A DNA stretch of 64,000 nucleotides from an uncultured virus (IMG/VR IMGVR_UViG_3300029319_000009) (taxonomy: Duplodnaviria > Heunggongvirae > Uroviricota > Caudoviricetes): IMG/VR virus record IMGVR_UViG_3300029319_000009; one strand, written 5' to 3'. The notes beneath the pieces were generated by a model. That model was not told where the DNA came from. It was given only the letters and a program-made list of their open reading frames with translations, and ran no database searches. Below, one piece after another: positions 1 through 64,000 of the stretch. Each line of letters begins with the position of its first letter. Position 1 is the first letter of the stretch. Position numbers and translations under genes: made by a program.

Positions 1-274
1 AATTCTCTAATTTTACTTCTAAATCGGCTGCTACTCGCAATAAATGGTGAAATTCTTTTAAAATAACGGGATCAGTAATGTTATCTGTTGTACTGTCCAC
101 TGAATCTAGTATGTCTTCAATAAAAATTAGTGTTTCACTAAGAACTATGACAAATTCTGAGAGGTCTTCTATGGATTCGTTACCATAGCCGCCCAGATCT
201 CGCATAATTTCTATGATTCTTTCGTAAAATGACTTTGTAATTGAGTAAATTCTTACAAATGTATAAATGTCCAC
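1..274 (-). CDS. Hypothetical protein, partial (runs off the left end)
   Basis: Hand translation from GTG at 274 gives VDIYTFVRIYSITKSFYERIIEIMRDLGG...LEVKLEN with no stop before position 1. It lies directly downstream of a sigma70-like promoter. Confidence 0.7.
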   Translation of the reverse strand, partial: MDIYTFVRIYSITKSFYERIIEIMRDLGGYGNESIEDLSEFVIVLSETLIFIEDILDSVDSTTDNITDPVILKEFHHLLRVAADLEVKLEN

Positions 275-280
275 AGAGTT

Positions 281-309
281 ATTGTATCATTTATTGGAAA
301 CTTTTTCAA
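281..309 (-). promoter_or_regulatory. Putative sigma70-type promoter (extended -10), leaderless
   Basis: Minus strand TTGAAA (309-304), N17, TACAAT (286-281), with TG one base upstream of the -10. The GTG start is 7 nt downstream. Confidence 0.55.
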
Positions 310-484
310 ATTTTTTGAAGAAATCTTTTTTAAAGTCTTCATAGGTCTTCACTTCGTATGCTTTTTCAAACTTGCTTTCAAAAACTTCTTTTTTGCTTTT
401 TTTGTTGATTTGTTTGTTGAGTTTTGGTAAGCTAGCAGGAGCAGCTACGAACATAAAGCCCAAAATAATTAATGTTTTATACAA
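287..484 (-). CDS. Small hypothetical protein with hydrophobic N-terminus
   Basis: 65 aa ORF with a TTG start preceded by GGAGGGGAAGG (SD-like). N-terminal LIILGFMFVAA is followed by a Lys/Glu-rich tail. Confidence 0.6.
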   Translation of the reverse strand: MYKTLIILGFMFVAAPASLPKLNKQINKKSKKEVFESKFEKAYEVKTYEDFKKDFFKKFEKVSNK

Positions 485-500
485 ACCTTCCCCTCCGCAG

Positions 501-508
501 TATTTATA
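501..508 (+). promoter_or_regulatory. Putative phage late promoter motif TATTTA
   Basis: TATTTATA begins exactly 10 nt before ATG 511. The same spacing recurs at 1840, 6502 and 11705. Confidence 0.55.
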
Positions 509-510
509 TT

Positions 511-1212
511 ATGAGATTAATTCTTTTGATTAGCACATTGCTGATTTTAAATAGTTGTTCGGGTGGAATGAGTCACAAAAAATCTGTATTTTTTAAAGGT
601 TCATTCTTAAAAGTTGAAAAAGTATTAAGAATCACAGGCTGTAATCCAAAAAACCCTAAACAGTGTATCACAAAACAGTATGCTTCTTCAGCATCTTCTT
701 TTATTGTAGCCCATAAGGGCAACTATTCTTATTTAATAACATCGGGACATGTTTGCGACGTCGATTTTGGACGATTGTCTGATCTTCCAGGTTTTAAATT
801 TGAATTAGAGTTCTATGGTCTAACCGTGAAGATGAAAAAGCACGATTTTCAAATTGTAGCGATAGATGGACCTAGTGATCTGTGTTTGTTGAGGACTAAA
901 AAACTAGATTTACCTCCCTATAAGATAGCAAAGAAGCCACCAGAGGTTGGTGAGATGGTTTACAACATCGCTGCCCCTATGGGAATCTTTGAAGAGGACA
1001 TGGTTCCACTTTTTAATGGAATTTACAGTGGAGATGCTTACGAAAGGTCTATTTTCAGCATTCCAGCCATCGGTGGGTCATCTGGATCGCCAGTTCTTAA
1101 CAGAAAAGGTGAAGTGGTTGGTGTTATTAGTGCTACAACAATTAATTTTAAACATTTAACAATCTGCTCTCCATTGAAAGCGATTAAGGAGATAATTAAA
1201 AATGGACTATAA
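511..1212 (+). CDS. Trypsin-like (S1) serine protease, putative lipoprotein
   Basis: Triad motifs TSGHVC, SDLCLL and GGSSGSP. The likely start is ATG 511, giving MRLILLISTLLILNSC (signal peptide plus lipobox-like LNSC). No PDZ domain. Confidence 0.85.
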   Translation: MRLILLISTLLILNSCSGGMSHKKSVFFKGSFLKVEKVLRITGCNPKNPKQCITKQYASSASSFIVAHKGNYSYLITSGHVCDVDFGRLSDLPGFKFELEFYGLTVKMKKHDFQIVAIDGPSDLCLLRTKKLDLPPYKIAKKPPEVGEMVYNIAAPMGIFEEDMVPLFNGIYSGDAYERSIFSIPAIGGSSGSPVLNRKGEVVGVISATTINFKHLTICSPLKAIKEIIKNGL

Positions 1213-1411
1213 GGAAATGAAGGAGAAAATACAAAATTTAGAAACAGAAATCCAAAGATTAGAGGATGAAAATGCCTCTTTATGGTTTTTATTAGATGAA
1301 TTTGAAAAATCTAACATTTCTAATCCAGAATACCGTGAAATGTTTACTAAGGTTTATGATAAACTTAGATACCAAACATTAATGACTGTAACATCTGATG
1401 GAGAAGCCTAG
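1202..1411 (+). CDS. Hypothetical coiled-coil protein
   Basis: 69 aa with a heptad pattern (KIQNLETEIQRLEDEN). AAGGAG lies upstream, and the gene overlaps both neighbours. Confidence 0.7.
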   Translation: MDYKEMKEKIQNLETEIQRLEDENASLWFLLDEFEKSNISNPEYREMFTKVYDKLRYQTLMTVTSDGEA

Positions 1412-1836
1412 TGTTGATAGTGGAAATTAAATCTGAGAGGGCAAGACAGTTCTCTTCTATCGTAATTTACTTTGATAATGGAAAAGTTTTACTTTTAAAG
1501 AGAAAAGACAGTGTGCCTTATGGTGGATTGTGGGGATTCCCAGGTGGAGGAGCAGAAAAAGGCGAAACGCCTGAAGAGGCAGCTATTAGAGAGACTGCTG
1601 AGGAAACTGGAATCAAAGTTCTACCAGAAGATTTAGTTTTCTTACAGAAAGTCGACTCGCCAGACAAAAGAGAAGTACATGTCTTTGCCTGTAACAAATT
1701 TGAAGGCAAGGTTGATGCCCAGAAGGTCTACAAAGAGCACAATGGCTACGAATGGGTAGCTATGGATGAACTATCAGATTATGATAAGCCAGATAATTCA
1801 GATAGTTTAATCAAAAAGGCTCTTTCAATGCTTTAG
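1411..1836 (+). CDS. NUDIX hydrolase
   Basis: Canonical Nudix box GGAEKGETPEEAAIRETAEETGI, preceded by WGFPG. Confidence 0.92.
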   Translation: MLIVEIKSERARQFSSIVIYFDNGKVLLLKRKDSVPYGGLWGFPGGGAEKGETPEEAAIRETAEETGIKVLPEDLVFLQKVDSPDKREVHVFACNKFEGKVDAQKVYKEHNGYEWVAMDELSDYDKPDNSDSLIKKALSML

Positions 1837-1838
1837 AG

Positions 1839-1846
1839 CTATTTAC
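1839..1846 (+). promoter_or_regulatory. Putative phage late promoter motif CTATTTAC
   Basis: Intergenic. TATTTA at 1840, ATG at 1850, no SD. Confidence 0.6.
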
Positions 1847-1849
1847 TTT

Positions 1850-2218
1850 ATGGACAAAATCTTAGAACTTTGGGCTAAATTTTTAAAAGAAGCTAAAGAT
1901 CCAAAAGTAGGAACAGGTAAAAAGCCAAAAGGCTCAGGTCGCCGTCTTTACACAGATGAAGATCCAACCGACACAGTTTCAGTAAAATTTCGTACAGCAG
2001 CGGACATTAGAAGAACTTTATCTAAAAAAAGTTTTAAATCTAAGTCGCACAAGAGACAATCACAGATAATTAATTTAATACACCAAAGGGTCAGAGCAGC
2101 ATACAACAATGCTAAAGACCCAGACACTAAAAAGAGACTCAAGACGGCTTTTGAGTATGCTAAAAAGCGAAAGGAAGCTTCAAAGAAAAAAACCGAAAGG
2201 TTGAGGAAGAAGAAATGA
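1850..2218 (+). CDS. Highly basic hypothetical protein, putative head internal/DNA-binding protein
   Basis: 122 aa, very Lys/Arg-rich. N-terminal MDKILELWAKFLKE ends in L-x-E. Confidence 0.7.
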   Translation: MDKILELWAKFLKEAKDPKVGTGKKPKGSGRRLYTDEDPTDTVSVKFRTAADIRRTLSKKSFKSKSHKRQSQIINLIHQRVRAAYNNAKDPDTKKRLKTAFEYAKKRKEASKKKTERLRKKK

Positions 2219-2610
2219 AAATCACCAAAGATAAGTTAAAGGAGATAATCCTTCAAGAGTTACACATGATGATGCCTCCAACCCAGCCACGTCAAATGAA
2301 GCAAGTTAACATGCAAACCATGATGCCTGAGCCAGTAGGAGGCGACCAAGCCCCAGTTAGAACTCTAGATCATGACGATGAAGAGGGAAGAATGGCTAAG
2401 GCTCAGCTTTACAGAGCCATCAAACACGCTCAAGCTATTATGGACAATATTGGCGACAATGATGAGCTAGAAGCTTGGGTTCAATCCAAGATCACAAAAG
2501 CCGCTGATTACCTCGGTTCTGCTAGAAACTATTTAGAGTATGAGTACAAAACAGGCGGTCAAGAGAAGGACATTGCTGTTATTCGTGTGATGGAAAATGA
2601 AGATAACTGA
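2215..2610 (+). CDS. Hypothetical protein, putative head internal protein
   Basis: N-terminal MKITKDKLKEIILQE, then a helical core (EGRMAKAQL...LEAWVQSKITKAADYL). ATGA overlap with the previous gene. Confidence 0.7.
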   Translation: MKITKDKLKEIILQELHMMMPPTQPRQMKQVNMQTMMPEPVGGDQAPVRTLDHDDEEGRMAKAQLYRAIKHAQAIMDNIGDNDELEAWVQSKITKAADYLGSARNYLEYEYKTGGQEKDIAVIRVMENEDN

Positions 2611-2848
2611 ATTAAAAGTAAAAGAGATTATCCGCGAGGAACTACTAAATGAATTCACCACAACGGGAATTGATGTTCCTCGCATTGTCTCTTTACGAAG
2701 ACCAACAAAGAAAAGGTCAAAAGCAAAAGATCCAATGAAAAGACTTGAAAAAGATCTGCACACCACTCAGGACTCCGTTGATAGATTGGAAGAGTTTGTT
2801 CGTGAGATTTACAATATGCTAATTAAGATAGTAAGGAAGAACAGGTAA
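2597..2848 (+). CDS. Hypothetical protein, putative head internal protein
   Basis: N-terminal MKITELKVKEIIREELLNE closely parallels the previous gene. C-terminal coiled coil. Confidence 0.7.
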   Translation: MKITELKVKEIIREELLNEFTTTGIDVPRIVSLRRPTKKRSKAKDPMKRLEKDLHTTQDSVDRLEEFVREIYNMLIKIVRKNR

Positions 2849-4479
2849 TGTGGGATAAAAAAGGTGAAAATCTAGCATTTAAATGGTTCAGAATGCTATC
2901 AGAGCAGAACCAAGATAAGCTAGCCATCATTGTTGGCGATAGCCAGACTGCTTACAGCGGTAGAGCCTTAGAAAACATTCTAAAAGGAGATGGCTACGAA
3001 GTTATCAGAAACTTTAAAACTGGTGAGAACACAAATAAAACAATCCAAAGGCTTTCAAAGATTAGTCCAGATAGACCGGTTAGTTTAGTCGCTGTTTTTA
3101 CAGGTGGCAATAACCCAAACGCAGCTTTTTCTGAAACTGCAACAGCAAATTTAATTGAATTAATAAGAAGAAAGTTCGGTGAAGGTGTGGAAATTGTAAT
3201 CGGTGCTGCCCCTCCAGCGAGAACTGGTAACCCAGCCATAGTGAAAAGGGTCTTTGGTAGAGATTCCCACTCTGAATCTCTCAAAGCTAGAAGAAGAGAA
3301 ATGGCTGATGCTATTATAACAACTGCAAATAGCATGGGCGTAAAAGCTGTCAACCCACACACTGCTGGATTTTTAGATGATGACATCAACACTGGTGATG
3401 GAATTCATTTGAAGGGCTCTGACGCTCAAAACTTTGCTGAAGCCATAGCCTCTCAAATAACTGGCAGGGCAAACACTCAAGCTCCTATTTCTGCCGTCAT
3501 TAAAGATTTTTCAGGTAAAAGACTTGCTACAAGCAAATTAAGAGGACTAGATTTAGTTCAGTTGGCTCGCTATGCTAAGTCCAGAGCATCTGCTTGCCAG
3601 GGTATGGGTTACTTTACCATCGGTTCCAAGGGCGACGAAGTAAAACAAATTCAAGACAAATTGGCTGACCTTGGTTTAAATCCACCCACTAAAGACGAAG
3701 AAGCTTATGGAACATTTGATTTAAGAACCCTTTACAATATTATAGCCTTCCAAAAAATGTCTAAAATCAGAACTGATGGTTGTGTTGGACCAGAAACAAT
3801 GGGTGCTTTGGGATTGAAAGACAAAAAAGAGAAGAAGACTAAAGTAAGACCTTTAATGCCGAGAGAAATTAGTGGAATCTCCAGAAGACACGGTAGAGTT
3901 CCAGAGGGGATGCTACCTGAGATTGTAACTGCAATTAAAAATGCTGCCGAAGAGCATAATGTTCCTGAAGATGTTCTAATGGGTGCTGTTCAAATAGAGT
4001 CAGGATTTAACCCTTATGCTCGTTCTTACACAGGAGCTAGGGGTCTTTTTCAATTTATTGGAAGCACTGGTAGAAGATACGGCTTGGAAACTGATGAAGA
4101 CTTTTATGACTACCGAAAGAATGCTGATGCAGGAGCAAGATTATTTAAAAAGAATTTAGAAGCAGCAGAGCGTGTAGCTGGTTCATTAACAGACGAAACA
4201 GAATTTTTATCTTACGTTGCTCACAACCAAGGTGCTGGTGGCATGAGACAGATTTATAGATCTGCAAAAAGTGGTGGTAGAGTCAAACCAAGCAAGACAG
4301 TTCAAAGAAACATGAGATTGCAAGGCTCTTCTGTAAAAAGAGCCATGGATAAAGATCCAAACAATCCAGCACAAGGATTTTTAGATTTTTTCAAAAACAA
4401 GTGGGGCAAGATGAAAGAAAAGGGAGCGAGAATTTCTGCTGCTGCCCAAACTCCAACCGATAGAGGTCTTGCAGAATGA
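2848..4479 (+). CDS. SGNH hydrolase + peptidoglycan-binding + SLT lytic transglycosylase fusion
   Basis: SGNH blocks VGDS, TGE, TGGNN and DGIHL. PG-binding repeat GSKGDEVKQIQDKL...FQKMSKIRTDGCVGPETM. SLT motifs IESGFNP, ARGLFQF and AHNQG. Confidence 0.88.
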   Translation: MWDKKGENLAFKWFRMLSEQNQDKLAIIVGDSQTAYSGRALENILKGDGYEVIRNFKTGENTNKTIQRLSKISPDRPVSLVAVFTGGNNPNAAFSETATANLIELIRRKFGEGVEIVIGAAPPARTGNPAIVKRVFGRDSHSESLKARRREMADAIITTANSMGVKAVNPHTAGFLDDDINTGDGIHLKGSDAQNFAEAIASQITGRANTQAPISAVIKDFSGKRLATSKLRGLDLVQLARYAKSRASACQGMGYFTIGSKGDEVKQIQDKLADLGLNPPTKDEEAYGTFDLRTLYNIIAFQKMSKIRTDGCVGPETMGALGLKDKKEKKTKVRPLMPREISGISRRHGRVPEGMLPEIVTAIKNAAEEHNVPEDVLMGAVQIESGFNPYARSYTGARGLFQFIGSTGRRYGLETDEDFYDYRKNADAGARLFKKNLEAAERVAGSLTDETEFLSYVAHNQGAGGMRQIYRSAKSGGRVKPSKTVQRNMRLQGSSVKRAMDKDPNNPAQGFLDFFKNKWGKMKEKGARISAAAQTPTDRGLAE

Positions 4480-5819
4480 TTGAAATTACTATCGGCAAAA
4501 CTTTAAACCCCGAGCTTTGGGACGGCATGAATCTAAACTCCGAAGTTCGTGAGAAGCTTTTAGAGATTGCAAAACATTTTGCAGAGTATCTTGATGTTGA
4601 CCAAGCTGCTATTAAAGATGTGACCTTCACAGGCAGCATGGCTAACTTCCACTACGGTCCAAAATCAGACATCGATCTTCACATTATCTTAGACTACAAG
4701 GGCATTGACGATAATGTTGACCTCGTTAAGAAGATGCTGCGAGCTAAGAAAGCCCTCTACAATGACCGTCACGACATTAAAGTCAAGGATAGGGAGGTAG
4801 AGTTATATCCGCAAGATGCGAGCGAACCACACTATTCTACGGCGGTTTATAGCGTTAAAAATGGTGAGTGGATTACTAAACCAACACCAGTTTACGTTGA
4901 CATTGATGACAACATGATTCGTAAAAAAGCTGAAAATCTGATTGATAAAGCCAAACTCATAATAAATACAGAAGATCCGCAGGATAAAGTCGACAGACTT
5001 GAAAAGTTTAAAGATAAGATCATGGAGATGAGAAAAGCTGGCTTAGAAAAAGGTGGCGAGTTCTCAACTGAAAATTTAGTTTTCAAAGAATTGAGAAACA
5101 ACGGCTTTTTAGAAGCGCTTTTAAATGAAATTAACAATTCAATTGATCGATCATTATCTTTAGACGAAATGGAAAAGTATCAAAGACAATCAATTAAAAT
5201 TAATAAAATCAATGTTCCGATTCTGTTAGGGTTAAAGGGTGGAGGTAAAGCTTTTATGCCTCGTAAAAAGAATAAAAAGATGAAGCCCTACATTCATCAA
5301 CCAAAGCCAAACTACCTTTCAGCACCTCCTGGTGCTCCAGGTGGACTAGAGGAGGCTTCAACATCTGCAAATGTTGAAATTTATGGAACAAGATTCCCAG
5401 GGCCAAAGCCGTATAAAAAAATAGCTTACATGGGCTACGCTGGTTCGATAGATCCAAACACGGGCAACAGAGGTAGATTCTTAGTAGAAAAAGAAACTAT
5501 TTATGAGAAGGAAGACCGGCGTGGTGCTACACCAGCATATTGTAGAAGAACACCCTGTAGAAAAATGGGGTTTACACAAAAAGCAAGCTGTAAGTCACAA
5601 GGTATCAAAGACTGCTATCGCGGCAAAAAGAATGAGTCTGAAGAATTAGAAGAGAAAGTTTTAAAACGTGGTGATAAGTATGTATATGTTGACAAGAAAG
5701 GAAAAGTACGAGGCACACACACCAGCAGAAAATCCGCTGAAAAACAGGCAAAAGCTATTTTTATCAGCAGAAATGTTGGAGAAAACATTGAACGCTTAAC
5801 CAAAAAGGAAAAAAAATAA
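4476..5819 (+). CDS. DNA polymerase beta-superfamily nucleotidyltransferase with appended small basic modules
   Basis: TGSMANF...SDIDLH (GS + DxD) and VELY. The C-terminal ~220 aa are short basic segments separated by LDE/LEE/IYE linkers. Confidence 0.8.
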   Translation: MIEITIGKTLNPELWDGMNLNSEVREKLLEIAKHFAEYLDVDQAAIKDVTFTGSMANFHYGPKSDIDLHIILDYKGIDDNVDLVKKMLRAKKALYNDRHDIKVKDREVELYPQDASEPHYSTAVYSVKNGEWITKPTPVYVDIDDNMIRKKAENLIDKAKLIINTEDPQDKVDRLEKFKDKIMEMRKAGLEKGGEFSTENLVFKELRNNGFLEALLNEINNSIDRSLSLDEMEKYQRQSIKINKINVPILLGLKGGGKAFMPRKKNKKMKPYIHQPKPNYLSAPPGAPGGLEEASTSANVEIYGTRFPGPKPYKKIAYMGYAGSIDPNTGNRGRFLVEKETIYEKEDRRGATPAYCRRTPCRKMGFTQKASCKSQGIKDCYRGKKNESEELEEKVLKRGDKYVYVDKKGKVRGTHTSRKSAEKQAKAIFISRNVGENIERLTKKEKK

Positions 5820-6485
5820 ATGTCTATTATTGTAGAAATCAAATCAAACAACACTTGCTGTAGAGAATCACAGAGTATTTTAACTGAGCAACAGATGAAT
5901 CAGTTTATGGACTTTCTCAAGGGTGAGAAGGGTGGCACAGTTGGTGAGTCATTCAGAACTCAAATAGTTAAGTCACTGATTGATACTGTTTTAATAAAAA
6001 TATTTCCAGATCTCAAGGACTACCCAAAACTAAGGACGGTAATAGACAACACTTTAGCTGCAATTGATTTAAGCGACTTGTTGGCTTTGACTGGAATAGC
6101 AGGAAACAAGCCAAACGCTTGTAAAAGAATTGCAGAAATTTTAGTTCAGGGCATGGAAAATGCCGTTATAGACATTATCACAATCATGATTAGCGAAAAG
6201 ATTAGAGAATTGGCTCCAGATGAGAGCGACTCTTTTAGTCCAATCAATAGACTCTTAAGGGACGTAATCAACATTGTTACATCTGGTGGTGGTCTTGCTG
6301 CAAGGATTTCTGCTGGCGTCTTCACTGAGAATGTTAAAGGTTCTCTAACAGATCAAATTAGTGACTTTATTTGCGAATCAGATTTTGCTGACATTGCTAA
6401 GGAAGCCTTTGGGGACATTGGCGATTTGCTCGGCGCTGGCTTTGAAGGTCTTCAGGACACCATAAAAGGTTTTTTAAGTGAATAG
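5820..6485 (+). CDS. Hypothetical alpha-helical protein
   Basis: 221 aa ORF abutting the upstream gene. The N-terminal segment ends in ILTE. Confidence 0.7.
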   Translation: MSIIVEIKSNNTCCRESQSILTEQQMNQFMDFLKGEKGGTVGESFRTQIVKSLIDTVLIKIFPDLKDYPKLRTVIDNTLAAIDLSDLLALTGIAGNKPNACKRIAEILVQGMENAVIDIITIMISEKIRELAPDESDSFSPINRLLRDVINIVTSGGGLAARISAGVFTENVKGSLTDQISDFICESDFADIAKEAFGDIGDLLGAGFEGLQDTIKGFLSE

Positions 6486-6500
6486 TTAAGTTAATAGAAA

Positions 6501-6508
6501 CTATTTAC
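6501..6508 (+). promoter_or_regulatory. Putative phage late promoter motif CTATTTAC
   Basis: Intergenic. TATTTA at 6502, ATG at 6512, no SD. Confidence 0.6.
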
Positions 6509-6511
6509 TAC

Positions 6512-8026
6512 ATGATTAAAGTCTTAGACAATTCAAAAGATGGAATTTACAATTCCAACATGGAGCTTGTTGACAGCTTCACTGACTATTCATCTAAAAA
6601 TTTAGACTTTGATAAGCCTGTAACAATTGAGTTTATGGATGACGAAGAGAACGCTAAAAATCCACTCGGTACCACCGCTCATTACAATCCTGATGAGATG
6701 AAAATTACCATCTACGTTACAGGTCGTCACATAAAAGACATTCTAAGATCAATTTCACATGAACTAATTCATCACGTTCAAAACTGCCGTGGTGATTTGA
6801 GTGGAATGCAAGACACAAGTTTGGGCTATGCCCAAAGAGACAAACACATGAGGGACATGGAAACTGAAGCTTTCAATTCAGGAAACATCATGAACTTTAG
6901 AGATTTTGAGGATAATTACAAACAGAGGAATCGCAAAATGAGCAAACTACAAGAGAGCAGACTAAGAAGACTAAATGGTCTTTTAATGGGTCAGGACGTT
7001 TTATTGACAGAAGTAAGTCAAAGTGAAGTTAAAGCCGTGGCAGATCGCACCAAGGATTTGAACAAATTGAGATCTGCACCAGCCCAAACAGGAATGGCAG
7101 ACACGCTTACCGGAGAAATTGCTAATTTATTAAGTAAAATTCCAGCAGGACAAGAATTTCAGGATGCTATGAGTGCGATTAATATTGCAGCAGGAACACC
7201 TTTGATGTCAGCAGTAGTGTTATCTGCGGCAAGTCAGAACCAAAAAACACAAATTAACACAATTGTTAACAATAGAATGAAGGCACCAGAAGCTCCAGCA
7301 AAAGCGCCAGTTGTTGCTCCACTTGCCAAAAAAGATGCCGCTAAGCCATCAGCAAAAGCTACCCCAAGAGGTCGTGTTAAATACAGAAAATGCACTAAAA
7401 ACTTTAAAAAAGGTTGTGCTGGTGATAACGTTAAAACTATTCAAGGTCTCCTTTACCTCAACCTAAAAGATACTTTTCTTAAGGGTGTTAAAAGAGAAGA
7501 TTTCGTTGATGGTCAATTTTGGACAGCTACAGATAAAGCAGTTAAAGCTTTCCAGAAAGCTAATAAGCTTGGAGTAGATGGCGTTGTAGGTAAAAACACA
7601 TTAGCGAAATTAGCTGATAAGCAAGTTGCTAGAATGAAAAGCAAGAGAGCCAAAGCTGCTCCAAAAGGCGCAGCAGTTCCACCACCAGCAGTGCCAGGAG
7701 TCGCCCCAGAAGAGATTCCTGTGGACGTTGAGCTTTCACCACGTCAAGCTGTCCAAACAGCAATGAAAATGATGAGAGTAATGCCACGTAGACCATGGTC
7801 AAACGAGTCTTCTGAATTGGCAGGCAGAACAGTTCTACACTACATAAGAAAGGGCGATAGACCAGCCAAAGCTTACGAAAAAGCCTTAAAAATCTTTGGT
7901 TTGCAAGGTAGACTAACTAAATTAGGACCAGTTAGTCGTGGTGTCTGGATGAGATCATTCCTAGACAAGCTTGGAATCATGAGCGTAGATGATCTACCAA
8001 CGCTACCAAGACTACCAACCGAGTAA
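6512..8026 (+). CDS. HExxH metallopeptidase-like domain + peptidoglycan-binding domain protein
   Basis: SHELIHHVQ...ETEAF zincin-like motif. PG-binding repeat KGCAGDNVKTIQ...DGQFWTATDKAVKAFQKANKLGVDGVVGKNTL. Ala/Pro-rich linkers. Confidence 0.75.
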   Translation: MIKVLDNSKDGIYNSNMELVDSFTDYSSKNLDFDKPVTIEFMDDEENAKNPLGTTAHYNPDEMKITIYVTGRHIKDILRSISHELIHHVQNCRGDLSGMQDTSLGYAQRDKHMRDMETEAFNSGNIMNFRDFEDNYKQRNRKMSKLQESRLRRLNGLLMGQDVLLTEVSQSEVKAVADRTKDLNKLRSAPAQTGMADTLTGEIANLLSKIPAGQEFQDAMSAINIAAGTPLMSAVVLSAASQNQKTQINTIVNNRMKAPEAPAKAPVVAPLAKKDAAKPSAKATPRGRVKYRKCTKNFKKGCAGDNVKTIQGLLYLNLKDTFLKGVKREDFVDGQFWTATDKAVKAFQKANKLGVDGVVGKNTLAKLADKQVARMKSKRAKAAPKGAAVPPPAVPGVAPEEIPVDVELSPRQAVQTAMKMMRVMPRRPWSNESSELAGRTVLHYIRKGDRPAKAYEKALKIFGLQGRLTKLGPVSRGVWMRSFLDKLGIMSVDDLPTLPRLPTE

Positions 8027-8030
8027 TAGA

Positions 8031-11000
8031 ATGTCAAAATTATTAACCCTTAAAGAAGTAGTAGAGATGAACTCATCAGAGTTCAATGAAATGTTTTTAG
8101 AAGAAAAGGAGCTTTTACAAGAAGACTTATTTTCTTTAGGAACTCTTAGCACAATTTTTGCCACTCTTTGGGTTAGAAAAGAAGCTCAGGCAGCAAAAAC
8201 TGCTATGGCGTCTTTTTTAGAGAAACAAGGTCACGCCGAGGTAGCAAAAAAATTGATGCCTGTTACCAAAAGACAGGCAGCAGCAAAAATCTTTAGAGAG
8301 TTTTTTGAACGACTTGGAACAAGAGGTTCAAATTTAGCCAGAGCGATGTTTAGGAGCCTTCTTGGAAGAGAGTCCACTAGAAAAATTTTACAAAGAGTGG
8401 CACCTAATCTGCTAAGAACATTACCAGCATTAGAGTTTGTGCCTTTATCTGTTGGGTCCATTACTACTGCTGGCGCTGGCAACATTGCTGCCGGTGCAAC
8501 AATCGCGGCAGGTGTAGGTGCTTTAGCTGGCTACCTAATCAACACTGCGATTTATTCTTCATTTTCTGAAGAACTACAAGAGAGAATTGAAAGAGCAAAA
8601 GCAAATCCAAACTATGCTAAGGCTGAATTAGATCTTTATTGTGGTGGCAGAGGTGCTCTTTGTAAAGACGAAGTGGAGTGCTCAGGACAACCTGGAGGCT
8701 ATGTTTATGAGACTGCCGGTGAAGGCGGTGGCTTTTTCAGTCGTCTTGGCGCAACACCCGGCGAAAGAGAGAAATTTGGAATAATTGATCGTCGTTACAG
8801 ACAAACACCAAACTCATTCCACGCAAATGATGGTGTTGCAATGGTCGCTATGTTAAAAATTTTAGTGGCAAAAGACATAAAAGATGGCAAAATTAAACTA
8901 ACTGGTGGTAAAAAAGCAGAAGTCTCTCCTGATGCAGAATCACTTAAATATAAAAATTGTGTTGAAAAACGACTTTTTGCATCGTCTGTCATGACAAGTA
9001 AAATTAAAAAAGCGGGATTGGCGGGCGACTATGAATTGTTAATGTTGACGTTAGGCTTTAAAGAGATTCCAAAGTTGAAGAAAAAAGATAAAGCAGCACC
9101 AGTTGGCAAAGAAGAGAACATTTGCAATAGCTATCCAATGACTGTTGGTTGCAAAGGTCAACAACCAGCTACAACAGTTGCCATTTTAGTGAGAACAACA
9201 GAATCTGGTAAACGAGCCTTTAAGGCAAATGAGAAAAAGTTTGAAAAGATCTATGCAGATAAAGTTTACACTGAGGAAGTTAAAGATTTTATTGAAGACA
9301 CTTTAAGATCAATAACAGATAAAGAAATTAAAGAGTTAACAGCTAATTTACAACTAATAGATCCCGAATTTGCCGAAGAGATTAATCCAAGCAAGATTGC
9401 TGACGAGTTTAAGGCAAAAGGCGGCAAAATCACTGTTAATGATTCACTTGATGATTTTCTCTTTAAATTGGCTAAAACTAACAGATTAATTGAGATGCTA
9501 AGAAGTGGCAAACTACAAACATTAATCAATGAAGCGCTTGAGGAAGAGATGCTGCTTCTAGAAGGCGGCGCTGGCGGTCACATGCGTCACCCATTTGATT
9601 TAGATGATGTCAAAACTGGTGAAGATTTAATCAAAAAGTTCGAACAAATTGGTTCTGAAATTGAGGGTGGTAATCGCCCAGACACAAAAATCGACGGTGT
9701 AAACACAAGCATTAAGATTGTTGACACTCCAGAAGGCAAGCAATTTGCTATGGATCGCGGCTCGTCAAAGCCCATTGATGTTGAAGGCATCACAGTAAAT
9801 CGCTTACCTGAAAGATTCAGCGCTGGCCACGGAATGATTCCAGCCGGTGAAAATGTCCTAGGCATTTTTAATGATGCTTTAAAAGACGCCGAACCTGAAC
9901 TAAAAGAATTAGGCGTGCTTGATGATCCAACTAAGTTTTTTAACATGGAATACGTCAAGGGCACAACTAATGTACTAGCTTACGATCATGACTTCTTAAA
10001 AATTCATGGTGTTAACCAGTTTTACGAAAAGAAAAATAGAAAAGGTCAGCCAGTAAGACCAGGACTAGAAAGACCAATAGATCCAGAAACTAAGAAAACA
10101 ATTAAAGATCCTTCAGTTCCAGTAGCTTATGATCAAGAAGTTATGGATAGATTGGTAGAAAAACTAAATAAAGTTGCAGATAAGTATGGTTTTAAAGTTT
10201 ACTCAGCAATCCCATCTACATCAACAGGTGATTTTGACTTCAACCCAGTTATGAATGTTCCAGTTCCAGTAACTTACTCAACAGGCGACATCAGAGAAGA
10301 GACACTTGGAGAAAGACTTAAAGCAGCTAAGAATAGAATTAAAGAGAAAGTTCGCACTGTTGATGGTCGAACACCACCAGCGCAAGGTAAAGAGATTTAC
10401 AAAGCTGTTCTTGGTGCCTCCGCTGCTGATACAAACGCAGATCCAGAGAGACAGATTCCTTTAGACGAGCTACTAGCATCTGACGATGACTACCAAAGAG
10501 CTATTGACGGCGCTGTATTTTGGCACGCTACAAGGCTCTTAGGCAACGTTATTATGAATAACATGGTAGTAGACCACCCTGCCGTCTCAGGACCCGCTAC
10601 AGAGCACGAGGGGCTCGTCATCAGGCTATCTGGTGATGGCTTTGATACAAAGATTACTGGTGAGTTTATCTTGGGCGGCGAGGCTACATCATTTAGAGCC
10701 GCTGAGCCAGAAGCAGCCAAGGAAGTAAAAGCTAAAAACATCGCTATCTTCCCAGGATCATTTAAGCCACCACATAAGGGACACTTAAGTATCATTGAAA
10801 GAATAGCTAAGAATCCTGAAGTTGATGAGATTAAAGTAATCATTTCAGCACCCGGCAAAAAGGTTCGTAGCCCAAAGGTTACACCTGAGAAGGCAAAGGC
10901 TATTTTTGAAAAGTTTATTTCAGCAGCCAACATCTCAAAGCCAGTTAGCGTAGAGATTGCATCTCAGCCAAGCCCAATCGGTGCTGCTTACGAGTACATT

Positions 11001-11696
11001 GGAGAGAAGGCTGGTCCAAATGAGAACATCATGCTTCTAACTTCTGAAGCTGACGCAAAGCGTTACCCACAAGCTGTTCTTGATAAGGCTGTTGCATCAA
11101 ATAAAAATGCTGACACGGTTACAGCCAGAGGCTTTGTCCTTCCAGTCTGTAGAGATGAGGGCTGTGACACAACAGCAAAAGTTAGTGCTACAACAATTAG
11201 AAACATTGTAGATGCTTACCCAGAGATTACTTTACAAGATCTCACAAGAGCCATTGATCACATGCCTGAAACAATGTCTACAGCAGATAAACTAGCTGCT
11301 TTTGAAATGCTAGTAGATGATAGCCTTTCTAATAAATTTGAAGATGAAGAGTTAAATACTTTAAATGAATCTGTTAGATTTATAATGGAAACTATTGATA
11401 AAGCATTAGATGTAGTATTACTTACTGAGAAGGTTAGAAAAACAAAAGGTAAACAAGAATACTGTGTTGTTTCTAAGAATAAGAAAACTAAAGAAGGTAA
11501 GCTTAGAACTTATGGCTGCTACAGAAGTAGAAAAGCAGCCAACAAAAGATTGGGTCAGGTGGAGGGCTTTAAAGCAAGAGCCATGGCTGAGGGTGAAGAG
11601 GTTGAAGAATATGAAATTGTAGAAGCTTCAGTTTCTTCAGGTATGGCAATGGGATATGCTGGACCATTTAAAGGACTCATAAGAGAGGAAGACTAA
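8031..11696 (+). CDS. Large multidomain protein: hydrophobic Gly/Ala N-terminal region, KxDG ligase-like domain, HIGH-type nucleotidyltransferase, basic C-terminal module
   Basis: Likely start ATG 8031, just after stop 8026. Ligase-like motifs GHMRHPFD, TKIDG, EHEGLVIR and KITG. HIGH-family motifs IFPGSFKPPHKGH and VSATTIR. Confidence 0.78.
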   Translation: MSKLLTLKEVVEMNSSEFNEMFLEEKELLQEDLFSLGTLSTIFATLWVRKEAQAAKTAMASFLEKQGHAEVAKKLMPVTKRQAAAKIFREFFERLGTRGSNLARAMFRSLLGRESTRKILQRVAPNLLRTLPALEFVPLSVGSITTAGAGNIAAGATIAAGVGALAGYLINTAIYSSFSEELQERIERAKANPNYAKAELDLYCGGRGALCKDEVECSGQPGGYVYETAGEGGGFFSRLGATPGEREKFGIIDRRYRQTPNSFHANDGVAMVAMLKILVAKDIKDGKIKLTGGKKAEVSPDAESLKYKNCVEKRLFASSVMTSKIKKAGLAGDYELLMLTLGFKEIPKLKKKDKAAPVGKEENICNSYPMTVGCKGQQPATTVAILVRTTESGKRAFKANEKKFEKIYADKVYTEEVKDFIEDTLRSITDKEIKELTANLQLIDPEFAEEINPSKIADEFKAKGGKITVNDSLDDFLFKLAKTNRLIEMLRSGKLQTLINEALEEEMLLLEGGAGGHMRHPFDLDDVKTGEDLIKKFEQIGSEIEGGNRPDTKIDGVNTSIKIVDTPEGKQFAMDRGSSKPIDVEGITVNRLPERFSAGHGMIPAGENVLGIFNDALKDAEPELKELGVLDDPTKFFNMEYVKGTTNVLAYDHDFLKIHGVNQFYEKKNRKGQPVRPGLERPIDPETKKTIKDPSVPVAYDQEVMDRLVEKLNKVADKYGFKVYSAIPSTSTGDFDFNPVMNVPVPVTYSTGDIREETLGERLKAAKNRIKEKVRTVDGRTPPAQGKEIYKAVLGASAADTNADPERQIPLDELLASDDDYQRAIDGAVFWHATRLLGNVIMNNMVVDHPAVSGPATEHEGLVIRLSGDGFDTKITGEFILGGEATSFRAAEPEAAKEVKAKNIAIFPGSFKPPHKGHLSIIERIAKNPEVDEIKVIISAPGKKVRSPKVTPEKAKAIFEKFISAANISKPVSVEIASQPSPIGAAYEYIGEKAGPNENIMLLTSEADAKRYPQAVLDKAVASNKNADTVTARGFVLPVCRDEGCDTTAKVSATTIRNIVDAYPEITLQDLTRAIDHMPETMSTADKLAAFEMLVDDSLSNKFEDEELNTLNESVRFIMETIDKALDVVLLTEKVRKTKGKQEYCVVSKNKKTKEGKLRTYGCYRSRKAANKRLGQVEGFKARAMAEGEEVEEYEIVEASVSSGMAMGYAGPFKGLIREED

Positions 11697-11703
11697 GTAG
11701 AGG

Positions 11704-11712
11704 CTATTTATA
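11704..11712 (+). promoter_or_regulatory. Putative phage late promoter motif CTATTTATA
   Basis: Intergenic. TATTTA at 11705, ATG at 11715, no SD in between. Confidence 0.6.
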
Positions 11713-11714
11713 CT

Positions 11715-12656
11715 ATGGAAAAACTACAAGAACAAAAATTGAGAGCTTTTATTAGAGCAGGTATTATTAAAAAGAAGAAAGAAAGATTGGAAGAACAATT
11801 TAAGCAAGCCTTAAATAAAAACAAGCTTAGATCTATTATTAAGAATATACTACTAACAGAAGCTACAGATGTAAACACTGATACTCCTAATAGATCTACA
11901 GGTATCAATGTGCTAGCTACTACTCTCAAATTAGTAATCCCTATTATTAAACAAGGCTATGAACAATTAACTTCTAGTCCAGATCAGAGACGGTCTTTTA
12001 GAGCACATGTTATTCAGAATGCTATTAATACTTTAGTTAGGGTAGATCTTACTACTGGCTCAGAAGAAGAAACAAGGGCAGGTGATGAGGAAAGAGAAGA
12101 GGTAGTAATGCCTGATAATCCAGAAGTAGCTGCTGATGAGATTGAGGTAGAAGAGCCAGTTGAGGAGCTAGAAGAGCAGGACATTGATATTGAAGTTGGT
12201 GCAGATGACGAGGAAAAATTCATCGATATTGAAGGTGATGATGAGGAAGAAGAGCCAGAACCCGAGGATGCAGAAGAAGTAGCTAAAGCTGTTAGTGGCG
12301 AGAAAGAGTTCGTTCAGCTTGGTGGTCTAGATGACACAGGTATGGAAATGGCTCAGAGAACTTTCCCCAAGGTACAAAAGCAGATTGCTGATGGCTATGC
12401 AATGCTTTCACTTAAGAAGGACAAAGAGGACTATGCTGACTTCCTAGTAGCAAACCTCAAAATGTACTTTGATCAGTTTGATCAGGAGGAGAACGTAGAA
12501 CTTCCAGAGCCAACATCTCCAGAGTACGAGAGAGCAAAGGCTAATACAGCCCGATTTGCTGCTGGTGAGCCCGGTGCTACTCTAGAAGAAGGTCTCAGTG
12601 TTCTCAAAGTTCTAAGAAAGCTGGCTCCAAATCATGAGTATTTTAAAAAGTCTTAG
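11715..12656 (+). CDS. Acidic hypothetical protein, possible prohead core/scaffold-like
   Basis: Basic N-terminus with two KLRxxI repeats ending LLTE, followed by long Glu/Asp tracts (EEPVEELEEQDIDIE, DDEEEEPEPE). Confidence 0.65.
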   Translation: MEKLQEQKLRAFIRAGIIKKKKERLEEQFKQALNKNKLRSIIKNILLTEATDVNTDTPNRSTGINVLATTLKLVIPIIKQGYEQLTSSPDQRRSFRAHVIQNAINTLVRVDLTTGSEEETRAGDEEREEVVMPDNPEVAADEIEVEEPVEELEEQDIDIEVGADDEEKFIDIEGDDEEEEPEPEDAEEVAKAVSGEKEFVQLGGLDDTGMEMAQRTFPKVQKQIADGYAMLSLKKDKEDYADFLVANLKMYFDQFDQEENVELPEPTSPEYERAKANTARFAAGEPGATLEEGLSVLKVLRKLAPNHEYFKKS

Positions 12657-12942
12657 AGAACAGAAAAAAATTAGCAAGGATGTTGAAGCTCTAATTGCTA
12701 ATCTTACTGTTGAAGAACTAGTCCATTTAAAATTAGAGATAGGTGCCAAAGCCCTCAATGGTGAACCTTATGGTTTTAAGATCTGGTTTGTCCTTCCAGA
12801 CATGATTAAAACAAGCTTAATTGAATTTACAAAGCAACATTTTAATACTAACAGTTCAGCCAGCAGGTTCCTTGGTGTGGACATGAAGACATGGGGTTTT
12901 TTGAAAAAGAGGTCTAGTTATAAAACTGGGGACGATGAATGA
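12634..12942 (+). CDS. Putative Fis-like helix-turn-helix protein
   Basis: C-terminal TNSSASRFLGVDMKTW resembles the Fis-type NxxxAAxxLGI HTH. Confidence 0.5.
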   Translation: MSILKSLREQKKISKDVEALIANLTVEELVHLKLEIGAKALNGEPYGFKIWFVLPDMIKTSLIEFTKQHFNTNSSASRFLGVDMKTWGFLKKRSSYKTGDDE

Positions 12943-13111
12943 GTTTAAATAGAAATGATATAAAGACAGAACTTTATCGCTTAACTGGTCTTGGTTCAAT
13001 CACAGATGAGCAAGCAGCTAAAATTTTTGAGAAATCTTATGAAAATCAAACACCCAATCAAGATACATTAACTGGCGTTAGTGATGCTGCTGCTGATTGG
13101 GTACAACAAAA
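12939..13111 (+). CDS. Hypothetical protein, interrupted by an assembly gap
   Basis: ATGA overlap with the previous stop. Open until the N run at 13112; the true end is unknown. Confidence 0.5.
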
Positions 13112-13121
13112 NNNNNNNNNN
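13112..13121. other. Assembly gap (10 N)
   Basis: Ten consecutive N bases. Confidence 1.
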
Positions 13122-13128
13122 TTAAAAA

Positions 13129-14127
13129 ATGTCAACTGCCGCTTTAGACAATTATTATCTCTATAGAAAAACATCCGACACGGGTAGATTATCTTTATCT
13201 AGCCCAACTGCTGTTCACGCAGCAGGAGTAGATTCTAACATAACAGGTCTAATAAATATTGGATTTACATTTAACTTTAATAACACAGATTACACTCAGT
13301 TCGCAGTAAGCACTGATGGATATGTTGAACTTGGTGCTCGCGGCGGCAATGATTATACGAACGATCTAATACAAGTGGGCTCCAGAATTCTTTTATGCCC
13401 ATGGTGGGATGATTTAAGAACTAGGGCTGGCGGCACTGGTGTTAGATATGAGTTACAAGGATCTTCAGGAAGTAGAAAATTAATTATTGATTTTCATTGT
13501 CAGATTCAATGGAACAACACCGCACCAGAACTTAAGTTTCAATGTGTTCTTTATGAGGGTACAAACAGAATTGAATTTAGATATGACGATCCAAATAGTT
13601 CGTCTACTGGCACTAGTAGTGCCACCTGTGGTGTAAAAATAGCAATTACTAGTAATTCTGGCACTGATGCTGATGGCAAATTTCGTGATTTTATCGGTTC
13701 AACCACCGCACCTTATAGCACAGAGAATAATGCTAAAGGCGGCTGGTCTCAAAAAATGCTTGATGGAGGCGTAATTAAAATCCCAAATAACGCTTTAAAC
13801 GGCAATGAGGGCAGGGACTTCCCCGGTGACCCCGACAATGATCAGCAGAGCCAACAATACTATTTCTTATTTTCACCAGATGCTGAAAGTAGTGGCGGTG
13901 GAGGTGACGATAGTGGCGGTGGAGGCGCCGATAGTTTTCCAAATAAACAGGTCAAAGTGAACGGAAAAAGGTACAACTCAAAATTTATTGACGAAGAATT
14001 AAAAAATTTATGTTATCAATATGATCGAGGCGAAAAACTAACTGATTTTGTTCCAATAAGACTTAAAGTTCGTGGTCCATCGAACTTAAGATCTCGTAGC
14101 ACAGTTTACAAAGTTACAAAAGGATGA
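13129..14127 (+). CDS. Beta-rich protein with nidogen/NIDO-like extracellular domain; possible virion decoration/adhesin
   Basis: IGFTFNFNNTDYTQFAVSTDGYV, LCPWWDDL and FQCVLYEGTNRIEFRY. An SGGGG x2 linker precedes a short basic C-terminal domain. Confidence 0.55.
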   Translation: MSTAALDNYYLYRKTSDTGRLSLSSPTAVHAAGVDSNITGLINIGFTFNFNNTDYTQFAVSTDGYVELGARGGNDYTNDLIQVGSRILLCPWWDDLRTRAGGTGVRYELQGSSGSRKLIIDFHCQIQWNNTAPELKFQCVLYEGTNRIEFRYDDPNSSSTGTSSATCGVKIAITSNSGTDADGKFRDFIGSTTAPYSTENNAKGGWSQKMLDGGVIKIPNNALNGNEGRDFPGDPDNDQQSQQYYFLFSPDAESSGGGGDDSGGGGADSFPNKQVKVNGKRYNSKFIDEELKNLCYQYDRGEKLTDFVPIRLKVRGPSNLRSRSTVYKVTKG

Positions 14128-14133
14128 TACAAT
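14105..14133 (+). promoter_or_regulatory. Putative sigma70-type promoter (extended -10), leaderless
   Basis: TTTACA (14105-14110), N17, TACAAT (14128-14133) with TGn. ATG 14140 is 7 nt downstream. Confidence 0.65.
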
Positions 14134-14139
14134 CTTCTT

Positions 14140-14451
14140 ATGAAGATTTCAGAACTGGTAGTAGGAGAGTTCTATATTATAAAACCAACTACCAAAAAGC
14201 AGGTAGTAATAAATAAAGATACTTTAAAGCTGTCTTCTTTTTCACCAGTCTATAAAGAAAATAGTATATACAAAGACTCTCTTTTTATTTATGTCGGTCA
14301 AAAAACCATTCAGATAGAGAAAAGACTTGACAGTAGAAAAAGAAATGTTTATACTTATAAACCACACATGATGCATTGTGTGAAAACTGGTGAGACATTC
14401 AAAGTAGCCAGTTATTATGTTCAAACATATTTCGTTAAGCCAGAGAAATAG
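14140..14451 (+). CDS. Hypothetical protein
   Basis: 103 aa ORF filling the space between its neighbours, directly after a promoter. Confidence 0.7.
   Translation: MKISELVVGEFYIIKPTTKKQVVINKDTLKLSSFSPVYKENSIYKDSLFIYVGQKTIQIEKRLDSRKRNVYTYKPHMMHCVKTGETFKVASYYVQTYFVKPEK
14327..14355 (+). promoter_or_regulatory. Putative strong sigma70-type promoter
   Basis: TTGACA (14327-14332), N17, TATACT (14350-14355). It lies inside ORF 14140 and upstream of the 14460/purA genes. Confidence 0.7.
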
Positions 14452-14459
14452 GAGGTGCT

Positions 14460-14693
14460 ATGGAGGCGAATACACTATTCGGACGACCTTGGAAGATTGC
14501 AGGTCGTTTTGATACTTTTGAGGCAGCAGATAAAAAGAGAAATCAGCTATCCTCAAATAAAAATTTACAAGTAAAAGTTAAAAAACAATTAAAGGGTTTT
14601 GTAGTTAAGACTCGCTCAACAGAAGTCGACCCACCCAAAGAAGAGAGAAAGTCCCGTAAGAAGCAACGGAAGGAGAGGGCAAGTGATCGCTGA
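14460..14693 (+). CDS. Small basic hypothetical protein
   Basis: 77 aa with a strong SD (AGGAGGT) just upstream. Confidence 0.75.
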   Translation: MEANTLFGRPWKIAGRFDTFEAADKKRNQLSSNKNLQVKVKKQLKGFVVKTRSTEVDPPKEERKSRKKQRKERASDR

Positions 14694-15693
14694 TGTAGTC
14701 GTTGGCCTTCAGTATGGTGATGAAGGCAAAGGTAAAGTTACTCACCATCTTTGTAAAACAGGAGGTTACACACATGTCTTACGCTTCAATGGCGGCTGCA
14801 ATGCTGGGCACACTATTTTTCATGAAGGTAGGAAGTTTATTACTCACCACATTCCAGCGGGTGTTTTCTTTGGGATTAAAAGTATTATTGGGAACGGCTG
14901 TGTTCTTGATCCTGTACAATTTTTCCGAGAGTTGGATGAACTTGAGTCAGGTGGAATCGACACTAGGGGACTTATTTATGTGGCTAAAAACTGTCATGTA
15001 ATCACAGATAACCACAAGGAAGAAGACGGTAAGGACAGTAAGATTGGTACCACTAAGCGAGGTAATGGTCCTGCTTACCGAGACAAGTATTCCAGAGCAG
15101 GTATGTTGGCTAAAGACCATCCAGATCTTAAGCCCTATCTAATCGATCTTCATGATGAGTTCTGGAATCACGGTGAGGTTAAAATCCTCTGTGAAGGTGC
15201 TCAAGGCTTCGGACTAGACATTGATTGGGGAGACTACCCTTTCGTAACTTCAAGCCATTGTCTGACATCCTCAGTGCTTTTAAATGCTATTCCACACTAT
15301 GCCATCCGTGATGTGTGGGGAGTTGCCAAAGCTTACGAGACTTATGTCGGTGCTAAACAGTTCCAACCACCACATAACAGAGTGTTTCAACACATTCAAG
15401 AGGCAGGACAGGAGTTCGGAGCAACAACAGGCAGAGTTCGACAGTGTAATTGGATCGACCTACCATTTTTGAAGAAGTCAGTTCAGTTGAATGCTGTAAA
15501 TAAAGTTGTTTTTAACAAGATTGACATTTTACGACAAGTAGATCACTGGAGCTTGAAAAACAATGATGGCAAGGCAAATTACTATGAGTATTACTCCTCA
15601 GAAGAGGATTTTACACACAGAATTGAAGAGTTTTTATCTGATGCGGTGAAAGACCTTGAGATCCATTTCTCAGACAATCCGCACAGAATATAG
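14683..15693 (+). CDS. purA: Adenylosuccinate synthetase (short form)
   Basis: QYGDEGKGK, GGCNAGHT, IGTTKRGNGPAY, EGAQG, YPFVTSS, EFGATTGRVR and NKID. 336 aa. Confidence 0.93.
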   Translation: MIADVVVGLQYGDEGKGKVTHHLCKTGGYTHVLRFNGGCNAGHTIFHEGRKFITHHIPAGVFFGIKSIIGNGCVLDPVQFFRELDELESGGIDTRGLIYVAKNCHVITDNHKEEDGKDSKIGTTKRGNGPAYRDKYSRAGMLAKDHPDLKPYLIDLHDEFWNHGEVKILCEGAQGFGLDIDWGDYPFVTSSHCLTSSVLLNAIPHYAIRDVWGVAKAYETYVGAKQFQPPHNRVFQHIQEAGQEFGATTGRVRQCNWIDLPFLKKSVQLNAVNKVVFNKIDILRQVDHWSLKNNDGKANYYEYYSSEEDFTHRIEEFLSDAVKDLEIHFSDNPHRI

Positions 15694-15702
15694 GAGAATA
15701 AA

Positions 15703-15915
15703 ATGAGAGATAAATTTTTTAAATTTCATTACAAGAATGATAAAGAAAGTTTAGCAACCAGTTATGATGTCGTCTTTGACGACTTCTCAGAGGCGATGAA
15801 GTTCGCTTATGACAAGCTAGATGAATTAAATGGGTTAGTTGGCGGTTATAGAATTATCGGTGTTTATGAAATTCTTTACCCAGCTAACTCTTACAAACCA
15901 AACCAAATCAACTAA
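15703..15915 (+). CDS. Hypothetical protein
   Basis: 70 aa with an AGGAG SD upstream. Confidence 0.7.
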   Translation: MRDKFFKFHYKNDKESLATSYDVVFDDFSEAMKFAYDKLDELNGLVGGYRIIGVYEILYPANSYKPNQIN

Positions 15916-15932
15916 TTATAAAAGGAAACAAC

Positions 15933-16595
15933 ATGACAAGATATTATTGGTGCGACGATAAAACCAAAGAGAAAATCGAAGAAGAGTCTCAAGATGAAGG
16001 TGTAACACCAATCATTCTTATGGGTGGACCTGAAGGACCACCGCCTGCGATGGAATGCATTGATGTAATGGATAATACAATTATGTTTTATGGCGAAGTT
16101 AGCGAGAAGAATGCTAAGCTACTAAATAAAGCAATTAGAACCATAGATAAGGACCTACAAGTTTTTAAGGTTAAGTATGATTCAGACCCGCCACCAATTA
16201 AACTACACATTAACTCTTACGGTGGATCTGTTTTCGCTGGCTTCTCAACTGTAGATGTAATTTTAAATTGTAGAACCCCAGTTCACACTTACATCGATGG
16301 TTCAGCCGCTTCGGCAGCAACACTTATTTCTGTTGTTGGAGATAAGAGATTTATTTACGAGCACTCACACATGCTTATCCATCAGCTTTCCTCAGCTATG
16401 TGGGGCAAGTTTGAGGATTTCAAAGACGAGATGGAAAATCTAGATTTGTTAATGACGAAGATTAAGAAGATCTACAAAGAAAAAACAAACATGTCTATGC
16501 GACAAATCACAGAGATACTTAAAAGAGACAAGTGGTTCGAAGCAGAAAAGTGTGTAGAGCTTGGACTTGTCGATGAGATTGTAGAAAATGGCTAA
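15933..16595 (+). CDS. clpP: ClpP-family protease
   Basis: INSYGGSV, AASAA (catalytic Ser), MLIHQ (His) and RDKWF...GLVDEI. AAAGGA SD. Confidence 0.88.
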   Translation: MTRYYWCDDKTKEKIEEESQDEGVTPIILMGGPEGPPPAMECIDVMDNTIMFYGEVSEKNAKLLNKAIRTIDKDLQVFKVKYDSDPPPIKLHINSYGGSVFAGFSTVDVILNCRTPVHTYIDGSAASAATLISVVGDKRFIYEHSHMLIHQLSSAMWGKFEDFKDEMENLDLLMTKIKKIYKEKTNMSMRQITEILKRDKWFEAEKCVELGLVDEIVENG

Positions 16596-17904
16596 AAAAA
16601 CTTATGTTTTAGATACAAATGTTTATCTTTCTGACCCAACAGCTTTTAAAAACTTTGGAAGAAACGATGTCGTTATTCCATTAAAGGTTCTTGAAGAGAT
16701 TGATAAGCATAAGAAGAGACAGGACGGTGTGGGGGCTAATGCTCGCCACACCATTCGTCTTTTGGACGAGTATCGTGGAAAGGGTTCTCTTGAAAAGGGA
16801 GTTCGCATTGAGAAGGGTAAGGGTTTGCTAAGAGCAAGAATCTCTGATGTTAATGCCCTCCCAGCCGAGTCAAATAAAAGAGACCCAGATAACATTATTC
16901 TTGCCTGTGCTTTGAATGAAGTAAATGATGGTAAAAGAGTAGTTGTTGTTTCCCGCGACATTAACCTCAGAGTCCGCTGTGACGCCCTTGGAGTAGCTTG
17001 TGAGGGCTACGACATAAACCAAGTCGTAAATGACCGTAGCGAGCTTTACACGGGCTTTGAGAGGTACTTGGTAGATGACCAAACAATCGATCATTTCTAT
17101 GCTGGTGAAAAAATCTTTGTAGATAAAGAAGAAAAGTTGTTATTACCCAATCAGTTTGTAATGTTGATCTCTAATTGTAATGAGAAGAAAACTGCCTTGG
17201 CAAGATTCTTAGCATACAACAAGCCACTCGTAAAGGCAGGGATCCACAAACATGGAGTCTGGGACATCACACCAAGAAACAAAGAGCAGTCTTTTGCCAT
17301 TGATCTCTTATTGGATCCAACTATCCCTATTGTATCCCTCATTGGTGCCGCTGGTTGCGGTAAAACTCTATTGGCTGTGGCTGCTGGATTGGAACAAGTT
17401 TTAGATGAAGGTTCTTTAGAGCCAATCTATAACAAGCTTGTAGTTTCTAGACCAATCATGCCTATGGGTAGAGACATTGGCTTCCTTCCAGGCACAATGG
17501 AAGAGAAGATGGCTCCTTGGTTAGCTCCAGTTCAAGATAACTTGAAGTTCTTGATGGGGAATGATAAGGTAGCCCTTGAAATGTACGCTGAAAGAGGTAT
17601 TATCGAGATTGAAGCTTTAACTTACATTCGTGGTCGTTCTATCGCAAATGCTTTTATTATCATTGACGAGGCACAGAACCTATCAGTTCACGAATTAAAA
17701 ACAATCATCACTCGTGTTGGTGAGAATACAAAGATCGTTCTTACGGGCGACATCGAGCAGATTGACACTGTTTACTTGGATGCTACCAGCAACGGTCTAT
17801 CCTATGCTGTAGAAAAATTTAAAGAACACGATCTAGCAGGTCACATTTCACTACAGAAGGGTGAGAGATCAAAGGTAGCTACACTAGCAGCTAAGGTATT
17901 GTGA
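16588..17904 (+). CDS. phoH: PIN domain-PhoH ATPase (PhoH2/YlaK-like)
   Basis: PIN motifs VLDTNV, DNIIL and SRDINLR. Walker A GAAGCGKT. PhoH motifs IRGRS, IIDEAQN and GDIEQID. Confidence 0.93.
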   Translation: MAKKTYVLDTNVYLSDPTAFKNFGRNDVVIPLKVLEEIDKHKKRQDGVGANARHTIRLLDEYRGKGSLEKGVRIEKGKGLLRARISDVNALPAESNKRDPDNIILACALNEVNDGKRVVVVSRDINLRVRCDALGVACEGYDINQVVNDRSELYTGFERYLVDDQTIDHFYAGEKIFVDKEEKLLLPNQFVMLISNCNEKKTALARFLAYNKPLVKAGIHKHGVWDITPRNKEQSFAIDLLLDPTIPIVSLIGAAGCGKTLLAVAAGLEQVLDEGSLEPIYNKLVVSRPIMPMGRDIGFLPGTMEEKMAPWLAPVQDNLKFLMGNDKVALEMYAERGIIEIEALTYIRGRSIANAFIIIDEAQNLSVHELKTIITRVGENTKIVLTGDIEQIDTVYLDATSNGLSYAVEKFKEHDLAGHISLQKGERSKVATLAAKVL

Positions 17905-18566
17905 TGTCTTTAAGGTCATTTATCGCAGAAAGTCATAAGAAGAACTCCCATAAGGGTGTTTTAGGTGTTGAATTTATTATTCAAGACAAAGGTAATTTTA
18001 ATTCCAGAGAAATAAACTTTTTTATCGACAAACTTAAAGAAACACTTTCCCCAAAGGCTCTTAACCATGTAAATAAAATAAAGTTTGGAAGGTTTCCAAA
18101 CTTAGACAAAGAGAACTACAAGTCTTACTACAAGGATGGAACAATTTATCTTTCCAATCAGGTAGACTTTGTAGAAGATCTTTTAATGAACTTCTTTCAC
18201 GAGCTAGCTCACTCATTTGAGAAGCCTTACTATGAAGAAATCTACGAGGACGGCTTCTTAGCAAAAGAATTTAAAAACAAAAGAAATCAACTTAAGAATG
18301 TAATTTCAATGTACGAAGGCGGTAGAACACCACCTTTCAACTTTAATAATATAAACTACTCAAAAGAGTTGGATGATTATTTAGTAAACACAATAGGGTA
18401 TGATAAACTTTGGAAGTATTGCTCAGGCATTTTTACAAACCCTTATGCCGCAACATCATTAAGAGAATACTTCGCAGCCGGTTTTGAGAACTGGTTGAAG
18501 GGCAATCAAGAAATGCTTTACAGGACGAGCCCAGTGTTGTATAATAAACTCAGACAATTTTTTTGA
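17904..18566 (+). CDS. HExxH zinc metallopeptidase-like protein
   Basis: FHELAHSF plus downstream YAATSLREYFAAGFE, the zincin third-ligand pattern seen in lethal-factor/PPEP-like proteins. Confidence 0.65.
   Translation: MSLRSFIAESHKKNSHKGVLGVEFIIQDKGNFNSREINFFIDKLKETLSPKALNHVNKIKFGRFPNLDKENYKSYYKDGTIYLSNQVDFVEDLLMNFFHELAHSFEKPYYEEIYEDGFLAKEFKNKRNQLKNVISMYEGGRTPPFNFNNINYSKELDDYLVNTIGYDKLWKYCSGIFTNPYAATSLREYFAAGFENWLKGNQEMLYRTSPVLYNKLRQFF
18517..18545 (+). promoter_or_regulatory. Putative sigma70-type promoter
   Basis: TTTACA (18517-18522), N17, TATAAT (18540-18545). GAGGA SD and ATG 18574 lie downstream. Confidence 0.65.
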
Positions 18567-18573
18567 GGATATT

Positions 18574-19356
18574 ATGCCACATATTTCTTATTCAGAACTT
18601 AAAAACTGGACCATGTGTCCGCACTACAGGAAATTAGTAAATGAAGATAAACTTAATCCGCGTACTGATTCTATTTTTACGACCTTTGGAACGGCTGTTC
18701 ACTCTGTGTGCGAGGAAATTGCACCAATGGATCACCAAGTTAGCGATCCAACTACACTCTTTGAAAGCCGATTCAAGGAAGAACTCACAAAACTAGAAGA
18801 TATAGAACAAAAAACAGTAGATCAATTTATGAACCAAGGTAAGGAGATCGTAGTAGAAGTCACCGAAGCCTTAAAAAACTATTTTGGTGAGTATGAAGTT
18901 CACCAAGTTGAGGAGCAACTCTTTGAGCGAATCATTGAGTTTCCTAAAAAAGAGTATGACTTTAAGGGCTATGTTGACCTTATCGTTAAGACCCCAGACG
19001 GCAAGTACCACATTTTAGACTGGAAGACTTGCTCTTGGGGTTGGGATGCCCGTAGAAAAGCAGAAAAACTTACCACTTATCAGCTTACTTTTTACAAAAA
19101 GTTTTTTGCTGAAAAGTATAGTGTTGACCCATCAATGATTGAGACTCACTTTGGACTACTCAAGCGAACAGCTAAGAAAGGAAAGAAGGTTGAGATCTTT
19201 AGAGTTACAAGTGGTGATAAAAAAACTAAAAATGCTGTTAAACTTTTAACAGATGCCTTGTATAATATTTCTAATGAAAGACACTTAAAAAATCGGCTAA
19301 GTTGCCATAAAATGTACGGAACTTGCCCATTTTTTAGAACGGAACATTGTACATGA
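18574..19356 (+). CDS. PD-(D/E)XK nuclease, Cas4/AddB-like
   Basis: ISYS...CP, FGTAVHS, GYVDL, ILDWKT and QLTFY. C-terminal Cys cluster (SCHKMYGTCPFFRTEHC). Confidence 0.85.
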   Translation: MPHISYSELKNWTMCPHYRKLVNEDKLNPRTDSIFTTFGTAVHSVCEEIAPMDHQVSDPTTLFESRFKEELTKLEDIEQKTVDQFMNQGKEIVVEVTEALKNYFGEYEVHQVEEQLFERIIEFPKKEYDFKGYVDLIVKTPDGKYHILDWKTCSWGWDARRKAEKLTTYQLTFYKKFFAEKYSVDPSMIETHFGLLKRTAKKGKKVEIFRVTSGDKKTKNAVKLLTDALYNISNERHLKNRLSCHKMYGTCPFFRTEHCT

Positions 19357-20615
19357 CTGATAAAAAGATAAAGATTTTTACATTAAGCGATCACCCGCTT
19401 ACACCATCTGGTGTTGGAACACAAACAAGATACATTATTGAAGGAATGTTAAGAACTGGTAAATATCAGTTTGTTTCTTTTGGTGGTTTAATTAAACATC
19501 AAGATTACAGACCCATTAAAACAGAGGAATTTGGAGATGATTGGGTTATTATCCCTACAGATGGTTATGGAACTCAAGAGCAAGTGCGTGCAATGCTTTG
19601 GTCAGAAAAACCAGACATAGTTTGGTTTATGACCGATCCACGTTTTTGGGGCTGGCTTTGGGAGATCGAGGAAGAAGTTAGACACAATGTCCCAATGATT
19701 TACTATCATGTGTGGGATAATTTTCCTTATCCACAGTATAACAAAGCGTTCTATGATAGCAATGACTTTGTGGCTACCATTTCTAAGGTGACAGATGAGA
19801 TAGTATCTAATGTCTCCCCAGATGTCGATCGACAATATGTGCCTCACGCTGTTAATTTAGAAATATTCAAGCCTCACGATGAAGACTTTGTAAAAAGTAT
19901 GAGACAAGACAATTTTAAAGAAAACAAAGACAAATTTATTGTATTTTGGAACAATAGAAACGCACGCCGTAAAATGGGAGCAACCTTAATAAATTGGTTT
20001 AATAAGTTCTTAGATAAGGTTGGCCATGACAAAGCTATACTTTTGATGCATACCAATCCAGCAGACCAAGCAGGGCCAAATTTAGAGGCGCTGATAGAAG
20101 ACTTGGACATGGATAACGGCAAAGTGTTGTTTTCAAGAGAGAAGCTTCATCCCGAGAACCTCGCTCTCATGTATAACATGGTCGATTGTACCATAAACAT
20201 TTCAGATGCTGAAGGCTTTGGCCTTGGAACTCTAGAATCTTTGTCTTGTGGGACTCCAATCATTGTTAACATGACAGGCGGCTTACAAGAGCAAGTTACA
20301 GATGGCAAAGAATGGTTTGGAATTGGACTAGAGCCCACCAGCAAAACTATCGTAGGGTCACAACAAGTCCCCTACATTTATGAAGATAGGCTTTCAGAAC
20401 ATCAAGTCGTGGATGCATTAGTCGAAATGTATAACAAATCGACAAAGGAAAGAAAAGAACTTGGCCTTAAGGGCAGAAATCATGTAGAAAAGAACTACAA
20501 TTTTGACAACTTCATTAAAACTTGGGACGAAATTTTTACTCAAGTTCACGAAAAGCATGGTTCTTGGAAAAGCCGCAATAGAAAACAAAACTGGACATTA
20601 GAAGAAGTAGCATGA
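19353..20615 (+). CDS. Glycosyltransferase, GT4-like (GT-B)
   Basis: NNRNARRK and EGFGLGTLESLSCGTPII (E-x7-E motif). ATG 19353 overlaps the upstream TGA. Confidence 0.9.
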   Translation: MTDKKIKIFTLSDHPLTPSGVGTQTRYIIEGMLRTGKYQFVSFGGLIKHQDYRPIKTEEFGDDWVIIPTDGYGTQEQVRAMLWSEKPDIVWFMTDPRFWGWLWEIEEEVRHNVPMIYYHVWDNFPYPQYNKAFYDSNDFVATISKVTDEIVSNVSPDVDRQYVPHAVNLEIFKPHDEDFVKSMRQDNFKENKDKFIVFWNNRNARRKMGATLINWFNKFLDKVGHDKAILLMHTNPADQAGPNLEALIEDLDMDNGKVLFSREKLHPENLALMYNMVDCTINISDAEGFGLGTLESLSCGTPIIVNMTGGLQEQVTDGKEWFGIGLEPTSKTIVGSQQVPYIYEDRLSEHQVVDALVEMYNKSTKERKELGLKGRNHVEKNYNFDNFIKTWDEIFTQVHEKHGSWKSRNRKQNWTLEEVA

Positions 20616-21889
20616 AAAAGAAAATATTAGTAAGAGGCCCAGCCTTATCACAAACTGGTTATGGAGAACAGTGTCGTTTCGCTCTTAGATCTTTAAAGTC
20701 GAGAGAAGACCTGTTTGATATTTATCTTTTAAATATTCCATGGGGAGGCACAAATTGGATTTTCGAAGACACTGAGGAGAGGACTTGGCTGGATGACTTG
20801 ATTATCAAAACAAAGCCTTTATTGGAACAACAACAGGCAAATCCACAATTAGCATTGTTTGATGTGTCTCTACAAGTGACAATTCCAAACGAGCTTCAAA
20901 GAATGGCTCCTAAAAACATCTTGTACACTGCCGGAATAGAGACCGACAAGGCTAGTATGGAATGGGTTGGAAAATGCCATCAGTTCGCTGATAAGATTCT
21001 TGTAATATCTGAACACGCCAAGGAAGGGTTACAAGTGCCAGTCAAAGCACAGGATGAAAACGGAAACCCAATAGATTTTATTCTACAGAAGCCCATTGAG
21101 GTTACTCATTACCCGGTTAAAAAAGTTAAGACACACGATTTGCAACTAGACTTATCAACTGATTTTAATTTTCTTACAATGGCTCAATGGGGGCCACGAA
21201 AAAATCTACCAAACACACTTGCTTGGTTTTGTGAAGAATTCAAAAATGACGCAAACGTTGGTTTTATTGTTAAAACGTTTGCTAAGGGCAATAGCCAAAT
21301 GGACAAAAACTACATTACAAAGGCTGTCAGTGATATCTTGAGCAACTTTCCAGATAGAAAGTGCAAGGTTTACTTATTACATGGTTACATGAATGAAAAA
21401 GAAATTCACTCTCTTTATGCCGATCCAAAAATTAAAGCCTTGGTAAACTTTGGCCACGGCGAAGGCTTTGGACTCCCTCTGTTTGAGGCAGCATATTCTG
21501 GACTTCCAGTGATTACTCACGAGTTTGGTGGTCAAAAAGATTTTTTATATGCTCCAAAGAAAGATAAGAAGGGCAAAGAAAAATTTAGACCACACTTTAG
21601 CAAGGTGAAGTATGAACTCCGACCAGTTCAAAAAGAAGTAATTTGGAATGGCGTCATAGAACCTGATATGCAGTGGGCATATCCAAGTCAACCTAGTTGT
21701 AAGTTGGCCATGCGAGATGCGGTTAAAAACTACGGTTTGCTAAAGTCATCAGCTAGCCGATTAAAGAAGTGGTTAGAGGCCGAGTTTGAAGAAACAGCAA
21801 AGTACGAAGGCTTTGTGGAAGCCTTGCTGGGTGACGAATTACAGCGCGAAAAAGAGATTGATGAATTATTCAATCAGTTAGAATTATGA
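20612..21889 (+). CDS. Glycosyltransferase, GT4-like
   Basis: RKNL and HGEGFGLPLFEAAYSGLPVI. Confidence 0.9.
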   Translation: MKKKILVRGPALSQTGYGEQCRFALRSLKSREDLFDIYLLNIPWGGTNWIFEDTEERTWLDDLIIKTKPLLEQQQANPQLALFDVSLQVTIPNELQRMAPKNILYTAGIETDKASMEWVGKCHQFADKILVISEHAKEGLQVPVKAQDENGNPIDFILQKPIEVTHYPVKKVKTHDLQLDLSTDFNFLTMAQWGPRKNLPNTLAWFCEEFKNDANVGFIVKTFAKGNSQMDKNYITKAVSDILSNFPDRKCKVYLLHGYMNEKEIHSLYADPKIKALVNFGHGEGFGLPLFEAAYSGLPVITHEFGGQKDFLYAPKKDKKGKEKFRPHFSKVKYELRPVQKEVIWNGVIEPDMQWAYPSQPSCKLAMRDAVKNYGLLKSSASRLKKWLEAEFEETAKYEGFVEALLGDELQREKEIDELFNQLEL

Positions 21890-23505
21890 TCATAGTTGTT
21901 GCAGATGCATTCGCGAACCAGATGATCGGTGGCGCTGAATTGACGTCAGAAGCCTTTTTAGAATCGGGTTTTGATAATTACAAAAGAATTCAATCTCAAC
22001 ATTTGAGTCCCGATGTGATTGAAAAGTATAAAGATAAAAAATGGATTTTTTTTAATTTTGCCTTTGTTAGCGACGAAAGTCTGCTAAAAATAATTAAAGA
22101 GGTTGAAGATTACCACGTTGTAGAGTATGATTACAAATACTGTAAGTATAGACTAAAGAGCAAGCATGAAAGCATAGAGGGCTCTTGTAATTGTGAAACG
22201 TCAAATAAGGGTAAATTAACTGCTGTTTTCTTAGCTCGTTCAAAAAATCTATTTTTCATGTCAGCGGCACAAAAAGAAGAATACGAGAATGTATTTCCAA
22301 TTTTAAAAAAACATGTGTCATCTCATGTTCTTAGTTCTTCTTTTACAGAGGACAGTATAAAACACATTTTAAATTTAGACACTTCTAAGAAAAACAACAA
22401 ATATTTAATTTTAAATTCAACATCTTGGGTCAAGGGTGTAAAGAATTGCGTTGAATATGCTGAAAAAAATAATCTTGAGTATGAACTTATAAGTCATATG
22501 AAACACCATGATCTTTTAACAAAAATGGCAAAAAGCAAAGGACTAATATTTTTACCAAATGGATTGGACACATGTCCTAGAATTGTTATAGAAGCTAAAT
22601 TATTAGATTGTGATGTAATACTAAACGAGAACGTTCAGCATAAAAACGAGCCTTGGTTTAAAAATAAAAAAAGTATTATTGAATATGTCAATAAACAAAA
22701 GAGGCTGTTTTACGACAAGTGCCTAATACATAACTTACCTCACTCTAACATAGAAAAACAAATCAAGTTTCATTTTGTAATACCAGGTTATAATGTATCG
22801 ACCTGGCTAAGTAAATGTATAAATTCAATAATAAAGCAGGATTATCAAAACTATTCTGTTGTGTATGTGGATGATGTATCAGTTGACAATACGGTAGCTC
22901 TTTATAAGGAATTGACAGAGGGTGATCCTAAATTTAGATTGATAAGAAATGAGAAGAAGAGGTATGCTTTAAAAAACATATCAGTCGCTATAGAATCTTT
23001 AAAGGCTGATAAAGATGATGTTATAATTGTTTTAGATGCTGATGACTGGCTTTCATCTCCAAAAGTACTAAGTTATTTAAATTCAATTTATCAAGAAAAC
23101 AATTGTTGGATGACGTATGGTAGCTATATGTATTATCCATTTGGTGATAGGGGAGTTGAGCCATCGGAACACCCACAGGACATTGTAAGAAATAATTTAT
23201 ACAGAGAAGACAAGTGGAGAGCGAGTCATTTGAGAACCTTCAAAAAGGGGCTGTGGAACAAAATAGATCAGAGTGATTTTGTTGATGACGATGGAGAATA
23301 TTACAAAATGGCATACGATCAGGCAATGGTACTTCCCATGTTAGAGATGGCTGCCGAAAGGGCAAAATACATACCAGAAATACTACATGTTTATAATCGG
23401 GCCAATTCAATAAATGTTGATAAAATAAAACAAAAACAACAATATGAAACAATGCTAAGAATTCGAAAAAGAAAAAAGTACGCTAGAGTGAAAAATGAAA
23501 ATTAG
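21886..23505 (+). CDS. Bifunctional glycosyltransferase (GT4-like + GT2)
   Basis: N-half GGAE...DTCPRIVIEAKLL. C-half VIPGYN, VDDVS and LDADDWL. Confidence 0.85.
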   Translation: MIIVVADAFANQMIGGAELTSEAFLESGFDNYKRIQSQHLSPDVIEKYKDKKWIFFNFAFVSDESLLKIIKEVEDYHVVEYDYKYCKYRLKSKHESIEGSCNCETSNKGKLTAVFLARSKNLFFMSAAQKEEYENVFPILKKHVSSHVLSSSFTEDSIKHILNLDTSKKNNKYLILNSTSWVKGVKNCVEYAEKNNLEYELISHMKHHDLLTKMAKSKGLIFLPNGLDTCPRIVIEAKLLDCDVILNENVQHKNEPWFKNKKSIIEYVNKQKRLFYDKCLIHNLPHSNIEKQIKFHFVIPGYNVSTWLSKCINSIIKQDYQNYSVVYVDDVSVDNTVALYKELTEGDPKFRLIRNEKKRYALKNISVAIESLKADKDDVIIVLDADDWLSSPKVLSYLNSIYQENNCWMTYGSYMYYPFGDRGVEPSEHPQDIVRNNLYREDKWRASHLRTFKKGLWNKIDQSDFVDDDGEYYKMAYDQAMVLPMLEMAAERAKYIPEILHVYNRANSINVDKIKQKQQYETMLRIRKRKKYARVKNEN

Positions 23506-24388
23506 ATTGGAAAACGTAAATTTTAATAGTAACTCTGGCCCAAATTGTTTTGGAAAAAAATTAAAAAAATACCTTGAAAAAAATGGTTGTAAGGTGTCAT
23601 TAAATGATTACCAGCGCATTCTTTGTTTCATAGAGTGTCATCAAGAGTATGAAGATAAAAAATTATTTCAACGATTAGACGGCATATATTTCAATTCAGA
23701 CTTTGATTATAAGAGTCAAAATAAGAATATATTAAATACCTATAAGCGCGCCGATGGTGTCATATTCCAGTCGTTTTTTAATAAAGAATTAACTGAGAGA
23801 TATTTTGGAACCCACAAAAACAGCATAGTTGTTCACAATGGCGCAGACATGGAATTGATAAAAAATGTAAAGCCAGTCGAAAATGATATTTTAAATAAAT
23901 ATAATAACGTATGGTCGTGCGCAGCTTCTTGGCGTCCACACAAAAGATTGAAAGACAACATTAGGTACTTCCTAGAACATAAGGGGCAGAACGATTGTTT
24001 AGTAGTCGCTGGTAACCCTGATTATCATATCAAGGACCCAAACATTTTTTATGTTGGTGAGTTGGGCTATGAAAAGCTTCTATCACTATACAAGCGGAGT
24101 AAGTATTTTTTACACTTAGCTTGGCTTGATCACTGTCCAAACGTTGTTGTTGATGCTAGGGCAAGCGACTGTCGAATCATATGTTCTTCTGCCGGTGGTA
24201 CGAGAGAAGTAGCTGGGCTCGACGCCGTGGTGATTATGGAGGATGAGTGGGACTATGAGCCAACAAGGTTGTATGATCCACCCGAAATGAACTTTAAAAG
24301 AAAGATTAAAAATTTCTACGATTCTTGTTATGATATGGAAAAAGTAGCTGAAAAATATGCTAATTTTATGTTTGACGAGGAACAATAA
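23495..24388 (+). CDS. Glycosyltransferase, GT4-like
   Basis: RLDG, VHNG, RPHK and DHCPNVVVDARAS...AGGTRE. Confidence 0.82.
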   Translation: MKIRLENVNFNSNSGPNCFGKKLKKYLEKNGCKVSLNDYQRILCFIECHQEYEDKKLFQRLDGIYFNSDFDYKSQNKNILNTYKRADGVIFQSFFNKELTERYFGTHKNSIVVHNGADMELIKNVKPVENDILNKYNNVWSCAASWRPHKRLKDNIRYFLEHKGQNDCLVVAGNPDYHIKDPNIFYVGELGYEKLLSLYKRSKYFLHLAWLDHCPNVVVDARASDCRIICSSAGGTREVAGLDAVVIMEDEWDYEPTRLYDPPEMNFKRKIKNFYDSCYDMEKVAEKYANFMFDEEQ

Positions 24389-24391
24389 ATT

Positions 24392-25315
24392 TTGAAATTA
24401 AAAATATTTGTAGTTGTTGCACATGAAAACTGGATATGTGATAGACTAGCAAAAGAGTGGAGCGAATTTTTTAAAACAGTTGATGATCCTTATGAAGCAG
24501 ATTTCATTTGGATAATGAGTCCTTATATCTGGAGAACTGTCCCAATTGAACTGTTGGAAAAAAAGATTGTTTGCGCAACTATACATCACATAACGCCTTG
24601 GAAATTTACTAAAGATAGTTTTAGAGATTTTTTAGAAAGAGATAATTTTGTTGATTATTATCACGTCCCCTGCGAAAAAACTAAAGAGTCAGTTGAAAAG
24701 CTGACGAAAAAACAAATTTTTGTTAATCCATTTTGGGTCAATCAAAATCTATGGTATTGCATTGACAAAACACAGGCTAGAAAAGATCTTGGTTTAGCAG
24801 AAGATGAATTCATAGTGGGATCTTTTCAGAGAGATACAGAGGGCAACGATCTCAAAACTCCAAAACTAGAAAAAGGGCCAGATATATTTTGTGATATAGT
24901 AGAAAATTTAGCTACACAAAAAGAAAATTTATCTATTTTATTGTCTGGATTTAGAAGGCAATATGTTATTAATCGTCTAAAAAAAGCAAACATAAAATAC
25001 TATTATTATGAAAAAACTGATTTTGAAACTTTAAACAAACTTTACAACAGTCTAGATCTTTATATTGTATCGTCGAGGTGTGAGGGGGGACCCCAAGCTA
25101 TAGTCGAAGCGGCTGCAACAAAAACGCCAATTGTCTCAACAGATGTCGGGCTCGCAAAAACGATTTTGTCTGACAAAAGTATTTTCTCGCCTTCATCATC
25201 TTTGGGAACTCCAGATGTAGATTACGCCTATGATCGTGTGCTGGAGTTAATGATGCCGCAGGGTTTTGAGCCGTTTGTTAGCTTTTTTATGAATAAATTG
25301 AGGGAAGAAAAATGA
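24392..25315 (+). CDS. Glycosyltransferase, GT4-like
   Basis: EKGPD and SSRCEGGPQAIVEAAATKTPIVSTDVG. TTG start. Confidence 0.88.
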   Translation: MKLKIFVVVAHENWICDRLAKEWSEFFKTVDDPYEADFIWIMSPYIWRTVPIELLEKKIVCATIHHITPWKFTKDSFRDFLERDNFVDYYHVPCEKTKESVEKLTKKQIFVNPFWVNQNLWYCIDKTQARKDLGLAEDEFIVGSFQRDTEGNDLKTPKLEKGPDIFCDIVENLATQKENLSILLSGFRRQYVINRLKKANIKYYYYEKTDFETLNKLYNSLDLYIVSSRCEGGPQAIVEAAATKTPIVSTDVGLAKTILSDKSIFSPSSSLGTPDVDYAYDRVLELMMPQGFEPFVSFFMNKLREEK

Positions 25316-26976
25316 AAGTATATGGATCATGGTCAGGGCACGATTGCTCATTTGCAGTGTTGGACAATGGAGTGCCCAAAGTTCATGCTGAATACGAGAG
25401 GTACATCAGAGAAAAGGAGCCCCGAGGCGACAGCGTTCAATTTATGTTTGATGAGTTGGGTTCGTGTGAAGATATTAAATACTTTGCTACTTGTCACTCA
25501 ATTAAAAAATTAAAAGAATATGAAAAATCTTTTAAAAAACTAGAAAACATTATTGAAAAAAATGATGGTGAAATGTATATTTTAGGCCACCATCAATCTC
25601 ACGCCGCGAATGCTTTCTTTTCTAGCAACTTTGATAAATCGTTAATTATAACAATTGATGGTGGCGGCTTAGACACGAATCCTCACGTTGAAAGTCAAAC
25701 TTTAAAAGATGTCCAAGAAGCAAACCTTGTTACAGCTTTTACCGTATGGTCGGGAGAAGGAAATAAAATAAAAAATCTGCTTGACATTCCAATATCCCAT
25801 GTTAACATTGGTGGAATTTGGACAAGATGCACTAGGTATATTTTCAAATTAAATTCTGGCTGGCCATATGGACACCAAGCCGGCTCGGTAATGGCGATGG
25901 CAGCACTAGGAGATCCTGATAAATATTTTGAAGATTTTTATCGAATGTTCAAATACGATAATCATTTGGCCTCCGTGAGAGCCCCTGGTCAACCAGCCGG
26001 CTGTTACACAGAGAACGATCCAAAACATCCATACCTAAATAAGTGGGCAATCATAGCCGACGAGAGCGAACAAAGCCGTTTTGACATCGCTGCTGCTCTA
26101 CAAAAAGCAACAGAGGTGTACTTAAAAGAATTGATTGGCAGTATACTAGATAAGTTTCCTGAGTATGAACATATATGTTTTTCAGGTGGCGTCACCTTGA
26201 ATTCTGTAGCAATGGGTAAAATGTTGGATTGGTTTGATGATAAAATTAAAGATATTTATGTCACTCCAACACCACATGATGGTGGGTTACCCATAGGCGC
26301 CGCTCAATATGTATGGCACCAAATTTTAGACAATCCCCGAGTTGATTGGCAAGACAATTGCCCTGCATATCTTGGGTTAACTTACAACAACGTGCAAGAT
26401 AAGGTAGAGGAGTATAAAGATAAAATTGAATACGTTTCGGCCTCGATGGATGATGTTGTCAAGCTGCTAGATGAACAAAAAATAGTTGCAGTATTTGGCG
26501 GCGGCTCTGAGTCAGGCCGACGAGCGTTAGGAAACAGAAGCATATTGGCCGACCCTAGAAGTCCAAAAATGAAGGACCAGATTAATGAAAAAGTAAAACA
26601 TAGACAGTGGTATCGACCTTTCGCCCCTTCTATTTTGAGAGAGGAGGTGCAGAACTGGTTTGTTCGCGACAAAAACAGTCCATACATGAGCTTTGTATTA
26701 AAGTTCAAGAAAGAAAAAGCTACTGAGGTACCAGCAGTTGTCCACTTTGACGATACCGCTAGACTGCAAACCGTCACTGAGAAAGACAATAATTGGTATT
26801 ATAGCCTTATTAAGAAGTGGTATAAGCTATCAGGAGTGCCGATATTGTTGAACACGAGTTTTAACGATCGCGAGCCTATTTGCGAAACCCCTGAACACGC
26901 TATTAACTGTTTTTTGAGAACAAACATAGATTACTTGTATTTTTATGATAAATCATTGTTGGTTAAGAAAAAATGA
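25312..26976 (+). CDS. O-carbamoyltransferase (CmcH/NodU/TobZ family)
   Basis: GHDCS, ERYIREK, HHQSHAA, IDGGG, SGGVTLNS, ESGRRALGNRSILADP, RPFAPS and LLNTSFN. Confidence 0.93.
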   Translation: MKVYGSWSGHDCSFAVLDNGVPKVHAEYERYIREKEPRGDSVQFMFDELGSCEDIKYFATCHSIKKLKEYEKSFKKLENIIEKNDGEMYILGHHQSHAANAFFSSNFDKSLIITIDGGGLDTNPHVESQTLKDVQEANLVTAFTVWSGEGNKIKNLLDIPISHVNIGGIWTRCTRYIFKLNSGWPYGHQAGSVMAMAALGDPDKYFEDFYRMFKYDNHLASVRAPGQPAGCYTENDPKHPYLNKWAIIADESEQSRFDIAAALQKATEVYLKELIGSILDKFPEYEHICFSGGVTLNSVAMGKMLDWFDDKIKDIYVTPTPHDGGLPIGAAQYVWHQILDNPRVDWQDNCPAYLGLTYNNVQDKVEEYKDKIEYVSASMDDVVKLLDEQKIVAVFGGGSESGRRALGNRSILADPRSPKMKDQINEKVKHRQWYRPFAPSILREEVQNWFVRDKNSPYMSFVLKFKKEKATEVPAVVHFDDTARLQTVTEKDNNWYYSLIKKWYKLSGVPILLNTSFNDREPICETPEHAINCFLRTNIDYLYFYDKSLLVKKK

Positions 26977-27869
26977 AAATACACATTTGTTATAATGTAA
27001 CAAACTCGCCTCATGGCGGCGGTAACCAATTTATAAGGGCGCTGAAAAAACAATTTATAAGCAGAGATTTGTACACTGACAATCCAGAAAGTGCAGATGT
27101 AATTCTCTTTAACAGTCATCAGTGCGTTAATGAAATCTGTCAGATAAAAAATATGTGGCCATCAAAATTGTTTATTCATAGAGTCGATGGACCTATGAAG
27201 TTATATAATGATATGTCTGATACTCGTGATAATTTGGCCTACTTGTTGAATGACAGAATTGCGACAGCGACAATTTTTCAAAGTGCTTGGTCTAGAGAAA
27301 AGAATATTTCAATGGGAATGAAAGATAACAAACCAAGCACAGTTATAATCAATTCAGTCAACTCTGATATTTTTAATGAAGATTATACAAAGAGCCCCAC
27401 AGATAAGGTGAGATGTATTTCAACTAGTTTTTCATCAAATTATAAGAAGGGTCACAAGTATTACGAATATTTGGACTCAAATTTGGACTTTGACAGATTT
27501 GAATATGTGTTTGTTGGGAACAGTCCAGTGCAATATAAGAATATTAAGCTAGTGGGATGTTTAGACACTTATGGTGTAGCCAAGCAGCTAAAAAATAGCG
27601 ATTTATACATAACGGCCAGCGAAAATGATCCGTGTTCTAACTCACTATTGGAGGCTATTTCTTGTGGTTTGAAAGTTTTGGCTTTGGATAGCGGTGGACA
27701 TACAGAAATTATTAACAACCCAGATAATGTTTTTAGTGATGAACATATGATGTTAAAGAAAATTTTAAATTATGATAAAATTAGTAAAATTAAAAATATT
27801 AAAAGAATGAACGAGACAGTTGATTCATATTTAAATTTTTTCAAGAGAGTGAACAATGTTATTGACTGA
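26973..27869 (+). CDS. Glycosyltransferase, GT4-like
   Basis: GGGNQF, HRVDG, KKG and DPCSNSLLEAISCG...SGGHTE. Confidence 0.85.
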   Translation: MKIHICYNVTNSPHGGGNQFIRALKKQFISRDLYTDNPESADVILFNSHQCVNEICQIKNMWPSKLFIHRVDGPMKLYNDMSDTRDNLAYLLNDRIATATIFQSAWSREKNISMGMKDNKPSTVIINSVNSDIFNEDYTKSPTDKVRCISTSFSSNYKKGHKYYEYLDSNLDFDRFEYVFVGNSPVQYKNIKLVGCLDTYGVAKQLKNSDLYITASENDPCSNSLLEAISCGLKVLALDSGGHTEIINNPDNVFSDEHMMLKKILNYDKISKIKNIKRMNETVDSYLNFFKRVNNVID

Positions 27870-28512
27870 AGTACCCTACAACAGCATAGATTTTTCTAAA
27901 AAAATTCTACACCATAAAAAAAGAACAAGGGCGGTCTTTAAAGATGAGAACTATCATTATAAATTGTGGGAGTATGGCTGGGAGCACGGAAATGTAACAA
28001 GAAATTGTTTTGAAGTCGGATACTACGATTTAAAAATGATACCAGCGTTTGTTTCAATGATTACTCATGAAGGAAAAGATGTTGGATACATCATGAAGAG
28101 TGGCAAGGTTATGGGTGAAAGTAGAGACCCGTGGAATAACCTAGTCAAGCACACGACTCAAAAACAGCAGTTGTTATTTTTAAATCAAGTTCTACAAAAA
28201 TCAGTAAGGCACAACCGCATTATTTCCGACATGGTGCCATCAAATGTTATTGTTTTTGAAGGTGACATATGTCTAATAGACCTTGAGGGGGTAGAAAGCT
28301 TTAATTGGATGTTTAATGGAGAGCCTGAAACTCATGAGGCTCAAAACAGAAATTTAAACAAGGTGAGTAAGCCGTATTGGGGAATCATGAGTCAGTGGAC
28401 AAAGATGTACATGGAGCAATGTCTTGGGGTCAAATACGACAAAGACCTTGACAGCCCACAAAACATACAAGAGGTCGCCAGTATAATAAACAGCATGGTT
28501 AACAAATTATGA
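27856..28512 (+). CDS. Protein-kinase-like fold protein (possible sugar/small-molecule kinase)
   Basis: ISDMVPSNVIV...LIDLE resembles the catalytic-loop DxxxxN and DFG-like motifs. Confidence 0.55.
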   Translation: MLLTEVPYNSIDFSKKILHHKKRTRAVFKDENYHYKLWEYGWEHGNVTRNCFEVGYYDLKMIPAFVSMITHEGKDVGYIMKSGKVMGESRDPWNNLVKHTTQKQQLLFLNQVLQKSVRHNRIISDMVPSNVIVFEGDICLIDLEGVESFNWMFNGEPETHEAQNRNLNKVSKPYWGIMSQWTKMYMEQCLGVKYDKDLDSPQNIQEVASIINSMVNKL

Positions 28513-28922
28513 GAGAGATATATTCAAAAGTAGAAAAAGATAAATTATTGCACATTGTGGTCTCATCTTCAGATTCACAAAAAGAAAGGGACGATATTGT
28601 TTTACCCAATAACTTTATTCAGTGTTCGTTGTTGAAAATGCAAAAGGGCAAAACTTTTCCACCGCACAAGCATATAACAAAGGATCGTCATTACAAAGAA
28701 CAAATCGCTCAAGAGTCTTGGGTGGTAATAAGCGGTAGAGTAAAATGTAAGTTTTATGACCTTGATGACACTTTATTAGCTGAACCTGTTCTAAATGCTG
28801 GCGATGCTAGTTTTACTCTTTATGGTGGACACACTTATGAAATACTAGAGGATAATACTATTGTGTATGAATATAAAACAGGGCCATACGAAGGACAAAA
28901 ACTCGACAAGGTGTTTATATAG
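28509..28922 (+). CDS. Cupin (WbuC-like)
   Basis: PPHKH...QESWVVISG...GGHTYE...EYKTGPY. Confidence 0.75.
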   Translation: MREIYSKVEKDKLLHIVVSSSDSQKERDDIVLPNNFIQCSLLKMQKGKTFPPHKHITKDRHYKEQIAQESWVVISGRVKCKFYDLDDTLLAEPVLNAGDASFTLYGGHTYEILEDNTIVYEYKTGPYEGQKLDKVFI

Positions 28923-28935
28923 AGACTTTACAACA

Positions 28936-29703
28936 ATGAAAAAAAAATATTTAGAAGATTTAAATTTAGACAATTTAAAAAATGCATATGAAAAATCGTG
29001 GCTAGATGAATTGGCATATGACTATGGGAAATTTTTAAATTGCTTGGATGAAAAAAAATTTTTAGGAATGAGTTGGTTTGACCCTGACAAAAACAAAGGA
29101 ATGGGAAATCACTATCTTAGAAGAAATGAAAATTTAGACCAAAAAGACACACGAATAATAAATAATATTAATTCCCATTTTAATAATTTAGTTTATTTGC
29201 CCAACATATTCACATTAGATCTTTTATTAACAAAAAAAACAGACAATATCATCTTTATAGATAACGGCTCTGGATTTGGAATAATGTCGGCAATGTTGAA
29301 AAAAATAAATATTCATTGTTTTAACTATGACACATACGAGCAACTGTTTCGCAAAAAAGAAATGGCTTACAAAACAAGAAAAAGAAAAGCTGCTGAACTA
29401 TTTTTTACAAAATATGATATTACTCCACCAGAGTATAATATTGATAATTTTAAAAAAATTTATAACAAGCTTGGCAATGAAAAAAAAATATATATTAATT
29501 CTGCCGGCGCCACAAACATAGAATTTTTAAACGAATTAGAAAATGTTAATAGTGTAATGGGCTGTCATCGTTTAGATTCTTTCATGAAAAAAAGACGTGA
29601 TTTTGAAAAAAAAATTAGTTATTACGCTTATGAAGATTTGACCATGACTGACTTGTCTATAGAGAATATTGTTTTTAGCAGTTTTGAGAGGATTAAAATT
29701 TAA
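28936..29703 (+). CDS. Hypothetical protein, possible SAM-dependent methyltransferase
   Basis: IDNGSGFG glycine loop. Likely start ATG 28936. Visibly more AT-rich than its neighbours. Confidence 0.5.
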   Translation: MKKKYLEDLNLDNLKNAYEKSWLDELAYDYGKFLNCLDEKKFLGMSWFDPDKNKGMGNHYLRRNENLDQKDTRIINNINSHFNNLVYLPNIFTLDLLLTKKTDNIIFIDNGSGFGIMSAMLKKINIHCFNYDTYEQLFRKKEMAYKTRKRKAAELFFTKYDITPPEYNIDNFKKIYNKLGNEKKIYINSAGATNIEFLNELENVNSVMGCHRLDSFMKKRRDFEKKISYYAYEDLTMTDLSIENIVFSSFERIKI

Positions 29704-30252
29704 ATGATGACTAAAATAAATATGGGCTGCGGCTGGCGCAATTTTGGCCCTGATTGGATTCATATTGATGGGGGTGACTATCCACACCTAGACCATTCCA
29801 GAGTCGATAACTTAAGTCAGTTTGAAGATGAGACAGTGGATGTAATTTATGCTTCCCATGTTTTAGAATATTTTAACATTGACGAAGCCCAAGCTGTTTT
29901 GAAAGAATGGAAGAGAGTTTTAAAGACTGGGGGAACATTAAGAATCGCAGTTCCCGATTTTTCGAAAATTAGCAAACTATATTCAGAAGGAAGATTCCCC
30001 CTTTCAAAGTTTATCGGCCCTTTATACGGTAGAATGGACATGGGGGAGTTTTCAATTTATCACAAGCATGTTTATGATGAAGATTCTTTAAGAGGTTTAC
30101 TAGTGAACGTTTTGGGATTCAAAAATTATCAAAGATATGATTGGAGAAAAACTGACCATGCTGCGTTTGATGATCATTCACAAGCGTACTTGCCTCATAT
30201 GGATAAAGAGAATGGCACGTTGATAAGCTTAAACGTGGAGTGTATTAAATGA
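29704..30252 (+). CDS. Class I SAM-dependent methyltransferase
   Basis: INMGCG, VDVIYASHVLEY and RVLKTGGTLRIAVPD. Confidence 0.88.
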   Translation: MMTKINMGCGWRNFGPDWIHIDGGDYPHLDHSRVDNLSQFEDETVDVIYASHVLEYFNIDEAQAVLKEWKRVLKTGGTLRIAVPDFSKISKLYSEGRFPLSKFIGPLYGRMDMGEFSIYHKHVYDEDSLRGLLVNVLGFKNYQRYDWRKTDHAAFDDHSQAYLPHMDKENGTLISLNVECIK

Positions 30253-30848
30253 GTTTTAAACCTATTAAAGACTTTGAGGGTGAGATAGCTAAGTTTTTCG
30301 GTGCTCCATACGCAGTCGCAACAGACTGTTGCACCCATGCCATAGAATTGTGTTTAAGGGCCAAAAACGTAAAAAGTATTACAGTTCCAAAAAGAACATA
30401 TCTATCCGTGCCAATGTTGGCAAACAAGTTATCAATTGAATTAAAGTGGAAAGATGAAGAATGGCAAGATTACTATTATATCGAGGATACAAACATCATT
30501 GATGCAGCCGTTCTGTGGGAGGCTAATAGCTACATTCCAGAGACACTAATGTGCGTTAGCTTTCAGTTTAAAAAGCACCTTAGCTTGGGACGTGGCGGCA
30601 TTATTTTGTTAGACGATGAAAAGCTAGCTAAAAAGCTTAAAAAAATGTCATACGATGGTAGAATACCAGATGTACCTTGGATAAAACAAGATATTGATAC
30701 AATGGGATATCATTATTACATGACACCCGAAACGGCACAACTTGGATTAAAAAAATTGCCTGATGCAATAAAGGCAGAGCCAAGAAAATGGAAAGTAACC
30801 GATTGGGCCGATCTGACACAAATGAAAATTTTTAAGGAAAATAAATGA
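30249..30848 (+). CDS. DegT/DnrJ/EryC1/StrS-family PLP sugar aminotransferase (short)
   Basis: FEGEIAKFFGAPYAVATDCCTHAI, IIDAA and SFQFKKHLSLGRGG (PLP lysine loop). Only 199 aa. Confidence 0.8.
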   Translation: MSFKPIKDFEGEIAKFFGAPYAVATDCCTHAIELCLRAKNVKSITVPKRTYLSVPMLANKLSIELKWKDEEWQDYYYIEDTNIIDAAVLWEANSYIPETLMCVSFQFKKHLSLGRGGIILLDDEKLAKKLKKMSYDGRIPDVPWIKQDIDTMGYHYYMTPETAQLGLKKLPDAIKAEPRKWKVTDWADLTQMKIFKENK

Positions 30849-31819
30849 CTAAAAAGGCGTTAATAACTGGGATTTCTGGACAAGATGGTTCTTACTTATC
30901 TGAATATTTATTGTCTTTGGGCTATGAAGTTCATGGAGTGATAAGAAGACATTCTGTAGCGGAGAATCAAAATTTTAGACTACACCACCTCAATGGTAAA
31001 GTGGAAACACACTACGGAGATTTATTAGATGTCCCATCATTGATGAATATACTAACAAAAGTTAAGCCAGATGAAATATATAATTTAGGGGCGATGAGTC
31101 ACGTAAGGATTAGTTTTGATGTTCCATCTTTTACCATACAGACTAATGCATTAGGTGTTTTAAATCTATTAGAAGTGTATAGAACGGTGTGTCCAGAGGC
31201 GAAGTTTTATCAAGCAAGCTCTTCAGAGATGTTTGGAAATTCAGTGGATGTAGACGGCGCACAAAGACTAACAACTCCGATGAAACCAGTTAGCCCATAT
31301 GGGTGCGCAAAGCTTCTTGCTTTCAATTTGGTTCGACATTATCGTCACGCTTACGGACTACACGCCTGTAATGGTATTTTGTTCAATCATGAGTCCCCAA
31401 GAAGAGGCTCAAACTTTGTTACTAACAAGGTGGTTAAGACAGCAGTCCAAATTAAACTTGGCTTGGCAGATAAGCTTGAGCTTGGAAATCTAGATTCTTA
31501 TCGCGACTGGGGGCACTCTAAAGACTATGTGCGCGCAATGCACATGATTTTAAATTACGAAAAAGCAGATGAGTGGATAGTTTCAACAGGAAGAGCTAAA
31601 TCGGTTAGGGACTTGTGTGATACCGTTTTTTCAAATTTGGGTCTAGATTATAAAAAATATGTTGTACAAAACCCCAAGTACATGAGGCCGGAAGAGTTAA
31701 AGTATCTGAAGGGAGACTCTAAAATAACTAGAGACATTTTAGGCTGGAAGCCTGACTATACTTTTGAAACAATGCTTGAAGAAATGATAGAAAAGTGGAT
31801 GAAACACTATAACGGCTAA
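30845..31819 (+). CDS. gmd: GDP-mannose 4,6-dehydratase
   Basis: ALITGISGQDGSYL, YQASSSEMFG, SPYGCAK, GILFNHESPRRG and RDWGH. Confidence 0.96.
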   Translation: MTKKALITGISGQDGSYLSEYLLSLGYEVHGVIRRHSVAENQNFRLHHLNGKVETHYGDLLDVPSLMNILTKVKPDEIYNLGAMSHVRISFDVPSFTIQTNALGVLNLLEVYRTVCPEAKFYQASSSEMFGNSVDVDGAQRLTTPMKPVSPYGCAKLLAFNLVRHYRHAYGLHACNGILFNHESPRRGSNFVTNKVVKTAVQIKLGLADKLELGNLDSYRDWGHSKDYVRAMHMILNYEKADEWIVSTGRAKSVRDLCDTVFSNLGLDYKKYVVQNPKYMRPEELKYLKGDSKITRDILGWKPDYTFETMLEEMIEKWMKHYNG

Positions 31820-31836
31820 TTTTTAGTAAAAATAAT

Positions 31837-32568
31837 ATGAGCATAGAAAAAAACATATCTATAATTCAAAACTTCGTTTGCACTTTAGATAGCAGAAAGC
31901 AAATGATAACAGAAAACTTACCACGCATGGCAGAAGTTTTTAAAGATGTTAATTTTTATGTCAACTATAATACTCCAAAAAATCTAGAATATATAAAGAA
32001 GTTGTACGAGGACAATGTTCAAAATCTTTATTTCAACTACAGCACCTCTAGAGACTGGGGCCTGGACACAATTAAACTGTTGGAAAAGGTTACGACCCCA
32101 TACGTTGCGTATCTTTGCGAAGACTTTGAATACCATTCAGGTAGAGAAGACTGGGAAGAACTAGTGTCAGAAGCTCTCATTGATGCCAAAGTAGACTTTG
32201 TTATGTTGGCAAAAATAGAAAAATATTCAAACACGCTGAATTGGCCCAGTCTGTATAAAAAACGCGGCAAAAGTTGCATTTTTTACAATTCAAAATCTTC
32301 TCCAAGTAAAGTTATGTCAATCGACGCAATTTATAAAAAAGAATTTTTACTTGAAAGGTTGATCGAGTATACAAAACTGTATAGCTATCACCTTCCTAAC
32401 AATTACGAGACCTATTATAAAAATGATAATAGTCTTCGTAGATTTGATGTGGAATGCGCGGTACCAAGCAAGGTATTGTTATACCACCATCCCAGGACTG
32501 TAGACGGGAACGAGGCTAAAGATGAGGACTTATGCTCCACAAGGCCACTTGGAAGAAAGAATGACTAA
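31837..32568 (+). CDS. Putative glycosyltransferase (GT-A-like)
   Basis: TTPYVAYLCEDF resembles a DxD-equivalent strand-loop. Cluster context. Confidence 0.5.
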   Translation: MSIEKNISIIQNFVCTLDSRKQMITENLPRMAEVFKDVNFYVNYNTPKNLEYIKKLYEDNVQNLYFNYSTSRDWGLDTIKLLEKVTTPYVAYLCEDFEYHSGREDWEELVSEALIDAKVDFVMLAKIEKYSNTLNWPSLYKKRGKSCIFYNSKSSPSKVMSIDAIYKKEFLLERLIEYTKLYSYHLPNNYETYYKNDNSLRRFDVECAVPSKVLLYHHPRTVDGNEAKDEDLCSTRPLGRKND

Positions 32569-33337
32569 AAAATGTAATGTGAATTTAGACGAGTGCCTAG
32601 TAGCAACATTTAATACCGGTGAAAGAACTGCTGATTTAACAGAATTATGCTTTAAGAAACTTGGTTTCAAAAATTTTGTAATGTTTGATAGCAAAGACGG
32701 CCTGAGAGATAAATTTTTTAAGTTTGCTAAATTAGCTAGTGAAACAAATTATAAATATTATATACAGAACGACGCTGATAGATATGTATTTGACGGCATA
32801 TATGATTTGTTAAATTATGTCGATGAAAACAACATTGACTCCTCAGCCGGCGTCGGATTTGATTTTTTAATGAACCGCTATCGAGGAGCCACTCCAAATG
32901 TTTTTTCTAGACGAGCGCTAGTTTTTTTGCACAATAACAAACATGTGATGCCACATGTTCAAAAGCCACTAACAGCATTTGGCACATTTTTACAAGAGAG
33001 TAATGAATTCGTCGATAAAGACTATAATGTTCTAACTAATCTGCATGATTATGACCAATACCCAAGCAAGGTCTGCAACACTGTTTTGAACCGGATATTC
33101 CGTGGTCATTGGCATCTATATGATCAAAAACACATTAGCAATTTATCAAGTGAATACCAAAATGCTATTAGACATGCAATTAACATGGCACAAACTCTTG
33201 GCAAGAAAGAGACGATTGATTATATGGATTTTAACTTTTTAGATGAGGGTTATCCTAGTTGCGATCCACAGCAGCACGAATCGATGTACGAACAACATAA
33301 AGCGCTGTACGATAGATTAAGGCGAGAACACAAGTGA
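32561..33337 (+). CDS. Putative glycosyltransferase (GT-A-like)
   Basis: YYIQNDADRY (DxD). Likely start ATG 32561. Cluster context. Confidence 0.5.
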   Translation: MTKKCNVNLDECLVATFNTGERTADLTELCFKKLGFKNFVMFDSKDGLRDKFFKFAKLASETNYKYYIQNDADRYVFDGIYDLLNYVDENNIDSSAGVGFDFLMNRYRGATPNVFSRRALVFLHNNKHVMPHVQKPLTAFGTFLQESNEFVDKDYNVLTNLHDYDQYPSKVCNTVLNRIFRGHWHLYDQKHISNLSSEYQNAIRHAINMAQTLGKKETIDYMDFNFLDEGYPSCDPQQHESMYEQHKALYDRLRREHK

Positions 33338-34479
33338 AAATAACCTTTTATATAACCGGCATTGTTGATTTTCAAGATTTATTACCAGCAGTCATAACAT
33401 CAATTAGAAGAGGGCATGAATGCAGAGTCTATATTTTTGATTGCTTGCAGAAAAAACGACAATTTTACTACTACGATCAAGCATCTCTAGTAAATTTTGT
33501 ACAGTCTGTTCTAAAAGCAAACGCAGTCACTTGTGAGGTCAAATTTTATGGACAGCATGACCAAAAAGCTTTTAATAGGGAATTTGACTCTTTCACTCCT
33601 GACTACATAATGTTACAAAATGCAAAGCATAGGTATCCAATCTGGTACCCCACTTCCGGTGATTCAAAAATAATTCACTTTGCGTGGCACATGGACAGTG
33701 CTCAAGCCCTTGTACGAGGTCATTACAAGGCTCATTTAAATGTAGTTAAAAGAAGCCTAGATTTAGCATATTATGGTAGTGATTCGCCAGATTGGCTGGA
33801 GTTATCAAAATCAGAGAAGGATCAAGTATCAAGAATAGAGAGTAGGTATTTTGGAAATTTTAGGCTTGAGAGTTTAAATTATAATAGTTTTTTTGACTCT
33901 TTAAGACTTGAAGGCACAAAAAATAAAAAAACATGTTTTATTTGTGAGGCTCATCTTAAACCTGGGAAGGACAATTACACTGAGATACCAAAGTTTGTTG
34001 ATGAACTATTAGAGCGCTTGCACAAAAACAACTACTATGTTTTTTGGAAAAAAAGAGAGAAGGGGTATCCAAAAGAGAAGTGGAATAGTCCGTTAGATTT
34101 TTGTAAAAACTCCCCAGACTTTATTATTGAAAAGGATTTAAATTTTCCCTCTGCCATAGTTTATCTGCCATATGTTTGTGACGCTAGTTTTGTCATTAAC
34201 ACCTCGTGTGCTTATTGGGATGTAAAAAAGGTTAATATGAATGCCGCCATGTTACAGACCAAGGACCCCGGTTCGCGAGAAGAAAAATACATAAAGCTTG
34301 TATATGAAAAAGGTGACCCAAATGCACAATTTGACTTAATTAAGATGCACGAGAACAACTCTTGGGAAACATTAGATTGCTGGCTAGCAATGGGTAAAAA
34401 AATAAATTATCAATACATAAGGCAACAATCGCCATCAACAAAATTATTAAAATACATGGAGAGTGAATTTAATGACTAA
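33334..34479 (+). CDS. Hypothetical protein, possible GT-B fold transferase
   Basis: 381 aa with alternating beta/alpha pattern. Start MKITFY...RRGHECRV is GT-B-like; C-terminal CDASFVINTS. Confidence 0.4.
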   Translation: MKITFYITGIVDFQDLLPAVITSIRRGHECRVYIFDCLQKKRQFYYYDQASLVNFVQSVLKANAVTCEVKFYGQHDQKAFNREFDSFTPDYIMLQNAKHRYPIWYPTSGDSKIIHFAWHMDSAQALVRGHYKAHLNVVKRSLDLAYYGSDSPDWLELSKSEKDQVSRIESRYFGNFRLESLNYNSFFDSLRLEGTKNKKTCFICEAHLKPGKDNYTEIPKFVDELLERLHKNNYYVFWKKREKGYPKEKWNSPLDFCKNSPDFIIEKDLNFPSAIVYLPYVCDASFVINTSCAYWDVKKVNMNAAMLQTKDPGSREEKYIKLVYEKGDPNAQFDLIKMHENNSWETLDCWLAMGKKINYQYIRQQSPSTKLLKYMESEFND

Positions 34480-35542
34480 TAAAGATTCATCAAATCGTAA
34501 AAAATACGATTGCTGTGCTCAAGACACAGTAACAGAATTAGATATTGAAAATTTTAATAGTAAGTTTAAAAACATAATCAATACAAAAGAGTTTTCTGAA
34601 ACTCAGAAACTTTTTAATGATGCGAAGCATGTTTTTTACATTGGACACGGTGGTAACATGGGTATTGCCGAACATGCTGCAATTGACGGTTCTAGACTAA
34701 CTGATAAAAATATTTATGCGCCCGGAGGTGGAGTAATCGTTACTTCAATTCAGGGTGATACTAATTTTAACGACTGGATGATGAACTGGTTGAAAATTAG
34801 AGTGCGTGGTTTGGACTTGAGTCAGTGCCTGGTAATTGGATTATCTTGTTCAACTAATGGAAAATCTTCTGATTGTGTGTGTACTGCATTAAATTGGTGT
34901 ATTGACAATGGTATTAAAGCAGTTCTTTGGGCAGCACAGCCAAAAGAGAAAGGCGTAAACGAAAAAATAATACAAGTGGTTCAAGATGCTAAGTATTATC
35001 ACACTTCAGAGTTAATAAGTATGGCTTTGACTTATCAGCTAATTCATGGTTGTGGCTTTGATTGTCCAACAATTTCAAAGAAGGCAAAAGCTAGAAGATT
35101 TGAGGAACTAGGGATAAAATCCGAAGTTCAGCAAAAATATGAATCATATGATAAAAGAATTTCTTCAAAAGATGTCCCACCAGGAATGGAGTCACAGCAA
35201 AACAATTTAGCAATAGACTTCGACGGTGTTGTACACACTTTTGATAAAGGGTGGCACGATGGCACTTGCTATGGAGACCCCATACAGGGCTCTTTGGAAT
35301 CTATAAAGAAGTTATCTGAAAAATATAATATAATTATTTTTAGTGCAAAAGTACGACCAGATAGACCACTAGTTGATGGAAAGACTGGAAAAGAATTAGT
35401 GGATGAGTGGCTAGTGAAGCATGGAATCAGAGATTTGGTATCTGAAATTACTCATGAGAAGCCCAGAGCAAAATATTACATTGACGATAAAGCTTTAGAA
35501 TTTAAAGATAATTGGGACGAAATTTTAAATAGGATTTTATGA
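34463..35542 (+). CDS. SIS (GmhA-like phosphosugar isomerase) + HAD phosphatase fusion
   Basis: IGHGGNMGIAEH and GLSCS resemble GmhA CGNGGS/ISTSG. C-terminal AIDFDGVVH, FSA, KP and YIDDK are HAD motifs I-IV. The start could also be 34472. Confidence 0.75.
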   Translation: MNLMTNKDSSNRKKYDCCAQDTVTELDIENFNSKFKNIINTKEFSETQKLFNDAKHVFYIGHGGNMGIAEHAAIDGSRLTDKNIYAPGGGVIVTSIQGDTNFNDWMMNWLKIRVRGLDLSQCLVIGLSCSTNGKSSDCVCTALNWCIDNGIKAVLWAAQPKEKGVNEKIIQVVQDAKYYHTSELISMALTYQLIHGCGFDCPTISKKAKARRFEELGIKSEVQQKYESYDKRISSKDVPPGMESQQNNLAIDFDGVVHTFDKGWHDGTCYGDPIQGSLESIKKLSEKYNIIIFSAKVRPDRPLVDGKTGKELVDEWLVKHGIRDLVSEITHEKPRAKYYIDDKALEFKDNWDEILNRIL

Positions 35543-36198
35543 TGAAGAAGATTACTGCTGTTATACCAGTAAGAAAGGGATCACAGAGAGTTAAAAATAA
35601 GAACACAAAGCCTTTTGCAGATTCTACCTTGTTGGAGATAAAGATCAATCAGTTAAAGAAACTTAAAGGTATTGACAAGATTATTGTAAGCTCTAATTGT
35701 GAAAAGAGTTTAAAAATTGCTAAAGACTTAGGCGTGACAACACACGTTAGAGACGAATATTACGCTAGTTCAGAGGCTACGAATTCTGAATTTTTTGAAA
35801 ATCTAGCGCAATCAATAGAAGCTGACTACCTTATGTATTCCCCTGTTACTTCACCGCTAGTGTCATTAGGGACATATGGCGAGTGTTTACGCAAGTTTAA
35901 TGAAAAAGATATTGAAAATGTAGTGACCGTTTCAAGTGTCAAACACCATTTGTGGAAAAATGGAGAACCACTCAACTACAACATTGAGGAGTCGCCAAAC
36001 AGCCAAGATTTACCAGATATATATTCTATAAATTACGGAGTTTGTTTAATTTCTAAAGAAGATATGCTAAAGTGTAAAAATGTTGTAACAAAAAATCCAA
36101 CGTTTTTTATCACAGATGAAATAGAATCTATAGACATAGATACGGAATTTGATTTTATGGTAGCCGAGATGGTATATAAGGAAATTAATGAAATTTGA
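35539..36198 (+). CDS. Acylneuraminate/ulosonate cytidylyltransferase (NeuA/CMAS-like)
   Basis: IPVRKGSQRVKNKN, TSPL, PNSQDL and SIDIDTEFDF. Confidence 0.88.
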   Translation: MMKKITAVIPVRKGSQRVKNKNTKPFADSTLLEIKINQLKKLKGIDKIIVSSNCEKSLKIAKDLGVTTHVRDEYYASSEATNSEFFENLAQSIEADYLMYSPVTSPLVSLGTYGECLRKFNEKDIENVVTVSSVKHHLWKNGEPLNYNIEESPNSQDLPDIYSINYGVCLISKEDMLKCKNVVTKNPTFFITDEIESIDIDTEFDFMVAEMVYKEINEI

Positions 36199-37123
36199 TG
36201 CTTTTTATAATAAAAAAAGGTTTAGCTACATTGAAGGCTGTTTAAATAATACTAATTTGTTTACCTACCGTGGTGGCGAGAGGATAAGAAAAACAGCTTG
36301 TTTTTACTCTAAAAACCTGAACGTATACATTGACACATCAGATGGTGTCAATGAGGATCTAAAAATAAATGAATACTGTGCAAGAATTTTTAAGATAATT
36401 GATGATTGTGGTGGAAAAAAGTTTTTATTCTTCAAAGCTGCTTATTCACCAACTTGGTCGAAGAATATTATTAGCTTGGCAGAGAAAAATAATGGTCAAG
36501 TAATACCTTTCTTTAAATGGCCGTTCAATGATAACTTCAACCAGCACCTTCTTGGAAAGCGAGAGCAAATCTTGGCTTCTGCACCAAAAAAAGAATATGA
36601 TATTGGCTATTTTTGCGGACTTGCGCCATATGACTACCCGAAACCAAGTACTTCAAACCCACTAATATCTTGGACAGACCACAAGAATTTTAACGTGCCG
36701 GGTAACAGTGCTGACGCAGGCAACTATTGGAACTATTCAAGAAAAAATTTGCATAAAAAATTGATGGAATCAAAATTTACAGTTTTATACAGAGAGAAGA
36801 TATCTTATGAAGAGTATATAAAAGAAAGCTTGAAGTGCAAAACTGTCATTAACCCTCCCGGCGTTGGAGAGTACACTTCAAGGATGTTCGATCAGTGTTA
36901 TTTAGGTAGCTGTGTTGTATTGAGAAAAAATACATACGATCAAGGGCACTCTTGGAAAAATTATTTACCTGAAGTAGATTTTCAAAAGGATGGTTGGCAA
37001 GGCGAATACCAAAAAATAATTAAAAATCATGAACAGTGGGGCAATAAAGCGCTATACTACTATGAGAAGTTTTGGACTCCACAAGCGATTATAAATTATT
37101 TGATAGATAATATAGGAAAATAA
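36188..37123 (+). CDS. Putative glycosyltransferase (exostosin/GT-B-like C-terminus)
   Basis: SYEEYIKESLKCKTVINPPGVGEYTSRMFD...GSCVV. Confidence 0.6.
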   Translation: MKFDAFYNKKRFSYIEGCLNNTNLFTYRGGERIRKTACFYSKNLNVYIDTSDGVNEDLKINEYCARIFKIIDDCGGKKFLFFKAAYSPTWSKNIISLAEKNNGQVIPFFKWPFNDNFNQHLLGKREQILASAPKKEYDIGYFCGLAPYDYPKPSTSNPLISWTDHKNFNVPGNSADAGNYWNYSRKNLHKKLMESKFTVLYREKISYEEYIKESLKCKTVINPPGVGEYTSRMFDQCYLGSCVVLRKNTYDQGHSWKNYLPEVDFQKDGWQGEYQKIIKNHEQWGNKALYYYEKFWTPQAIINYLIDNIGK

Positions 37124-37125
37124 AC

Positions 37126-37743
37126 ATGAGAAAATATGACGTTAGTGCGGAACAACAAAAATTAAATGAAATAAACAAATGGTCGGCAAAACATACTAAT
37201 ACTATTGGTAGGGAGCCTCAGCGACTTGTCCATGTTTCATTAATAAAACAACTGTTTCCAAATTCAAAAAGTATTTTATGTGTTGGATCTAGAATTGATC
37301 ATGAAGTAGCTACATTTAGAAATAATGGCTTTGATGCTATAGGGATTGATATTGCTTATGAGTCGGATTTAATAAAAAGAATAGACGCTCATGAACTTAT
37401 GAATCATTTTGAAGAAGGGCAATTTGACATTGTTTATTCATCACATAGCTTAGAGCATATGTATGATGCCGAACTGGTGCTTGAAAATATAAAAAAGGTG
37501 TCAAAAAATGGAGTATTTATAACGCTACCATGCAAAAGTAAATTGTACAAGTCCCATTGTAGTGTGTTTGACTTAATGGTTGAAACAGAGGACGAGTCAT
37601 TATTTTTTGATGTTGGTGAGCTTTCTAAAAGAGAAGATTTGTTGGAAGATTTTAAAAATTTAAAGCCATATGAACTAATCTTTTATAAAAAAAGAGAAAC
37701 TAGCCCAAAGAAATATGAATTTGATGTAGTTTTTAGGTGGTAA
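37126..37743 (+). CDS. Class I SAM-dependent methyltransferase
   Basis: ILCVGSR, AIGIDI, DAH and FDIVYSSHSLEHMYD. Confidence 0.82.
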   Translation: MRKYDVSAEQQKLNEINKWSAKHTNTIGREPQRLVHVSLIKQLFPNSKSILCVGSRIDHEVATFRNNGFDAIGIDIAYESDLIKRIDAHELMNHFEEGQFDIVYSSHSLEHMYDAELVLENIKKVSKNGVFITLPCKSKLYKSHCSVFDLMVETEDESLFFDVGELSKREDLLEDFKNLKPYELIFYKKRETSPKKYEFDVVFRW

Positions 37744-37744
37744 T

Positions 37745-38803
37745 ATGAGTTTTTTAAGCAGCAATAAAATATTTCAACACCCAGAAAAGCTCTCTGAGTG
37801 GATGTCAACAGGAGACACTAGTGGACCGATAACGGTTAAAATTGACCTAACCAATGTTTGTAATCATAACTGTCCCGGCTGCATTGATGCTGATTTAATA
37901 GCAAATGATAATAATGAATTAAAATATGACACAGTTGTCGCGCTACTCTCCGATTTGAAAAAAATTGGAGTAAAAGGTATAAATTACACCGGTGGCGGCG
38001 AGCCAACGGTACATAGGCGCTTCGCACAAATTATCGATGCGACTAGCGATATGGGCTTTGACATAGGGTTGATCTGTAACGGTTCCCTGTTTCACAGACA
38101 CCCGATGGAAAGACTTCTAGAGAAATTTACATGGATAAGAATTTCTTTAGACTCCTATGACCATGAAACTCATATAAGAACTCACGGTTCAAGATCTACT
38201 TTTAATAAAACTATTAAAAATATTGAAAATTTAGTTAAAATAAAGAAAGAACAACAACTAAAAACTACAATTGGTGTTGGTTACATAACAAATCAACATG
38301 CAGATATGGATCGACAAGTTGATAAATTTATTAAACTGTGCAAAGATTTGGGAGTTGATTACGCACAACTGAGACCTAGTTTCGGTTTTATGCACGACTA
38401 CAACACAATCACACCCAAAGAGTGGAGAGAAACGTTTAAAAGACTGAAAGAAAGCGAAACAGACAAATTTAAAGTGGTGATTGATGAGGACAAGTTCCAA
38501 AAAATAATGACCGGTTCAACCAAAAGAACCTATTCTACTTGCCACGCCCAGTCTTTTAAAAGTACTTCAATAACAGCTTTGGGTGGAGTTTTTATTTGTT
38601 GTTCATTGTCAGGTGTATTGACTGGCTATATCGGAAACATATTACATGAAAACTTTGTAGATATCTGGAATGGAGAAAAAAGAAAAAAAGTTTTAGCAGC
38701 GCTTGATGTTAATAAGTGCCCTGCATTATGCGTAGGGGACAATTTAAATGAATTTCTTGAGAATTTTAAGAAAAATAAGCCAGACCATGCTAATTTTTTG
38801 TAG
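37745..38803 (+). CDS. Radical SAM protein with SPASM/Twitch domain
   Basis: CNHNCPGC (CxxxCxxC), TGGGEP and RISLD. C-terminal C...GGVFICC...IGNI...IWNG...CPALC. Confidence 0.92.
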   Translation: MSFLSSNKIFQHPEKLSEWMSTGDTSGPITVKIDLTNVCNHNCPGCIDADLIANDNNELKYDTVVALLSDLKKIGVKGINYTGGGEPTVHRRFAQIIDATSDMGFDIGLICNGSLFHRHPMERLLEKFTWIRISLDSYDHETHIRTHGSRSTFNKTIKNIENLVKIKKEQQLKTTIGVGYITNQHADMDRQVDKFIKLCKDLGVDYAQLRPSFGFMHDYNTITPKEWRETFKRLKESETDKFKVVIDEDKFQKIMTGSTKRTYSTCHAQSFKSTSITALGGVFICCSLSGVLTGYIGNILHENFVDIWNGEKRKKVLAALDVNKCPALCVGDNLNEFLENFKKNKPDHANFL

Positions 38804-38809
38804 GTAAAA

Positions 38810-39739
38810 ATGAAGATTACTTTTGGTATCGTAAATTACAATAGACTTTTTTATTTAAAAAGCTGCGCGGAGTCTTTGATGGACTCTGTGGAGGATTATT
38901 ATGATGACATACAGTTCATCTGTGTCGATGATAACAGCGTTGAGCCAGGAACGAAAGAATACTTAGAATATTTGAAAACAAAAAATTGGCTCATAATAAA
39001 CCAAGAGGACCGAAGAGACAAAGAAAAAAGTTCAATACATGGCAATGTAGAACATATTGACCCATGGGCTGAGGCGGTGAACTTGATATATGAAAATGCC
39101 ACGGGCGATCTGATCGCACCATTGCAAGGAGATATGCAATTCATAAGAAAAAACTGGTTAGAGGATTATGTGCAATTATATAAAAACAACTCAGATGTCT
39201 TCGCCGTAATGTTTGACGCACAGAGAAAAATTAGACTAGAGAGATCATCCTTTGACAACAAAAAAATTGCCGGTAAAAATACCTTTGCAGTTGAATCAAA
39301 TAGAAGAATCCCTGGTGCTGGTGACTGTTTTTACGACAAACAAACTTTAAAAGCCATCGGTGGTTGGCATCCCGGCAAAAAGACGAATGCAGAAGATCTT
39401 TTTCGTGGAATGATAGAAAGAAAGTACGGCGACGATAAAAAAGTCTATGTGCCCTGGCTACCTGTAGCTGTAGCAATCTATACTGATTCTCGTGGCACAA
39501 ATGGGCGAGTGCGTGGAAATAGAAGATATGGCGATTATTGGCAAGCAAAAGATGATTTCTATTATCAGTGGCTTGATGAAAAAACAGTAAAAACTAATAC
39601 CAATCGCCCTAGCTCAATTGAAGAAGTTGCTAAACCAAATGGCGATTGGCTGTTGCCAATAGACGAATACGGGAACTGGAAAAAAAGCCCGGTTGATACA
39701 AACTCATCTGATCCAAATGATTACGAGGTAATATTTTAA
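38810..39739 (+). CDS. Glycosyltransferase, GT2-like
   Basis: IVNYNR, VDDNS, LQGDMQF and IGGW...AED. Confidence 0.82.
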   Translation: MKITFGIVNYNRLFYLKSCAESLMDSVEDYYDDIQFICVDDNSVEPGTKEYLEYLKTKNWLIINQEDRRDKEKSSIHGNVEHIDPWAEAVNLIYENATGDLIAPLQGDMQFIRKNWLEDYVQLYKNNSDVFAVMFDAQRKIRLERSSFDNKKIAGKNTFAVESNRRIPGAGDCFYDKQTLKAIGGWHPGKKTNAEDLFRGMIERKYGDDKKVYVPWLPVAVAIYTDSRGTNGRVRGNRRYGDYWQAKDDFYYQWLDEKTVKTNTNRPSSIEEVAKPNGDWLLPIDEYGNWKKSPVDTNSSDPNDYEVIF

Positions 39740-39741
39740 AA

Positions 39742-40677
39742 ATGATAAATAAAAAAAAGCTGGGAGAAGGACGATCATCAATGAGAAACCAAGGCTATTA
39801 CGATTCAACGTTACCAAAATGCCTTGTGACAGGACACATGGGATATATTGGTGGCCACTTAGTTAATAAGCTAAGGCAATTGGGACATCAAACTATTGGC
39901 ATTGATTTAAAAAATGGACATGATATAAACAAGGACTTAAATGGTGGATTAGATGGTAATTCTTTTCACCCACATTATTTTAATTTTAAGCCTGACTACA
40001 TATTTCATTTAGCATGTATTCCAAGAGTGGGGTATAGTGTAGAAAATCCTGTTGAAACAATGCAAAATAATGTGATAGCAACTACTAACGTTTTAAATTT
40101 TGCTAGAAAAGTAGGTGCTAAAAGAGTAATTTATTCAAGCTCTTCATCCGTAATAGGTGATGGTAGTGGACCCAACAGCCCATATGGCTTACAAAAGCTA
40201 GTATCAGAGATGGAATGTAAATTATATTCAAAGCTTTATGGATTAGATACTGTCTGCTTAAGATATTTTAACGTATACTCACCAGACCAAAAGGCGATCG
40301 GACCTTACGCTACTGCTATTTCTAATTGGATGAGACATATTAGAGAAGAAAAAAATCCATTTATTACAGGTGATGGCAAACAGAGAAGAGACATGTTAAA
40401 TGTCTCTGACGCCGTAAGCGCAAACATATTTGCCATGAATCACCGTGAACTCTTTAGAGGCGAAACCTATGATGTTGGTACCGGCGAAAATATTTCTCTA
40501 AATGAGGTGAGGGCAATAGTACAAGAATACCACCCCGAGGTTGAGTTTGAATATTTACCATCTAGAGAAGGTGACGTGCTATTCACTAAAGCTAATAGCG
40601 AACCACTTAAAAAGATAGGGTGGCAAACATCCATCTCCATTGAAGATGGAGTGAGGGAGTGTTTTCGTGATTTATAA
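39742..40677 (+). CDS. NAD-dependent nucleotide-sugar epimerase/dehydratase
   Basis: VTGHMGYIG, YSSSSS, YGLQK (YxxxK), LRYFNVY and GDGKQRRD. Start codon uncertain. Confidence 0.92.
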   Translation: MINKKKLGEGRSSMRNQGYYDSTLPKCLVTGHMGYIGGHLVNKLRQLGHQTIGIDLKNGHDINKDLNGGLDGNSFHPHYFNFKPDYIFHLACIPRVGYSVENPVETMQNNVIATTNVLNFARKVGAKRVIYSSSSSVIGDGSGPNSPYGLQKLVSEMECKLYSKLYGLDTVCLRYFNVYSPDQKAIGPYATAISNWMRHIREEKNPFITGDGKQRRDMLNVSDAVSANIFAMNHRELFRGETYDVGTGENISLNEVRAIVQEYHPEVEFEYLPSREGDVLFTKANSEPLKKIGWQTSISIEDGVRECFRDL

Positions 40678-41506
40678 TAATGTGGGCGTCATCGGCCAAG
40701 GCTTTGTTGGCACAGCCATAAAAGAGGGGCTTAAAGAAAAGATTGGCATTGAAACATACGACAAACATAAGGATTCAACTTGTGCAAACATTGAAGAATT
40801 GTGTTCAAAAACAAAAGTTATTTTTATTTGTGTTCCTACCCCAATGAAAAAAAATGGCTCATGTAGCACTTCCATTGTGGAAGATGTTGTCCGTGAGGTG
40901 GACTCTTATGCAACAAACAAGCACATAGTTATAATAAAGTCAACAGTCCCACCCGGCACAACTCAAAAATTAAATGATGAGTGTAAAAACCTGACAGTTT
41001 TGTTTAGTCCTGAATTTTTAACGGAGTCCAATTTCATTGATGATTTTAAAAACCAAAATAGAATTATTATTGGTGGACCACGACCAGCTACAACAAAAAT
41101 AAGAACTTTATTTAAGAAGCTTTTTCCAAAGTGTGCTGTGATTAAAACACATTCAAATACCGCAGAGATGGTTAAATATTTTACCAACTGTTTTTTAGCA
41201 GTAAAAGTGAGTTTTTCAAATGAGATCAAGCAGGCTTGCGATAAGATGGATATTGATTATGACAAGGTTGTAGAGTATGCCTTGTATGATGATAGAATAG
41301 GAAAATCACATTTAACTGTACCGGGTCCAGATGGTAAAATGGGTTTTGGTGGAAGTTGTTTTCCAAAGGACATAAATGCTTTAATACACATATGTAAAGA
41401 GTTGGGCATACATCCACAAATACTGCTCGCCGCCTGGGAAAAAAATTTAGAGGTCCGTCCCGAAAAAGACTGGGAACAGCTTAAGGGTCGAGCAATTGTA
41501 GAGTAA
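40667..41506 (+). CDS. UDP-glucose/GDP-mannose dehydrogenase family protein (short, no C-terminal domain)
   Basis: IGQGFVG, ICVPTP, KSTVPPGT, PEFLTE, AEMVKY and GFGGSCFPKD. Likely GTG start. Confidence 0.92.
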   Translation: MIYNNVGVIGQGFVGTAIKEGLKEKIGIETYDKHKDSTCANIEELCSKTKVIFICVPTPMKKNGSCSTSIVEDVVREVDSYATNKHIVIIKSTVPPGTTQKLNDECKNLTVLFSPEFLTESNFIDDFKNQNRIIIGGPRPATTKIRTLFKKLFPKCAVIKTHSNTAEMVKYFTNCFLAVKVSFSNEIKQACDKMDIDYDKVVEYALYDDRIGKSHLTVPGPDGKMGFGGSCFPKDINALIHICKELGIHPQILLAAWEKNLEVRPEKDWEQLKGRAIVE

Positions 41507-41529
41507 TTTTATCTAATGAGGAGTAAATA

Positions 41530-41715
41530 ATGAAGTTATCAGACCAAGCACTAGGAGCCGTAATGATGGCCCTACAAAAGTCACTATTAGAACAGACAGA
41601 CATTGTACCAGTTTTAAAAGATTTTGATTTTGTTTTAGAGGGAGAGGAACTGCTAGTTACAAACCCACCAACTTTTAAGGTTGACGAGCAACAGTCAGAG
41701 TTTGTTTATGAATAA
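41530..41715 (+). CDS. Small hypothetical protein
   Basis: 61 aa with a GAGGAG SD. Confidence 0.75.
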   Translation: MKLSDQALGAVMMALQKSLLEQTDIVPVLKDFDFVLEGEELLVTNPPTFKVDEQQSEFVYE

Positions 41716-42070
41716 GATAATTAAAAAGCCGTGGGGACATGAAGAAATCATAGTTCATACTGACAAGTATGTTATGAAAAAACTGTGGATCAATGAAGGG
41801 CAACGACTTTCAAGACAGTTTCATGTTAAGAAGGATGAGACTGTGTTTGTTTCAAAGGGGACATTGCTTTTAGATTTATCAACAGATGACTTAGAAAGCA
41901 ACATTATGAAGCTTGAAGAGGGGCAATCGTGGAGAATTGTCCCAAACACCATTCACAGATTCACAGCACCTGATGATCGACCAGTAGAACTTTTTGAAGT
42001 TTCTACTCCAGAATTAGATGATGTTGTAAGGTTATCTGATGATTACGGGAGATCAGGTGCCGAAGTATAA
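41708..42070 (+). CDS. Cupin, mannose-6-phosphate isomerase type II C-terminal-like
   Basis: KPWGHE, LSRQFH..KDET, IHRF and EVSTPELDDVVRLSDDYGR. Likely start ATG 41708. Confidence 0.82.
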   Translation: MNKIIKKPWGHEEIIVHTDKYVMKKLWINEGQRLSRQFHVKKDETVFVSKGTLLLDLSTDDLESNIMKLEEGQSWRIVPNTIHRFTAPDDRPVELFEVSTPELDDVVRLSDDYGRSGAEV

Positions 42071-42302
42071 ATTCAACTGCGATTATTGTCACAAGCAGTG
42101 GTGGGAGTGGATGGGAATGAAGGATCCAATTCCAACAGAATGTCCTCATTGTGAACAGGGAAAGCCCTACAAAGTTCCCACAAACTTTGTTACAATAAGA
42201 AAGCAAAAAGAAGAAAAAAAATCTGCTAAAGAAAATGTGGTTGATCACATTGAAGAGAACAGAGAAATCTTAAAGCAGATGAAAGCCGAGGCAACTAAAT
42301 GA
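42057..42302 (+). CDS. FmdB-like zinc-ribbon protein
   Basis: GTG 42057 gives MPKYKFNCDYC...CPHC. Confidence 0.78.
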   Translation: MPKYKFNCDYCHKQWWEWMGMKDPIPTECPHCEQGKPYKVPTNFVTIRKQKEEKKSAKENVVDHIEENREILKQMKAEATK

Positions 42303-42610
42303 CCATTGCACTAACAATAGCTACAATCACCCTCTCAATCGCTCTAGGATTGTCTGTGTGGTACATTCGCGGATTACTTAGGGTGATGTATCAAATAACT
42401 GTAGATGTCCAACAGATGGAAGATAAGATGGTTGATTTCTCAAAACATCTAGACAATGTTTATGAGATGGAGATGTACTATGGGGATGAAACCCTAAGTC
42501 AACTCATTCGTCACTCTAAAGAAGTCGTTGATAACATTAATCAATTTAAAAATTTATTTGAGATAGAAAATGACAAAACCAATGAAAAGAAAGAGACGGA
42601 AGAGAACTAA
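42299..42610 (+). CDS. Single-pass membrane protein with coiled coil
   Basis: N-terminal IALTIATITLSIALGLSVWYI followed by a heptad region. Confidence 0.7.
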   Translation: MTIALTIATITLSIALGLSVWYIRGLLRVMYQITVDVQQMEDKMVDFSKHLDNVYEMEMYYGDETLSQLIRHSKEVVDNINQFKNLFEIENDKTNEKKETEEN

Positions 42611-43277
42611 AAGACTTTATTTTACAAAAGTCCACGAGGAGGCAATAATTCAATATTGCCTCACAAACGATAGGTATGAAAAAGACCGCATATACGGAAC
42701 TCTTATCCAACCAGCTTTTAGTGAGATGGTAGATAAGATTATCTACACCTACAAGTTCAACAATCTTCCAAATATAGAAGTTCTGGCCGATGAATGCAAG
42801 ATTTGGCTCACAACCATTTTGGCTAAGTTTGATCCTGAAAAGGGGCACAAAGCATTCTCTTATTTTAGTGTGATCACCAAGAACTGGTTCATTCAGAAAG
42901 TTAAAAAGAATACTAAAAGACTTCAAAGAGAGGTAAGGTGTGATGATGTCTACCACCAAACAGAAAATGAGCAGTTTGTAACAAAAAATCACTATGAAGA
43001 TGACAGAGCAAAACGCGAATTTTGGTCTGCTTTGACTAGTGAGATTGATGGTTGGAAACAAATGCCGTTAAAAGAGAACGAGCAAAAAACCATTTTAGCC
43101 ATTGAAGATCTAATGAACAGCATTGAAAGTATCGAAATTTTTAACAAAAAAGCTATTTATCTATACCTACGAGAGATTAGTGGTTTAAACACTAAGCAAC
43201 TTGTAGCTAGCTTGAGCAACATTAAGAAAAGGTATCGAGAGTTCAAGTATGATTGGGTAAATGGTGATCCGAGATGA
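42570..43277 (+). CDS. Phage RNA polymerase sigma factor (gp55-like, putative late sigma)
   Basis: KFDPEKGHKAFSYFSVITKNWFIQ resembles sigma region 2.2-2.3 (FDPxxG..F.TY). The gene sits just before the virion genes. Confidence 0.7.
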   Translation: MTKPMKRKRRKRTKRLYFTKVHEEAIIQYCLTNDRYEKDRIYGTLIQPAFSEMVDKIIYTYKFNNLPNIEVLADECKIWLTTILAKFDPEKGHKAFSYFSVITKNWFIQKVKKNTKRLQREVRCDDVYHQTENEQFVTKNHYEDDRAKREFWSALTSEIDGWKQMPLKENEQKTILAIEDLMNSIESIEIFNKKAIYLYLREISGLNTKQLVASLSNIKKRYREFKYDWVNGDPR

Positions 43278-43576
43278 TAGATCCAGATGAGTTAGCAGAA
43301 CAGGCAATAAAAAACATCGAAGAAGATAGAAATAAAGCCGATTATCTTGTGACTCAAATTCTAACAGACATTCAGGCTGGCAAGACAAACCACCAAAGTG
43401 CTGGAATGGTCCTGTCTAAGCACCTAGAGACAATGCAGCGAGCTAACGAACAGTTGGTTAAGCTCACTGCCTTATTCAAAAAAACAGAAACCAATCACTT
43501 TACTGGGTTCTCCGATTCTGAAAGAGATAAGTTATTTGAAGAAATAAACAAAAAAGAAGAGGAACCTAGTGAGTAA
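43274..43576 (+). CDS. Hypothetical helical protein
   Basis: 100 aa, overlapping both neighbours (ATGA and TAATG). Confidence 0.72.
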   Translation: MIDPDELAEQAIKNIEEDRNKADYLVTQILTDIQAGKTNHQSAGMVLSKHLETMQRANEQLVKLTALFKKTETNHFTGFSDSERDKLFEEINKKEEEPSE

Positions 43577-45999
43577 TGACGCAACCTAAAGCATTTGCTA
43601 CAAAAAAGTCAAAAGCGACTAATGTCAATATTTATCAAGCTGATATTGAAGACATTGTTCTTAGACTTGCAAATAAAGAACTAGAGCGCAAAGCTAACTC
43701 TGGCAAGACAGAGTTCACAGCTATTGTTATAAAAGTATTATCACCAAGCAATGTTACAGAATCAGACAGGCAGATTCTAACAGACCTCTTCTTGAATGAA
43801 GAGTATGCGATTGATAGAGAAGATAACCTCACTTACTTTTCAAACAGTAACAAAAAAATAGCCTTTTTGCACATTCCTGCACTATTTTCTTATACAACTT
43901 TTTACACTAAGGCAGATTCAAAGAAGTCGGATGTAACAACATCAGACCTTTTCTTATTTCCTGTTGTAACAGGACTAGATTTAAGCCCGCAACAACAGGT
44001 AAAAGTTACTTTTGGCGACTTGGAAGATTTTAAAGAATTAAGAATCATTCCACCACCAGCATCCGATAAAAAGAAACAGTCTAAAAAAGATAAAGATGGC
44101 GCAAGAGGAACAGTAAATAACTTAGTTGTTCTCATGAAAGCTAGAGAAGCCTGTACAAAACTTCAAAACACCCCGCCATCAGGGTCTAAAATAAGCTCTC
44201 AAAGTCTTGTCAATCCATCAAATCCGCTTGTAGGATACTCAGGGTTTTATGGGGATTACATTAAAGACATTCTAACTTCTGAAACCTTAAGAAGAAGAAC
44301 AATCTTAACTTTAGGAACTACCGAGGCTAAAACTAAATTATTTAAACCAGACGCACAAATCGTCCCTCTAACCAGTGACAATGTGGAGAACGCTTTGATT
44401 GCTGAATCAACTTATGCCACTTTTGGTGTTGAGTTTTTTGTTGGCAATGAGAAAATAAAACAGTTCATTGAAGCGAATGACACATCAACAACTTTTAAAA
44501 ATGTTGAAAGCTTCCCTATTCAAGTTGCCGATGCAGTCGATGCAGGAATAAAAGGAAGCTTTGATTTTAGTTCGCTGGGCTCTGCCGAGGAAGCGGCACG
44601 AAAGAGAGACAGGGCAATTTATTTAAGAGTTGTCCCACTCAATCCAGAGGGACAAAAGCCTGACTCTAAATTGAAAAGTCCAGATCAAATAAACGATGTG
44701 ATCGTTGATAATGTAAAAGACTACATCGCTGGGGTTACGAGAAACAAATACAACTACAGCTTTGATTCAAGTCAGAACATCTTTGCAATAGACATTTTCG
44801 GAAAGACGTCAGATGACCAGCTAATCGACGGAGATGTTGACTTGGCAATAGACTACTCTAAAGCTAAGAAAAGCACGTCACAGCCGCAGCCAGGGGTCTT
44901 ACAGCCTATTATTAGTTTCTTTCAACAACAACCTAAAAAGAATCCAACACCAACTGCGGCTGGTAAAGAATCGACAGCGACACCCAACCAGGAACTCAAT
45001 GCTTGTGGAGCATCAAATAGGTTAGTTAATGAGAATGCTTACTTTTCTTTAGAAGACGACAAAACAGTTAGTCAGACAAGCTATTCAAAAGACAACGCCC
45101 TTTTTACTAAATTTTATCAAGCTGCTAATCTTCTTGGAATCACTGATATATCCGAGGCAGCAATCAGATCTCAAGAGCCTTCCGAGGCTGATTTGAAAAA
45201 GTTTAGCAGCAAAGTTTTTAGTTATGAGGCAAAAGAAGAGGTTATTTCTGTTATAGAGGAAGGAAAAGAAGTAAAAAGTCAAAAGAAAAATAAAAAATTA
45301 TCTACTAATGGTGGTAATAAGGCAAACACTACTGGTGCCCTTAACATTGGAAGAGGCACAAATTTACAGCAAATACAAAAAAATACTCAAAATTTAATAA
45401 ACTTTGTTAAAAGCTTTCGTAAATTCATAGCTCAAAATGAAGGAGTCCCAGAAACAAGTGTTACCATTTTACCTTTAAGCACTTTTAGAAAATTTATTGA
45501 CGTAAAAAAGCTCCGTCAAGGAATTGACCAAAATAGTCGTCACTTCTTTAACAGGGCAATTGATTTTGTTGTTTACATAAATAATGATCCAAACTTTATA
45601 GGATTTAGCACCGATGGTTCTCCTACCATTCCTAAAAAAGATACTTTTGAGATCCCAAACTACATTGTTTATGCCTATCTATTAAAATTCATAAAACAAA
45701 ACGGTTCTAAATTTGGTCAATCTGGTATTGGCTTACTTGAGAGATCGCAAAAAAGAAAGACTGGGTACATCCATTATGAGATAATGAGCGATTATAGAGA
45801 GCCAGAAAGAGGTGTCCAGCGTGTGAAAAGAGAGAGAAGGTGGGTTTCACAACCACAAAATAATAATAAAGAGTCTGTTTACAAACAAGCATTTGACAAG
45901 AACAATAAGGATTCAATCATTATACAGTTTGTGGTTAAAAAATTAGAAACGCAGGTAGGCGCAAATCTGCCTGATAAGTTCACAAGGATTTTAAAGTAA
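43576..45999 (+). CDS. Putative baseplate hub protein with C-terminal peptidase M15-like peptidoglycan hydrolase
   Basis: STFR...NSRHFFNRAIDF...GIGL...YIHYE matches the M15 SxHxxxxAxD...HxD/E zinc pattern. It lies upstream of the spike-like and gp25 genes. Confidence 0.6.
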   Translation: MTQPKAFATKKSKATNVNIYQADIEDIVLRLANKELERKANSGKTEFTAIVIKVLSPSNVTESDRQILTDLFLNEEYAIDREDNLTYFSNSNKKIAFLHIPALFSYTTFYTKADSKKSDVTTSDLFLFPVVTGLDLSPQQQVKVTFGDLEDFKELRIIPPPASDKKKQSKKDKDGARGTVNNLVVLMKAREACTKLQNTPPSGSKISSQSLVNPSNPLVGYSGFYGDYIKDILTSETLRRRTILTLGTTEAKTKLFKPDAQIVPLTSDNVENALIAESTYATFGVEFFVGNEKIKQFIEANDTSTTFKNVESFPIQVADAVDAGIKGSFDFSSLGSAEEAARKRDRAIYLRVVPLNPEGQKPDSKLKSPDQINDVIVDNVKDYIAGVTRNKYNYSFDSSQNIFAIDIFGKTSDDQLIDGDVDLAIDYSKAKKSTSQPQPGVLQPIISFFQQQPKKNPTPTAAGKESTATPNQELNACGASNRLVNENAYFSLEDDKTVSQTSYSKDNALFTKFYQAANLLGITDISEAAIRSQEPSEADLKKFSSKVFSYEAKEEVISVIEEGKEVKSQKKNKKLSTNGGNKANTTGALNIGRGTNLQQIQKNTQNLINFVKSFRKFIAQNEGVPETSVTILPLSTFRKFIDVKKLRQGIDQNSRHFFNRAIDFVVYINNDPNFIGFSTDGSPTIPKKDTFEIPNYIVYAYLLKFIKQNGSKFGQSGIGLLERSQKRKTGYIHYEIMSDYREPERGVQRVKRERRWVSQPQNNNKESVYKQAFDKNNKDSIIIQFVVKKLETQVGANLPDKFTRILK

Positions 46000-46964
46000 T
46001 GGGAAAGATAAGAGTTCTACCAGACATTGTAAATAACGAAGCTCTTTCTTTTGCTAAGAGAGCAATTGCAGATCAGTCATTAAAGGAGTCTGGAGATAAG
46101 GAGAATGTCTCTGAAGCAGCACAATTTCCAGTCCCTGTTTATCAAGTAATTGACGGCATCAACCACATTATTCACTCTAATAAGCCAGCAGCGATTACAC
46201 TTGGTCACAACAAAGATTATCAAACTAAATCTCAAATTGCAATGGTCGCAGGCACACTAGGATCCCTTGTTGCTGAAAACGACCCTCAAACCAATAATCC
46301 AATTGAGGTCGCTCACCCAACACCAACAGATGCTGCCTCTGTAATTGTTTCAGAGATGGCAGACTTTGGCGATTACAATGGTCGCTCGGTTGTTACAGCA
46401 AAAGCTGATGTGGTTGGTCTGAGATCAGCAGAATTAATAGAATTGAGAACAGGCGGCATTCCTTATTTAGCCAATGGACACCAGACCACAAATAAGTATG
46501 GTGGCATTCATTTGATTGCAGGTAATAAAACAGAGGGTAAAGACTTTGATTTGCAGCCGATGGTTAAGGGTGAGAACTTGCAAGAAATGATGGAAGACGT
46601 TATTGAATACATTCAAGGGATAATAAGTCAAATAAAACTTATGAATAAAGACATAACTGCTTTAAAAACTGGCTTGGCTAAGCACAATCATGCCGTTGCC
46701 ATACCGTTTACCTCTACAGGCGTGGCAAGAGACCCTCTTACACAAGCTATAATTGGCGTTACAGACAATCTTGGTATAGTTATCGGAACAACAGAGGTTT
46801 CACCAACATTAGTTACGTCATTGCCAGCAACCATTACTAAAATTAATGCACCAGTTTTTGCTAGCCTTGCATCAATTGATAACAATTTCAGTGTTATTAG
46901 ATACAACTATTTAGAACAGTTCTCTCCTCTACCAATTAAAAGTAGATTCAACAAGGTAAACTAG
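45999..46964 (+). CDS. Putative baseplate central spike (gp5 C-terminal/gpV-like)
   Basis: Short beta-repeats (VVTAKADVVGLRSAELIELRT), QPMVKGENL, a coiled coil and an HNH (HxH) apex motif. Confidence 0.55.
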   Translation: MGKIRVLPDIVNNEALSFAKRAIADQSLKESGDKENVSEAAQFPVPVYQVIDGINHIIHSNKPAAITLGHNKDYQTKSQIAMVAGTLGSLVAENDPQTNNPIEVAHPTPTDAASVIVSEMADFGDYNGRSVVTAKADVVGLRSAELIELRTGGIPYLANGHQTTNKYGGIHLIAGNKTEGKDFDLQPMVKGENLQEMMEDVIEYIQGIISQIKLMNKDITALKTGLAKHNHAVAIPFTSTGVARDPLTQAIIGVTDNLGIVIGTTEVSPTLVTSLPATITKINAPVFASLASIDNNFSVIRYNYLEQFSPLPIKSRFNKVN

Positions 46965-49900
46965 ATGAGTTTAAATAAAGAAATTTATAAAATCTCTAAA
47001 GACTTTTTTAAGCAAAAGCTTACTACAGCCTTTGATTCAACAGGTCAATCACAGAATATTAATGATGATCAAAACTTATTTGCTATTAACTGTGTTCGTT
47101 ATCTACTAAATGATGAATTAACTTTTATTGATCCGATTGAAAAAGAGGCTGATTTTAAAAATTTTGCAAAGTTTCTCAGATTAAATGATTTTCAAGCCAA
47201 TGGTAAGCCATTAAATACTGGCACTGGATTTGAAATAGCGAACAATCTTATTTATCGCTTAGCAATAAAATTTTTAAAAACCAAGAATGAGAATCTTGAA
47301 GAGATAGAAAGCAAGATCACCCTGGTAAATAAAGCATTTTCATACCCAGATTTTGAAGGAGAATTTCTTTTAAATGTGTTTATGGACGAGCCAGAAACAT
47401 ATCAGTGTATAACAAAACAAGCTTTTTACAAATGGCACTATTCAACATATGTTGACACAACACCAGTTCAGCAAAAAATTCCACAAGAGAGTTTTTTAAA
47501 CTTTTCATCATTAGGTTGGACAAATGTTGAAGTGCCACTTTTAACCTCAAGAAGTAAAACCGCACCTGTCAATTCTGTTTTCTATGTGTCTCAAAATGGC
47601 TCACCATACAACACAGGCTTTCCAATTGTGTGTGCCGTATTTGAAGTTGGTGGCATTAAAAGCTTAGATCAATTTTTAGCATCTGATAGATTTGGTGAGA
47701 TTGAAAAAGGGCTTGAAGACCAAGTATCAAACATCTTTAATAGAGAAAAAGCTGATTTAGATGCTTTGACTAGAGTAGAAAAAATAACTCACAAAACTTT
47801 ATTGACAAATAAAAATGTTGTTTTTGAGGCAAGCACAACAAAGGCAGGTAAGCCATTAGTTCGTTTTTGTCTAGCTTATGATTATCAGAAACTTGTATTG
47901 TTGAAATCAAAGGGTGGTACAAAACAAAGCTTTTATGGCAAAGTTAAATTAGCTTTGTCACAGAATAAAAGTTCTGTTATTTCTTTTAAATCAACACAAA
48001 ATTTAGACACAATTAGCATTATTAACTCGCAAGTTCAACAACTATCAAATTCTTTGACAAAAAGAAACGAAGCGGTCCAAAAGGGTCCAGCTTTATTTTT
48101 TGACTTAAGCGATCCTAGCATTAACGCTGTAAAAGAGTCGTTTAAAAAGCAGGGGATTGACGAACAGACATCTAACGCTCTCCTTAATAGACAATATTCT
48201 TTAAACTTAGGAACCTTATCATTAGCTTTAACAAGAGAATACTCATTTTTAACTGAGAGATATTTAACTGAAAGAAATTCAAGCGACTTGTTTAAAAACT
48301 TTGATCCTAATAAAATTTCTGAAGACATTACTTTTTACTATGACAGTTCTTATCGTCTTCTCGCAGTAGTTGGTGAAAACAAAACAATAGAGTTCAACAC
48401 GCAGCTAGCTGAAGAAGCCCCAGCGCAAAAGAACCTGATCCCATTTGAATTTGAAGAGGGACAGCCTTTATCTAATTTAGATCCTCTATTTTCATTAGTG
48501 CCAAAAACAGTAGATGACCAAGATGCCCTTTCAAATCTCAGTGGAATCAATGGTCAGATCGCTTTTATTACAGAGGACTTTGTAGACATTGTTTCGAAAC
48601 AGAAAGAGTTTGAAACAGTTGATTTTGATGGTAAGAGCATTGTTTTAAGCAATCAGCATTATCAACAGACAATTCTGAAAGTTCCAACAGACCCATTATC
48701 AGTCATTGTTACTTCCATCAACGGATTCTTTTACAACAGCAATGAAATACTTTTATCTGACCGTCAAACATCGGTTGGATCGCCAATTGGCATACAAGAT
48801 GTTTTAGGACCCACAGCAACTAGTGTAATTGAATTTTTTGAAGGAAATGCCACACCTGATTCACTTGGCTTAATCAACAATCAAGACATTTCTAAATTTT
48901 TGTTAAGATATCATTATCCTAGATTACAAGTTAGCCCCTCTGTTGTAAAAGAACCCGCGCAACAAATTTTAGGAGCAGTCATTGAAGGCACAAGAAGACT
49001 CGCTCAAGTAACTAAAACAGCAATAGACCAAGGGTTTGCAAACCAGGGCTTGGTAGATGTTAAAGAAGAAGAGAAGCTGCTATTACAGAAAATAAAACAA
49101 GTACCAAAAAATTCACCATTTTCTTCTAAAGAGAAGTTTTTGGAAGAATCTAAGCGCCAATTATTGATTATTGCAGCAGCCTCCTCAAAAGATCCGTGCT
49201 TAAAAGATTTGGTAAGAACAATCTCTAGGGGTGGTCTTGATGCAATTTATGAATTCGTCCTAACAAAGTTTGATTGGGATCAGTTGATTGCAAGAATCTT
49301 ACTAAAAAATTTAGATGAGATAAACAAAATAGCTCAAACAGCAGGCGATATTAAAAATTTGACTGAGGCTGTCAATAATTGCTTGGACAGCCTTGGCATT
49401 GAAGACGTATTAGAGAACTTTACCAATCTACAAGAGGGGTACAAAAACTTTCAAAAATACACAGAATATGCAGTTAGGGAAGTTCCAGGGTTGAAAAATA
49501 AGATAGCGTACACAATTATCTTAGATTTTCAAGGAGCTTTTAGAAGACTGGCTTTAAATTTAGCTAGAAGAATTGCAGAAAAATCACTTGACATTATTTT
49601 AGGCTCTGTTTTAAATGACTTGACAGACGGCTTTTGTGAGCTTGACGATACAATTGAAAAATTAATTTTACAAAAACTGAACAACGGAGTGAATCTAAAC
49701 TTACTTGGTGCTCCTGACGTAGCAGGAAACTCAATTGGATCAAACAGTACTGATTTTCCTCAAATTATTGAAGAAAAATTTGATGTTGATATTGTAGAAA
49801 TAATCAATAATAGCAACATAGAGCCATTAGATAATGTTTTAAATGGAGCAGTTGAAATTTTTCCAATTTTAAACATTGAGTCAAAAAAATTAAACGACTC

Positions 49901-51233
49901 TACTGCAATTATTAGAGAGTATTTAGACTCATTGTCAAGAAACATAACCCCAAAACAGTTAAACTCGTTACTAGATGGAACACAAAATGATGATTTAATT
50001 AAATTAAATGAGATCGTTGTACAAGATTTGAACGTAATCAGTCTTGTAAAAGACGAACTATCTAGCCCCATCGCTCTTGCTGTTTTGTTTAAATATCTAG
50101 ATGATTTTATTAGCAGAAACATCTTAAATGAGTTGATTTTTGATAGTGTCAATCAATCAACAGACCCATGTTTCATAAAAATTAGTGTTGTCGATTCAGA
50201 ACAAAGACAAATTTTACGTGACTTTTTGAACACCTCAGTTAATCCAACCGAACCACTAAGCGATCAACTAAATGCGCTAACAAATTTTGTTAATGAGCTT
50301 TGTGCTACAATAGATAACGTAGTTAACCTTGGTAGACCAGGATCAATAGAGTCTCTATTGTCCGACTTTGATAAAAGCAGCCTTCTTGGCTTGGTTGACG
50401 CAAACATTCAAAACGCCACTGCGCTTCAAGATAGTGAGAAGAAAGAGGCTTTAGACTTAACATCAACAGTTTTGCAAGACTTTGATGATTATGTCAGCGG
50501 AATAAACACGCAAGAGCTTCAGTTTTTATTGCCAAATGTAAAAATTAAAAATAATCCAGCGCTCTCTGAAAAGCAAAAACAAATTTTATTAGATGCGCTT
50601 AAAGAACTCTCAACAGGCATTCCCGCAGATGTAATCACGGCATTTCAAAAGTTTGTAGAAGAGGACACGGGAACCACGCAATTTGGTTTTGGAACCGTTA
50701 AAGTAATCAAAAAACAGAACAGCTTTGTTATTGTAGTTGATGGGAAAGAGTTATTAGAGTTCAGCCCTCAAGCTTTCAATCCAGAAGAGATAATCGGGAA
50801 CCCAATTCAACTAAAACCGGTTTTTGGAGATCCAAACTCAGAGGGAGTCTTGGCTTACTACAGTTTAATTTTAAATAGAATGGCTACAAACGAATTAACA
50901 AAGGGTAAGACTGGCTACATAATTGAAAATTATAAACCTAGTAGTTTTAAAGCAGACGAAATAGCAGATAAGAACAGCTTTAAACCATTTGTTGATAACT
51001 TTTTTGATTACTTGTCAAATAAAATAACTGAGACAGTTGCAAACTTGCCATCTCAGGCTGAATCGTTTGAGATCGACAAGGTTCTTAACAGCGTCTTTGA
51101 AGAACAACAAGTTTTAGTAAAAAGATACGAAGATAGATTAATCCAGACCATTGATGAATCAGTCAGTGGCACAGAATTTTACATGAGCAATTTAGCAAAA
51201 ATGAAACAGTTAATTAAAAAGGCGAAGGGATAA
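46965..51233 (+). CDS. Large hypothetical protein, probable virion structural protein
   Basis: 1422 aa uninterrupted ORF within the baseplate cluster. No motif recognised. Confidence 0.6.
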   Translation: MSLNKEIYKISKDFFKQKLTTAFDSTGQSQNINDDQNLFAINCVRYLLNDELTFIDPIEKEADFKNFAKFLRLNDFQANGKPLNTGTGFEIANNLIYRLAIKFLKTKNENLEEIESKITLVNKAFSYPDFEGEFLLNVFMDEPETYQCITKQAFYKWHYSTYVDTTPVQQKIPQESFLNFSSLGWTNVEVPLLTSRSKTAPVNSVFYVSQNGSPYNTGFPIVCAVFEVGGIKSLDQFLASDRFGEIEKGLEDQVSNIFNREKADLDALTRVEKITHKTLLTNKNVVFEASTTKAGKPLVRFCLAYDYQKLVLLKSKGGTKQSFYGKVKLALSQNKSSVISFKSTQNLDTISIINSQVQQLSNSLTKRNEAVQKGPALFFDLSDPSINAVKESFKKQGIDEQTSNALLNRQYSLNLGTLSLALTREYSFLTERYLTERNSSDLFKNFDPNKISEDITFYYDSSYRLLAVVGENKTIEFNTQLAEEAPAQKNLIPFEFEEGQPLSNLDPLFSLVPKTVDDQDALSNLSGINGQIAFITEDFVDIVSKQKEFETVDFDGKSIVLSNQHYQQTILKVPTDPLSVIVTSINGFFYNSNEILLSDRQTSVGSPIGIQDVLGPTATSVIEFFEGNATPDSLGLINNQDISKFLLRYHYPRLQVSPSVVKEPAQQILGAVIEGTRRLAQVTKTAIDQGFANQGLVDVKEEEKLLLQKIKQVPKNSPFSSKEKFLEESKRQLLIIAAASSKDPCLKDLVRTISRGGLDAIYEFVLTKFDWDQLIARILLKNLDEINKIAQTAGDIKNLTEAVNNCLDSLGIEDVLENFTNLQEGYKNFQKYTEYAVREVPGLKNKIAYTIILDFQGAFRRLALNLARRIAEKSLDIILGSVLNDLTDGFCELDDTIEKLILQKLNNGVNLNLLGAPDVAGNSIGSNSTDFPQIIEEKFDVDIVEIINNSNIEPLDNVLNGAVEIFPILNIESKKLNDSTAIIREYLDSLSRNITPKQLNSLLDGTQNDDLIKLNEIVVQDLNVISLVKDELSSPIALAVLFKYLDDFISRNILNELIFDSVNQSTDPCFIKISVVDSEQRQILRDFLNTSVNPTEPLSDQLNALTNFVNELCATIDNVVNLGRPGSIESLLSDFDKSSLLGLVDANIQNATALQDSEKKEALDLTSTVLQDFDDYVSGINTQELQFLLPNVKIKNNPALSEKQKQILLDALKELSTGIPADVITAFQKFVEEDTGTTQFGFGTVKVIKKQNSFVIVVDGKELLEFSPQAFNPEEIIGNPIQLKPVFGDPNSEGVLAYYSLILNRMATNELTKGKTGYIIENYKPSSFKADEIADKNSFKPFVDNFFDYLSNKITETVANLPSQAESFEIDKVLNSVFEEQQVLVKRYEDRLIQTIDESVSGTEFYMSNLAKMKQLIKKAKG

Positions 51234-51234
51234 A

Positions 51235-52635
51235 ATGTTAGGATTTAGTCAATACTCTCAAGTTAGTTACGTTGCAATAATTGAGCAGAAAATTAGGGTC
51301 TTTCTCCTATCTGTTTTTACTGTCAGTCCAAGATTAGCAGGTCTAATGCAAGGTGCTCTAAGCAGTTCTGGAACTTTGCAGTCGGCTGTTGTTGATTCTC
51401 TTTTCGCCCTGTTTGTTCAGACCTTAAAAGATAAAAATCTCTATGAAGAATACTTAATCCCCTCTGCCTTTATTGAGGAAATCAATTATGATTTTGTTAC
51501 GAATGAAGATTCTAGATCGTTAGAAATAGCAGAAAAAAATTTTAAAGACACCTTTTTTAGAGTTTTAAAAGAGACACTAAACGCAACAGAAATACAGGCA
51601 GTGGAGCAAGATACAAGTCCCTCTAGTGCTTTTTTGACTGCATTATTTATCGCGAGCAAGGTAAGAAGAATTCCAAGTTATGACGGAGATGGTTTATTTT
51701 TAAAACCATCCGACAATGAATTGTCTAGTCCAGTGACTTCATTATTTGATGGCGATGTTGAGTTTGATAAAAACGTTTTCTATCTTGAAACTTTTTACAG
51801 AGTCAAAGACGATGTGGCTATAAACCTAACAGAAGAAGAGGTAAAGCAAGCTCAATTTATGTCAACAGTTGAAGCGGCACAATTTAACAATAAAAAACTG
51901 AGTGGTCCTCTTAATCAAAATTTTGTAAGGGGAATTAGATTAATGATGAACTTGACAAGCTTGGTGTCAATTCTTGGTCCAGTGCCACAAGTCTCCCTCA
52001 GTTCAAATTTACCAGCGTTTAATAAAGAGTCTTTGCAAAATTTGCCTTTTTTGAACACAAACTTTATTAATTATTTGGGAAACACCGTCAACTTTAAGAG
52101 TGTTGGGAGAAACTACTACAGCATTCCAAAAAGTGGATATGTCTTTGATGTTTCTACTATCCCAGGCGCTAGTGGCACCCCAGGACAAAAGATAGTCACC
52201 GCAGATCAAGTAACTACTCGAATCAAGCAAGCTTTCACCGCTATTAGAGACGGCAGCATCGATGCTAGTGTTTTTGTTACAGATGGTAGTGATGACCCTG
52301 TGTCATTTAGGGCTTCTAAGGCTCTTGTTATTGCCGAGGAGACTTCACAAAGTTATAATGTTTACTTCCCTATTTCAATGTCTGAATTTGTCTCACAGAA
52401 CTTTAATCCTACTGACGTTGAACTAGCTAACGGATTGGCATCAACAACAACTTTTAATGAGTTTTTTGTTACTACAAATACTTTAGAAATAATTCAAATA
52501 ATCACAACACTGGTAAGATTTTTCTCTATTAATCCAATTGAATTCTTTGATGCTGCTGAGAATAGCGCCATTAAAAGTCAAAACGAGGCGTTGGATAATA
52601 TGATCATCAACCTAATTAATTTTGACGAGGTTTAA
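51235..52635 (+). CDS. Hypothetical protein, probable virion structural protein
   Basis: 466 aa ORF between the 1422 aa gene and the gp25-like gene. Confidence 0.6.
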   Translation: MLGFSQYSQVSYVAIIEQKIRVFLLSVFTVSPRLAGLMQGALSSSGTLQSAVVDSLFALFVQTLKDKNLYEEYLIPSAFIEEINYDFVTNEDSRSLEIAEKNFKDTFFRVLKETLNATEIQAVEQDTSPSSAFLTALFIASKVRRIPSYDGDGLFLKPSDNELSSPVTSLFDGDVEFDKNVFYLETFYRVKDDVAINLTEEEVKQAQFMSTVEAAQFNNKKLSGPLNQNFVRGIRLMMNLTSLVSILGPVPQVSLSSNLPAFNKESLQNLPFLNTNFINYLGNTVNFKSVGRNYYSIPKSGYVFDVSTIPGASGTPGQKIVTADQVTTRIKQAFTAIRDGSIDASVFVTDGSDDPVSFRASKALVIAEETSQSYNVYFPISMSEFVSQNFNPTDVELANGLASTTTFNEFFVTTNTLEIIQIITTLVRFFSINPIEFFDAAENSAIKSQNEALDNMIINLINFDEV

Positions 52636-52641
52636 CAATTA

Positions 52642-53031
52642 ATGGCTGTAGGAATTTCAGTAAAACTACCACTTCAAGTAACGGGAGAAGACGGACCTTA
52701 CGCTCTCCACAAAGATTTAATCGGAGTGGTTAAGCAGAATTTTAAGAATTTAGTCCTTACTTCACCCGGTGAAAGAATCATGGATCCAAACTTTGGTGTC
52801 GGAGCTTTTGGTCTTTTATTTGAAAATTATAACGGAGATATAAAAGGCAGATTTAAAGCCAAAGTTATTGAACAAGCTAAATCTTACATGCCTTTTATTA
52901 AGGTAAGATCAGTTAGGTTTGATGATAGTGAAATTGACTCAAACTTAATAAGAATAGCTATCAACTATTATGTTACACCACTTAACTTTAACGACACAAT
53001 TCTATTAAACCTTAACGGAGATGGCAGATAA
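52642..53031 (+). CDS. Baseplate wedge/sheath initiator, T4 gp25/GPW-like
   Basis: KQNFKNLVLTSPGERIMDPNFGVG...LLFE...YMPFI. Confidence 0.92.
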   Translation: MAVGISVKLPLQVTGEDGPYALHKDLIGVVKQNFKNLVLTSPGERIMDPNFGVGAFGLLFENYNGDIKGRFKAKVIEQAKSYMPFIKVRSVRFDDSEIDSNLIRIAINYYVTPLNFNDTILLNLNGDGR

Positions 53032-54821
53032 TGGCTTCACCAAAACCACCAATTAGCTACACAAGTAGAGATTTTAACTCTATTAAGAACGACTTAATCA
53101 ATTACGCTAAAATCTATTACCCAAACACCTACAAAGACTTCAATGATGCTTCTTTTGGAGCAATGATGATTGACATGATCGCTTATGTTGGCGACATCAT
53201 GTCTTTCTACGTTGACTATCAAACAAATGAGACGTTGATGGACACCGCTATCTTAGAAGAGAGCGTAATTAGAATCGCAAAACAACTCGGTTACAAATTT
53301 AATGCCACTCCATCTTCAACTGGTCAAGCTGCATTTTACGTTTCAGTTCCAGCAAACGACGCCGGTACTGGACCAGACACAGACTTAGTTCCAATTCTAA
53401 AAGCAGGAACTTTACTAGGATCTGACAATGGCGCATCTTTCACACTAGCTGACGATGTTGACTTTACAAATGCAAATACGGAAGTAAAAGTAGCTGAAGT
53501 TAACGCTAGTGGTACACCAACAAAATTTGCTTACAAGGCTTATGGGACAATTGTTTCAGGCGAGTTAACTCAACAAACTGTAAATGTTGGTGAGTTTGAA
53601 AGATTTTTAAGAATTCCGCTTGATGATGAAAATGTTAGTGAAGTCGTGAGTGTTATTGATGCAGACGGCAATGAGTACTTCCAAGTTGATTATCTATCGC
53701 AAAACACAGTGTTCAGATCAATCCGCAACATTGGAACAGATTCAGAAACAGTTCCTTACATTGTTAGAAACATGTATGTTCCAAGAAGATTTGTTGTTGA
53801 AAACACAGTGGACAATGAAACATTCTTACAGTTTGGTTTTGGTTCAGAGACTGAGATTGAGAATAAGTCATTCCCAGACCCAACTGCCGCTGCACTAGAG
53901 TTGAATGGCCGACAATTCTTCTCTGATAGTTCCTTTGATCCATCGCAGATTTTAAAGACTGAGAAGTTGGGCATCGTTCCAGTCAACACAACTCTAACAA
54001 TCACCTACAGAAAGAACAGTGTAAGCTCCGTAAACGCCGCTGTAGGCGCAGTAAACAGTGTAGTCGATGCCCAAGTCGAATTTAGACAAAGCAGCATTGC
54101 TAACGCAACAGCACTCCAACAAATCTCTGCTTTTGAAGTTGAGAATGAAGAGCCAATCGTAGGAAGCGTAACAGCACCAACAGCAGACGAGATTAAAGTT
54201 AGGGCTATTGACAACTACGCTGCACAAAATAGAGCCGTGACAAAGCAAGATTACTTAGCTATTCTTTACAGAATGCCGGCTAAGTTTGGTGCTGTAAAAA
54301 GAGCAAACATAATTCAAGACACAAACAGCGTAAAAAGAAATTTAAATCTTTATGTGATTGCAGAAGACTCCGATGGCGATCTCACAGCCGCATCTAACAC
54401 TCTAAAGGAAAATGTAAAAGTGTGGCTAAACCAGTACAAAATGATTAATGATACAGTAGACATTCTTGATGCTAGCGTTGTTAATATTGGAATCAATTTT
54501 GAGATTATTGGAGAGCTTGAAAAAGATTTTACAATTATCTTAAATGATGCAATAGAAGAATTGAAAGCACAATATCAAACAAAGTTTGAATTGGGTCAGC
54601 CATTCTACATTTCCGATGTCTTTACAACTCTTAATGATGTTGACGGAGTTGTAGACACAAAGAGTGTTGAGATTGTTAGAAAATCTGGGACTGGCTACAG
54701 TGCTACTCAGTTTGATATTCCATCTAACACCACGGCAGACGGAAGACTAATTAGAGTACCAGAAAACATCATCTTAGAAATTAAAGATTTTGATGCCGAC
54801 ATTAGCGGAGTGATTAGATAA
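53031..54821 (+). CDS. Baseplate wedge subunit, T4 gp6/baseplate J-like
   Basis: YTSRDFNSIKNDL, AYVGDIMSFYVD, AKQLGYK, LQFGFG and AQNRAVTKQDY. Confidence 0.88.
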   Translation: MASPKPPISYTSRDFNSIKNDLINYAKIYYPNTYKDFNDASFGAMMIDMIAYVGDIMSFYVDYQTNETLMDTAILEESVIRIAKQLGYKFNATPSSTGQAAFYVSVPANDAGTGPDTDLVPILKAGTLLGSDNGASFTLADDVDFTNANTEVKVAEVNASGTPTKFAYKAYGTIVSGELTQQTVNVGEFERFLRIPLDDENVSEVVSVIDADGNEYFQVDYLSQNTVFRSIRNIGTDSETVPYIVRNMYVPRRFVVENTVDNETFLQFGFGSETEIENKSFPDPTAAALELNGRQFFSDSSFDPSQILKTEKLGIVPVNTTLTITYRKNSVSSVNAAVGAVNSVVDAQVEFRQSSIANATALQQISAFEVENEEPIVGSVTAPTADEIKVRAIDNYAAQNRAVTKQDYLAILYRMPAKFGAVKRANIIQDTNSVKRNLNLYVIAEDSDGDLTAASNTLKENVKVWLNQYKMINDTVDILDASVVNIGINFEIIGELEKDFTIILNDAIEELKAQYQTKFELGQPFYISDVFTTLNDVDGVVDTKSVEIVRKSGTGYSATQFDIPSNTTADGRLIRVPENIILEIKDFDADISGVIR

Positions 54822-56284
54822 TGGCTATTAAAAGATTCTTTGCTACCAAAGACAACACAATAACAAACGCGTTTAAAGAAAGCCTAACAACTCGTGGTAC
54901 TGGCTCTAACATGGGAGCTTCAGACATACTAGAGGTTTTTAGTATTTATGGTCAAGCATCCTCAGCTTCAAATGAGTTATCTAGAGTTTTGATAGAGTTT
55001 GACACAGCCGCCATCGCCGCTTCAAGAACCGCAGGCACTATACCAGCGTCTGGTTCCGTTGACTTTTTTCTGCGTATGTATGATGCCGAACATGTTGAAT
55101 CAACTCCAAAAGATTACACACTAACTATTGCTGCCATTTCACAATCGTGGAACGAGGGCACTGGCTTAGACATGAATAATTACACCGATCTAGGTGAGTC
55201 TAACTGGATAAAAGCTAACTCAACAACAAGTTGGACCGCACAAGGTGGAGACTTCTTAACTGGCTCAACAGACATTGAATTTTTTACATCAAAGGCATTC
55301 GAAGCGGGCACTGAAGACTTGTCTGTAAATGTTACAACAATCGTAGAAAACTGGCTTGACGGAGCCAAACCAAATTATGGTTTTGGTGTGTTTTTAACAT
55401 CGAGCCTTGAACAGTCTACAAAATCTTATTATACAAAGAAATTTTTTGCTAGAAATAGTGAGTATTTTCATCGCAGACCTGTGCTTGAAGCGCGCTTTAA
55501 TGATTTTAAAGGAGATGATAGTTCCAATTTTTACTTAAGTAGTTCACGAGCACCAGAGGATGACAATCTTAACACCCTCTACATGTACAATTATATTCGC
55601 GGACAATTGGTTGACATCCCGTCAGGCGACCCAATTTTAAGATTATTTTCAGGTTCTGAGGGTCCAACTGGAAGTGCTTTACAATTCCCAGAATCCGTTG
55701 GTGTGCCAACAGAGGGTCTAAATCGTGTTGGCAGTGGCAAACATTCAACAGGCATTTACAGCGCTAGCTTTGCCTTTAATTCATCCTCAATTACGACAGT
55801 ATACCCGGTATGGTATGATTCCAGTGACTCAGAGGAGCTTTTCACTGGCTCTGCTATTACAGTCAAGCCGCTTGAGACGGCAGCAGTTTACCCAATTAAA
55901 GATTGGGTTATCAACATTACAAATCTTAAAACAACCTATTCAACAAATGAAGTTGCAACTTTTAGACTTTATGTTAGGCCAAAAAATTGGAACCCCAATC
56001 TTTATACCGTTGCTCAAACAGAAATTGAGTCGACTCCGATTGAAAAAGCTTACTATAAACTCGATAGAGTAGTAGATAATTTTGAGGTCATTTCTTACGG
56101 AACAGGCAGCGGGAATGAATCCTACACCCAACTATCTTATGATGGCTCTGGAAACTATTTTGATTTAGATATGAGTATGCTACAAAGTGGGTACAGTTAT
56201 CAACTTACCTTCCTATTTAATCTAGTAGGCGAATACTCGGAACAGAGAGCTAAATTTAAGTTTAGGGTAAGTGATGGCGATTAA
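54821..56284 (+). CDS. Virion structural protein with DNRLRE/CBM96-like beta domain
   Basis: SRVLIEFD, SWNEG, W...GGDF, VTTIVENWLDG..NYG and RPVLE. It follows the wedge genes. Confidence 0.6.
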   Translation: MAIKRFFATKDNTITNAFKESLTTRGTGSNMGASDILEVFSIYGQASSASNELSRVLIEFDTAAIAASRTAGTIPASGSVDFFLRMYDAEHVESTPKDYTLTIAAISQSWNEGTGLDMNNYTDLGESNWIKANSTTSWTAQGGDFLTGSTDIEFFTSKAFEAGTEDLSVNVTTIVENWLDGAKPNYGFGVFLTSSLEQSTKSYYTKKFFARNSEYFHRRPVLEARFNDFKGDDSSNFYLSSSRAPEDDNLNTLYMYNYIRGQLVDIPSGDPILRLFSGSEGPTGSALQFPESVGVPTEGLNRVGSGKHSTGIYSASFAFNSSSITTVYPVWYDSSDSEELFTGSAITVKPLETAAVYPIKDWVINITNLKTTYSTNEVATFRLYVRPKNWNPNLYTVAQTEIESTPIEKAYYKLDRVVDNFEVISYGTGSGNESYTQLSYDGSGNYFDLDMSMLQSGYSYQLTFLFNLVGEYSEQRAKFKFRVSDGD

Positions 56285-59200
56285 AGATCTATTTTCAAAA
56301 CAAAAGTCACAGTCAGTAGAATTTAGAGGCGCTAATAAGAAAAGCGTTGATGAATTTAGACAAGACGTTGAATCTGGTGAAGAAATCAAACAGATAAGAA
56401 TCGAAGATTCTTTAGTAATCCCAGATTTAAATTATGCTAGCGCAAGCAGCTTTGTAAAGTATGGCTCAGCAAAGAAGTATTATGAGGACGCTATCAAGCG
56501 TATCTATTCTCAATATCCATACGACGGCTCAAACGCAGAAAAAATTGCGTTTAAGAACGAAATAACACAGCTTGAAAGATACATTTTAGATAATGAGTAC
56601 CCAAAATCAACTGGCTTTGCCGTTTTTTCACCAAATGGGTGGGGTTCTGACTCGTTAAATGATGAAGACTTTTATTTATCAGACACACTTGAATTTATCA
56701 CCGCAATCGGGTATAAAAAGAATCAAGTATTTGATACGACTGCTAAACAACAGCAAAGTTTTAGAATTGACTTTAGTGAAGGCAACACTGTAGAGTTCTG
56801 GTTAAAGAAGGGAGCTTTTGGTGTTACAAATAGTCGCGAAGCAATCTTTGATGTTCGCGATCCAGTTAATGCCTCCGCATCTTTCGGAGTGTTTTTATCA
56901 GGCTCGACCGGCGCGAGTAATTTATACGCGTATTACAATAATGCAAGTCACAATTTTATCTTAGATTTACCTACGGGCTTAACATCCACAGATTCAGATT
57001 GGCACCATTATGCTATTGCATACTCAAGAAATTCAAATGACTATGTTGCTAAACTTTACGTTGACGGAGAGTTTGCTGCGAGCAAAGCAAATACTAATGC
57101 AAATGTTCCAACAACAGGCGCTTTAAAACTAACACTCGGTGCTCTCGGCGGTGATTATTTTAACATTAATAGCGCCATCTCAGCCGGCTATGGCAAATTA
57201 TCAGGCTCTATTGATGAATTTAGATTTTGGCAAGAAACTAGAAATGCACAAGACATTGGTAGAAATTACTTTTCTATTGTAAATGGTGGCGGGAATACTG
57301 ATAAATTTAAAGTAAATGATGATAATCCACTTAAACTAAGCGCCTATTATAAATTTAATGAAGGCAAAACGGGAGCCGCAAGCACCGATGCGGTAGTATT
57401 AGATTACTCAGGTCGTTTAGTAAATGGCTCATGGACCGGCTACGTTGCCAGCAGTCGCGACACCGGGTCGGCTATTACACAAGCTGGTGTTGGAACAGAA
57501 ATTGGCGATCCAATTATTTACTCAGCACATCCAGACGTTGTAATCCTTTCTAATAATTTGGAAGCGTCAGGCACACAATATGATGTAGAAAATGTAGGCA
57601 GTCTACAAGACTCTATGCCACTTTGGATTTTAGACGAGGATAATAATAGTGGGGGCCAATTAGCTAATCTTTTACAGGTAATGGGCAGCTATCTTGACTC
57701 ACTCTACTTGCAAGTAACACAAATTCCAAAGTTTCATGAAGCCAATTACCAAATTAATAATAATGTGGCAGCAAATCCACACAACAACAGACTATTGACT
57801 TCACTTGGATTTGATGTCCCAGAAATTTTCATTGATAAACAAGTATTAGAGACAATTACAAACCAAGACGACAAAAGAAAGTTTGAAGATAAATTAAATG
57901 AAATTAAAAATTTAATTTACAAAAACATTTACAACAACCTAACTTACATTAACAAGTCAAAAGGTACAACTAAATCAGTAAGAAACTTACTAAGGTGCTA
58001 TGGTGTTGACGATGATTTGTTTAACTTTAATGTTTATGCGGATCAGGCACAATACTTTTTAGAGGATGATTTTAAAAATTCTTCAATAAAGTTTGACTCA
58101 CTTGATTTGACACCATTTGTTAATGCTGGAAATAGCGAAGGTGTAATTTACAACTTCAGTGAAACTGGAAATGTAAATTCATCACCATTCATCTCAGGGT
58201 CTACAGATACTGAATTAGGGTTCACTGCACAAGCAAATGTGATTTTTCCAAAAACGCCGCCAAATTATAAAGATGATTTAAGTTTGACGGACCCAGCTAT
58301 TGTAACTGCTTCTGTTTTTGGTATCAGAGAGGCATTTAATTCAAACTCAACAACGGTTCCAGATCCTGATGACGCTAATTTATCTGTTCGTGTTATTAAA
58401 GATGACAACACTGCTAAATTCCAATTAAGCTCCTCAATAGGGTCTGGATTTCTTTTAGAGTCGGATCGTTTTTATGATGTTTATGATAATTCAAGATGGA
58501 GTTTGTCAGTTAGGGTAAAATACAATGCAGATCCATTTAACGATGTTTTTACAGGAAAAAATTACACTGTAGAATTTAATGGTTATAACTACATTCAAGA
58601 TATTCAACAGAACTCTTTTTCATTGTCTAGTAGTGTTGTTAACGTAACAGGCGCCTTGTTTGTTGCCGCAGATAAAAGAGTATACGCCGGATCTGAAAGA
58701 ACAAATATAACTGGTGCTTTGCAACATAGAGCAAACATGAAACTATTGTCTGTTCTTGCTTGGGCTGATTATGTTGAAGATGTGGAACTACAATCACACG
58801 CAAGAGATGTAACATCATTTGGTCGCGCCCGACCTTATAAAAATAGTTTTATTTTTAATGGTGATTTAGACAAAAATTATATTCCAAAGTTTGATACTTT
58901 GGCTATGAACTTGGCGTTTAATCAAGTTACGTCTTCTGATGCTGCGGGAAAATTTACAGTCCCAGATCTAGCTTCAGGCTCAATAAACTTAATTGATAAA
59001 TACGCTGATTACTCAAAAATTGTAAGTATTCAAAACACCGCACAAGGTGCTAACTTCCCAGCGTCTTCAGATGTGAAAGACATTCAATACTTGAACATAA
59101 GCACACAGCAAATCCCAGAGAATCTAAACACAGACAACATGATTCAGATTCTTGAGAATGACGATGATCTATTCTTCTTAGATAACAGACCAGTCAAGTA

Positions 59201-62200
59201 CTTCTTCTCATTAGAAGCAAGTATGTATGATACAATTTCAAGAGAAATGCTAAAAACATTTGCAGGTGTCCTTGATTATGCTTCAATGATTGGTTCTCCT
59301 GTTGTTGATTATCAGGTCTTTAATAAAGAGTTGAGAATAGCTAGAGAAAACTTTTACGAGAGGGTAGAAAACACTCCAGATTTAGAAAAATACGTCAGTC
59401 TTTACAAGTTTTTAGATAGTGCAATCGAAAGCGTTCTTTTCAACTTGATGCCGGCGTCTGCTAACTCATCAGATAGAGTTAGAACAATGGTTGAGAGCCA
59501 CATTTTTGAAAGAAATTCAACTCTAAGACCATTACCACCAGGAAAAAAGCTGGATTCGGGCGACAAATACAATGGTAAAAATCTAAAGGTTGGTCCGTTT
59601 ATCAACCCAGCCGCTGGCTTAACTCCTTCAAGCAACTTCTACGTTCCCTCTGATGATGGAAAACCACAAGACCCAGTTGGCGGCGCAACTTTTGACGTTG
59701 TGGACGTATCAGCGGGTATAGAAGTTAACCCAGGATCTTTTGACGTTGATACTCCTGATTTTGTACCATTTAAAAGTTCTAAAAGTGAAGCAAGTAAGAC
59801 AAATTTAGATATTGATTTAGATCAGTTTACTAAAAAGACTGTTAATGGTGCAACAGACACAGATGGTTTAAATGCTTATTACAAAATCAGAGCAAAAAGA
59901 ACACAGGCAGACATCGCATCGGCTACTGAAGGTGAACAACTATCTAGAAACTCAATTCATTCTGTGAAGCAGAGAGCCAAGTTCTTAGAACAATCTAGAG
60001 CAGGTAGAATTAAGGGTGAAATTTTAAGTAATCAAATTGGTAAAGATGATAGCTCAACTAGAAGTTCAAATGTAATTCTTCCAGTTGTGCAAAAAGAGGA
60101 AGCAAAAAATCTTTTAATTTTAACAAAGAGAACGGATCCAACGCCAACAGAAGCATTGATTAAGAAGTTTGTTTCTTATGACACAGAGATTTCAGAATCC
60201 ACATCAGACCTAAGCGAACTTAAATTAACACAAAATAATTTACCAGTTAAATTTACAAACGCACAAAAAAGTAGCTTTTTTGGAGAAAGTAGCGCCAGTA
60301 TTCATGGCCATCACACCGATACATATTACAATGTGCAAGAGCCGTTACAAGGCCCCTTTACAGAACAGCACGTCGGCGGCTATGAGCACAGACATACGGA
60401 AGTGGGGCAGACCACAGACAGACCAGAGTTGTACAAAATCGATGCCAAATCAAATACACAAGTTGCCATTTTTAACCCACGAACAGATAGTGCAGCTTCC
60501 TCTTACAACTTTAACACTCCAAGGGTTAAGTTTTCTAGAGACGAACTGGTTAAGAGAGTTTACAATACTAAAAATATTAAGAATACCACTGGTTCTACAA
60601 TTTTTGGAAACTTTGATAAGAACTATGAAGTAGTCCATACAAATGGTAGAAAAGAAAATAATTTTGCGTTTGTACAACAAAACGGTTTTAGTGTAACCGG
60701 CTCTGAGTCAGAAGCAGTCAGCGGTACCATTGACTTTACATTGCCAAGTAGAAAATTGAGAGATGGTACATTTAATAAGACTGTCATTGTAAGTAGATTC
60801 TCATCCCCAGGAGAAGTTGCAACTTTAAGTGAAGGGTATTTAGACGTTGAATCTGCCGAATACAGTCCATATAATGCGCTACCTTATAGAAACAGAGAGG
60901 CTGTCAATAATTTAAACGACTTTTTGAAAACGCCATCAGCTTTTGGCGGGTTTCAATCAGACTCAACAACAACTGCCTCATTTCACAAAGTTCAAAGAAA
61001 CAGAGTGGACAGGATTAAGACTAACTCATCTGGTGTTCAAATTACAAGTTCGTTTGAAGACAATGGATTTTACAACTATCAAATTCCACAAAAAGATTTT
61101 GGATACTGGTGGATCAGTTCCTCAGCAGATGCTTCCTTATCGATGGATGCCGTGTTTGGTTTTGCTACAAGTTCAGATGGTATCACATTTCATAGCGGCG
61201 CCCTAAGAGGGGAAAGCGAAAATACATTTATCAACTTTGCCTACTACTCAGCAGATAATATTGGCGTGGATGGTTTTCATTATGAAATAGATGAGCATCA
61301 AAATTTAATTCAAGCACCAACGGCGTATACAGATGGCACCAGACCAACCTCAACTAGTATTTACTTTTTAAATTTAAATGGACCTTATGGGTTCCCAACA
61401 TACAAACAAGGAAGAAACGCCCAGCACCCAGTTGCTAGATACTTAAAAAATAATAACTTTATTTCTGCCAGAGTTGATGGTGGTACAAGAGTTCAGCACG
61501 CCCCAGTATCAACAAAGTACAAGCCAGTTATACACTTGTTAAGAAGTGAGGAAAGAGTTGGCGACTCTACCGTAGAAAAAGATTTAATTTTAACCTACCC
61601 TTTTGCCTCTGAGTTTGATTACTATGGTGATTACTATGACACGGTAAACGATAAATTGGCAAACGTTTTTGACAAAAACTTTAAAACTGTAGATAAAACA
61701 AACTCGCTATTTTACAACATTTCAGGTCTTTACACAGGCAAATCTGTTTTAAACAAGGTGCGTAAAATTAGCTTAACCTCTCTTTTTTATGGAGAAACAG
61801 TTTATCCAAAGGAAACAAATGCTTATCTTTCAAAATCAAGAGATAGAAGTAGATTTGTGTTCAATTGGAGAGATTCGCTAGATAATAGAGTCGCAAAACT
61901 AAATGGATCACAAGAGGGTAACAATTATCAACCTTTCTCACTTTGGCCAATGGATGTTGGTCAAGACGCTTCAGTCGCTTCTCATCGCGGCGAATTGATG
62001 AATATTAATCAAGAGCCAGGACAAACACTTGGCAATTTGAACGTTAGATTCGGCAGATACCAATTAAACAATCTCACCGTAGGTGATTATACTCATGTGA
62101 CTGCTAGTTCTCCAAGAAATACAGTACAATTTGGAGCCAACGATTCTGCTGGCCAAGGTGCTTTTGACGATAATTATTCAATTTGGAATAGCCAAATAAG

Positions 62201-64000
62201 AGTTATAGCAAAAGACCACTCAATTGTGCCAGAGTATAAAATTTCTGAACATATTGGTGATATTATTGATAACGGTTATGATATATCTAATGACAGTTAT
62301 CAATCCTTATCACTAACAGGCAGTCAGACAACAAGCAGTAATGAAATTTTCTTAGAGACATACGCTCACTCTGATGACATTCCAGCAATTGAAATTGTAA
62401 GAAACATTCAAGAAAGGGACGCTAAGAGAATCTCAATCAATTTAAGCGCAGCTAAAAAGCTACTACCATATGATGGTTTTTATCCCTCACAAAGAACTTT
62501 ACAGTTGTCAACTTTGTTTAGTTCATCAATTGGCCCCAATGTGAGACTAGAAGGGCCAGCAAAAACTTTTCAAACATTAAACAATGTTATATTTTCTAGA
62601 TTGACGTATGGTTCAATCAGGGCGGGGGTCGCCATTGATAGTGCCAATTGGATAAGTGGAAGCATAACAAATCCAGCAGACGCAGCAGAGTTAAACACAA
62701 GCTCTGCCGATCAAAGATGGAATAGAATCCCCTTTGAGGCTATTATAGATCCAGCAACACACATAAACGCAACTTCCTCAATTATTGAAAATGACTTTGA
62801 GAACCATTTTAATTCTACGGCATCTGTTGGATACATTGATCCAAAATATGCTGTGGCAGCATCAAACTTTTATGCTGGCGTGGTGGATACTTTTGTTCAG
62901 AACTCAACTTTAACATCGATTAAGAGCAGACCAGCATCAGAATGGACCTTTTCACAGGGCAATTTTGATAACTACTCAATGGACATTGTGGTTTCTAAAG
63001 AACCAAATTTTACAAATCATGATGATCCATCAGCGAATGGTTTCCCATATGCTGTACACTCTTGTTTTTATCAGTCACAAACTTCTTCTCTTACAACTTG
63101 GAATGGTCAGTTCGGATCAGTTTCAAATTCAAGGGTTGAGGGATTAATAGATCCAGCAGCCTCATGGGCTCAAAACGAAGCAATTGTTACATTAAATTTT
63201 GATTATAATTCTTTCAGAGCAGCCGTAACGGAAAGAGATCCCACTTTGAATGATATCTTATACTACTCAACAAAGACATATAAGAACAAGCAAATGGTCG
63301 ACCAGCAATTAGCAGCAACATACGGCTATGGAGAATCATCAATTAATTCAAGCTCCCCATTCATGACTATTGAAGCCGGCGTTGATTTGTTTGCTTCAAA
63401 TAATAAATCGCAGTGGACACCAACTTTAAGATGGGAATGCCCAGTTCACAACTACGTCGGAGTAACAGCAATTAAGTATGATGGAACTGATGGTGGTAAT
63501 GGAAAAGCGGAATCGGACATCAATAGAGGAGTTTGGCATCAGTATTCAACCGATACAAATAGTGGGCTGAAGTTGTTTGTAAGAGGGCCAGAGACAGAGG
63601 TGGCTAGAGCCACTGGATCTTTAGCTCAGGCAGTTGGTTTTGAAACAGAACAAAAGGTTGTAAGCCAAATAGCAACCAGCGCACAATTAAAAGAATACTT
63701 AATTGTTGTACCATTTGTAACTAACGAGTGCGAGGAAGAAACATTCTTCCATTATCCAACAAATGAGTTTGAGAGGGCGTATGCAAACATTGGTAAAGAG
63801 ACTAGAAATACTTTATCAGACATGCTAGCAACGCAAAGAGAATTGATTTTACCACCTAAATTAAACTACATGATGAAAAGAGATTCATCAAATCGCAGGC
63901 TAGAACAGGATGAGTACGGTCCAATTTTACCACCTTTTGCAATGTATATTTTTGAAGTAACTCAAGATTTGGACCAAGAAGACTTGTCAAAATGGTGGCA
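56274..64000 (+). CDS. Giant (>2,570 aa) tail/baseplate protein with LamG/concanavalin-like domain(s), partial
   Basis: ATG 56274 gives MAIKDLFSKQK..., and the same frame at the window end reads ...PFAMYIFEVTQDLDQEDLSKWW. It is absent from the ORF track, consistent with no stop before the end. LamG motifs VEFWLK, WHHYA, LYVDG and GSIDEFRFW at ~56790-57240. Confidence 0.85.
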   Translation, partial: MAIKDLFSKQKSQSVEFRGANKKSVDEFRQDVESGEEIKQIRIEDSLVIPDLNYASASSFVKYGSAKKYYEDAIKRIYSQYPYDGSNAEKIAFKNEITQLERYILDNEYPKSTGFAVFSPNGWGSDSLNDEDFYLSDTLEFITAIGYKKNQVFDTTAKQQQSFRIDFSEGNTVEFWLKKGAFGVTNSREAIFDVRDPVNASASFGVFLSGSTGASNLYAYYNNASHNFILDLPTGLTSTDSDWHHYAIAYSRNSNDYVAKLYVDGEFAASKANTNANVPTTGALKLTLGALGGDYFNINSAISAGYGKLSGSIDEFRFWQETRNAQDIGRNYFSIVNGGGNTDKFKVNDDNPLKLSAYYKFNEGKTGAASTDAVVLDYSGRLVNGSWTGYVASSRDTGSAITQAGVGTEIGDPIIYSAHPDVVILSNNLEASGTQYDVENVGSLQDSMPLWILDEDNNSGGQLANLLQVMGSYLDSLYLQVTQIPKFHEANYQINNNVAANPHNNRLLTSLGFDVPEIFIDKQVLETITNQDDKRKFEDKLNEIKNLIYKNIYNNLTYINKSKGTTKSVRNLLRCYGVDDDLFNFNVYADQAQYFLEDDFKNSSIKFDSLDLTPFVNAGNSEGVIYNFSETGNVNSSPFISGSTDTELGFTAQANVIFPKTPPNYKDDLSLTDPAIVTASVFGIREAFNSNSTTVPDPDDANLSVRVIKDDNTAKFQLSSSIGSGFLLESDRFYDVYDNSRWSLSVRVKYNADPFNDVFTGKNYTVEFNGYNYIQDIQQNSFSLSSSVVNVTGALFVAADKRVYAGSERTNITGALQHRANMKLLSVLAWADYVEDVELQSHARDVTSFGRARPYKNSFIFNGDLDKNYIPKFDTLAMNLAFNQVTSSDAAGKFTVPDLASGSINLIDKYADYSKIVSIQNTAQGANFPASSDVKDIQYLNISTQQIPENLNTDNMIQILENDDDLFFLDNRPVKYFFSLEASMYDTISREMLKTFAGVLDYASMIGSPVVDYQVFNKELRIARENFYERVENTPDLEKYVSLYKFLDSAIESVLFNLMPASANSSDRVRTMVESHIFERNSTLRPLPPGKKLDSGDKYNGKNLKVGPFINPAAGLTPSSNFYVPSDDGKPQDPVGGATFDVVDVSAGIEVNPGSFDVDTPDFVPFKSSKSEASKTNLDIDLDQFTKKTVNGATDTDGLNAYYKIRAKRTQADIASATEGEQLSRNSIHSVKQRAKFLEQSRAGRIKGEILSNQIGKDDSSTRSSNVILPVVQKEEAKNLLILTKRTDPTPTEALIKKFVSYDTEISESTSDLSELKLTQNNLPVKFTNAQKSSFFGESSASIHGHHTDTYYNVQEPLQGPFTEQHVGGYEHRHTEVGQTTDRPELYKIDAKSNTQVAIFNPRTDSAASSYNFNTPRVKFSRDELVKRVYNTKNIKNTTGSTIFGNFDKNYEVVHTNGRKENNFAFVQQNGFSVTGSESEAVSGTIDFTLPSRKLRDGTFNKTVIVSRFSSPGEVATLSEGYLDVESAEYSPYNALPYRNREAVNNLNDFLKTPSAFGGFQSDSTTTASFHKVQRNRVDRIKTNSSGVQITSSFEDNGFYNYQIPQKDFGYWWISSSADASLSMDAVFGFATSSDGITFHSGALRGESENTFINFAYYSADNIGVDGFHYEIDEHQNLIQAPTAYTDGTRPTSTSIYFLNLNGPYGFPTYKQGRNAQHPVARYLKNNNFISARVDGGTRVQHAPVSTKYKPVIHLLRSEERVGDSTVEKDLILTYPFASEFDYYGDYYDTVNDKLANVFDKNFKTVDKTNSLFYNISGLYTGKSVLNKVRKISLTSLFYGETVYPKETNAYLSKSRDRSRFVFNWRDSLDNRVAKLNGSQEGNNYQPFSLWPMDVGQDASVASHRGELMNINQEPGQTLGNLNVRFGRYQLNNLTVGDYTHVTASSPRNTVQFGANDSAGQGAFDDNYSIWNSQIRVIAKDHSIVPEYKISEHIGDIIDNGYDISNDSYQSLSLTGSQTTSSNEIFLETYAHSDDIPAIEIVRNIQERDAKRISINLSAAKKLLPYDGFYPSQRTLQLSTLFSSSIGPNVRLEGPAKTFQTLNNVIFSRLTYGSIRAGVAIDSANWISGSITNPADAAELNTSSADQRWNRIPFEAIIDPATHINATSSIIENDFENHFNSTASVGYIDPKYAVAASNFYAGVVDTFVQNSTLTSIKSRPASEWTFSQGNFDNYSMDIVVSKEPNFTNHDDPSANGFPYAVHSCFYQSQTSSLTTWNGQFGSVSNSRVEGLIDPAASWAQNEAIVTLNFDYNSFRAAVTERDPTLNDILYYSTKTYKNKQMVDQQLAATYGYGESSINSSSPFMTIEAGVDLFASNNKSQWTPTLRWECPVHNYVGVTAIKYDGTDGGNGKAESDINRGVWHQYSTDTNSGLKLFVRGPETEVARATGSLAQAVGFETEQKVVSQIATSAQLKEYLIVVPFVTNECEEETFFHYPTNEFERAYANIGKETRNTLSDMLATQRELILPPKLNYMMKRDSSNRRLEQDEYGPILPPFAMYIFEVTQDLDQEDLSKWW

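Follow-up and report, generated by a model that had tools for sequence, protein, structure and literature searches.

Peptidoglycan O-acetylation has been studied as a control on autolysins and as a defence against host lysozyme, and it is much less of an obstacle to peptidases, amidases and glucosaminidases. When MurNAc is O-acetylated at C6, lysozymes and lytic transglycosylases are blocked (PMC6174289), and Gram-negative bacteria strip this C6 acetyl group with the SGNH esterase Ape (PMC6174289; PMC6783866). The Neisseria proteins Ape1 and LtgA associate into a complex of about 100 kDa and stimulate each other (PMC7083599). On the phage side, the endolysin gp144 of phiKZ (PDB 3bkh) combines a peptidoglycan (PG)-binding domain with a lytic transglycosylase, and a gp144-like endolysin has been joined by engineering to a phage GDSL lipase in the chimera ELP-E10, which kills Pseudomonas from outside, needs both active sites and carries its esterase C-terminally; a surface polysaccharide is proposed as its substrate, and the text available does not raise peptidoglycan O-acetyl groups (PMC12173070). 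In T4, diverse cargo is directed into the head by short propeptides, and the cleavage site of the prohead protease lies after L/I-X-E (PMC9026906). The internal head protein gp16 of T7, a podophage lytic transglycosylase without an esterase, shows that head-borne transglycosylases exist (PMC5380687).

A role in wall O-acetylation has been voiced for stand-alone phage SGNH proteins from Curtobacterium prophages (PMC9862828) and Proteus virus 309 (PMC9229222), speculated from annotation and with no glycan-cutter fusion in the passages concerned. In the text available, the SGNH review PMC9487903 contains no word beginning with 'phage', the virion-enzyme review PMC5380687 does not mention 'O-acetyl', and PMC4633669 and PMC9558356 hold nothing useful on glucosaminidases or phage lysins facing O-acetylation. 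Our searches of the open-access literature, with few subscription papers in it, listed no natural phage SGNH–lysin fusion.

Here we analyse a gene in a window of 64,000 nucleotides, which is the start of a linear 119.7 kb virus record estimated to be 66% complete. The record encodes a terminase, a prohead protease, a T4-type capsid protein and a tail sheath, and its phage is, as read from these sequences, a large myophage from a marine, T4-like clade of such phages; relatives of the capsid protein are all less than 60% identical, and there is no close cultured relative. The protein encoded at 2848..4479 has the PG-binding and lytic transglycosylase parts in common with gp144, which matches its residues 258–472 by sequence (E 2e-6) and by profile (E 6e-21) and is the top fold match of the full-length model. 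Unlike the protein described here, which is likely head-packaged, gp144 is an endolysin with neither an SGNH domain nor an LxE leader. ELP-E10 has the same three domain types but is man-made. The proposed two-step logic is that of Ape1–LtgA, placed in one phage chain rather than in two bacterial housekeeping proteins. As in the T4 internal head proteins, a short conserved propeptide precedes variable cargo, a likeness at the level of the motif (PMC9026906).

Domain layout and catalytic residues

The gene, its parts and its flanks are listed by window position.

2848..4479, plus strand: whole gene, leader–SGNH–PG-binding–lytic transglycosylase, 543 aa (ORF call, Pfam, full-length model)
2848..2904, plus strand: leader of 19 residues ending L-S-E, a putative capsid-targeting propeptide with prohead-protease site (motif search, T4 rule)
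2911..3462, plus strand: SGNH hydrolase domain (model, fold search, alignment, motifs)
2941–2943, 3022–3024, 3109–3111, 3397–3399 and 3406–3408, plus strand: SGNH residues S32, G59, N88, D184 and H187, respectively
3511..3816, plus strand: clade-specific helix and PG_binding_1 domain (Pfam part 3631–3810), flanked by conserved C250/C312
3850..4476, plus strand: lytic transglycosylase module, gp144-like (Pfam SLT 3934–4272; catalytic E384 at 3997–3999)
3792..3846, plus strand: module-swap junction; similarity among relatives runs up to it, is lost across the catalytic module and resumes at about 4475
2215..2848, plus strand: upstream flank with two small genes, of which the one closer to the slot has an N-terminal LxE-type motif
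4476..5819, plus strand: downstream flank of the slot, a conserved nucleotidyltransferase-like gene

A sequence-only reading of this DNA had seen a complete SGNH set, a PG-binding domain, an SLT domain with its catalytic ES motif and a leader ending in LSE, and each of these could be located. A motif search of the 543-aa protein places GDSQ at residues 30–33 (2935–2946), the block II glycine G59 within TGENT, the block III Asn N88 within GGNN (residues 86–89) and DGIH at 184–187. Pfam finds PG_binding_1 at residues 262–321 (E 1.6e-9) and SLT (PF01464) at 363–475 (E 3e-16, 59.4 bits against a cut-off of 21.3), both above cut-off; Lipase_GDSL_2 matches residues 31–188 (E 2.9e-5) with 25 bits, under the 32.9-bit cut-off that close homologues pass, for example P0015 at 41.7 bits. 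The catalytic Glu of the ES motif, E384, lies in QIESG (residues 382–386), a GLxQ-type motif is also present, and E384, S385, G399 and L400 are invariant in 21 of 21 SLT rows, so that by Pfam and catalytic motifs the module is a predicted lytic transglycosylase. Cys250 (3595–3597) and Cys312 (3781–3783), which flank the PG-binding domain and are both kept in 69 of the 70 family domains, may form a disulfide, which hints at an oxidising workplace for the protein. Hydropathy over 19 residues peaks at 0.82, so that the 543-aa protein lacks any long hydrophobic segment, and a signal peptide or membrane anchor was rejected.

The fusion is real and not an assembly artefact, since homologues sharing its three-domain make-up run at 44–97% identity, and contigs from two public seawater runs cover 30 of 30 bins of 2400–5000, with no single piece spanning all of them. 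Four runs, all of them seawater or marine metagenomes, contain at least half of the sequence words of the stretch, and no RNA run is among those listed. Four shorter forms of 67–133 aa were treated as fragments, three on contigs under 1 kb and the fourth, P0182, on a 4.4 kb contig.

The SGNH assignment was examined by structure and by conservation. Residues 22–210 have a pLDDT of 94 in the AlphaFold model and hold a compact 184-residue domain, and in the full-length model (pLDDT 83, pTM 0.44) loose linkers join three well-folded parts. Foldseek with the SGNH model gave 235 matches at E<=0.001, to SGNH structures, the best 50 of which have Z 15.5–17.5 and rmsd 2.1–3.5 over 162–180 aligned residues; by modelled fold and block residues, the domain belongs to the SGNH hydrolase superfamily. 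D184 and H187 are kept in 52/52 SGNH domains and S32 in 50/52, the two exceptions being without the N-terminal stretch, which is present in P0224, a cluster mate of one of them (P0029). The triad is kept across domains 22–30% identical, and this conservation makes a catalytically idle binding or spacer domain hardly credible, despite the Pfam score under cut-off and despite the oxyanion (block III) Asn being His in 10/52 domains, which keep the triad. The His-for-Asn subclade comprises L015:8064-8654, L016, L028, L033 and L034.

The fold does not reveal the substrate, because the Z score of PatB (17.2) is level with those of an isoamyl acetate esterase (17.5) and PAF acetylhydrolase (16.6); OatA-type structures reach 16.3. 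The nearest cell-wall SGNH relatives are, on weak indications, the PatB/DUF459 and OatA-type (SGNH-AT3) domains, at 15–16% identity. PatB is among the best profile matches (E 0.007–0.009), DUF459 (PF04311) is matched at E<=1 by eight of the 14 members (lowest E 4.6e-4), the window's own domain not among them, and the D-G-I-H of block V is that of the Ape2/PatB family (PMC1199599). Both relatives are transferases, and these matches would be accounted for by a domain that, like PatB, transfers O-acetyl groups to the host wall, perhaps as a guard against superinfection. We hold this to be very improbable. Block II Gly marks hydrolases and is replaced by Ser or Asn in PatB-type transferases (PMC12148441), and the phage domains have Gly in 46/52 cases, the window's own among them (Ser in 4, Ala in 2). 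Moreover, acetylation would block the fused cutter, and there are 0 MBOAT/PatA matches among 55 window proteins.

The comparison with Ape1 that the sequence-only reading had drawn stands for the proposed function but not for family membership. Ape1 motif I reads GDS(H/F) and motif VII Dx(V/T)H, where the phage domain has GDSQ and DGIH, and the CBM35-like insert that follows motif I in Ape1 subfamilies 1a and 1b is absent, as it likewise is from subfamily 1c (PMC1199599). No Ape1 entry is among the fold matches listed, which are top rows with tied scores and leave room for kinship. The SGNH domain has 0 matches at E<=1 in 50,697 annotated phage records and a pattern scan of GTDB genomes gave no relative, and so it offers no host clue; a search of the ESM Atlas returned generic GDSL clusters only.

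The leader: head packaging or lysis

All 80 leader proteins carry [LIM]xE at residue 19–24 (at residue 19 in 71 of them), and the leader accompanies all types of cargo. The genome also encodes a gp21-type prohead protease (phrog_207, E 7e-53, G000 86769–87359). A stricter LxE motif, with a pattern chosen after seeing the sequences, occurs within the first 60 residues in only 7 of 106 genes, four of them in the head-assembly cluster (protease and capsid included) and three in this neighbourhood. Separately, a leaderless PG-binding protein (G000 116888–117814; L003:12888-13814) matches endolysin PHROGs and is likely the endolysin; Pfam does not match its catalytic part, which is, going by motif, presumably M15-like. 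Because of the shared L-x-E leader and this separate endolysin candidate, head packaging appears distinctly likelier than a role in lysis.

The same chemistry could instead operate at lysis, with the protein acting as a second endolysin and not as a virion enzyme, an alternative that is compatible with the substrate proposed below. Its architecture of PG-binding plus SLT is that of gp144, and the LxE motif is short. Yet the leader's presence on all cargo types, the rarity of the stricter motif outside head genes and this neighbourhood, and the leaderless candidate all speak against it, and we regard a lysis role as doubtful, though worth keeping in view. Where the sequence-only reading had left the choice at entry or lysis, a head-packaged virion protein is thus favoured over an endolysin. 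A point against head packaging is that it gives no route by which such a protein would reach the wall from a phage with a contractile tail.

A variable slot and the pairing of its modules

Compared with loci taken from viral and metagenome contigs, the ORF at 2848–4479 fills a hypervariable gene slot of the marine T4-like myophage clade. Its neighbours are a conserved block, with a trypsin-like protease, NUDIX and small genes, on one side and the nucleotidyltransferase-like gene on the other; the slot carries one or two proteins with the same leader but differing cargo. The DNA of L004 is 91.6% alike over 2404–3813, differs across the catalytic module and matches once more from 4475; L012 is alike up to 3792, and L015 is alike from 3846. 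A contig of run X4 departs from the window's sequence at 3807 and, on our reading of the letters, continues into the module of P0006. In P0013, P0026, P0033, P0040 and P0041 the SGNH domain adjoins the cutter with no binding domain between, and in four proteins an internal leader copy separates an extra front amidase from SGNH–SLT. Fusions of two slot genes that keep the internal leader and LxE site were seen in L020:484-3645, P0012, P0013 and P0023, and such fused proteins may possibly be protease-cut polyproteins.

Several other features of the window were recorded. Near the slot, a second PG_binding_1 protein (6512–8026) has a conserved N-terminal part with an HExxH-type motif, and its relatives have a variable tail and are sometimes split. 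The neighbouring 1235-aa protein (7989–11696) has a weak cytidylyltransferase-like match; its relatives are two genes with a variable N-terminal part, which makes this another variable slot. Positions 14683–19356 encode adenylosuccinate synthetase, ClpP, PIN-PhoH, a PD-(D/E)XK nuclease and a possible zinc peptidase (weak M90 match). About 24 genes for glycan synthesis or modification follow in a run at 19347–42070, with at least six glycosyltransferases, a carbamoyltransferase, GDP-mannose dehydratase, an epimerase, UDP-glucose dehydrogenase, methyltransferases and radical SAM; this run probably serves virion or DNA glycosylation. A short AT-rich motif recurs at 1839, 5497, 6501, 11704, 13481 and 15911 (raw sightings) and sits just 5′ of the gene starts at 1850, 6512, 11715 and 15933; it is possibly a late promoter or ribosome-binding element. 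A run of N at about 13115, an assembly gap, breaks the ORF at 12939–13166.

All collected proteins and locus frames with the leader or an SGNH-profile match were pooled into a set of 92 distinct sequences. Ten of these are without a motif-recognised module (seven SGNH-bearing fragments, two SGNH-free fragments and P0032), and the remaining 82 were counted. All 58 SGNH-bearing proteins carry a lysozyme/transglycosylase-type module, of eight types: five SLT subtypes (17, 11, 9, 2 and 1 proteins), PF11860 muramidase (8), PF18013 phage lysozyme (6) and an Apf-like module (4). P0032 has SLT by Pfam and is hence the 59th such protein. In contrast, all 24 SGNH-free leader proteins carry peptidase, amidase or glucosaminidase-type enzymes only: M15_4 (6), VanY (6), Amidase_2 (3), GH73 (4) and an RNNNPGN domain with M15_4 (5). 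Module labels come from our own motifs, checked on representatives with Pfam, and those of SLTc (PF01464 E 0.001) and the Apf-like module (NF052397 E 7e-4) are weak. Bond specificities of the PF18013, Apf-like and weaker SLT modules are presumed ones that follow family names; we take the Apf-like and PF18013 domains to cut MurNAc–GlcNAc. The RNNNPGN domain weakly resembles the Enc34 endolysin (7q47, E 0.002), which its authors inferred to be a glucosaminidase (PMC8943055).

Since the sequences are kin, a per-sequence p for the 58/24 split is meaningless. Fisher's test gives p 0.0008 by module type and 0.03 by family, the latter becoming 0.14 if the Enc34-like lysozyme-fold domain (five SGNH-free proteins) is an exception. 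A quick tree of the 52 SGNH domains shows 24 changes of partner module. The binding-domain tree, with 70 rows, has 29 such changes; on it the presence of SGNH coincides with module class throughout but switches only four times. The well-supported branches yield one independent pair and the best tree four, numbers at which a sign test could not reach significance. The window's protein served as query for the initial searches. Sampling viral contigs through the gene downstream of the slot gave six loci, all already in the set, and further sampling likewise brought in no new family member, so that the set is not an unbiased one anchored on the flanks. Because the set is defined as 'leader or SGNH', SGNH-free transglycosylases of other phages are left out of it; P0078 and P0085, with PG-binding and SLT but no SGNH, show that other phages' transglycosylases do without the domain. 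L037 and L042, which have neither leader nor SGNH and lie outside the set, are peptidases and fit the pattern. Within the clade, the pairing of SGNH with lysozyme-fold modules is the split that a MurNAc C6 de-O-acetylase predicts, as far as the labelled modules go, and swaps behind the esterase that involve eight glycan cutters and never a peptide cutter alone likely point to acetyl removal.

The pairing could also be a matter of history, with two paralogous lineages in one slot, swaps confined within each lineage and an esterase that has some other job. The four changes of SGNH presence fit such a history, a single SGNH origin is compatible with the well-supported branches of the binding-domain tree, and the two-gene slots L016 and L017 each hold one SGNH-type and one SGNH-free gene. 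However, modules have been exchanged between binding domains that differ as much as those of the two kinds do. Phage-lysozyme modules 97% identical sit behind binding domains 28% alike, muramidase modules 93% identical behind domains 32% alike and M15 modules 77% identical behind domains 34% alike; the domains in front of near-identical modules are overall only 27–50% alike, and SGNH-free binding domains are 44–59% alike to SGNH-linked ones. For this reason, lack of homology does not explain the split. The SGNH-free group is also spread over both main binding-domain clades, in the amidase fusions SGNH remains beside SLT behind the internal leader remnant, and outside the clade P0160 shows the same SGNH–PGB–SLT order with a distant SGNH domain and another leader. 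We therefore consider a purely historical pairing unlikely, and a shade more so than the surface esterase discussed next.

As a lipase or surface-polysaccharide esterase, the SGNH domain would open LPS, capsule or EPS and give the transglycosylase access to the wall. LPS or capsule is the substrate given for known phage SGNH/GDSL enzymes (PMC5380687), and ELP-E10, with its two required active sites and proposed surface substrate, is a working precedent from engineering (PMC12173070). The domain also has a weak PHROG 'lipase' match (E 4e-4). Peptidases and amidases need access to the wall too, yet SGNH is found in 0 of the 24 leader proteins that carry such enzymes or glucosaminidase-type ones, and it is tethered to a PG-binding domain or straight to a glycan cutter. 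On this balance a surface substrate seems unlikely.

Proposed mechanism and meaning

The intact triad, the block II Gly of the hydrolase state and the pairing lead us to read the domain as a de-O-acetylase for the fused cutter. As a whole, the reading that we favour, with moderate confidence, is of a head-packaged SGNH esterase–transglycosylase chain whose esterase would remove the MurNAc C6 O-acetyl group so that the transglycosylase could cut the wall. The leader would target the protein to the prohead and be cut after E19, and the mature 57 kDa protein would reach the host wall at infection, where the binding domain would hold it on the glycan. S32, H187 and D184 would then hydrolyse the C6 acetyl ester, and E384 would cleave MurNAc–GlcNAc and form a 1,6-anhydro end, for which the freed C6-OH is required. 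The peptidases, amidases and glucosaminidase-type enzymes that sister phages carry in the same slot would not need an esterase because they attack other bonds. The idea that the protein is a two-step enzyme, first deacetylating and then cutting, came from the sequence-only reading; the pairing of SGNH with glycan cutters argues for it, and with few independent contrasts it keeps the standing of a probable interpretation.

The protein is a new variant of virion-associated lysin as predicted here, with de-O-acetylation as the best explanation of its esterase. O-acetylation as a barrier to phages, and a phage counter to it, are not settled in the open-access literature, and a small soluble protein with two point mutants makes the question testable, while the swapped cassettes are a ready panel of natural chimeras that join one esterase with eight cutters. 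If the reading is true, the domain would represent a peptidoglycan de-O-acetylase family related to Ape1 by fold only, the protein would be the first natural one-chain deacetylase–lysin shown to work, and it would be a useful reagent for digesting lysozyme-resistant walls. For the clade, the balance is even on whether it runs a counter-defence slot against wall O-acetylation as a marine anti-phage barrier. In that reading, the slot would encode a head-delivered wall-breaching protein which either joins a new de-O-acetylase family to any of eight glycan cutters or avoids the acetyl group by means of a peptidase, an amidase or a glucosaminidase.
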